NCBI GenBank assembly: GCA_000708835.1
Contig: DF237676.1
Span: 1 to 39,989 of the forward strand
From: Klebsormidium nitens
Taxonomy: Eukaryota > Plantae > Klebsormidiophyceae
Direction of reading: 5' to 3'
Length of the DNA: 39,989 nucleotides
Positions within the stretch are counted from its first letter, which is position 1. Each line of letters begins with the position of its first letter. Shown here piece by piece: positions 1 to 39,989 of the stretch. Below the pieces are notes generated by a model. The model was not told the origin of the DNA, did not search any database, and was given only the letters and a program-made list of their open reading frames with translations. The translations under genes were made by a program, and so were the position numbers.

Positions 1-66
1 CGAGGAGTCAAAGGTCGAGTAGGCCATGCATAGTCTGTGCCGGCAGGGATAGACGGGTAGCATTAG

Positions 67-667
67 GCCACGTGGCCGTTCCCGATGCCAGCCGGCAGAG
101 GAGACGATACTGCACGGCACCCTGAGCTCATGTTGATTGTCAAGAGCACCCCAGTCGGCCGCCCTCTCCCGAATGTCCAACGTGACGTCAAGGATGTCAT
201 GATGGAGGCTGGCATTGCGAGTGCCGTCCTTGAAGTGCTCAAGCAGCACTGCCGGCCGATGTCGCGCGTTGGTTTGCCGCTCAAAACGTGGGCCATGTGT
301 TTCTCCGACGTGGGAAGCCTCTGCGCTGGGGAGCGTTTTCTTGGAGACTATGCGGAGAAGCTAGCTCGTCTTGGACTCGTTGTCGAGAGGTTGAGCTTAG
401 CGCAGTCGAGAGGCGGGGGGAGCGGTTAAGTTCGCCGCTGAAGCGAACACATTTGGGGCGGGGGTTGGAACCTCCGCAACTCGGGCGGTCCAGGCGGCTA
501 CTGCCGCCACGGGGCATGCGGCGCTAGATGGGGGGCGCGCAGCCGCGGCACTTGCCTTGGCGTCCGCAGCGCCTGCTCCCGTTATGCAGGCCGCGCTCCA
601 GCTGCTGCTCCAGAACTTGCCGCAGGCGAACAAGGCGGGGAGAAGAAGGGAGATTAGCTTGCCGTAG
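67..667 (+). pseudogene. 3' part of an unidentified, apparently frameshifted coding region
   Basis: Frame 1 is open 67-429. Frame 2 is open 401-667 (VKFAAEANTFGAGVGTSATRAVQAATAA...VMQAALQLLLQNLPQANKAGRRREISLP*). The two overlap at a G6 run (415-420). No family is recognised. Confidence 0.3.
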
Positions 668-1649
668 AACCTAGCATTTAATTGGAGACACTTTTGATAA
701 ACCCGTTGCCTCCGATTGGTGTTGCTATGTGACTTTTATACCCGGTAGTTACGCCATGCTGAGGTAGCATGTCATGTTAGCCATGTTGCTTTGTTGTTAG
801 TATTAAACTGCTTGGTAACTAGTATAGAAGCATTTATTGTTGATTATTGCTCATCTTGTTTTGATGAAGCCCGAACTCCGAAATTGCTTGTTTCTGCGCC
901 ATGGGTCCAGGTGCCTAAGCGTGTATAAAACGAAGTGACCATGGTACCCTAATCATGTTCTGCAACTTGAAGTTTTGCAATGGCGCAAGCATACGAGTAG
1001 CTACTATATTGCACGCAGAATCTGGCTTTCCGCATCGTTTTCAATCGCGGTTTCGATTCGATGATTCTTGAAACCCTGTTTCCAGCCTATTAAAAGAATT
1101 GAACCGCCGAAATCGGTGACGAAATGCAGTTGTTTTCACCAACTATAAGGCTAGGCTATTTCCGGGTAGCAGAATCGTGCGCCCTCGGACCATATTTTGT
1201 GATTTGGGTGACCGTTGGCAAGATTGCCGACCCGGCCGGTTTGACCAATTTGCCCGATTATCGGAAGTGCGGGTGGTGGTTCAATATGTCCATGCGCATA
1301 CTAGGTATCAGACTACCGGTACGTAGGTATGCAGGCTGCTCGGGCCCGGGGCTGCTCAGGCTTGTCTACAACTTCTCCACAATTTTCGGCGCTTTATTAG
1401 TTCAAGCAGGCCAATGGGTAAATATTTGGGGCCCTGTATAGCGTTACTGCGATCAGATAAGGAGTTTAAAGCTTTTTATTCTTTAATTTTACAGGACAGG
1501 TATGCAGTTGGTGCATTCTCGCATCTAGCTTTGGAGAAGAGCTAGCATGTTATGGGACAATCGCCGACTTAGCCGAGCACGGCTCCGAAACAATGTCCAT
1601 AAAATAATAATAACAACTCGGATGAGTCACTCTTCAAAAAGCGACTCTA

Positions 1650-3961
1650 CAGTGACATGCAGTTTCAATGCAGCAATCTGGCCGATTGCAAAGCTGCATT
1701 TGATCCTCTATCCGGCTCGAGAACCCTTGAGAAAGACAAAACACAGCTTGGGGTCACTGGGCCAGAAATCAAGACTTCCTTGCATTTGGACTGTCAGAAA
1801 GACTTTATTCCGAGGATCTCTGCTGAAGACATTCCTAAACGTTCTGGCCGCGCTGGCCAAGCTCTCAGAGACTCTTTGCAGGTGGATGACTCGTGAGTGT
1901 CGATACCTCTCTGGTGTTCTCCTCCCCGAGCTGTATAATGTATGCTATATCCTCCGGGCACCAAGATCCTGATTATTGAAGGAGCACCCCAGATCAGAAG
2001 CTCCTGCGAAAGGGAAAATCGTTTGAAGATGCATCGTCTCAATTACTCCAATTGCAGGCATGGTTCATGCTCTTCATCCTGCTTCACTAAGCGTAAAGTT
2101 TTTCGGGTTTTGTTCCGTTTAATTTGTCTTGGCCGAGCCCCATCATGAGATAAGTCATACATTGAATAAAATCTGCATAGTTGAACCAAAGGCGTGTGCC
2201 AGATAGAATCAACGCAAATGCATATATGCCAATACACTGGTTGCAATCAACAAATGCATTTGTTTGTTATCACTACCTAGCATGCTCCAAACGAGGAAGA
2301 GTACGCAATAAAGAAAGGCTGTCAGCTTCCTTAATTGTCAACTCAACCTCCTCCCTATCGTCCCTGCTTTGTTGCATGCAAAACTTCTCCAGTATTCATT
2401 TTGAAAACATGCCGGAAGGCAAAACATATCATCTGGAACCGTCGTTTCGAGAAGAATCACGTGTTAGCACGAAGGCTGGATTTCTTTACACTCGAGTTCA
2501 GCTTATGCTGCTCTCTAGTCTTTGTGTCTACTTGGATAGTTCTTCATGTGCGTATAGGCTCCCCCGGCCCTCAATCTACTCCGGTCACTACCTTCAAGTG
2601 CAAGTCTTATATAGATCAGCCTTGGGACTTTCGCTCATTGATTTGGAAGAAGAAAAGCGTCATTATTGAGCTTGGCACCATTGTTTTGGTTCTCCATTTG
2701 TTTCATCTATTTCCCGAAGTTCAAAGATAGGCAAGCCAGTTGTGGAATCACAATTGTTCCACTTGCGATCCTCATCAGAACAATCCTGATCCAACTCCCT
2801 ACGCCACTTTTTGAAAGATCGAGGACCATCCAATGAAGGATACTTCATGATCTGAGCATTGCGGACGTACACCGAGTCAACCATCCTGTGCAGAAAGCGC
2901 CACGAAGTAAGAGCAGGCTCCTGTAGAATCAATTTTGTGAGGTGGATAGACTCGGGGCTGGCACTTTTCGGTCCCACTCAGAATTTCAATGGTTTCAGGT
3001 GTACGATGCTCCCCCATCGTCTCAATGATTATCAAGTGCGTGGTACACAGGCAGTCATGGTAGCTGTATCAGGACTGTCCAAAAAACAACTTCAAGCATC
3101 CAGCTCCCATTATACGGGGTCCATCCGACTTTCTAGTAAGCACAAAGTACATGTATACGAGTCAGTTGAACAAGGAGGACCGAGCTTACCGGCCCGCGTG
3201 TCGGAAGAAGTGGTTGCGATAAAGAAGTTCTGCAACTTTGGAATACCTGAAAAGGTGCTTGACTTATGGGTAGAAATGTTATGACAAGGTATTACTGTTT
3301 ACTCCGTAAAGCCATCAAGGAGCAATAGGTATCTGGGCAAAATATAGTGCTTGAGATTCGCATATTCTCTGCATTCTTCATTTTGCTTCTGGATCAATGG
3401 TTCATCAGACTTGAGAAGGAATGAGCAGCTCCATATGGAAAAACCCGGCTCACTGTGCTCGAAGGAAAATGTAGTCAATGAATCGATCATGTCTGGCCGT
3501 CTCCACAACCCATGCTTGCACGTTCCACTCATCAAATGGAAAACACCTGCAACACAAGAAACGAGGTGAGTGCCCTCTAGCGATGGACTTTGCTCCGAAG
3601 AAGAAAAGCAAAGTTCGTTTTGCAGTCAAGCTTTGTGAATCTTTGCAATGTAGATGGGTTCTTTGTTGCACTAGTACTGGCCAAAACTTGAAGGTCTCGT
3701 CTGCATTGAAATGTCCGAGCTCTAAAAATTTGATGGCAACTCCAGGAAGATTGCATGAACACTCAGCACCAACGACCAGGTCCGAAAAATGCGTATTGAC
3801 AGAAGAGGATCAGAAAGTATCAAATCCAGCTGATGCATGAAAGGCCAGTGGCTACAACTCAACAGCCACCTGGACAATCGAGACTCGTCTGCGGTCTTCT
3901 TGTCTTTGAAATTGTATGATACTCTGCCGAAGGTTTTGCAGTAAGCAGTTGAAGGAGGCAA
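1650..3961 (-). pseudogene. Degenerate coding-like relic (possible transposon or viral remnant)
   Basis: A chain of protein-like minus-strand fragments (3722-3961, 3299-3535, 2663-2977, e.g. YPSLDGPRSFKKWRRELDQDCSDEDRKWNNCDSTTGLPIFELREIDE) is separated by stops and frame changes. No intact ORF or domain was identified. Confidence 0.35.
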
Positions 3962-4229
3962 ACTTCCTATGTTACTTCAACTGAAAACATATGCAGAGCC
4001 ACCATGATCAGGTTGTCAACTAGAGCGAGCTGATGCACCAAGCGGCAGTGGTGGCACCTGGAAGAGAAGCGCTCCTCATGATGCGTAAATCTCTCACAGC
4101 ACCAAGCCAAGAAACAGGCTTGGAATCATGATAGGTACGGAGCTACTCATGGGTCAAAAGTCCCCATTCTGCAAAATGAAATGTGAAGAGAGATGATTGG
4201 TATTACTGTGAATTGATGGTTTTCATGCC

Positions 4230-4973
4230 TCACCTCACTGCATGAAGCTCAGCCCCCTCGACATCCAATGAGATAAAGTCTATCCTTGAGACGCCGTGCT
4301 CTCTCAGAACGGCGTCTAGTTGCCTGCACCTCACGGTGATTGTCTCTGAGCTGTTTGCTCCGAGTTGCACCATGTGTGCATCCTGATCTGAAGCACCAAC
4401 AACAAAGCCAACGTCTACATTGTCCTTTACATGCACGCAATGAGGAACAAGCGTACAAGAGCGATTTGTAAACAGCAGAGCCTTATCTGGATTTGGCTCC
4501 CAGCACAAACCCCCCCACCCCAAGCACTTGTCGAAGAAAAGCGTGTTTGAATGGGCGAACGCATCATTCGCACCAATGTCGATGTAGAATCCTTCACCAA
4601 AAGGAATGTGCAAGAAAAAATTATGGTACAGGAACCAGTCTTGATAGATTTGCGAGAAGGACTTTGGCTTTCCTGTAAAAATGCTTCTACAGTGCTCCTG
4701 AAACTCTGGGTCCACTTTCAACAGTATAGCCTCAATCTCCTTCAGTAATGGCCCGCTCTTCAATTGTGGTCGTACACGGGGGTCAGTGCTGAAAGAATAC
4801 CCCAAGAATCTGTCCTGTGCCGTTGAGTCAGTGTCAACACCAGCCACTGTCGAAATGTGGTGGTCCCTCCAATGAAGCTGAAGAGCAGCGGAGTAGATGA
4901 AAATGATTAGAATGCCAATAGAGGCCCCCAGCAGCTGCCTGCGACCTACTCTAATCTCCATCTCGCAAGTCAT
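4230..4973 (-). CDS. FkbM-family (Methyltransf_21) SAM-dependent methyltransferase with N-terminal membrane anchor; 3' end unresolved
   Basis: Motifs FSQIYQDWFLY, FYIDIGANDAFAHSNTLFFDKCLGWGGLCWEPNP and IDFISLDVEGAE, plus a hydrophobic segment LLGASIGILIIFIYSAAL. ATG at 4973 or 4961. The ORF stops just after DVEGAE, at a tandem GTGAG donor-like site. Confidence 0.85.
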   Translation of the reverse strand: MTCEMEIRVGRRQLLGASIGILIIFIYSAALQLHWRDHHISTVAGVDTDSTAQDRFLGYSFSTDPRVRPQLKSGPLLKEIEAILLKVDPEFQEHCRSIFTGKPKSFSQIYQDWFLYHNFFLHIPFGEGFYIDIGANDAFAHSNTLFFDKCLGWGGLCWEPNPDKALLFTNRSCTLVPHCVHVKDNVDVGFVVGASDQDAHMVQLGANSSETITVRCRQLDAVLREHGVSRIDFISLDVEGAELHAVR

Positions 4974-5356
4974 GGATTGACCGTTTGGAAAGCAGGCTTG
5001 TTTGTCCGCGCACCATTGCTTCGACGCGGGCCCCGGGCTTCGCCGAGGGGTCTTCGTAGTAGGTATTAGGTATCGGAGGGCTGACTCGAGCTACAGCTCT
5101 AGCAAATTTCCTCGGGGTCAGGTGGGTGCGGCACTGCCACCATGCACTGCACACATTCAACCACCATATCTCAGTATCTGACGACGTTTGCTGGTATTAT
5201 TGAAGGGGCGTTCAATCTCAGGGTGCACCTGAGAAAGCCAAACGGGTGGAATAGCGACAGTTCTTCTTTGGTTCAGCATACCGCAACTTAGGTCTTTGAT
5301 TGCGGGGTGGTGCAAAATTGTGAAGACTATCGCCTCAGGGTCGCCGCGTCGCCAGC

Positions 5357-7175
5357 ATGTCCTCCAAGAAGTCAGATGATGCAAAAGGAAAGAGGAAGGT
5401 AGAAGAAGAGGAGGAAGAGGAGGAGGACGACGACGATGAGGGGGAGGAAGTCCTAGAAGGGGGTGAGGAGGAGGAAGGAGACGAGGACGAGGACGAAGAC
5501 GACGAGGTATTCTTTTGGTCATGGCCTGAGGAACATACTTCCTAGATCAGCTTTGCTTTTTGTTGACTTGTTTGCTGCTTTTCTGGTCTGCGCTCGCTTT
5601 GATTGCTAAGTACACTGTGCCATGTGTGTGCGATGGTCTGGGGCTGTCGGATAAGTGCGCAAGTGAACGCTGCGGACCAGGCCTTTCGATGTCAATGTAG
5701 CTCAGTGTACAATGTGATCTTGCAATCTTGAATCTGGCTGATGCACCTCGAGGCAGTTAGCAATGCTGCAAAAGCATGGGCAGAATTTCAAAGCTTGCAG
5801 CCAGCTTGAGGTGGGCAACGTGTCTGCTTGAGTACCCTTAAGCTCTGCCGCATAGCCCCCTTTGAAATTCATGCATGATTGATGATCTGCAAAACTGTGG
5901 TCTCCAACAATAATGTATCAAACACGTTCAGGTTCCGGAAGTGCTCATTATGTTCCAGTTTCCAGCAAAGATGTGTTTGTTGTGACTATCTGGGTCCATG
6001 CATACATGGCTTACTTGTCCTTCTGCTGACAGTCTGGGTGTCCTTGGGTCCAAAAGGCTCCAAAGTCTCGTCGTTTGAAAGAAAATTGCAACTGTTTGAA
6101 TGCTTGTTTTACCCCCAAGCTTTGCTTCAAGCTCTTCAATTCTTACAAAGATCTCATGATGGCATGCATCAGATAGACTGGCAGTTGTCGAGTGGGCTCG
6201 TACATGGTCTGTTTGGTTCTGATGTCTTTTGGGTATGTTGAGGTGCCTGTGCCTTCTTTTGGCCACTCCATACACATGAGCCTCAGCGTTGAATCGCCTG
6301 GGGTCCTATGCGTTCACAGGAAGAAGAGGAAGAAGCACCCAGGAAGGGTGGGGGGTCTGGAAGCGGGTCTTCTCATCGCCCATCCAAAAAGAGCAAATCT
6401 TCAGAAGAGAACGAAGAGGAGGAGGTGGAGGAAGTTGCGGGACTGTCAGGCAAGTGGGACGGCTTTGTTAGTTCTGAGTTCATGATTCGGATTGCCCATT
6501 GAATCGCTCCAACAACAGTCACTTCACTCCCAGCTTTCATCAGTGCCAGGTCAAGTGCATTCAAAGGCAATTGATCTGCATCAGTCGAGTTTGCATCCTT
6601 GGAACGTGAGGAGCTTTTGGTACCGCCTTCCGCTTATGTAAGAGTAACCCTCTGACGAGTCGCTAAAAGGCTTTGCAATTGACCAAAAAGTGCGGTGAAC
6701 AGTTTGTCATTGGACCGGAGCTCGAGGGTAGTGCACCCCATATCGCCCATGAGAGCGTCTGTCCTTCATCCGAACAAGTTTGACAGAGTGTGGGATGCAA
6801 GAATCAACCTTCCTGTTCAGAAAGCTGTCATAAACGGTAGTGATGGCAGAGTCCTGGTTTTGCACATTTACCAAGCCCAAAGAGATTTGGAACTGATGTT
6901 AGACTGCCATTAGAGATTCAGAGCTTTTGTCAAAAAGGTAAACCGATACCGCAGACAAAGATTTAGAGGTAGTTGGTGACCAGGTAGTTCGCTTTGTATA
7001 CCTTGTTTCAGCTTATCTTAAGGTTGTCTGAACCTGAGCTGTTTTGCACGTTCCATCAGGTGATGAAGTGGACCCGAACCTGATCCTGCCCCATAGAACA
7101 AGGAGAGTGGGGGAGAAAGCGCCCCCCCAATACAGCTACGATGCAGGGGACGACGATGACAGCGACGATGATTAG
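5357..7175 (+). CDS. Small acidic CHZ-motif (Chz1/HIRIP3-like) histone chaperone, ~131 aa
   Basis: Exons 5357-5506 (donor GAG|gtattc, phase 0), 6320-6449 (cag acceptor; donor AG|gcaagt, phase 1) and 7060-7175 (catcag acceptor; TAG). The join gives a D/E-rich N-terminus then LSGDEVDPNLILPHRTRRVGEKAPPQYSYDAGDDDDSDDD*, resembling the CHZ motif (EID.SNII..RRTRG....Y). Confidence 0.7.
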
Positions 7176-8379
7176 TTGAGAGCTTTTTGTAGCTTGCCTT
7201 TTTCGTGGGCCAGGTGATGGCATCTCGACATCGTCCCCACATTTTCACATGGCCAATTCAGAAGCTGGAGGAATCGTACTTGCCAAGTAACGACCTGGTA
7301 CTACTGCATGAGGCTGGATTTCCGCGCACTGAGAAGGGGGTGAGAAACCCTTTTTTGGCAAATGGTTGGAGGAACTTAGCCATCCAAATGCTCTTTCGTG
7401 GAAAAACTCCCACACCCATAGTCCGTACTCAATATCAACATTCGAATACACCTATATGCTGTGCAAGGTGTGGGGGGCCAAGTACCGTGATAAAATGACT
7501 CATTTTCGCAAGGAGCAATGCTAAACACCGCTTGGATTGTGGTACACGACTCGATCTGTGACAATTCCAAGGCACAAGTTATATTATACAGATTAATCAT
7601 GCCGGCTCACACAAAATATTGCGCATGCATGTCGCATTCTGACACCTGAATTCGTAAACATTAAGTCATGCATGCCAGATGATGATCCTACATATATAGC
7701 CTCTATATATGCAGGCACATACGGGTATACCCCACGTACTACGGGAATGTTCACAAGCATGCCGGCTCACCGGGTCAAGTTTGCAATTCTACGCGACTTT
7801 TCATTAGCATGCAATAGTTGTATTACTTGATGGAGCCTGCCGGGGAGAATAAGGCGCCCTTGTAAGTGCTAGACATGGTCGAGATCCGACCAGTGAGCAT
7901 TGCCGCAAGCAGCTTTCAGTAATGGACCACGTGCAGTGTGTACCGTCACAAAGGCTCTTCATTGCAGCTATGTGTTGTATAGTCATCAAATGCATCCCAG
8001 TCAAACTGAAGCTCGCCTGATTTGGGGACCACATAAGGCCAGATACACCCTTTAGCAGTGTAGGACGAAGGAAACAGGGTTTGCCATAAGCTCATCCACC
8101 TGTGTGTCGACAGTGACTGTGTTGAATGCGTAAACTACAACAAGTTCAATCTATGCTTGCCTGCCAGACTGATGGGCAACACCAGCTGTGTCCCTATATG
8201 CCAGCTGTTCTGCATTTGCACAACAGCTTGGCGCGTGTGGCAGCGCTCTCTTCAGGCCATGTCGCAGTCTAACCGCGACTCAACTAACTCATACACGATG
8301 CTTATTTGTCGCCGGAGGTGCAAGTCCACAAGCATACCGCAGCGATTTAATCAACAAGTTCCAAAGACTGGCGCAGTGC

Positions 8380-13292
<4,913 letters not shown>

Positions 13293-13303
13293 TGTCCCTC
13301 AAG

Positions 13304-13665
13304 CTGCAGAAAAGCCCGCTCTGAAAGAATCTATACCAAGAAACCAAACAACAGCGGATGGACTTTCTGAAAATTTCCAATGCGCCTGTCCCTCAAGAAT
13401 CCTTCAGGCTCAGCTAACTTCCAAGCTTTGCTGATGTCAATGCTTTGACGTGCATATGCATTTCCTGCAAACGTGACCGTGACGATCAGTTTTCCTAGCT
13501 CCGAAGTGGGTCCACCAACTGAAGAATTGCGAATTCTCGACGTTCGCAGTTAGTCGAGAATTACGGTTCTCTGCTAACGAGAACCTAACCCTGTTTCGCC
13601 GCTTTTAAAGCCGCGTCATCGCGACATCATCTTTTTCAATCTGTCGCTCAGCAAGCGCAACTTAC
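13304..13665 (-). promoter_or_regulatory. Putative 5'-UTR intron of KARI
   Basis: An acceptor ttttctgcag lies 11 nt upstream of the ATG. A consensus donor gtaagt sits at 13665 on the minus strand. Confidence 0.5.
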
Positions 13666-13841
13666 ACCCGGGTCAATAAGTTTTGTACCTGAGGTTTTTC
13701 ACGATTGCAAGTAGGATACCTTTTGGAGTGGCGGTTTATAAAATTTAAAAATTCTTAGGCTTCAATTATCCTATTAGTGTGCCCGGCTGAAGTAAGATAT
13801 CTGAAAAGTTGCGAAATTGCTGCCTGAGCTGTCCGTCCTGG

Positions 13842-14026
13842 CCATCCAGCGGGATCTGTAGATGGACTCTGTACTTGATGGACAGCAAGCTGTCTATGTA
13901 GACCGCAATTTGCGGGCGCGAATTCACCATATCGGGATTTTTGAGAACTCGGGGACTGCTGTCCGAGCCGTCCATGCCGTCCATCCAGCGGAATTTGTAG
14001 GCGAACTCTGCACTTGATGGACAGCA
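13842..14026. repeat. 46-bp imperfect direct repeat pair
   Basis: 13842-13887 and 13981-14026 match at 40/46 positions; all six differences are transitions. Confidence 0.85.
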
Positions 14027-14650
14027 CTGCCGTCCAGAAGCGCGCGTTTTGAGGAGCGGATGGGGGGACACAAGCATTCACAGATTCAGCAAGTAGGAAA
14101 TGTTCCAGCTGGTTTCTTCGTTGGCACATATCCTGAGCGGGTAGCGGCTTCCATGTGCGTGATGCCTCCTGCTGTAGACTGACAGAGCTAAAAGTGGGCG
14201 GGCTTTAGAGGAGTTGCAGGGCAGATTGGTGTGGCTTAGGGTTTCCAGCTTAGTTGGCAAACAATCTGGGCAGGAACTGGCATTCTGGACGCTGTGGTGG
14301 CGCACTCTAAAGCGTTCCTGAGAATGCTGTGGACCAGGTAAGTAGCTACCTGGTTGCGTCTACATGCACTCGTAGTGTAGAACAATGTGTCAGGCAGAGG
14401 TTGGCCCAGCCGCTTCTGGACCAGCTTGAAGAATGCAACTGAGCAACTCAGTCTGAAGGAGGTGGACGTGGTTTTAGGGGTTGTTGCGCTGATTTCTCAT
14501 GAGTGCGCACTGATGGGAGTTGCATACGCAGTAAAGGTGCAAACATGTCAGAACTGCGCATCCAGATGTTTGTTGAGACAAACTAGTATTCAATCCTTTA
14601 TGACTCTGGTCTTGTAGGGGCAGGAAAGCTGGTCCTTGAACCGTCTCGTC

Positions 14651-17600
14651 ATGGCTAGAGGCCGGCCTCATGGCCGGTCCAAGTCCGATCACCGGGTCTG
14701 TCAGGCAGCTCGACATGCACGTGCTGCTGAGTACAGAGAGAGGATTGCCATCAGCGCTGAGCAGCAGGAGGCGCGCATCGCTGCTGTGAACGCTGAGTGC
14801 GATCTTCAAGATGCCCCTCAGAAACGAAGAAGCCAGAAGTCCAGTGGTCGGAAGAAAGAGGCATGGACTGCTGGTGCGTCAGCACAGCGTGGGTCTTGCA
14901 AAGCATCTGGGAGTGGAAAGAAAAAGGCAAGTCAGTACCTTGGGGAAGCGCTTGGCAAAGCTACAGAAAGAGGTGAGTTTCTGGTGCATGTGCTTCTAGG
15001 TGGAGGGTTTTGACTTGTCAAGCAGGGGCCAGGCAGAAGCTGGGACGCGTTGCGCTGCAACTTTCGCGTTTATCAGAAAAGTGAAAGGCAGTATGTACTA
15101 AGAAGAGCGTCTTCTTTGTGATGCGCAAATTGCGGTACAGCGTGCGGCTGGCTCGTAACTCTGCCAAGGTTAGTATGGGCTCAGTTTGAAAAGGTTGCCC
15201 CCAGGCCTCCCTTTGCACCAGGAACAATGTGCTTCATCCATAAGTATAATGACTGCTGGCCCTGCAGGGACGTACCACACTTTGCCTCTGCCTCTTTCGA
15301 AGATAAGAGGCGCATTCCCTGTACATGCTGTCAGTAAAGAGCTAAGCAATCTCAGCGAGTACGGCCGTCCTTGCAATGTACCAAGATCAGCCTCTTTCTC
15401 GAGCACGCACCAGGTATTGCATGCATCTCCGAGTTTAGACTCCAGAACCAACCTCTGCCCTTCTTCACTGCAGACTTGCACAGCTTTCATTGCCACGCGT
15501 GCGGCGCTACTGCAGAGTTTGGGTTGAGGGGAAGCAAGGAGGGGGGCATCGTCAAGTACTCGTGCAGAGCGCACTCCACGTCCAATGGTTGCTTTCGAGT
15601 GGACCGAGACCGCGCAGGTGAGAGCAGCCGGGGAGCCTGCTGTTGACATGGTCTGAACTTCATGCAACGCTCATAGCTGCCCTCCCATTGATACAATGAT
15701 CCTTTGAGAAAGACCTCGAGAAATTTACGTGCTCTGTATGCTCTTGCAGATTGGGCAGAGGACCAAGAGCTGCGCCGCTTGAGAGCAGAGGAGAGAAGAT
15801 TGGAAGAGGAGCTGCGAAAGCTGGGAGGGACCTCGTTCGCAGCGGAACCAGCGGCAGGTGAGCGTTCCAGGCGCGATCTGACACCATGGATTGTGCTCTT
15901 ATACTCAATCTGGGGCAGCAAGTTCCCTGTCATGCCTCGAATGCGTTGTGGCTCTTTCTGCTGTGCATTGGACACATGGATCAATAGTGACTGCAAGTCA
16001 ACGCTTCACTGTTCTCGCCTGCAGCTTGGAAAGGATTCCAAAGTAAGGGGGTTTGGGCTTCGGCACCCATGAGCCAATCGCTCATAGGTAAGGCACTTCG
16101 ATAGCAGCTCTGGATCTGCAGTTCGCTCGTGAAGCAGGTGGCCTTCCTCTGAACATGCGAAAATGTAAAGCACTTGGGCTTCTACGACGTTTCTGACATG
16201 TTTTGTTTGGAAATTGCTGGCTGCTTGTGGATAAGGGCAGCGTCGCACATGCAGCATCTGAATGTGGTGTCCTCCCATGCAGCAATGCTACTCACTATCG
16301 GCGGAGTCGAACGCAACCCGGGCCCTACTTCAAAGGAGGTGAGCCTGGACAAGAGGACCTGCCTCCTGCAGTTCAGGGTCCAGCACCAATTGTACTCGAG
16401 CATTAAGGAGCAACTGTGTGATTTTTCTCAGTGTCCATGTTATCGAGAGCGGGTTATACATTGTTGTGCTGATCTTTGCTGTCTCGCTACTACAGGAGAA
16501 AGAGCTGGCTTTGAAGACGAGCTGGCAGGAAGTAGATCCTGAGATTGACTCCGACCTGCTGGACCACCTGGCAAAGCAGCAGCTCACCTTGGAACGCTGG
16601 AGAGGGATGACCGATGACGGCCGCTCTAAGCTTCTTGACCGACTTGAACGCAGGTATCCAGGGCCAGGGAACTGGTTGTTGGGCTGGACTGCGATCTTCG
16701 ATAAAGCTGCGGGTAAGCAGCTCCCTCTATTAGACGAGTAGGGTCGCTTCGATGCAATCCGCTTGGAGTCAATCCGCTTGGAGTCAGGCCTATAGAGGTT
16801 TTCAAGCAGTACGGATAAGGGAACCTTCTGGTGTTGTTCGCCAGCATGTGGGACCGGAAAGCTGGAAGAGGATGGCACGCCAGGGGCCTTTGCTGATTGG
16901 AAGGTCGCTCTTTGGTATTTCTGCTGATGTGATTGTAGTTTGTCCTTGTTTGGTATCAACCCTGCTCACAAGCCGATTTCCTCATCAAGCAGTGCCTTTC
17001 ATTGTTGCGAAGTCTGAACAGGTGCTTCATAGTCTTCTTAATCTGCAATCTGTGGGCTGCTTGTAGCATTTGAGGCTGTTACTTGGTAGGCTTGGTCTCC
17101 AAGTGCAGCGTCAAATGAATTTTTCAGTCATAAAGTTGGTTCCTTAGAGGGGATACATATAAGTTAACCTACACTCAAAAACATGTAGCTAGATGGAAGC
17201 TCGGATAGTATGCTGTTTCTGGAACAAGCTCAACCAGACCAAAAGCTTGATGCGCTGCAGGGGTTCCATCCGGCCATGCTAAAACCAGCTTCAAACGTTC
17301 CACATGCCTTGATACATCAGACATCGGGGTTCTTGCGAAGGGTCTGGTGAAGAAAAGGAGATTGGAGCTTGAGCAAGCAGGAGAAGCGCAAAAGGGCCTC
17401 TTCGAGATTGGTTGGAGCATCCTGCCGCGGGCAAAACCTTTGGGTGTCAAGGATCTACGTTTTCTAGTGCTGAAGGCAGAGCAGAAACTCGGAGTTGCGG
17501 TGATGGGGCGCTCCCATTTCAAGGCTCTAGTAGATCGTGCAGTCGCGCTTATGGAGGGAAAGCTGCCGGGCANNNNNNNNNNNNNNNNNNNNNNNNNNNN

Positions 17601-19161
17601 NNNNNNNNNNNNNNNNNNNNNNNNNNNNNNNNNNNNNNNNNNNNNNNNNNNNNNNNNNNNNNNNNNNNNNNNNNNNNNNNNNNNNNNNNNNNNNNNNNNN
17701 NNNNNNNNNNNNNNNNNNNNNNNNNNNNNNNNNNNNNNNNNNNNNNNNNNNNNNNNNNNNNNNNNNNNNNNNNNNNNNNNNNNNNNNNNNNNNNNNNNNN
17801 NNNNNNNNNNNNNNNNNNNNNNNNNNNNNNNNNNNNNNNNNNNNNNNNNNNNNNNNNNNNNNNNNNNNNNNNNNNNNNNNNNNNNNNNNNNNNNNNNNNN
17901 NNNNNNNNNNNNNNNNNNTTGGGAAGCCTGGGAGAGATTCTTGGAGTGCAAGAGGGTGGTGCAGATCACCAAGGGTTTGAAACGCATCTACGATCGGGTG
18001 AAGGCGAGAGGGGGAGACGATGTGAAAGAGTGGATAGACCAGATGAAAAAGATGGTTTACACAGACTCGTTTGTGGAGTTCAGCCTCACCAACTGGAACG
18101 ACATTGACTTACGGCATGTAGCGGTAGAGGGGAACAAAGTCCGGCCAGCGTACCCGCTAGTACGAGAAGCGATCGCCCACTTTGTGGAGCAGGTTCAAGG
18201 TCGGGCTGTCTTTTACAGTGACCAAGCAGTCTGGGCCGCTTTGTCCCAGGAGCTTGCGGGGGAGCGGGTACCGGCGGTAGCTGGACTGCTGACGGAGCGC
18301 TGCGCCATCGGCGCAATCATTGATGGTCAGGGCTACAAGGCAGTGCTAAAGATGGAGAAGTCGGAGCAAGTCAAACTGGTGTTCTTCGACCGGAATGCAG
18401 AGGCCTCTGCTGTGCTGACCGAACAAGAGGACTTCCGGAAGAGCGGACTTGAAACACGGATTGCTTGCTTCGTGCCTCGGACGCCGTTCTACCCTGCCAT
18501 GGATATGGCCATCGTGGTGTTCAAGAAGCCGAAGAACCAGCAAGGTGATTATCCAAATCCGCGAGCTGCTTGTGATCGCCTTAACTTGCTATCGTTGACC
18601 AGCAGGTGTTACCACCAAGGCTGCGACCGACATCCGAGATGTTGCTAGTTTGTTATGAACTGTCTGTAGGAACCGCGAACTTTCAAGCAGCTTCGTGACT
18701 ACTTACCCAACGTCCTCGATGAGTTGCTGATTGTCAAGACGTGCGGATGCAGTGGTTGCAATCCCAAGGTTGTGTAAAAAGATGGGCTAAATTTGATCCA
18801 ATCTCATCTATGCCGTTTTGCAGGGTTTGTGGAGCGGCTCACGAAAGTTCAAATGACACTGGAGTCAGCGCACGACCATCGTCGCTCGACCCAGACCGCA
18901 ATGCATATTGGCAACGTGAAGCCGTGGCTGGGTGGTGCAGAGCTAGAATCCGTGGACGTGGATTTCTGCTACATCGTGCCGGGTGCTCTTGTCAAGGGCA
19001 GGATTTCACGGCATACCGAGCCAGTAGAGGCAAAGTTGGGGACCACACGGGGACAAGCCGGATCTGTACAAATTGTTGCGCATACTCACATAGAGTTAGC
19101 TTTTGGCCAGCTAGATGGAAAGCTAGGACAGGTGGATAGGTGGCAGCGGGGGGGAAAATAG
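14651..19161 (+). CDS. Crinkler/RHS-like multi-domain effector gene: Zn-finger-like, coiled coil, 2A-like motif, SAM-like, (gap), restriction-endonuclease-fold domain
   Basis: Phase-compatible exon chain 14651-14972, 15474-15617, 15750-15857, 16283-16338, 16496-16712, 17261-18544 (contains the N gap) and 18824-19161. The C-terminus CFVPRTPFYPAMDMAIVVF...FVERLTKVQMTLESAHD...VDFCYIVP fits the P..FPA.D / Q.T...H / F..VVP pattern of Crinkler/RHS nuclease domains. The 18545 donor (gtgatt) is weak and extra micro-exons are possible. Confidence 0.6.
16283..16338 (+). other. Exon encoding a 2A/StopGo-like motif (MLLTIGGVERNPGP-TSKE)
   Basis: catgcag|ca atg cta ctc act atc ggc gga gtc gaa cgc aac ccg ggc cct act tca aag gag|gtgagc. 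It matches LLTCGDVEENPGP of T2A at 10/13 positions, with Gly in place of the usual Asp. Confidence 0.7.
17573..17918. other. Assembly gap (346 N)
   Basis: Run of N inside the long exon of the Crinkler-like gene. Confidence 1.
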
Positions 19162-19819
19162 TTGTACTAGCGAGAGCCGTCAAGCTGCCTTGATTTCAAT
19201 ATGCACGCTCTTGTGTATCCACTTTACTATCTGATCGCAGCCCTGATGCTCCCCACCTTGTGAGCAATTTCGGAGGACAATCTGCTACAGATTCTCCTTG
19301 CATCAAATCAGCGGCGAGTTTTGATTCATTGAAAGTGTCGCTTTTCATGCAATCCAAAGCACGTACTTAGATCACCATGGCATCGTTGCCAACCACATCA
19401 TGCACATGGTATCGATATCCGAGTGAGTGTGCCTCCGCGCGCCCAAGCGGCCATTGCAGAGCAAGAAGGCTGGGTGCATATTTTAATCAAGCAATGATGG
19501 CAAGAGGCCAGTTAGCGCGACCTTACATGGGGCCTCCTGGGCGCACCCCTTTTCGCAAAGGCTATATGCCATAATTGGGTGATATTGTAGCCTCGCGTTC
19601 AGACCCGTAGCGGGTTGTCCAGGCAACCGCGCGGGACGGAAGGGGGGGTAACGTGGCGCAAGGAGATTGGCGATATTTTATGCCGGATTTCAGATGGTTA
19701 GTTGTCCGAAGTTCGAGCTTGAAGTTGAAGTCACTTGAGACTCGAAGTTTGATAAATTAAGCGAATGAAAATCGTCGAAAGGCTGCCAAAGTTCTCGACT
19801 TGCAGTCTTGGCAGACATA

Positions 19820-20145
19820 CAGCATTTTCAGGGCATGCTTCCCGATCTAGATAGGGTGTATTTAGCCTAAACTTAGGCTAAATTTAGTGTAAGTTTAGTC
19901 ACATCACCAGATTAATTGACGTCATCTAAGAAAGTGACTGTAACACGTGGAAGAATATAGCGCGTCGGATGGAACTTGTCCGGTGGTTCTACGGCTCGAT
20001 GATCACCCCTGTTCTACTTTGGCGGTTGCTACTGCGGAAAGATGTTCGATGACGTCAAAGCAATAGCTAAAGTTTAGCTAAAATTTAGTATCTAAACAGA
20101 CCCTATCTATCGATCGCAACCGGGAAGCATGCCCTGAAAATGCTG
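19820..20145. mobile_element. MITE-like foldback element with 25-bp perfect terminal inverted repeats and TA flanks
   Basis: cagcattttcagggcatgcttcccg (19820-19844) and its exact reverse complement (20121-20145), with TA at 19818-19819 and 20146-20147. No coding capacity. Confidence 0.8.
19854..20103. mobile_element. Inner Tourist/PIF-like MITE nested in the foldback
   Basis: Termini gggtgtatttag ... ctaaacagaccc (10/12 inverted match) resemble GGGxxxGTTTAG Tourist ends. TA lies on both sides, with subterminal ctaaa/tttag repeats and an inverted ttgacgtcatc pair. Confidence 0.55.
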
Positions 20146-21048
20146 TAAAGAAGATCTGTACCGTCCAGGATTGCAAAAACGTTGACAATTTGTCGAGAGT
20201 GTGCATGGCGCGCGCCGGGAGCCTGCTGGCTATCAGGATCATCTACATGCTAGCACGCTACTTAAGGTGTAGGATATACAGACGGTCCGCTATTCCTATT
20301 CCTAAGCGCACTGAGTGCACTGCAGGCAGGCTCGTTCATTGGGTGCAAGATATCTCGTTAAACGCGTCCATGACCTGTTATCATTCTCAACAAGCTTAAT
20401 CATTCGTCTCCTTCCGGTCGCGCCTGCCCATTTTGCTTGATGCACGAGTCATGAGAAATTGCAGGTTGTGTGGGCCGCCTTTGCTTCCGCAACGAATGTC
20501 ATAAATCAATTACAACTAGTCTGTCGACGTTCAACACATTGTGCGCGTTTGGCTTGGGATCACGTGCGTATACATATCCAACTCATGTTCAATGCATGCT
20601 CCTTTTTCCCCACTGGTATTAAAACGCTCTCAACTGAACCTCCACGTGTCGCCTAGACATCGAACTGGTAATTGAATAGACCTAGTAGGAGGGCTGTGTT
20701 TGAAGAAGAAGCAACAAAGCCCTACGTGATTTACACTAGTCAGCTGTGCGACTTCTGTGCGACTGTGTCCCTGCCTGCTCTGTTAAGGCCAGGTACACAA
20801 TACCATGGAGCATGGCTTGCTGGCCCTGACTAATTCAAGACCAGGGAATGCTGTGCGACTAAACAGTTCCACGTTACTCCTGATTAAACGGTCTACTTAC
20901 ATCGAATCCTTTGAATCACTCAATGGTCTCCCCACGTGCTTGCTAAACAAGATACGGAAGCCTTAAGAGCCCATCGCCAGTCTACACAGTCACGGACCAC
21001 AAACATCAGGTATATATCAATGTGGAAAAACTCGAACATGTCCGCTAA

Positions 21049-23381
21049 CTACCTGGAAAACATCGACCGCCACCATGGCCGTCGCGAGCTGTCCGAGCTC
21101 TCCCCGGCCCTCTTAGAGGCCCCACTCAAGCCCTCCTTGCGAGCTCCACTGAGACTCCGTGGAATGTCCCAGCCAGTGAAGCTTCTGTCTTCGCGCAACC
21201 AGGACTGCTTCTCCGTGCTTTCCCTCGGTGTGCTTCCTGCGACCTCCGGCGACTGCCGGCGGGACGCGAAGGCCACAGGCTCCACTGCGCTTGAGGCCCT
21301 GGCGAAGGCGGGCTTGAGCAGCCGTGGCACTGCCAGCAGCTGGGGGAGGGCCAGCAGCCGGACCTTGGCGACCGCCTCAAACAGCTGCCCGTAGTCGGTG
21401 TCTGTGAAGCGGTCCCGGAACCAGCCCAGCGGTGCCACAGGCCCTGCTTCCTGCCCCGCCTGCGTATGCTCGCGCCCGGCGCCAACGGGCTTCGACATCC
21501 GGTTCTCCCTCCATCGAGCAAGGATGGGGACTCGCTCGTGCAGGGGAGGGAAGGCAGCCCCCCGCAATCGTAGCTGGTCTCTGAAAGAACCGGGAGTGAC
21601 GGGCTTGAACCGAATGAACTGCTGGGGGTTAGCCACCGCTGGCTCGGCAGGGGGAAGGGGGCGTGGGACAAGCTGCGAGCCTGCTACAACGGGGGCAATC
21701 GCATCAGCTTCGGCTGGCGGGCGGGCCTGAACCCCAGACGTCCTCAGCACTGTCACCCCGGGCGCAGTGGCTGCGTTGCTGAGCAGCGCAGCACTTTGCG
21801 GAGTCGGCTGAGGAGGGTGCATCTCAGCCAAGTGTGGGGAAATCTGGCGCGTTGCCTTGCTTGCTGCGGCCGCCTCTTTCCCTCGGGCAATCGCTTCTCG
21901 CACGAGCACCGCGTACTCCTGCCACAGGTCCACAAAGGCCTCAGACTTTACACTTCCAAGAGCAGGTCCCTGAGAAAAGTCTTTGGAATCTTTACTCCTC
22001 GTCTAAAGTCTCAATTCCTCAGATTGCACCCTCATAGATCCAGGCCAACCAAAGAGTCGTCTCACATCCCGGTATCTCAATTGCGCATTCAGCTAGGTTA
22101 TTAGCTTTTCTCCTGCAAATTTAAAGCCCGCTTGGAAAGCAACGGATATTTCAACTCTCAATAATTGCATACTTGCCTCAGCCTTTGACAAGACTGTAAT
22201 ACCACAAGTCCACAACCAAAAGACAATCCATGAAAGGAGCTGGCTTGGGGGGTTACCTGCTTTGCCCATGCAGCACGCTGCCGATGACGTCTCTGCCACT
22301 GCGCTGCCCCGCCCGTCTTCCACGCCTTCTTTTGGCCCCCCACCTTATCCACCAGCGCGCGCAGCGTCTCCTCCGACTGCATCCCCAGGTGGTACTCGTT
22401 GCCAACCTTCCAGGCGGGCACCTGAGACCAGATTGCCAAGATCTTCAGAGTTGCCGCTTAGACTCACCGACCGAATACCCGACTTACCCAGCTCCAGCAC
22501 AAGCACGCCCCTGCTCCCCACGCTATTCAGAAAAGCGTTACGTTGTATTGGGCTTGCACGCAATGAAGGTGTATGCTTAATGAAGTTTGCTCACAAGATG
22601 CAATCGATGCTCTTAGAGACCTTGCATTGTCCCCGCGCAATGCTGTGATACCTGAACCTGGGGTTCAGCTGCTTCAAGGCCTGAGAAAACATGGGGCAGA
22701 GCTGGTAATTCCTCCGAGGAATCGATTCTTCCGCCACGATTCAAGGGGGAAGTTTTGCAGCCTGGTCATCAGGCTGGACCCCTAGCTGCTGACATTAGCA
22801 CGCTAAAAGCAACCCTGAGACAGGTCGAAAATATCAAGAATAGGTGTCATGACCAGTAATGCAAGCTGAGAATCGAATCCTTACCTGCTTGATGTACGCT
22901 GTCTCGAGGGAGTTGAGCAGCAGGTCGCAGTCCACATACATGTCCTTCCAGCCACTGCGGTCGGCAAGCTGGTAAAGCATCGCCTTCTGCTGCCGACAAT
23001 TGAGGCACCAGCGGGTTCCGTACAACCTGCAGCAGTGAGTCAAAGCACATCAGAACCGCCACCTTGTGAGGATGTACACTTGGCATTAGTGTACGGAATT
23101 GGACCCTCTCTTGTTGTAAAAGCGAGGATCTGAAGCAGAGACAAATCAGGTGGATTGCACTGTGCTCTATTGCAATAATGCCCTCAATGCATGCCAAGTG
23201 GGCATACTCGAAGGACTGACAGAAAGTAGGCAATGACCAAAGGGAAAGCGACCTACTTGACCCCATGCCGCCTGAGATCCCTCATCAGGAGATGTTGTGG
23301 CGCTTCAGGGCTGTCCATCCACCTGTACGAGCCATCGGCAGCAGGAGCCGACGTGCTTGGTGCCTCCATCTCGATTGACAT
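21049..23381 (-). CDS. Thioredoxin-like CxxC protein (resembles the soluble Trx domain of VKOR/LTO1) with long low-complexity C-terminal tail
   Basis: Exons ~23381-23257, 23026-22885, (unresolved 22.4-22.8 kb), 22421-22257 and 21969-21049. The join gives LRRHGVK|LYGTRWCLNCRQQKAMLYQL...YVDCD and VPAWKVGNEYHLGMQSEETLRALV, compared with KMYGAYWC.HC..QK...YVEC and PTW.ING....G.QSL..L in VKOR-type Trx domains. Start codon uncertain. Confidence 0.65.
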
Positions 23382-24118
23382 TCCTCGAACATACCAAGAG
23401 AGATTCCCTTCATCTACTAGTACTACCCCATTTCATCCGCACTTTGGCCTCACTTTGGGGTGTTCTTCCTCTCGGGCGCACAATGACTCTGAGCTGTTGA
23501 ACACGCTACCTTTCATAGATATCAGACCGGATCCACGAAGAACACGCCATCGACTCTAGAGCCTAGAGGCGTTTCCATCGTAATGTCAGACCCTCCTTTT
23601 CACAGTGTTCAGCCATCACCGAATCCCGACGCCATGATGGATTTGAGGCAACCGCCATTCGCCGTCGGTACCGTAATCTTTTTGCACAAACTTCTCCACG
23701 ACAAACCGCCGTCGTTCGCAATCGGAAACTCAGAGTCTCTAAGTATGTGCCACGTGTATGCTTTGCGACCATCGTACGGTAATTTGGCCGTTCCATCATC
23801 CACTTGGCGCCATCTGGCCCATCTCCCCTTCACCTTCACCGTGACGTTCAACTCGGATACCTACCTACCGGTATCATGATTCAGTCACGCCTGCTGGGCC
23901 CGGGGGCACGTTCGCCGCACAGGGATGTTGAACCGGGAATTATTTCCTACCTAGCAATGGACTATTGTACCCGGCGCGCTAGCCTGCCGGTCGGGTGACA
24001 TCACTGGCCGGGCGGGTCACCTGACCACTCCAGTACGCCGGGTGAAGCCTGGCATGCAACCGATCTTCCTCCTCATTTCAATCGCTCTCGCGAAAGATCT
24101 ACCGGTATTCGAATTTCG

Positions 24119-26415
24119 ATGCTCTCTGGCACCATGTATGCAATCAGGATATCTGCCATTGGCATAGGCTACATGAGTTGCTCTTTAGATTTAGGTTTAG
24201 AAATCAGAGCGATTGGTGGCTTGGTTTGTGGCGCCGCAACCTTTCGTCCTTGCGATTCGATGACTTCCTCGTCCACATTGCGGCTTGTTCACCAGGGGGG
24301 TCCTTTAGCCGCAGCCGCTGTTGCGGTCGGCTTTGGGTGCTCGGATGTTGGGTCCAAGAAGAATGCTGTGTTGCTCCACAGTCCCTCGCTGGCGGAGGCA
24401 GGGCCAGTGAGGGTCAGATTAAGCAACGAGGATCCAGGGGGGGGCAGGGAGGTGCGGTCATGGGGATGCAGGCAGGGCTTGTCCACTTCAGGCGCGGGCC
24501 CCAGCAATCACATCGGCATAGAAAGCGCATCTCAGGGGCTCAGAGGCCCTGCGCTGAACGGGGCGACCGGCCATCTTCAGCATTCGCTGCCCCTTTGGCA
24601 GAACAGGCTGCCGTCCTTCCATGATCTCAAGCCAGGGCCCATCACCCTCCCGTTTCCCAGCAGGCCTGTGCTGTCCTTTGCAAGCGGCAGCGCGGAGAGT
24701 CATGCTCCCAGGCCTGCCGTGGAGCCATGGATCTCGGACCAGAGGAGGGTTGTATCCCACCAGGAAGCATCCACGTCCGGCAGTCTCCCTGGCCTGGCAC
24801 CCGGCTCTGGCTCCCAGTCCCCCATCTTCTCCTTTCACTCCTGGCATGTCCCAGACCCCGGCAGCTTCTCGGCTGCGGACGGGGGCGTCCCGAGCGCGGG
24901 CAGCCCCCCGAAACCGCCCCTGGTGGTGGTGCTTCTGGGGTGGCTGGGGTCCAAGCAGAAGCATTTGAAGAAGTACGCGGACTGGTACACGCAGCAGGGC
25001 ATCCACTGTGTGACGTTCACCATCCCCATGGCGAGTGTACTCAGTGTGGGCAAGGGCGGCAGGGCGGAGGCGCACATCGACGAGCTGGTGGAGGAGATCA
25101 AGCACTGGGTAGTGGAGATCAACGCGGGCGCGGGCGCGGGGGAGGAGCACGCGCTCATGTTCCACACGTTCAGCAACACGGGCTGGCTCATGTACGGCGC
25201 GGTGCTGGAGAAGCTGCACAAAGAGGGCAGCCCGCTGCTGACCAAGATCCGTGGCTGTGTCGTGGACTCTGCGCCGGTGGTGGACCCAGACCCGCAGGTC
25301 AGGCGCCTAGACTCTCAATGCCAGTTGGCATATGACTGTGATGAACATGCATCACGCAGGACTGTCTGCCACGTCCGATTGACTTGCTACACTTTCGTCA
25401 ATGGGAGTACATGGAATAAGTCCAGGTCTGGTGGCGCACCGTTCACGTTCTGGTCGAAAACCTAGAACCTGTGGGTTAAGGGGCGGGGCTTGATGTCTTG
25501 TTAAGAATCAGTGAGAGGGCTGCTGAGCACTTGGGCAGCACTCAGTTTTGGTCTGCGGCTTGAAGATGACGGGGCTGAGACAGCTTTCAATGGTCAAAAC
25601 GTCGGTGTTCCGTTTCAAACATGTGGAACAAAAATGTCTCGTGGAAGTGGCGCCAGCCCTGAGCCAGCTTCCAAATCCTACTGCCGACAAATTCTGGTCC
25701 CTGTCAATGGCAAAGTCGCTCCGGTGTATCAGACTGTGTATATATCCACGTGTGTTTGGTCTCATAGATGCACAGCTTTAGACCATCTTGGTGAACCAGA
25801 CACGACAGCTGGTCCTGGTATATCTGGCCAGCTGTAGTTGTAACTTGAAAGAGGGTTTCCTTTGGGCTCATGTCGTCCAGGATTGTCCTTCAGGTGTGGG
25901 CCTCTGGCTTTGCGGCTGCCCTCTTGGGCAAGCGCAGCAGCGCCGTCCGCTACGACGACCCCGCCCCCCGCAAGCTGCCGGAGCAGCCCGCAGAGGCCCC
26001 CGAGCCCCTTCCGCGACCGCAAGCGCCCGCAAACCTGAGAGAAGCGTTCCTGCACTCGGCCCTGGAGAAGTTCTTCTCGGTGTTCCTGCAACTGCCGATC
26101 ATCCGCAAGCGCCTGGCGGAGGTGACAACCGTTCTGGCGGAGAAGCAGCCGGCCAGCCCCCAGCTGTACATCTACAGCAGCGCGGACAAGGTGATCCCCG
26201 CGCACTACGTGGAGACGTTCATTGAGGCGCAGAAGCAGCAGGGCCGCAGCGTGACGGCCAAAAACATGGAGCATTCGCCGCATGTGGACCACTTCCGCGC
26301 CAACCCCGCCGTGTACACGCAGCACCTGCGCGACTTCCTCAACAAGTGCGTGCCGCATGTGGCGGCAGCGGGGCACGCGGGACGAGGGCAGGGGACGCCA
26401 GTCGCTGAGGCGTAG
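24119..26415 (+). CDS. TMEM53: TMEM53 / DUF829 alpha/beta-hydrolase-fold protein
   Basis: Exon 1 runs to 25297 (cag|gtcagg) and exon 2 is 25894-26415, phase 0. Motifs VVVLLGWLGSKQKHLKKYADWY, FHTFSNTGW, GCVVDSAP, QLYIYSSADKVIP and SPHVDHFRANP. True ATG uncertain (24119, 24134, 24173 or 24260). Confidence 0.92.
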
Positions 26416-27610
26416 CTTTAGAGTGACTATATGCATTGCTTAACCAATGTACTGACATACGGGACTGAGCAGAGTATCAATTCTTTCACCTGGTGTCTGT
26501 TACTAATCTCCATCGCGTGTTGCTGAATTCAGCAAGAAACGTTGGGCAGTACGTTGTGCCTGTTATCTACTAGATTCCTGTAAATACACGAATTGTCTAT
26601 TCTTCGGCTATCGTAGCCAATTGATGCAGATTATTGATCACTCAGTCTCGAATAACATACTGACAAGGACTTATCAACAAGTCTTAAAAGTTTTGGACTC
26701 AGCTCTGATCTTGAGTGGAGGGAGATTGACCGGTTTCTCGAGCTGCATGGTTGTTGCATGAGCGCTCCCGGAGTCCTCGATCCCAGCACTGAGGCGCCCT
26801 AAACATAGGTTTCAGCATGATGGTCACTCTCAGCCCCTCGTGACGTATGTGCATTTGCGCCAGAGTTCTACTTACAGTATGTATATTGGCATCGTTTAAG
26901 TATATATTCCATGCATGTTATGCAGATGGATGATGTCATAGGCCCGTGTTGAAAGGCGCGCGGCATTACACTGCACATTGGGTCGCACATATGCGTGCTG
27001 CACATGTCACAGTTTCAGTATATCAGCACATGTCTAGTAACCTACCTTTACTGAGACTCAGAAGCCGAGAAAGGCATGATGCAGCCGGTGGCTTACAAAC
27101 AGTCCGCAATGCCTGGACATGCGCGCACATCTAGCATGAACTAAAGACCAGAATCTCATGCACGCGCCCTTACTAAACTCGTCACTGAAAGCGACCTCGT
27201 CACTCAGTGTGGCCGAGCACAAAGATCACAGTTTGATCCAGAAATCTCGTAGCACATGTGTGATTCTCCAAAATGGGCGGCAAAATAAAAGAGCTCGACC
27301 ACCGGTGCAGCTCGTGACGGCTGCAAGCCGCACGATAGGACTTGCAACAAGGAGCAAAGCAGTTGCACAATAGGACTTAGAAATAAGGAGCAGAGCAGCC
27401 ACACAAATCTAAGCTGTACAGTAAGTGATCATACGAGCACGGTCTGTTATATCGATTTCAAATCGTGTAGCATTACAGCGTTAACAATCTCATTCCCGTG
27501 GGCTCCCACCTTCATGCGGCAAGGCCGCCCCGCATGCCGGCACGACACTTAAACTGCCGCCCACATCACCCTCCCCAATTTCTTCCCAGTGTCGTTCTCC
27601 TGGTCGGGCA

Positions 27611-30600
27611 TCAGTACCCCAGCTTGTCATTCAGCGCAGTTCGTCCGTCGCCAGTTTGCCCTTGGGGGGGTTCCCACACGGGCTGCTCTGCCTGCTCCTC
27701 ATCCCCCTGCGCTGTCTCCACATCACTTATCCGCTTCTGCCCCGCTGCCCCCGCCCCCTTCCCGGTCCGTCCCTTGCCCTGACCGCCCACTTGAGCGCCT
27801 TCGTTCAGAGGAGTCTCTGCCGTCCCTCCACCCGCCACTGCCGCCGGCCCCGCCTCCCGTCTTTGCTTTCCTCGTGAATCCCCTTCCCCGGACCTCTCCG
27901 CTCCTCCCCTCGCCCCCTTGCTTCCGCCCTCCGTTGTGGCCTCCGGCGCTATACTTCCCCCAGTCTCCGATGCCCCGCCTCGTGCGCCCTCTTCTCCTAC
28001 AAGCCCGCCGTTGGCCGTGCTCTCGGGCTCTCCCTGATCGGCTGGCCCCGCCGCGCCCGCTGCCATTCCCCTGTCCGTTGGCTGACGCTCTCCCCTACTC
28101 GCTTCCTCGTCCTTCACTATCCGATGCTCCCCCTCTCGCGGCCGCACGGTCGCCCCCTTGCCCCCCGTGCTACCCGCCCCCTTGACTCCCCCGCCCCCAA
28201 GCGCCACCTTCGGAGCCTGTAGCAAGGCCCGGGGCTTCGGCTCCTCTTTCTTGGCGCTGCTCTCCTCCTCCGGTGCTGCCGCAACCTCTACTTTCACTGG
28301 CTCTTTGAAGGTCCTCCGAGGGACGCCCCCCGGGGCCCCTTTCTTGGGCACCCATCGCACGGCGGCCTCCCCGGTGGGGTCCGCTAGATGCAGCAGCCGG
28401 GCGATGCGCGCCGCCTCTGCATCCAGAAGCTCTAGCTCGCGCCGCAATTGTGCCAGCCGATCGCGCTCTGCACAACGCACGCACAACAGGATGAAATCGC
28501 GTCGCACCATAGCATATGGACAAAGGTGAAGAAGCGAAAGGGCTCGTCCTCCTTTTAATGCCCGATAGCCTGCTTCACACAACAGTTGTGATGTACTGGG
28601 CAGTCTGGTGGAGCCAGTGCAAAAGTTTGGCAACTAGACTGGATGCTCCAGCAATCGAGGGTTTAGGCCAGCCGCCGGTGCATCTTGGTCCTCGATCCCA
28701 ACGGCTGCACAACTTCGAACGACCACGGGAAAATCCTGCGGGCTAGCCCCCAAGCCGTTTCACAAGAATCAATCTGCGAAAGCGTGTACTTCACTAACGG
28801 CGAGCTCGAAGAAGCGGAGACTATCTGTGAACCGTGCAGCAACCGCGGCTCACCAATCTGCGTGGACACGTCGCTCATGAAGGCGTCCAGCGCATCGTCC
28901 TCGTCGTGCGCCCCCTTCCCGCCCGGCAGCGCAGCCTTGCGCTCCTCCTCCTGCCGGATCTCGTCCTCCAGAGTATCCCGCTCCCCCGCCAGCACGTCCC
29001 GCTTCTCCAGCAGCGTCTCCGCCGTCTCCACAACCGCAGCAGCCTCTACTGGGGCCGGGCCCCGTGCCGCCTTCTTCTTTTGGGCTCCGGCCCGGTTGTA
29101 AAACTCGTCCTCATCACTGCCGGGACAACAAGCTGCTTTAGGAGCGGAATGCACGTTGCAGACAGGCAGCGGAATGGCGACCCGTCCTTTCCAGCTGCCG
29201 TTCCAACAATTTGCGGCGCGTGAGACATCCGTGAGCACTCTCCAAAAAGCCAACAGAGACTTACAACAGATGAAGCCTACGAAGGCGGATATAAACGATT
29301 CGCTGTTTGACAACGTACTCAGTGCGCTTCCTTCTTGCAGCGTGTGTGTGCCTCGCACTAGAGCTGGAGCACTCTGGTAGAGCCAATTTCAGACGACGGC
29401 GGCCCTCTCAGAGGTTGCATCGCCCTCGGATGCGGCCCTCACAGCGGCTCAAAGTCACTTTCAAGCGACCGTCTGCTCCCCGGCGCGGCCTCACCTGTCC
29501 CCGTCCTCGTCGTCACTCCCGGGCCGCCCCCGCTTCTTGCCGGCTGCTGCGCGCGCAGGCCTGGCCCCCAGGCTCTCGCGGATGCTCTCGTTCAGCGTCT
29601 CCTCCATCGCCTCCAGCTCCTCGGTCAGCTCCTCCAGCCGTGCCTCGTTTCGCGCAATCTGCACGGAGGTCGGAACGACTTGTCAGGTGGTTACCAGAAG
29701 GCCGCCGGCTGACGTAAATGCTGGGAGCGGGTGTGCACTAGGAGTGTAGTCGGAGGGTGCTTCGGAGGGGCGTTGGAGGGGGTGCCAGCCAGGCAAGACG
29801 GCTCTGAGTGGGTAGCGCCAAGGTCAAGAGACGGAGACACGAGATAAGACCTGCCCGAGGGTAGTGTAATGGCTGGTTATCCGGCATCAAAGTCGTCGGA
29901 GTCTGAAACGCCTTGTTCACAGCAGGTAAGTACACGCAATGTCGACAGGAGGAAAGCGTGCTTAAATGCAGCACGCTTTGCTACAGTCTACGCCAAACCG
30001 TTTCACTTTATGCATCTCTGCAAAAGCCTGACTGGCCTGCCGTTTGGCAACTTGTGGCGGCGCTTCCCGCTTCGTGTGTGTGCCCCACCTGTGCCTGCTG
30101 GCCCGGAGTGAGGCCCCCCTGCGCAATCTCCTTGCTCTGGATGACGTCCATTTCCTTGCGCAGGTTGGCAATCTTGTCGCGCCGCTTGACCACCTTGTCG
30201 CGCGACTTCTCCTGGTTGCTCGTCAGCGGGCCTGTGTGCGTCTCCCACGTGATGCCCTCCACGTCCTCCTGCCACACGCACCGCAAGCACGTCAGACTAC
30301 GCAGTAAAAGGAATCAAAGCGAGCACAGGAAACGCACGGGCCTAGGAGCAGTTGTAGACGACCTGCACGAGTGGGCAACTCTCGAATCGTGCTCGAGAGC
30401 GCCACGCCTCGTTGAAAGCAAGCTCCCGTCCTCTGTCCGAGTTTCTCCAGCGCCCATTCAAAACTTGAAGCTGTCCGAGCCTAGTCTCGACCAGAGCGCA
30501 CAATGCAGTCGGTACCCTAAAAGCAACTGGCACCGGTCGGCGATTTGGCACGCAGCATGAACGAACGGCGAACATGGCTTCACCTGCTCTTCCTCGTCCT

Positions 30601-33600
30601 CTGCGTCGTCTGCCTGCCCCCACGTCACCTCGCCCAGCTTGGCGGCGCGAGCGCGCACCAGCGACTCCTCCGCCATCTTGGCCTCCTGCAACCACAGCAT
30701 ATGTCAGCGCACGAAACGGAGGCGAGAGCAGGCGGATAGGAGCATACGAGCATATGGCACTGCAGATTCTAATCCGAGCTCCTTGCCACATCCCCAAGAG
30801 TGTCCTGCACAACGCTGCAGGGGACCAAACATGGGTGCTGCAGGACAGTAGGCCCTCAGCTGTCCAACTTGATGCACCCTGACTGCCGTCCGGCATTCAG
30901 TCAATGACCCTTAGGAAGTCGCTTACCTGGGCAGCCTCGAGGCGCTTGAGCTGTTGCTTCTCTGCGCGTGAGAGGCCCTCCTCGGGCATCAGCTCGGCGG
31001 GGCCCTGGAAGACGTAAAGCCGGCTGGACTGCCCGAACTTGAGCACGTCGCCCACATGCACGGGAACGTACACACGCGCCTTCACCTGCGGCCCCAGCCA
31101 GCAGCAAGGGTCTCAGGTACAGGCATGGAGAGGCTGAGCGTGGATGGAGCGCCTGGCTTGAGTTCTCCGAATTGGAGCTCAAACCCAGACTGACTCGGCG
31201 CTACTCAGCGCTTTTCGAATCCACAAAGGCCGCCTGATGTAATTCGGATCACAGGACGAAACAGTCTGCGACCCAAGGAACGTACAACCGCAGCCGCGTG
31301 CTGGATCTGTCCAACAGATGGCCAGCCTGCTAGCATTTTTTTTGCATTTTCCAGACTCTGTTGTCAGTGGAGATTATGGGATCAAAATCAGGCTGAGGCT
31401 CGACTCTCCGGAACCAGAACCAGAATTCGAGCATGGATATACATATGATGGAGTCTCCGAACTAAGCCCGGTTGAGCTCTGCTTTGGAGGATCCGACTGG
31501 TCAGCTTTGTCTTTGCTGGCGGTGTCCTTCGGCCCCTCCCCCCGTCCCCTCACCTGCTTCTTATTGACGAAGGTCCCGTGCGTGCTGCCCAGGTCGAACA
31601 GCGCGGCCTCCCCCCCCTCCTTGAACTGCAGCACCGCGTGGTAGCGCGACACGGTGGCGTGCTCCAGCGGGAAGTCGGCGCGCTCGCTGCGCCCAAACAT
31701 GTAGGCGCCCTTGCGCGACACGTCCAGCTGCGCAAGCACCGCGCCCTCCTTGACCACTTCCAGCGCATACGGCTGCCCCGGGGGGGCGCTCCATGCCGGG
31801 ATCTCATACGGGGGCTGCCCGCTGGGGGCCTTGCTGACGCGAGGGGCGTCAGCCTTTGACGCGGGCACGGCCGGCTCTTTGTACATGGCCGCCGGGAACA
31901 AGGCCCGCAGCGCCGGCTCGAGCGTCTTCTGGGCTGCAGTGTCGGGGCCTGTCTCCGGTGCCACGTTCGAGGCCACGGGAGATGCGGCGGCGGCGCAAGC
32001 GGCATTGGCAAATGGGGTGCCTCCGGGCTCGTCCTGGTTGGGCGCCTGGCGGTCCTCCATCTCCTGCCCCACCAGCACTGCCGCAATCTCGTGCACAGAG
32101 TCCTCTTCGAAAGCCCGAGCGTCCGCCCCGCTTGCTGTGGCCACCGGCACCCCCGCTCCTCCTTGTTGCTCACCCTCCTTGAGAGCAGGCTCAGCGACCT
32201 CGCCCCCTCCTTCCCCCGCCCGCATTGTCGCTGCCTCTGCCTGTGGCCGCTGTGCCCCTGGTGCCGGAGCTCTTGCGGCGGAGGGGGGCCGCTGCTGTGG
32301 CACCTTGAACCCCCCTCCTGGCCGAGGGACCCCGCTCGGTCTCGACCCACCCGGGGGGGGCATGTCCGGCCGGCTTCGCGGGGGGCCCATCAGGCTGGCC
32401 TTGTTACTGGAGTGCTGCCGCACAACGGGATGAGCAGGCCGCGGCGACAGCGAGGCCGCCCCTCCTGGCTCCCCCGCACTTTCTGCCGCGGCACCCCGCA
32501 GCTCCCCGACCACGTTGCTGGCCACCCTTTCCAGCACCTCGCCGCCGTCCCGCGTCCGCTCCCCCTGCTGCTGAGATCCAGACAGAACACCGCTCTCCGC
32601 ACTTTGTATCGGCCGGGCGCCCTCACCATCCCCCGGCGCTCTGTTCAGCACGTTGCGGCTGCCTGGCCCCGTGCCCCTCACCCCACTGGTCGCACTGCGC
32701 ACCACCGCAGGCGGCTCCTTGAACCCGTGCGCCTTGCTGCTGCTCACTCGGTCCCCGTCCTGGCGCATCGCGCTGCCCGTGCTCTGCCCCGCCGCGAGTG
32801 CCTCCCCGCGGCTGTTCACCGCGGTCATTGCGCTGCTCACGGGGCCGGGGCTGGGGGTGCGGAAGCGGCCCACGCTGCTGGCGTCGCTCACGGCGGGGGC
32901 CTGCGCCGCTCCGATGATGCTGCTGGCGTCGCTGGCCTGCTTGGCCAGGCTGGACTCCTCGGGGGCCTCGTCTTGGCCACTGCGCGACGGGCGCGCTGTC
33001 GAGAGGCGGTCCTGGTGCAGAAAGAAGGCTTGAGTGAGGGAGCGACCAGAGAAGGGCACCTTTGCGATACTTCGATGGACAAATAGTCGTTAGTGAAGTC
33101 CTGAATGACAAGGCGTGACCCAGCGAAGGGCACAAGCAGTTTGAAATGTCCCAGCCAACCGCCCTGCTAAAGCGCCAAGATCTCGCAAAAGGTACCTAGA
33201 ATTTCCTCCAGTGAGACTCTGACAGGCAAGACTGAGGGACTGTCTCGACTCCTGTTTATATTCGGTCGCAATGTGACAATGACTGAAGGCTGCCAGCTTC
33301 CTTTGCCTAACCGCGCCTCACCTGCGCTTGCTCGTTTGTGTGCCCTGTTGACGAAGACGCGGCAGCCGCCAGCGCCAGGTCCGACGAGTTGTGCGCCACA
33401 CGGGACTCCCCAGACAGGCTCGCCTCCGCACGGCCCGGCGCCCCCTCCACTACACTGACGGGGGGCAGAGACAGCCGCTTGGGCTGGCGGGGGGGCGGGG
33501 GCAGCATAGCGCCAACTCGGTTGGGGCCCGCTTCTGGGCGCCCCCGGTGGGCAGAGCTCGACGCCCTCGATCCCTCGTGGCGCTTCTTGTCACTGGAGCT

Positions 33601-35084
33601 GCTGTCCGCCACCTCGCCGCCCGAGCTGCGCGACCCCGCGTTCTCATCGCTGCTGCTGCTGCTGGCGCCCCGTACTCCTGGCTGCACGCCCGAAGTCGCA
33701 TCCGCGTCGTCGCGGGGGGGCAGCCTTTTGCCGCGGTCGTCCTCGCTGGACGAAGAGCCGCTCCTCTGGGCCCCGTACTCGCGCTGCGATGCGCTGCTCT
33801 CCACATCACGGTTGCGCAGCGGGGCGCTCGCGAGGGGCCGACCAGGGAAGGGCCCGGAATGCCAGAAGCCAGCATCAGAGGGAGATGAGGAGCGGGGGCG
33901 CTTGAATGCAGAGGCGCCCTGGCCCTGGCCAGGGAGGGGGGGAGAGGCCGACCTGCAGACAAGAAACCCAGGAGGTTTCAACGAGGTGGCCAAAAGCCAC
34001 ACCCCCTCTCAGTTGCTTCTCCGCGGTGCATCTTTCCAGTCTTTCTTTGACAGTGTTTCTTCCAGCACTATGCTCAGATGCTTCCTCAAATGCTTCCCTG
34101 CAAGCATCTCTTCACACGGCCTTTGCTGCTAAAGAACGAAGGCAACTCACGAGCACAACTAAGATAGGACATGATGAACAAAACTGTCATTGAACCCTGA
34201 ATGCATTGCAGGAGAATGCAAGTGCTGTTGCATTGACTCAGAATGCAGCGCAGCTTGTAAGCAACTTGTGCAAGCAATCTCTCATGATTGGCGGATACCT
34301 TCTGGGAATTTTGATAGGTGAGCTCTGTCTCTGCGGAATGATGATGATGTTTTCATACGGGGGGGAAGATGACCGCGGCCGGCGCAGCGGGGAGCCTGCT
34401 TGGGGAAGAGGGGGCGAAGATGACCTGCAAACAATCAAGTGGTGCCGGAGGTTAAGAATCCGCTGCGCCTAATGCCTTTAGCTGTGCTCAAAAAGGGGGC
34501 CCCATGGGCTTGGGGCACTTGCCTACTGAGTTAAAACCTCTGTGACAATGCACAGTTGTACAAGTCATCAAGAAAATATTCAGACTTCTCTACAAGTGCA
34601 GAAGGAGGCGCGGCAGCCCTCACCTGCGGATGCTCAGCGGAGAGCCGTGGGGGGAGGCATGCCCGGGCCGGGGCGGGGGGGATATGGACCTGCGATAACT
34701 AGGAATGGGAGAGCCTTGCCCGGGCAGTGGGGGAGACCCTTCGCGGGCCCTCTTTCTTGCTCCGGCGTCTTGACTGGGCTGCCGAGGAGGGGGTGGCGGC
34801 ATGGAGCTGGAGCCTGTCCTCCCCGGACGAGGCGCAGGGGGGCCCATGTGACCGATCGAGATGCTGGTCTTGACAGGAGACGGGCAACGAGGAGGAGGGG
34901 AGGGGCTCTCCACATTTTGGTAATGGTGGAACGCAACATTTCGGGGCTGTGGCGAAGCGGCACCGCCTGAAGCGCTCAGTGGGGGAGAGGGTTTAGTCGG
35001 CGCAGAAGTATCGGCAGGTGGATCAGCGCCGAGATGAAATGAGTCGTTCAAAGGGTCGTCCTTCTTCTCGGAAGGTGTCGCCAT
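27611..35084 (-). CDS. SLC4A1AP: Kanadaptin/SLC4A1AP-like FHA-domain protein with very long low-complexity N-terminus, ~1446 aa
   Basis: Ten phase-consistent exons: 35084-34624, 34424-34359, 33952-33322, 33011-31554, 31085-30927, 30685-30584, 30268-30089, 29658-29495, 29116-28854, 28467-27611 (4341 nt). Features: Y.IP.WS..P lead-in, FHA domain (FGRSERADFPLEHATVSRYHAVLQF...DLGSTHGTFVN...GDVLKFGQSSRLY), coiled coils, DALDAFM and terminal GQTGDGRTALNDKLGY*. Linkage of exons 1-3 is less certain than the core. Confidence 0.88.
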
Positions 35085-36280
35085 TGCTGCATATAAGCCA
35101 CGAAGAATTGAGGAGGTGCAGGCGCTCTTTGCAAACAGCACAACAGCGGGTGCACCGTGCAGAAGATAATGCGATGCCCAGGGCCAGTGGCAGAGCCAGA
35201 GGTCGCAGGCTGCTAGCGCGCCAGGCAGATTCAACCCAAGGACTGAGATGGCATAAGCGGTGGACCAATCCAACTTTTGAATTCAGACTGTGCAAAAATG
35301 GAGATTACAATAGGCCCGCAAAAAAATAGAATAGCCTTCATATTTGAGCAGTCATAAGCAGATCGCCTTCAGCTTACGGAGGTTCTTATTGTTTTCGGTG
35401 TCGTACTGGTGCCGCCAGGGTTCGGAAGTTCTAGCCCAGCTGTTCCGCTTTCAACGCGGAACAGCGGAACAAAGCGGAACAACGTGCAGGGGCGTGGCAC
35501 CCTCGGCGCGCGAAGCGCCTCAGGCTCAAGTCATTCCCGCCTCAAGACATCAGGAGTCAGGGGGGCCCTTTCGCTCACCTTGCGCAGCTGGCCTGCCAGT
35601 GAGTGTCTTCAACTTGTTTCAACCAGCACGGTTGCCTGCAGCGGCAGATCACATGGAGCGCGAGCCCCACATTCGGCGGTTTCTTGAGTCCTGCGCAGCA
35701 CCGACCAGGTCCGCCACCCCCACCTGCCCCCGCCTCCAAAAGCGCGGCTTGCCGCAGACAATTGTCCAGCGCCATAAAGCTCTCGGTCGTCGGTTCTGCT
35801 GGTTCTTCTTGCCAAGAGTATATAGTATGCTCATCTGAGAAGCCTCAAGTGAAGCGTTCTTCCTTCCAAGGCCGCACAGAGAAGGTGGCAAGTCCGAGAT
35901 CGTGCTTTGGACGTATCCTTGGTGTGTCGGCGCAGCATTTGCACTGATGCATGCTTGTTAATTTACAATCGCTGTTTCTTTTGTTTTTTAGGCGTTGGGC
36001 AGGAAAAGTGACAAAGCGTCAGAAGAGGATGTGCGTCGCATCAACAGCAGATTGCGTGGTCACCCTCCTCGACGCACGTTTTGAAGCTCGATTCGGCGCT
36101 AGTGAGCAGTAGTACTCTTTCAGAAGCTTGCTTCGTTGTAGACTGCGATTGCAGGCTGCGAAGCGTGAACGGGCCTGATCGTGTCTTTCGGAAGTCATTA
36201 GTTCCTATCAGGAAGGTTGAGACGAAGGTTGAGGGGTGTCGATCCGTCCCCTAACCTACCTCCGTCAACTTCGTCGGAGA

Positions 36281-38530
36281 TCAACGCCCTTCGATTCTGA
36301 CAGGAACACAAAATGGGGCCCTCCGAGCCCTCCGACCCTCCGCATCGTAATTAAGTTCTGCAGACTGCTGTGCACTCCTCAGGTTTGAGCTGCCGGCTGG
36401 TAGGCCTCGGATGCACGTCATAAAGAACCTTCGTTTTCCGATTCTGAAGCAACAACCTGTCCCCCTGTTTGTTTCACGCTCCTCTATTTTAATCGATTCA
36501 ACCTTCGTTTTGCACGAGCGTCTTGATGTTTCGCACTCCTCTGGCCTGGATTCGTTTGGTGATCTGAACGGGGAACTAGAGGGTCTGAAGGACTGTACCA
36601 GCTCGTGATGTCGTGATGATGTGTGCACGAGCGGCATCGCCTACGTACAACCTCTTCTTAAATCGCTTTCAATCCGCATCCTCTCGCCAACCTGTCAGTT
36701 GCCCCGGACTGGAATCATGCGGGTACACTGCGACGTGATTACTCTTGTTCGTAACCTGCTCTGGTCCCACCTATATATGACTCTTACTGATCTGCTTGCG
36801 TCCATAGCGACGCCAAGCTGCCGTGTTGGTCGAGTCGACCTGATCAGAGAATCGGTCCCCGGGCAGCACGCCCCCCACGGTGGCCCCGACGGCCCTGACT
36901 TCATGGATAATGACGTGGCTGGCCTCCCACTGCCAATGTGGGCCGTGCCATTTCGGGACCCGTTAGATATTTTGCACTCTCCGCAACGCGAGGTGAGAGT
37001 TGACCTGACGAGAATGTCAATTATTTGTGAACTTCATCTCATTTTATTGGGGCGACTGAGCGACTCGCCACTCAATTTAGTCATTCTCGTCTCTTATTCC
37101 CGTTAGGTGAAAGTGCGTCGTAGAGTCGCTCGACTTTAGGCCGGACTGTCCCCGACTCTGGTCCAAAGCTCTTCTTGAATCAGACCCGATATGATGGTCG
37201 AGAGTTCCTGCCCCACCCAATTGTTGTCTTTGACTGGTGCAGTCAATGCCCATCATTCGCCAACTGTGCTCACTGTCACGGCCTGTTCTCCAAGCTTGCA
37301 GGATGATATGTCAATTCATCTAGCAAGGAGGTCGAATTGTCCTTGACGAAGCGTACTTCCCTTATTCTGAGGATTCCAGTCCGGGGTAGCTCCTCCTTGG
37401 GACAGCCTGCATGCTTGGGGCGTGTGTGCCTGGGTCAGGATGCCCTGTGCCTCCGGTTCCTGTGTGTCGGAACGTAAATCAAAAATTTCGCGCACGTTTC
37501 GACACGTTTCAGCGTCTTCCATTGTAGCGAGTGCCTTGGGCGTCTCATGCGGACAGGCGGGCAGACTGCAGAGCACCGATGATGGACTAGAGCTCACTAG
37601 GAGTGCGGCCGGCGCGGCAGCGTCCTCCAGAGTGAGTTACTGGTTGCGACACGTGACCTGTCAAGCACACTGGCACAGAGGAACGAAACGAAGCTTCAGT
37701 CACGAAAACTTTGGTGGTCCAAGTTCGTCACGAAATAGTTAGTGCCCAGCTTCATTTTGTGAGTCCCTTCTGTTTATGCTTGACTCGGCAAGGTTCCCAC
37801 GTGGCAGGCGCCCCGCTCATCAAAGCGACCCGTACCTGAGACGGAACCCTTCGTCTCCGTTCATCATCCGAATTGCTGCCGAGCTAAACCAGAAAGTTTT
37901 GTGAAAACGTATCCCGTGCTGCCGGTCAAACGTCTATCGTATTGAGACATTTCGCACAGACGGCGGCCCAGTCCACTGCTTCCCGTTCAGCACGTTGAAG
38001 TAGATTGACCAGCATAAACATCGAGCAGTGACTTGAGTTTCTTCTTTGTCTTCGCATCAGGAAACTGATAAAGGGCTGGGGAAACGGCAGTAAGAAGCGG
38101 GCGGCCCTGCGGACGGCTCCTGGCGTGCCCCGGGGATCCCCCAAGACGGAGCGGTCGTGAAGCGGAAGCTGCGGCAAGCGTCCCTAACCGCGTTCCTGTT
38201 CCTTGGGCGTGTAACATGAGCGGCCAGTGAAGGAGCCAGCGGGCCCGAAGGGAGTACCCTGGACAAGCACAGGTCCGGCAGCCATTACCTGGGCCACAGG
38301 TCTTTCTAATGCTGGACGATTCCGGAAGATTCCCGTTCTGGTGACAGCTTCGTCAGAGCGGAGCATTTTGCGCGTCCAATGTGGGGGGTCACAAGGGACC
38401 GCTTGAAATTTTTGAAGCCCCTTTTCGCGTTGCACTGCTGTCTGCTTTTGTAGCTTGCTTGCGACTGCGTGGTGTCAGAGCATCGCTTAAAAGCGGCTCG
38501 TGAGGCTACGTGCGCTAGTAGACTTGTCAC
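36281..38530 (-). pseudogene. Degenerate coding-like relic, unidentified
   Basis: ORFs 37316-37597, 36695-36904 and 36281-36637 share one frame, with protein-like segments between them (WALTAPVKDNNWVGQELSTIISGLIQEELWTRV). Further fragments lie at 37926-38530. Stops are frequent, so support is weak. Confidence 0.25.
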
Positions 38531-39425
38531 GTTCTAGTATGGTTAATGTCGTAGCGTTGCAACCGAGCTCTTTCCTGATACTTTCCCCGTTATTGTTCGA
38601 CCTGGCATGTCCAAGGTCTGCTCCGAGCCCTTTGCATGTTAGCGCTTTCGGTCCATCAAATGCTCTGACTTGAAAGCTGCTCGGATACGATGTAGGGTCT
38701 AGTGGAAGTCTAGAACTCTCAATATCATCTTCTTCTTGAGAATTGTTTCAGGTACAATGTGCTTTTCTTCTGCAAGAAATTCGATGCGATCAAGACGACA
38801 GAGAGAAAGCATTTCAAAAACAACTTTAGAGCCGGGGCTGCCTAGCTGTTACTGCGCCCATAATGTCTGGTGTAAAAAGGTGCTTTCTGCCCTATAGCCT
38901 GCCCACCGCATCAGCGGCTCTATGAACTGTACGAGGTACACTTGAAAGCCAAAGAGGCTGTTATGGCTAGGGCGCACGTATGCGAGTCTGCGTCATTAAG
39001 ACACCGTTCATGTCAGTGATGCCTTTCGCTCGTTTCTTTGATAAGAATTTTGGTGTGCAGTGAAGCAAACATTAGTTGGACTGTGAGACTTCCAATCGGA
39101 TGAATGGCATGCGCCGCGAGTTGCACTGCAGTATGCAGCGTCGATGTTAGCTAGGCTTGGTGCACAATTCAAGAGAGACTCAACGCGGCCGCGCGGCCCC
39201 AAAGATGCTTAAACGATCGGTTGCTGCAATTATTCGACCGGCCAACATGCAGCCTGGCTGCACCATACTTCGATTTTCATGATCAGACGACAATGAGTAT
39301 ACCGCCGCGGCTGATTGAACACTCATGACGTATTCAATCGAACATTTCAGGAGCGGAAACGCTCTTTTTGTTTCCGCCCTGGCCCGTTTTGATTGGAACG
39401 ATATGCCAATTTTGCCCGCGTTTAG

Positions 39426-39494
39426 GGGTGAAAACAAGGGACTGCCCGTCTTTTGTTCTACTAGCTTAATTAATCATGAGGGTGAAAACAAGGG
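39426..39494. repeat. 15-bp exact direct repeat gggtgaaaacaaggg
   Basis: Copies at 39426-39440 and 39480-39494. Confidence 0.8.
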
Positions 39495-39989
39495 CCGGCC
39501 GAAAACGGCCGTCACGCGTAAGGATTTGACGTGGCAAAGGAAATGCGCATCCAGCACGTGAGGCGCCGTCGCTCCGAACGGGAGCCGCTTCGGGGCCAAA
39601 GCGGACTTCTCGCTCCAAAAACGTGGCGAATGAACCAGAGATAAGCCCTGATTCCAGGCCGATTTGCAGCAAAATGTTGACGCCCAGAATTGTTAGCGGA
39701 TGAACTAGTAAGAAACGGAGTCTAGGCTCGTCAAAGCAGGCCAGCGCAACGTATTCCATTACATATCATACATTTGTTAGAATTGGGTTAGCAATTCTGG
39801 TCAATCGAATAACCAAGTGGTTGAGGTGTCGTGCGACATAACCTCGCAGCCAGGCTAGCTCGATAGGAACAGAATTGCAGTCATTTTATTTGTATGCTGC
39901 GCCTATCTAACAATTTATTCCTCATCGCCTCATGCCAACCGAACTGCAAATGCAATCAGCGGGATTATTTTTGTTTCTATCCAATGAAA

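Follow-up and report, generated by a model that had tools for sequence, protein, structure and literature searches.

KFL_007270050 of Klebsormidium nitens is best explained, with about an even chance of being right, as a fusion of a zinc-finger leader, a 2A-type peptide and a predicted Crinkler/RHS-like NTPase-nuclease, in which the leader is likely an expression adaptor that probably came from the replicase gene of a mobile element. The evidence comes from the splicing of the gene, from a family of Klebsormidium genes with the same leader, and from a published screen of ribosome skipping.

Structure and Transcription of the Gene

The window (the whole stretch of DNA analysed, 39,989 nt of contig DF237676.1 in assembly GCA_000708835.1) carries the gene on its forward strand, and assembled contigs compared with it establish a real spliced gene with eight coding exons. 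The RNA status of the sequencing runs was inferred from spliced joints, none of which occurs in the DNA run. The preliminary description had joined seven exons in phase, and all seven do have GT-AG ends and join in frame, but an eighth at 16025–16087 was missed: every joint of the seven-exon model was seen in RNA contigs except 15857^16283, in whose place the contigs hold 15857^16025 and 16087^16283, via an extra 63-nt exon (runs X8 and X10). Both joints of this exon were also found in X8, X12 and X20 (four runs looked at), and one 163-nt contig carries the two together, with 0 differences in its listed pieces. Co-transcription of the exons upstream of 16496 with the nuclease side, which the preliminary description presupposed, is borne out by spliced joints in RNA contigs; these form a chain of junctions, no single contig at this locus spanning leader to nuclease.

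The transcript begins with a 5′ untranslated exon at 14040–14337 (start approximate), which holds five short upstream ORFs and was recovered as contig pieces 14040–14335 (X8) and 14094–14335 (X13), with a joint to 14618. The start-codon exon (14618–14972, ATG at 14651) encodes the basic N-terminal 107 aa of the leader; its joint 14972^15474 occurs in three of three RNA runs, and paralogs share the same Met. The upstream start (14060) and first intron of the public model were not seen in the RNA contigs, and tblastn found no relic exon in intron 1. Three phase 1-1 exons follow, all with joints in RNA contigs: 15474–15617 with a zinc-finger-like CxxC-x21-CxxH motif, 15750–15857 with a charged helical or coiled-coil segment (weak coiled-coil Pfam matches), and the extra exon 16025–16087, which supplies the upstream half of the 2A helix and is present in public model P0001. 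The 2A-like exon itself lies at 16283–16338.

The Leader and Its 2A-Like Peptide

With the extra exon the leader measures 226 aa, and the earlier figure of about 205 aa corresponds to the model lacking it (205 aa). Its character was correctly described at the outset as zinc-finger-like and coiled-coil, ending at NPG: CxxC-x21-CxxH, the coiled coil and GGVERNPGP are all present. The four ligands of the zinc-finger-like motif fit a pattern in 30 collected proteins, and no Pfam family matched it. A likeness of the motif to EsV-1-7 repeats had no Pfam support and was dropped. An Atlas search with the leader and the helical domain gave no usable match.

GGVERNPGP is the sole ExNPG in six frames of the window, against a chance expectation of 0.0005 for such cores (the DNA pattern has a mean of 0.03 in shuffles), and in the spliced model it lies in frame within one ORF. 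Identified by motif search and family register, the core G-V-E-R-N-P-G-P (16303–16326, predicted skip between 16323 and 16324) fits the StopGo/2A pattern (D/G/C/N)(V/I)ExNPGP of PMC12846837. The splicing-in of exon 16025–16087 completes a hydrophobic, Leu-rich helix that spans roughly −19 to −10.

A Family with One Leader and Many Cargoes

The leader tipped with G(G/C)(V/I)ExNPG(P/W) is a family cassette, found in 37 proteins of which 35 are named Klebsormidium (31 K. nitens and 4 K. subtile by name); family searches returned 60 matches in one case and 18 in another. Behind the upstream-helix anchor, [VIL][ED]xNPG stands in register for 28 of 29 distinct anchors, a count that is not fully blind, since the anchor was written after motif-bearing sequences had been seen and the rows are kin. 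Cores match those validated in PMC12846837 for 24 of the 29 anchors, and where D..NPGP is not kept, the change is mostly to G or C at position 12 and to W at position 19, which are active variants (PMC12846837). After NPG the proteins diverge sharply, no residue in any column from +5 on occurring more than 8 times in 30. The differences at the end of a paralog read are synonymous at the motif's L, G, G and E. Conservation that has a structural cause or reflects only recent duplication, and is unrelated to recoding, is the least probable reading of these patterns and one to which we give almost no credence: many leaders are 65–78% identical, so some of the conservation is kinship, but the core is held even in leaders 31–45% identical, the variation tracks validated StopGo variants, and five family peptides skipped in a screen (2026 preprint).

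The cargo of the family comprises five unrelated NTPase-nuclease types, which have only a helical domain and linker in common, and primase/helicase replicases. AAA/STAND-type matches were obtained in P0003, P0007, P0009, P0065 and P0072, and in the primase/helicase relatives the leader is followed by PF09250/PF08706 or by PF02399 (P0039, P0063 and P0076 for PF02399, above cut-off; P0067, P0070 and P0071 for PF09250). A search for the motif upstream of Crinkler-like domains, as initially proposed, does find the cassette at the head of nuclease genes, but it heads primase/helicase genes too and is not nuclease-specific. APE and reverse transcriptase Pfam domains were absent from P0001, P0003 and 44 family proteins scanned. 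Judged from sequence, leader kinship ignores cargo. The window's leader is 78% identical to that of P0069 and 69% to that of P0003, though P0003 has the same cargo; in a leader tree that is rooted only at its midpoint, has stars on 8 of 26 branches and does not fix the replicase-to-nuclease direction, the leaders of P0072 and P0074 group at 100/100 despite unrelated cargo.

Ribosome Skipping in the Family

Nine exact family 20-mers have been screened in human cells (2026 preprint): five skipped, one fell off (P0007, 'Falloff Only') and three did not skip. The three 'Nonskipping Only' peptides are those of P0006, P0068 and this gene, whose coding 60-mer is the same in the library and whose green score of 3.02 is comparable to the non-skipping controls near 3 (2026 preprint). 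The classes were assigned by an SVM to 20-mers sorted as a pool in HEK293T; on the data used to train the SVM its accuracy was 86%, and the authors request individual confirmation (2026 preprint). Skipping labels were given to 5 of 9 family peptides versus 721 of 3993 overall, a weak difference (p 0.013). C-type or NPGW-type family peptides were not found among the scored rows. The 2A-like release first proposed therefore has a divided outcome: the register is conserved in 28 of 29 anchors and five relatives skipped, but the 20-mer of this gene did not, and this copy probably skips weakly.

It may be that the site is dead or nearly so in this copy, the product being a single protein of ~1030 aa whose leader simply adds one more Crinkler/RHS-type header, for nuclear targeting or DNA binding, and whose motif is inherited baggage. 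We consider this rather unlikely, while by no means negligible. The score of the exact 20-mer speaks for it, inactive 2A-like motifs are described as common in retrotransposons in PMC3708506, and PMC5289972 has Crinkler/RHS (CR) proteins taking on varied headers. The limits of the SVM class just given weigh on the other side, as do a family-like peptide that differs by two residues and scored skipping (2026 preprint), the intact core, and the splicing-in of the helix exon.

The fall-off class raises another possibility, namely that the freed leader is a co-translated antidote or chaperone restraining the nuclease, with skipping plus fall-off yielding antidote excess. The upstream product can exceed the downstream one at 2A sites, according to PMC3708506, and the P0007 peptide scored fall-off. 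Nevertheless, one leader for five unrelated nuclease cargo types and for replicases is a poor fit for a specific inhibitor, and this reading is very improbable.

The Downstream Product

The cargo likely runs from a small Trp-rich helical domain through an NTPase to a likely REase-fold domain, and is Crinkler/RHS-like as judged by features and motifs. The helical domain (16496–16712) is common to the NTPase-nuclease class of the family by alignment and cross-matches. It had been called SAM-like, a label that found no Pfam or PDB-profile match, and the fold model was unusable. LEAFY contains a SAM domain. LEAFY/FLORICAULA is listed as the top structural match for a relative, region unstated (2026 preprint table). 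Alignment to P0003 (KFL_002940140) places a linker at 17261–17572, with a basic KKRR cluster at 17350–17361 (possible nuclear signal) and the strand preceding the NTPase P-loop.

The next segment (17573–17918) is an assembly gap of 346 N, into which contig ends continue in four of four runs. In the alignment to P0003 the gap hides most of the predicted P-loop NTPase, Walker A/B included, a domain overlooked in the preliminary description. It holds 116 codons against 307 aa at the same place in the paralog, and the downstream product is therefore expected to have about 810 aa; the ~600 aa first given agrees with the 617 aa that result when the 346 N are read as the true length of the gap, and only then. 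In P0003 a Walker A motif is present, and residues 430–545 gave a NACHT match of E 1.6e-5, just under cut-off. A word-seeded search for NTPase relatives returned P0003 alone.

Behind the gap, 17919–18544 encodes a helical/winged-helix-like region together with the N-terminal half of the likely REase domain (Glu 18295, Asp 18502; alignment A3 and motif table), and the last exon (18824–19161; joint 18544^18824 in X8 and X10) carries the QxT...H motif (Gln 18850) and the stop codon. The Asp is kept in 8 of 8 group-A rows covering the site, and the Glu and Q/H are kept; we take E..D..QxT..H to be a CR-type motif. Atlas features of the C-terminal part score 0.90–0.97 overall, with 0.97 to unnamed Mucoromycota clusters and 0.92 to a cluster with 88% PF20147 (185/256 features). 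PF20147, the Ubl/LFLAK header, had no match on the exons, P0001 or P0003.

The original Crinkler/RHS assignment is thus likely on features and motifs but not on fold, the REase having no confirmation from Pfam, PDB-sequence or fold searches. The A3 fold is confident only for residues 130–320 (pLDDT 70–90) and has low pLDDT past residue 325; Foldseek against pdb and viral sets returned nothing at E 0.001 for this model, and its best VIA match, 3h92, is weak (Z 6.5, under the tool's trust level). A single-sequence fold of P0003 (pLDDT 36) was discarded, and alignments A1 and A4, being ragged, were set aside. PDB sequence and profile searches were empty, PADLOC matches reached E 0.01–0.02 only, and PHROGs gave one weak match. 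Sequence-level matches were confined to Klebsormidium-named or nameless records, and a profile comparison gave no significant similarity to the Crinkler-like cargo of P0065.

Relation to Mobile Elements and Known Systems

The replicase P0063 (KFL_002940130) and the nuclease P0003 have neighbouring locus tags on the same contig (113,040 nt), each with the leader. This arrangement would suit a gene that still functions, or did until recently, as part of an undescribed self-replicating DNA element, one leader-2A gene giving the primase-helicase and the second an NTPase-REase as integrase/transposase or addiction toxin. P0009 weakly matches a family of phage transposition proteins (E 2e-4), PMC5289972 links CR NTPase-REases with transposons, and K. 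nitens has giant-virus-like genes (PMC5294986). At this locus, however, the window shows no recognisable replicase gene, terminal repeats around the gene were not found within 13300–21000, and DNA depth is that of single-copy sequence in introns and flanks alike (about 20–35), with no multicopy flanks. Scans of viral contigs, which reach close relatives only, gave no locus related to P0006, P0063 or P0071. We judge this alternative unlikely. One metagenome scan match (L001) was a false positive, a bacterial purine-synthesis locus.

The peptide resembles class A StopGo/2A of the G(V/I)ExNPGP type (PMC12846837; PMC12338488) in its core octapeptide, the G/C at position 12, the occasional W at position 19 and the Leu-rich upstream helix, but it is intron-split and tips a conserved zinc-finger leader of dozens of nuclear genes, and this copy scored non-skipping. 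In APE-type non-LTR retrotransposons (L1Tc, Ingi, CR1, L2, Crack; also Haematococcus) a 2A likewise stands near the N-terminus of ORF2p, before the nuclease/replication module of a selfish element, and dosage control has been proposed for it; here APE and reverse transcriptase are replaced by a STAND-type NTPase with likely REase, or by primase/helicase, in intron-rich genes. In NLR/death-domain genes of sea urchins and other marine animals, which are likewise cellular, a 2A-like peptide stands before a STAND-type NTPase, as predicted here. Their 2A lies at the N-terminus and serves as a signal as well, whereas in the present gene a 200-aa leader comes before it and nuclease-type cargo after it. 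With CR NTPase + HTH + REase proteins (PMC5289972) the gene shares a variable header, a predicted P-loop NTPase, helical region, header-cargo shuffling and occurrence in a free-living plant lineage; it differs in lacking the Ubl/LFLAK header, in having two stacked headers with a 2A site between, and in a leader common to replicases. Finally, the PF09250/PF08706 or PF02399 of leader-bearing relatives recall replicases of polinton-like viruses, virophages and giant viruses (Prim-Pol + D5/SF3; UL9-like helicase), although the window encodes none and capsid and element ends are not shown. NPGP or ribosome skipping was not found in the papers searched on these replicases.

Concluding Remarks

In the expression-adaptor reading that we prefer, the leader would let captured cargo be made from its promoter and be partly freed by ribosome skipping. 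Translation would yield the 226-aa leader on its own, the cargo on its own (about 810 aa, with a Pro start) and uncleaved fusion, this copy leaning to the fusion, and skipping plus fall-off may keep the nuclease dose low. Symmetric phase-1 exons would allow cargo swaps via intron recombination. Because basic clusters occur in both halves and a secretion signal was not seen, the cargo would act on DNA in the alga's own cell, in defence against invading DNA or in a selfish function.

The combination was first thought undescribed. The cassette system was indeed not found in print, in coverage lying outside the Zhang 2016 supplements, the PNAS datasets and bioRxiv 2026.09.24.754024, but K. nitens 2A peptides already appear, without remark, in two survey supplements. 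The role of 2A peptides in cellular genes is an open question (2026 preprint). The family offers a natural series in one culturable alga, with a single leader, 2A variants of graded behaviour (skipping, fall-off, non-skipping) and no fewer than 7 cargo types, which makes models of dosage, release and gene capture directly testable. It ties StopGo recoding to Crinkler-type nucleases and DNA replicases, a link that was not found in print. As a bolder picture, held only tentatively, Klebsormidium may harbour an undescribed family of intron-rich primase-helicase DNA elements whose StopGo-tipped leader became a universal gene-capture adaptor for a polymorphic arsenal of Crinkler-type nucleases, each freed during translation with a skipping efficiency tuned per copy, so that viral-style polyprotein logic would have been domesticated as a eukaryotic conflict system. 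The family also suggests that an alga related to land plants carries mobile elements of a hitherto unrecognised family.

Gene Structure and Genomic Context

A protein search identified the gene at 14651-19161 of the 39,989-nt contig as Klebsormidium nitens KFL_007270050 (protein P0001). Contigs from one DNA run and six runs that we guess to be RNA were mapped onto the window, in two sets sharing run X8. The RNA-type contigs contained the spliced joints 14337^14618, 14972^15474, 15617^15750, 15857^16025, 16087^16283, 16338^16496, 16712^17261 and 18544^18824, none of which was present in contigs of the DNA run. The preliminary description had proposed seven in-phase exons with mostly consensus splice sites and a ~205-aa leader, the zinc-finger/coiled-coil part ending at the NPG of a 2A-like (StopGo) peptide. 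All of its exons have GT-AG ends and the leader does end there, but RNA-type contigs add an exon at 16025-16087, giving eight coding exons in an open frame and a leader of 226 aa up to the Gly. One 163-nt contig, in three of the four runs of the second set, holds both joints flanking the added exon, and the direct joint 15857^16283 needed by the seven-exon model was absent among the joints of RNA-type contigs. The joint 16338^16496 (short side 24-37 nt), found in two of three RNA-type runs of the first set and all four of the second, links the upstream exons to the nuclease side at 16496. A paralogous contig from run X11 carries the coiled-coil and 2A exons together; no whole-gene contig was found among the mapped RNA-type contigs. 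Each of leader exons 2-4 is phase 1-1, as is the unit made up of the 2A exon and the exon that follows it.

Across the exons (14651-19161), DNA depth is several-fold above that of the introns and RNA depth far above that of locus-specific junctions; close paralogs therefore exist and supply most reads. Intron contigs occur in RNA-type runs at 14973-15473 (depth 33-120), where retention would end the frame at 120 aa, and at 16713-17260 (depth 18-40), while the introns flanking the 2A exon have zero contig coverage there. The spliced 5' UTR (14040-14650) holds five upstream ATGs, all out of frame (6-40 codons); the 51-aa N-terminal extension of the public model is not supported.

The head-to-head neighbour (10600-13300, minus strand) is, judging by its translation, presumably a ketol-acid reductoisomerase-like gene. 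By eye, we take other genes in the window to encode an FkbM-like methyltransferase (4230-5090, minus), an alpha/beta hydrolase-like protein (24000-26400, plus) and an FHA-domain protein (31374-33089, minus). Just upstream of KFL_007270050, an AT-rich segment (13663-13768, 36% GC) with loose ends on both sides and a DNA depth of ~17,000 versus ~25 nearby is likely an organellar DNA insert. Directly before the apparent transcript start lies a 70-nt direct repeat (13818-13887 and 13957-14026, 81% identical), which could be part of the leader family's promoter. A MITE-like element at 19818-20147 has perfect inverted repeats of 27 nt, an inner inverted repeat pair of 18 nt, and short tandem copies inside. 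No element ends were found around the gene and its flanks are single-copy, so an intact mobile element is unsupported at this locus.

The Assembly Gap and the Cargo

The flanks of the N run align to the paralog P0003 (KFL_002940140) at residues 1-427 (62%) and 735-1052 (79%), which places 307 aa where the assembly has 346 N and the public model an intron. The downstream product is thus likely ~810 aa by this alignment, superseding a ~600-aa estimate that had trusted the gap size. At the gap position, P0003 contains a Walker A motif and matches NACHT (E 1.6e-5, 25.3 bits versus a cut-off of 26.7). The C-terminal part looks Crinkler-like, with a likely REase (restriction-endonuclease-fold) domain. 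In the feature-based Atlas comparison, whose scores are uncalibrated for protein parts, P0003 405-1055 scored 0.97 against unnamed Mucoromycota clusters. Its score was 0.92 for a cluster in which 88% carry Crinkler N-terminal domains, and 0.90 for an archaeal ATPase cluster (10% Hjc). Homologs as distant as 25% identity keep the cargo's Glu, Asp, QxT and His, which we read, from Crinkler/RHS motifs, as a likely REase site; fold searches with the cargo model did not confirm the REase fold. NTPase + HTH + REase is the commonest Crinkler/RHS architecture, also in free-living organisms (PMC5289972). The small Trp-rich helical domain after the 2A site (16496-16712) is conserved among relatives in the alignment and is a putative SAM domain.

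The Leader-2A Family

A phmmer search with P0001 gave 60 matches, and a leader profile retrieved 18 longer proteins out of 7,998 candidates. The 2A-like motif occurs in 37 of 79 collected proteins, including 31 named K. nitens and four K. subtile transcripts, and alignments diverge after it. Two cargo classes emerge from predicted gene models and Trinity transcripts, the latter possibly chimeric via the shared leader. The first has the helical domain (missing or replaced in P0066, P0069 and P0073), a linker, and an NTPase cargo from five groups mutually unalignable in the enzyme part: P0001/P0003; P0007/64/66/72/73; P0065; P0009/68/69; and P0074. The second has a long acidic spacer, inside which several gene models end, and a replicase-type domain: UL9-like helicase (PF02399; P0039, P0063, P0076), Prim-Pol with D5-type helicase (P0067, P0070, P0071) or, by eye, primase-like motifs (P0033, P0075). 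In a tree of 29 leaders, picked for known cargo and without a fixed root, nuclease-class leaders group together (2 changes versus 9.8 shuffled) irrespective of cargo group.

The replicase P0063 (KFL_002940130) and the nuclease P0003 have adjacent locus tags and both carry the leader; the pair is a candidate intact element. In P0004 the unit of coiled coil, 2A and helical domain is duplicated in tandem, and P0009 and P0068 each have two helical domains, separated in P0009 by a decayed 2A-like stretch.

Activity of the 2A-Like Junction

The StopGo core is given as (D/G/C/N)(V/I)ExNPGP, with G as frequent as D and W in the last place rare but active (PMC12846837). Anchoring on the upstream helix put [VIL][ED]xNPG in register in 28 of 29 distinct anchors, the sole miss resembling a mis-spliced model, and 24 of 29 match that source's validated set; an alternative count, 25/30, is circular, its rows having been chosen for the motif. 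The 2A-like core (16303-16326 in KFL_007270050) is conserved in register across the family.

A preprint (10.64898/2026.06.17.732966; PMC13405545) screened 20-mers in HEK293T cells. Nine are identical to stretches of the family proteins collected here: five skipping (P0004, P0023, P0034, P0065/P0077, P0072), one fall-off (P0007) and three non-skipping (P0001, P0006, P0068). Compared with 721 of 3,993 skipping overall, five of nine gives p 0.013, which is weak because the library includes deviant motifs and the nine peptides are kin. The coding 60-mer of KFL_007270050 itself is classed as non-skipping, which raises a serious, if rather improbable, rival: that this copy gives mainly fused product. 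Skipping was also scored for three other family-like peptides, whose origin is unverified; one differs from the KFL_007270050 peptide at two residues. The classes are machine calls for which the authors want individual confirmation, and upstream context affects 2A outcome (PMC3708506). The supplement also classes as skipping a second, unrelated 2A-like K. nitens peptide, from GAQ92643.1, ahead of an Ndc10-like domain.

Conclusions

The gene, with its leader, 2A-like motif and predicted nuclease, is real. The literature describes 2A-like peptides ahead of STAND-type NTPases in cellular genes (PMC11512398), a Crinkler-like gene as a selfish element (PMC12957317) and giant-virus-like genes in K. 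nitens (PMC5294986). Supplementary tables of Rao 2025 (PMC12338488; activity N/A) and PMC13405545 contain peptides of K. nitens (one, in the latter, curated as 'AAA+ ATPase domain-containing'); the main texts of both leave Klebsormidium unnamed. Among the literature matches listed, none links 2A with Crinkler-type or primase-helicase genes; Zhang et al. 2016 may describe these headers.

We consider it an evenly balanced proposition that introns allow cargo to be captured by a promoter-leader-2A unit, which probably derives from a primase-helicase element. The unit's 2A peptide would release the cargo with an N-terminus close to the native one. The efficiency of this release would vary by copy and hold the nuclease dose down.

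Follow-up and report, generated by a model that had tools for sequence, protein, structure and literature searches.

A nine-exon nuclear gene of Klebsormidium nitens carries a class-A StopGo/2A peptide within a single ORF and may yield two proteins

The window analysed here, a 39,989-nucleotide stretch of Klebsormidium nitens DNA, contains on its plus strand a nuclear gene of nine exons and eight introns, running from a start codon at 14651 to a stop codon at 19161 (about 843 codons as assembled). Contigs from four runs, belonging to four studies, show the GT..AG joints, and the mature mRNA holds a single ORF that is open from 14651 to 19161, with an in-frame stop 20 codons 5′ of the ATG. Some of these contigs represent paralogues of 90–95% identity, so a few joints may stem from sister genes, and contig depths cannot rank isoforms. 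Exon 1 (13950–14337) is 5′ untranslated; contigs cover 13950–14335 and join at about 14618 with GT..AG ends, the 5′ end being a minimum. Exon 2 (14618–14972; joints 14337/14618 and 14972/15474) carries the start codon and, in a continuous ORF, the basic Lys/Arg-rich N-terminus of a leader. It is followed by exon 3 (15474–15617, also delimited by joints), which encodes a Cys/His zinc-finger-like module, FHCHACGATAEFGLRGSKEGGIVKYSCRAHSTSNGCF, kept in the K. nitens paralogue GAQ93188.1 as IFCHECDSTAEWGLRGSK..YYCELH..GCF, and by exon 4 (15750–15857; joints 15617/15750 and 15857/16025), which translates into a charged coiled-coil-like segment, EDQELRRLRAEERRLEEELRKL. With these two elements, the predicted leader is a basic protein of 226 residues (24.7 kDa, pI 9.8).

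The StopGo/2A cassette is split between exon 5 (16025–16087; 63 nt, phase 1 to 1), which encodes its upstream half, AWKGFQSKGVWASAPMSQSLI(A), and exon 6 (16283–16338; 56 nt, phase 1 to 0), which encodes the core. Exon 7 (16496–16712; joints 16338/16496 and 16712/17261) specifies a helical domain (EVDPEIDSDLLDHLAKQQLTLERWRG..) with which the downstream product would start, and a homologous segment is present in GAQ93188.1. Exon 8 (17261–18544) comprises a pre-P-loop segment, a run of N at 17573–17918 and a conserved C-terminal domain (WEAWERFLE..FKKPKNQQ); its 3′ boundary is placed by comparison with GAQ86377.1. The last coding exon (18824–19161; GFVERLTKVQ...WQRGGK, stop) lies outside read coverage and was likewise placed by comparison, the junction KKPKxQQG/xVERL and the whole tail matching GAQ86377.1.

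Exon 6 reads catgcag/CA ATG CTA CTC ACT ATC GGC GGA GTC GAA CGC AAC CCG GGC CCT ACT TCA AAG GAG/gtgagc and translates as (A)MLLTIGGVERNPGPTSKE; the peptide MLLTIGGVERNPGP is encoded at 16285–16326 (+) and followed by TSKE. Zero base differences are listed for this exon in the spliced contigs, and its equivalent in the paralogue L002 lies at 1292–1350 of that locus. The octapeptide GVERNPGP (16303–16326) fits the expanded StopGo core (D/G/C/N)(V/I)ExNPGP exactly, a pattern expected by chance 3e-4 times in the six frames of the window and about 0.8 times per 104 Mb. NPGP itself (16315–16326) occurs once across the six frames. From its position, and with the site as defined in the StopGo literature, the bond predicted to be skipped (16321–16326) lies between Gly226 (GGC, 16321–16323) and Pro227 (CCT, 16324–16326). 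The original prediction had set a 2A/StopGo-type peptide on its own 56-nt exon, whose reading frame agrees with that of the coding exons flanking it. Both the contigs and the open ORF bear this out: four public runs use exactly the acceptor and donor that it named, so that the exon, whose absence from transcripts would have spoken against the prediction, is transcribed and spliced in all four. Recomputing the predicted similarity to the T2A core LLTCGDVEENPGP, in the version printed in the tables of bioRxiv 10.64898/2026.06.17.732966, gave the same 10 identical positions out of 13. Because 56 nt is indivisible by three, loss of the core exon would break the downstream frame, which makes exon 6 obligatory for the downstream protein (the payload).

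The sequence 5′ of the core proved to differ from that first proposed. Exons at 15750–15857 and 16496–16712 had been taken as the direct neighbours of the core exon; the joint 16338/16496 is found in all four runs, but 15857 joins 16025 and not 16283. The chain thus lacked the 63-nt exon 5, which is joined to exon 4 through 15857/16025 and to the core through 16087/16283 (both in runs X1, X2 and X12) and supplies the conserved tract GVWASAPMSQSLIA. Since this conserved exon stands upstream, the three upstream variants originally envisaged (EPAAA-, a micro-exon ALDLQFAREAA-, or unspliced ATGs at 16198/16285) differ from what the RNA shows. Among the listed spliced contigs of the locus, none supports a direct 15857/16283 join or the ALDLQFAREAA micro-exon, and the unspliced ATGs are unnecessary for explaining the locus. 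One run contains a near-direct join from 15837 to 16285, which has non-canonical CG..CA ends, probably comes from a diverged paralogue and was set aside. Since all four runs use the 16338 donor, an unspliced ORF of 122 amino acids (16174–16542) that also contains the motif was discarded as a candidate product. The suggestion that splicing could tune skipping finds no support on the upstream side; the sole alternative joint seen, 16338/17261, skips exon 7 in some contigs (three runs) and acts downstream, by a frameshift of the payload that leads to a stop after 34 residues.

Class-A StopGo peptides are recognized by a non-random, usually Leu-rich hexapeptide before the core and by about 18–30 residues of conserved sequence that fill the ribosome exit tunnel. 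Here, the hexapeptide is MLLTIG, Leu-rich with G at its end and resembling the LLLLSG-type motifs of PMC12846837, and the wider tract GVWASAPMSQSLIA is kept in L002 and GAQ93188.1; the StopGo/2A tract as a whole occupies about residues 206–227 of the ORF, with the peptide itself at residues 213–227. Conservation in paralogues, which had been proposed as a check, was examined at the codon level. In L002, an exon of the same size and with the same splice sites as exon 5 lies at 972–1034, and the cassette as a whole has its splice sites and phases in common with the locus. Fifteen of the 36 cassette codons are identical between the window and L002, 9 differ only synonymously and 12 non-synonymously, with LL, IGG, E and NPGP all kept. 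The enzymatic domains of this paralogue are 32–36% identical to those of the locus, and the remainder of the leader cannot be aligned. In a third expressed paralogue, the transcript runs from exon 5 into (A)TLLMIGGIE with yet other codons, and GAQ93188.1 carries KKGVWASMPMSQLLIATLLNIGGVEPNPGP and shares both the zinc finger and the post-2A helix. Located 5′ of the core, the tract GxWASxPMSQxL(I/L)A, of roughly exit-tunnel length, is conserved too. As judged from these codon comparisons, selection appears to act on the peptide rather than on the nucleotide sequence.

The Gly that replaces the conserved Asp of 2A peptides (p12) had been a reason not to assume activity, a concern that is now largely removed. 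G(V/I)ExNPGP is among the recognized StopGo cores, p12 being G in 1,207 cases and D in 908 among RNA viruses (PMC12846837); a GxExNPGP peptide is active in DHAV-1 2A1 (PMC6249498); and the 20-mer of the IGGVEPNPGP paralogue, GAQ93188.1, was classed as "skipping" in a HEK293T reporter (bioRxiv 10.64898/2026.06.17.732966, Table S7). Among the peptides listed there, the closest tested 20-mer is SESLIEMLLTIGGVERNPGP, which is identical to the locus peptide at 18 of 20 positions, including the last 14. On the green (fusion) scale it scores 2.49, close to P2A as a control (2.54) and well away from the NAGA control (3.23).

Reporter data for other close relatives make the picture mixed. In the same preprint, LDARRLLLLISGGVERNPGP, in which the GGVERNPGP core stands in another context, was called "Nonskipping Only", while its GD version skips. 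Activity depends strongly on upstream residues (PMC12846837), and both observations would suit an inactive relic or ordinary linker, where ribosomes read through to make a single fusion protein of 840 or more residues and the motif is kept for structural reasons or through inheritance, such as from an exon of retrotransposon origin. We regard such a relic as quite unlikely: every core position survives nine synonymous codon changes in a setting where the flanking protein has diverged beyond alignment, the upstream tract is conserved too, and tested relatives lose the fusion signal. The assay itself, run on 20-mers in HEK293T cells, is noisy, one T2A-derived peptide also having been called non-skipping (bioRxiv 10.64898/2026.06.17.732966).

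Another close relative, KRSLIAMLLTIGGVESNPGP, was scored as "Falloff Only", and many eukaryotic 2A-like peptides lower protein abundance (bioRxiv 10.64898/2026.06.17.732966). These results raise the alternative that the peptide is a translational attenuator, at which most ribosomes would release the leader at Gly226 without resuming, to give mostly leader and a trickle of a potentially harmful NTPase payload; the exon-7-skipping joint 16338/17261 would then be a second route to leader alone. That joint may, however, derive from one of the 90–95% paralogues, and the GAQ93188.1 peptide is classed as skipping rather than falling off. Moreover, the conservation of the long downstream ORF, domains included, requires that the payload be translated. 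On balance, attenuation as the main function is unlikely.

What the payload might be was approached by profile and structure searches. Pfam gave nothing above noise for any exon piece, the zinc-finger-like module included. The flanks of the N run (17573–17918) align to P-loop ORFs of L002 and of the homologous environmental locus L123, the segment before the run at 36–42% identity. These ORFs continue into GPKGTGKTH and have weak AAA_22/AAA_16/nSTAND/NACHT matches just below the Pfam cut-offs. By this comparison, the Walker A/NTPase core is expected inside the assembly gap at 17573–17918, and the payload is likely to be STAND-like. An exhaustive search by HMMER, started from the C-terminal exon, returned 10 relatives among 1.84 billion representatives, all of them fragments and none extending to the leader. 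Exon 7 (72 amino acids) gave no candidates in a word-indexed protein search whose length window excludes full-length relatives. For the homologous C-terminus, AF2 gave a model with a mean pLDDT of 65; Foldseek found no match to it at E ≤ 0.001 (DXO, MutH, CinB and PA-N come no closer than E 0.3–0.8), and VIA-align gave a winged-helix-like match to 3h92 (Z 8.2, 80 amino acids), with Can2/Cdn1 at Z 6. A PD-(D/E)xK (restriction-endonuclease-fold) nuclease was considered for this domain; the fold searches yield no secure assignment to that class. Its conserved E-R-C and F-Y-x-x-x-D motifs are candidates for a catalytic role.

Peptides of the type IGG(V/I)ExNPGP are characteristic of ORFs in non-LTR retrotransposons, with 118 examples found in metagenomes, and at L016 the IGGVERNPGP core stands directly before an APE+RT retrotransposon ORF. 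The family at hand is also multicopy and highly expressed, which would fit a mobile element, whether a retrotransposon or a virus-derived insertion, with the 2A peptide as its own polyprotein signal. This we consider highly improbable. Eight spliceosomal introns with canonical GT..AG ends interrupt the gene, one of them within the 2A unit; no second copy and no flanking repeats around the gene were found within the window; and the homologous payloads appear to be STAND-like NTPases. Searches for RVT and Exo_endo_phos found no match in any exon or in the homologues of the gene, whereas L016, as a positive control, gives RVT_1 at 1.5e-33, and Pfam integrase and capsid families matched no exon.

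Comparison with known systems places the locus among, yet apart from, several of them. The nearest is GAQ93188.1 (KFL_013500020, peptide SQLLIATLLNIGGVEPNPGP), from the same organism and with the same leader architecture, which shares the order of a CHxC...CxxH module, GVWASxPMSQxLIAxLLxIGGVExNPGP and a helical domain (..DIDxxLLxxLAxxxxxLxxWR..); it differs in being another locus, in 5 of 20 peptide positions and in an annotated model of 340 residues that has no NTPase. APE-type non-LTR retrotransposon ORFs with an N-terminal 2A (Odon et al. 2013, PMC3708506) use the same peptide type, in which IGG(V/I)ExNPGP follows a Leu-rich stretch, and the L016 peptide LLLIGGVERNPGP, a natural precedent, has a 10-residue core identical to that of the locus. 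At the locus, by contrast, the peptide follows 212 residues of a multi-intron cellular gene, is split over two exons and precedes a predicted STAND-like NTPase; the endonuclease and reverse transcriptase that follow the retrotransposon peptide were found in no exon or homologue. Viral StopGo peptides with Gly at p12 (DHAV-1 2A1, PMC6249498; the core of PMC12846837) share G(V/I)ExNPGP and the presumed mechanism. They act in a viral polyprotein rather than a spliced cellular mRNA, and most of their upstream sequences resemble (R/K)DLTxE or PAPRLV, with P at p15 (PMC12846837), whereas the locus has R at p15 and a Leu-rich upstream sequence of the viral p12 = D type. Sea-urchin NOD-like receptor genes (Roulston et al. 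2016, PMC4981915), which are ordinary animal genes, encode a 2A-like peptide before a STAND-class NTPase, the order predicted for the locus. There, the peptide forms the very N-terminus and serves as a signal peptide as well; that of the locus, at residues 213–227 after a basic leader, cannot be an N-terminal signal.

Taking these lines together, we favour, with a probability of roughly 0.6, the reading that this single ORF with its class-A StopGo/2A peptide yields two proteins. Sequence, splicing, reading frame, conservation and family context are shown here, whereas skipping itself, how efficient it is and what both products do are inferred. The peptide is assembled by splicing of the two mini-exons (63 + 56 nt), in a cassette that recurs in the gene family. 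On the established StopGo model, the nascent tract VWASAPMSQSLIAMLLTIGGVERNPG would fill the ribosome exit tunnel, the chain would be released after Gly226 with the Gly-Pro bond unformed, and in a fraction of events the ribosome would resume from Pro227. Release with partial resumption would thus give two proteins from one mRNA: the 226-residue basic leader ending in ...NPG, and a product of more than 600 residues starting with Pro, which would combine a short helical domain and a P-loop NTPase of STAND-like type with a winged-helix-like domain and, at its C-terminus, an alpha/beta domain specific to the lineage.

A broader and more tentative idea is that the two-mini-exon cassette (63 nt + 56–59 nt; consensus xWASxPMSQSL(I/L)AxLLxIGG(V/I)ExNPGP) acts as a portable "protein splitter" spread by exon shuffling, which arose by co-option of a retrotransposon-type 2A and now serves different payloads (here predicted STAND-like NTPases) with different leaders upstream, exon-7 skipping deciding payload synthesis. 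L123 encodes the NTPase and C-terminal domain, yet has no cassette in 8.5 kb upstream, so the payload does not strictly require the cassette, a point against the two-protein reading. NPGP is absent from L123 and from L124, L125 and L126, the upstream sequence of the last three being too short to judge; at the GAQ86377.1 locus (L001), the gene begins at the contig end and the leader is out of view. A metagenome pattern scan returned many IGG(V/I)ExNPGP peptides, none with the Klebsormidium WAS.PMSQ context.

To our knowledge, StopGo is virtually absent from plant viruses and almost unknown in the plant lineage. It is regarded as a device of viruses and retrotransposons, used by cellular genes "never or only rarely" (PMC12846837). 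For this one locus the gain is incremental, since sister peptides are already in the 2026 reporter screen; that preprint describes no exon structure, RNA support, payload or family for GAQ93188.1, and the alga is absent from its main-text discussion (bioRxiv 10.64898/2026.06.17.732966). The present analysis adds an exon structure verified by RNA, a correction of the upstream context, signs of selection at the peptide level and the likely payload. A streptophyte alga appears to have fixed StopGo in ordinary spliced genes, offering a natural system for asking why a cell might want two proteins per ORF, whether plant-lineage ribosomes support a Gly-type core and whether such cassettes can move between genes. 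If the cassette is indeed portable, the family would represent cellular, intron-assembled and regulated ribosome skipping in the plant lineage.

The 56-nt exon 6 at 16283–16338 (catgcag/CAATGCTACTCACTATCGGCGGAGTCGAACGCAACCCGGGCCCTACTTCAAAGGAG/gtgagc) reads from phase 1 as (A)MLLTIGGVERNPGPTSKE. Its GVERNPGP conforms to the expanded StopGo core, preceded by MLLTIG, an upstream stretch of the Leu-rich type; a recount agreed with the original prediction that 10 of 13 residues are identical to the T2A core. NPGP, at 16315–16326, occurs only here when all 39,989 bases of the window are read in six frames. Using the six-frame amino-acid frequencies of the window itself, 3e-4 chance matches to (D/G/C/N)(V/I)ExNPGP are expected per window, or ~0.8 per 104 Mb.

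For RNA evidence, Logan contigs were placed on 13600–17560; they come from four runs of four studies, with organisms coded A and B. These contigs show GT..AG joints and therefore behave as RNA; after correction for the stated cut offsets, the joints lie on the plus strand at 14337/14618, 14972/15474, 15617/15750, 15857/16025, 16087/16283, 16338/16496 and 16712/17261. The acceptor and donor originally named for the 56-nt exon are identical to those in the contigs, but its upstream partner had been misassigned: RNA joins it to a 63-nt exon 5 (16025–16087) that had been missed. Neither a micro-exon encoding ALDLQFAREAA nor the canonical direct join 15857/16283 was supported by any contig from the four runs. 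Joined, the RNA-supported exons form a single open frame that begins at the ATG at 14651; an in-frame stop precedes this ATG by 20 codons. Exon 5 is frame-neutral. The 56-nt core exon goes from phase 1 to phase 0, so a transcript lacking it would lose the downstream frame. The last boundaries (18544/18824) and the stop (19161) are placed by homology to K. nitens GAQ86377.1, which reads ...KKPKDQQG/SVERLTKV... and agrees with the gene tail along its whole length. The gene has eight spliceosomal introns, and the ORF as assembled comprises 843 codons, with NPGP at residues 224–227; 116 codons are X (N run 17573–17918), and frame continuity over this 346-N gap is a property of gap size and not trustworthy.

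An extra GT..AG joint, 16338/17261, was present in three runs and leaves out exon 7 (217 nt). The resulting frameshift is predicted to end 34 residues past NPGP, giving the leader-2A product with an out-of-frame tail and without the payload. As contig depth does not rank isoforms and some placed contigs are 90–95% paralogues, this isoform is treated as possible for the locus; the joint could instead stem from a close paralogue. A 70-nt direct repeat (13818–13887 and 13957–14026; 81% identity, 139 nt apart), which could be a duplicated promoter or 5′-UTR element of the 2A gene, is located at the first transcribed exon or a short distance 5′ of it. Some 650 nt 3′ of the stop lies a small MITE-like element (19818–20147), whose 27-nt terminal inverted repeats (TACAGCATTTTCAGGGCATGCTTCCCG) match perfectly and are separated by 276 nt; it also contains nested imperfect inverted repeats. 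Elsewhere, at 9332–9528, a 27-nt unit (TCTACCCGTCAGCTACACTCCACCGCT) is repeated in tandem in ~7 copies with identity up to 98%.

The predicted leader (226 residues, 24.7 kDa, pI 9.8) has a Lys/Arg-rich N terminus, a Cys/His module (FHCHAC...YSCRAH...GCF), a coiled-coil-like charged segment and, at its end, the 2A tract. In the payload, the stretch bordering the assembly gap on its 5′ side (...GWSILPRAKPLGVKDLRFLVLK...MGRSHFKALVDRAVALMEGKLPG) can be aligned at 36–42% to ORFs in L002, a 9.9-kb Logan contig, and L123, a JGI metagenome contig (Ga0590114_0001472). In both ORFs a Walker A motif follows directly (in L002, GPKGTGKTH), and these ORFs and that of a third contig, L124, gave Pfam matches to AAA_22, AAA_16, nSTAND and NACHT slightly below cut-offs. 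We infer from the alignment and these matches that the NTPase core most likely lies hidden in the gap, exactly its expected position. The AF2 model of the homologous C terminus (mean pLDDT 65; first 210 residues mostly >75) gave a winged-helix-like match to 3h92 (Z 8.2, 80 residues) and middling matches to STAND proteins and CARF nucleases (Z 5–6). Foldseek with this model returned only insignificant PD-(D/E)xK-type matches, so a nuclease role of the payload is not demonstrated.

Exhaustive HMMER searching with the C-terminal exon (17920–18543) found just ten relatives among 1.84 billion representatives, the best, at 88% identity, being GAQ86377.1 ('hypothetical protein KFL_002860010, partial [Klebsormidium nitens]'). 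A distant member (32% identity) lies on L002, with ATLLMIGGIETNPGP on the same strand 3.4 kb upstream. Both cassette exons were found there (ccgcag/63 nt/gtaagg and, for the core, atgcag/59 nt/gtgagg), their splice sites and phases agreeing with those in the window; the peptide is ASSESQSLGYWASLPMSQSLLATLLMIGGIETNPGPAVTVE in L002 and AWKGFQSKGVWASAPMSQSLIAMLLTIGGVERNPGPTSKE in the window. The cassette comparison covers 36 codons, up to NPGP: 15 match exactly, 9 carry only synonymous changes and 12 non-synonymous ones, with all core positions retained; the remaining leader is unalignable, and the intron between the cassette exons is alike at its ends only. This pattern indicates that selection on the peptide has conserved the two-mini-exon cassette between paralogues that are otherwise deeply diverged. 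A contig in all four RNA runs, in which exon 5 is followed by CC ACG CTC CTC ATG ATC GGT GGC ATC GAG, or (A)TLLMIGGIE, represents another expressed paralogue, whose codons differ again. Conservation of NPGP among paralogues, on which the original prediction depended, therefore holds. L123 encodes a STAND-like NTPase and C-terminal domain (8562–11425) with no recognisable 2A cassette in the 8.5 kb upstream, so cassette presence varies within the family. What follows the 2A in L002 (1847–2356) is not the helical domain of exon 7 but another ORF, of 169 residues, that matched nothing in Pfam; modules on either side of the cassette thus vary between members.

The chief reservation about activity had been Gly in place of the conserved Asp opening the core octapeptide (p12). 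Among 131,941 clustered viral ORFs, p12 is G 1,207 times versus 908 exact D matches, and p12 variants including Gly are functional (PMC12846837); DHAV-1 2A1 acts via GxExNPGP (PMC6249498). The reservation is thereby largely answered, and later work names a '(D/G/C/N)(V/I)ExNPGP core' (bioRxiv 10.64898/2026.09.24.754024). Residues upstream of the core are essential for activity in the literature, which makes the conserved exon-5 tract significant. In a reporter screen of 20-mers in HEK293T cells (bioRxiv 10.64898/2026.06.17.732966), SQLLIATLLNIGGVEPNPGP from the paralogue GAQ93188.1, which has the same zinc finger, GVWASxPMSQ tract and post-2A helix as the locus, is entered as 'skipping'. For SESLIEMLLTIGGVERNPGP, 18/20 identical to the locus peptide, R/G/IR scores were 2.65/2.49/2.77 (P2A control, 2.25/2.54/2.30; NAGA control, 2.92/3.23/2.99). 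A T2A-derived peptide was also called non-skipping in this screen, so the assay is noisy. Because of this noise and of the mixed entries for relatives, the outcomes were given graded weights, and real separation of leader from payload is predicted with a probability of about 0.6. A mainly attenuating site, in keeping with the 'Falloff Only' entry of the close relative KRSLIAMLLTIGGVESNPGP but not with that of GAQ93188.1, is unlikely. Read-through only, in keeping with the 'Nonskipping Only' entry of a GGVERNPGP core in another upstream context, is improbable.

Peptides of the type LLxIGG(V/I)ExNPGP are widespread in nature. When JGI metagenome contigs were scanned for the pattern, at least 118 translated examples (on L003–L122) came up, and most of these, among the matches listed, continue into a zinc-knuckle-like segment of the form CxxC...C (VLCSGCDRNLKSGTQC). 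In one metagenome contig (L016, 863–3760), LLLIGGVERNPGP, its 10-residue core identical to the locus, directly precedes an APE endonuclease and reverse transcriptase, a layout known from non-LTR retrotransposons (PMC3708506). That the unit is itself a mobile element is nevertheless very improbable: retrotransposon and viral 2A peptides presumably work like that of the locus, whereas the gene has no reverse transcriptase or endonuclease domain, bears its spliceosomal introns and is not a member of such elements. The Klebsormidium WAS.PMSQ context was in none of the LLxIGG(V/I)ExNPGP peptides among the matches listed. Sea-urchin NLR genes offer a precedent for 2A-like peptides before STAND NTPases, although there the peptides serve as N-terminal signal peptides (PMC4981915).

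Cellular 2A-like peptides as a kind, the Gly-type core and the peptides of this algal family are already catalogued (bioRxiv 10.64898/2026.06.17.732966, Table S7), and the metagenome matches form an extensive reservoir of retrotransposon 2A peptides of the Gly type. New at this locus are the exon structure verified by RNA, the corrected upstream context of the 2A core, a two-mini-exon cassette apparently held by selection on its peptide in deeply diverged paralogues, the reading-frame constraint by which the core exon is indispensable, and a candidate isoform that would truncate the payload.
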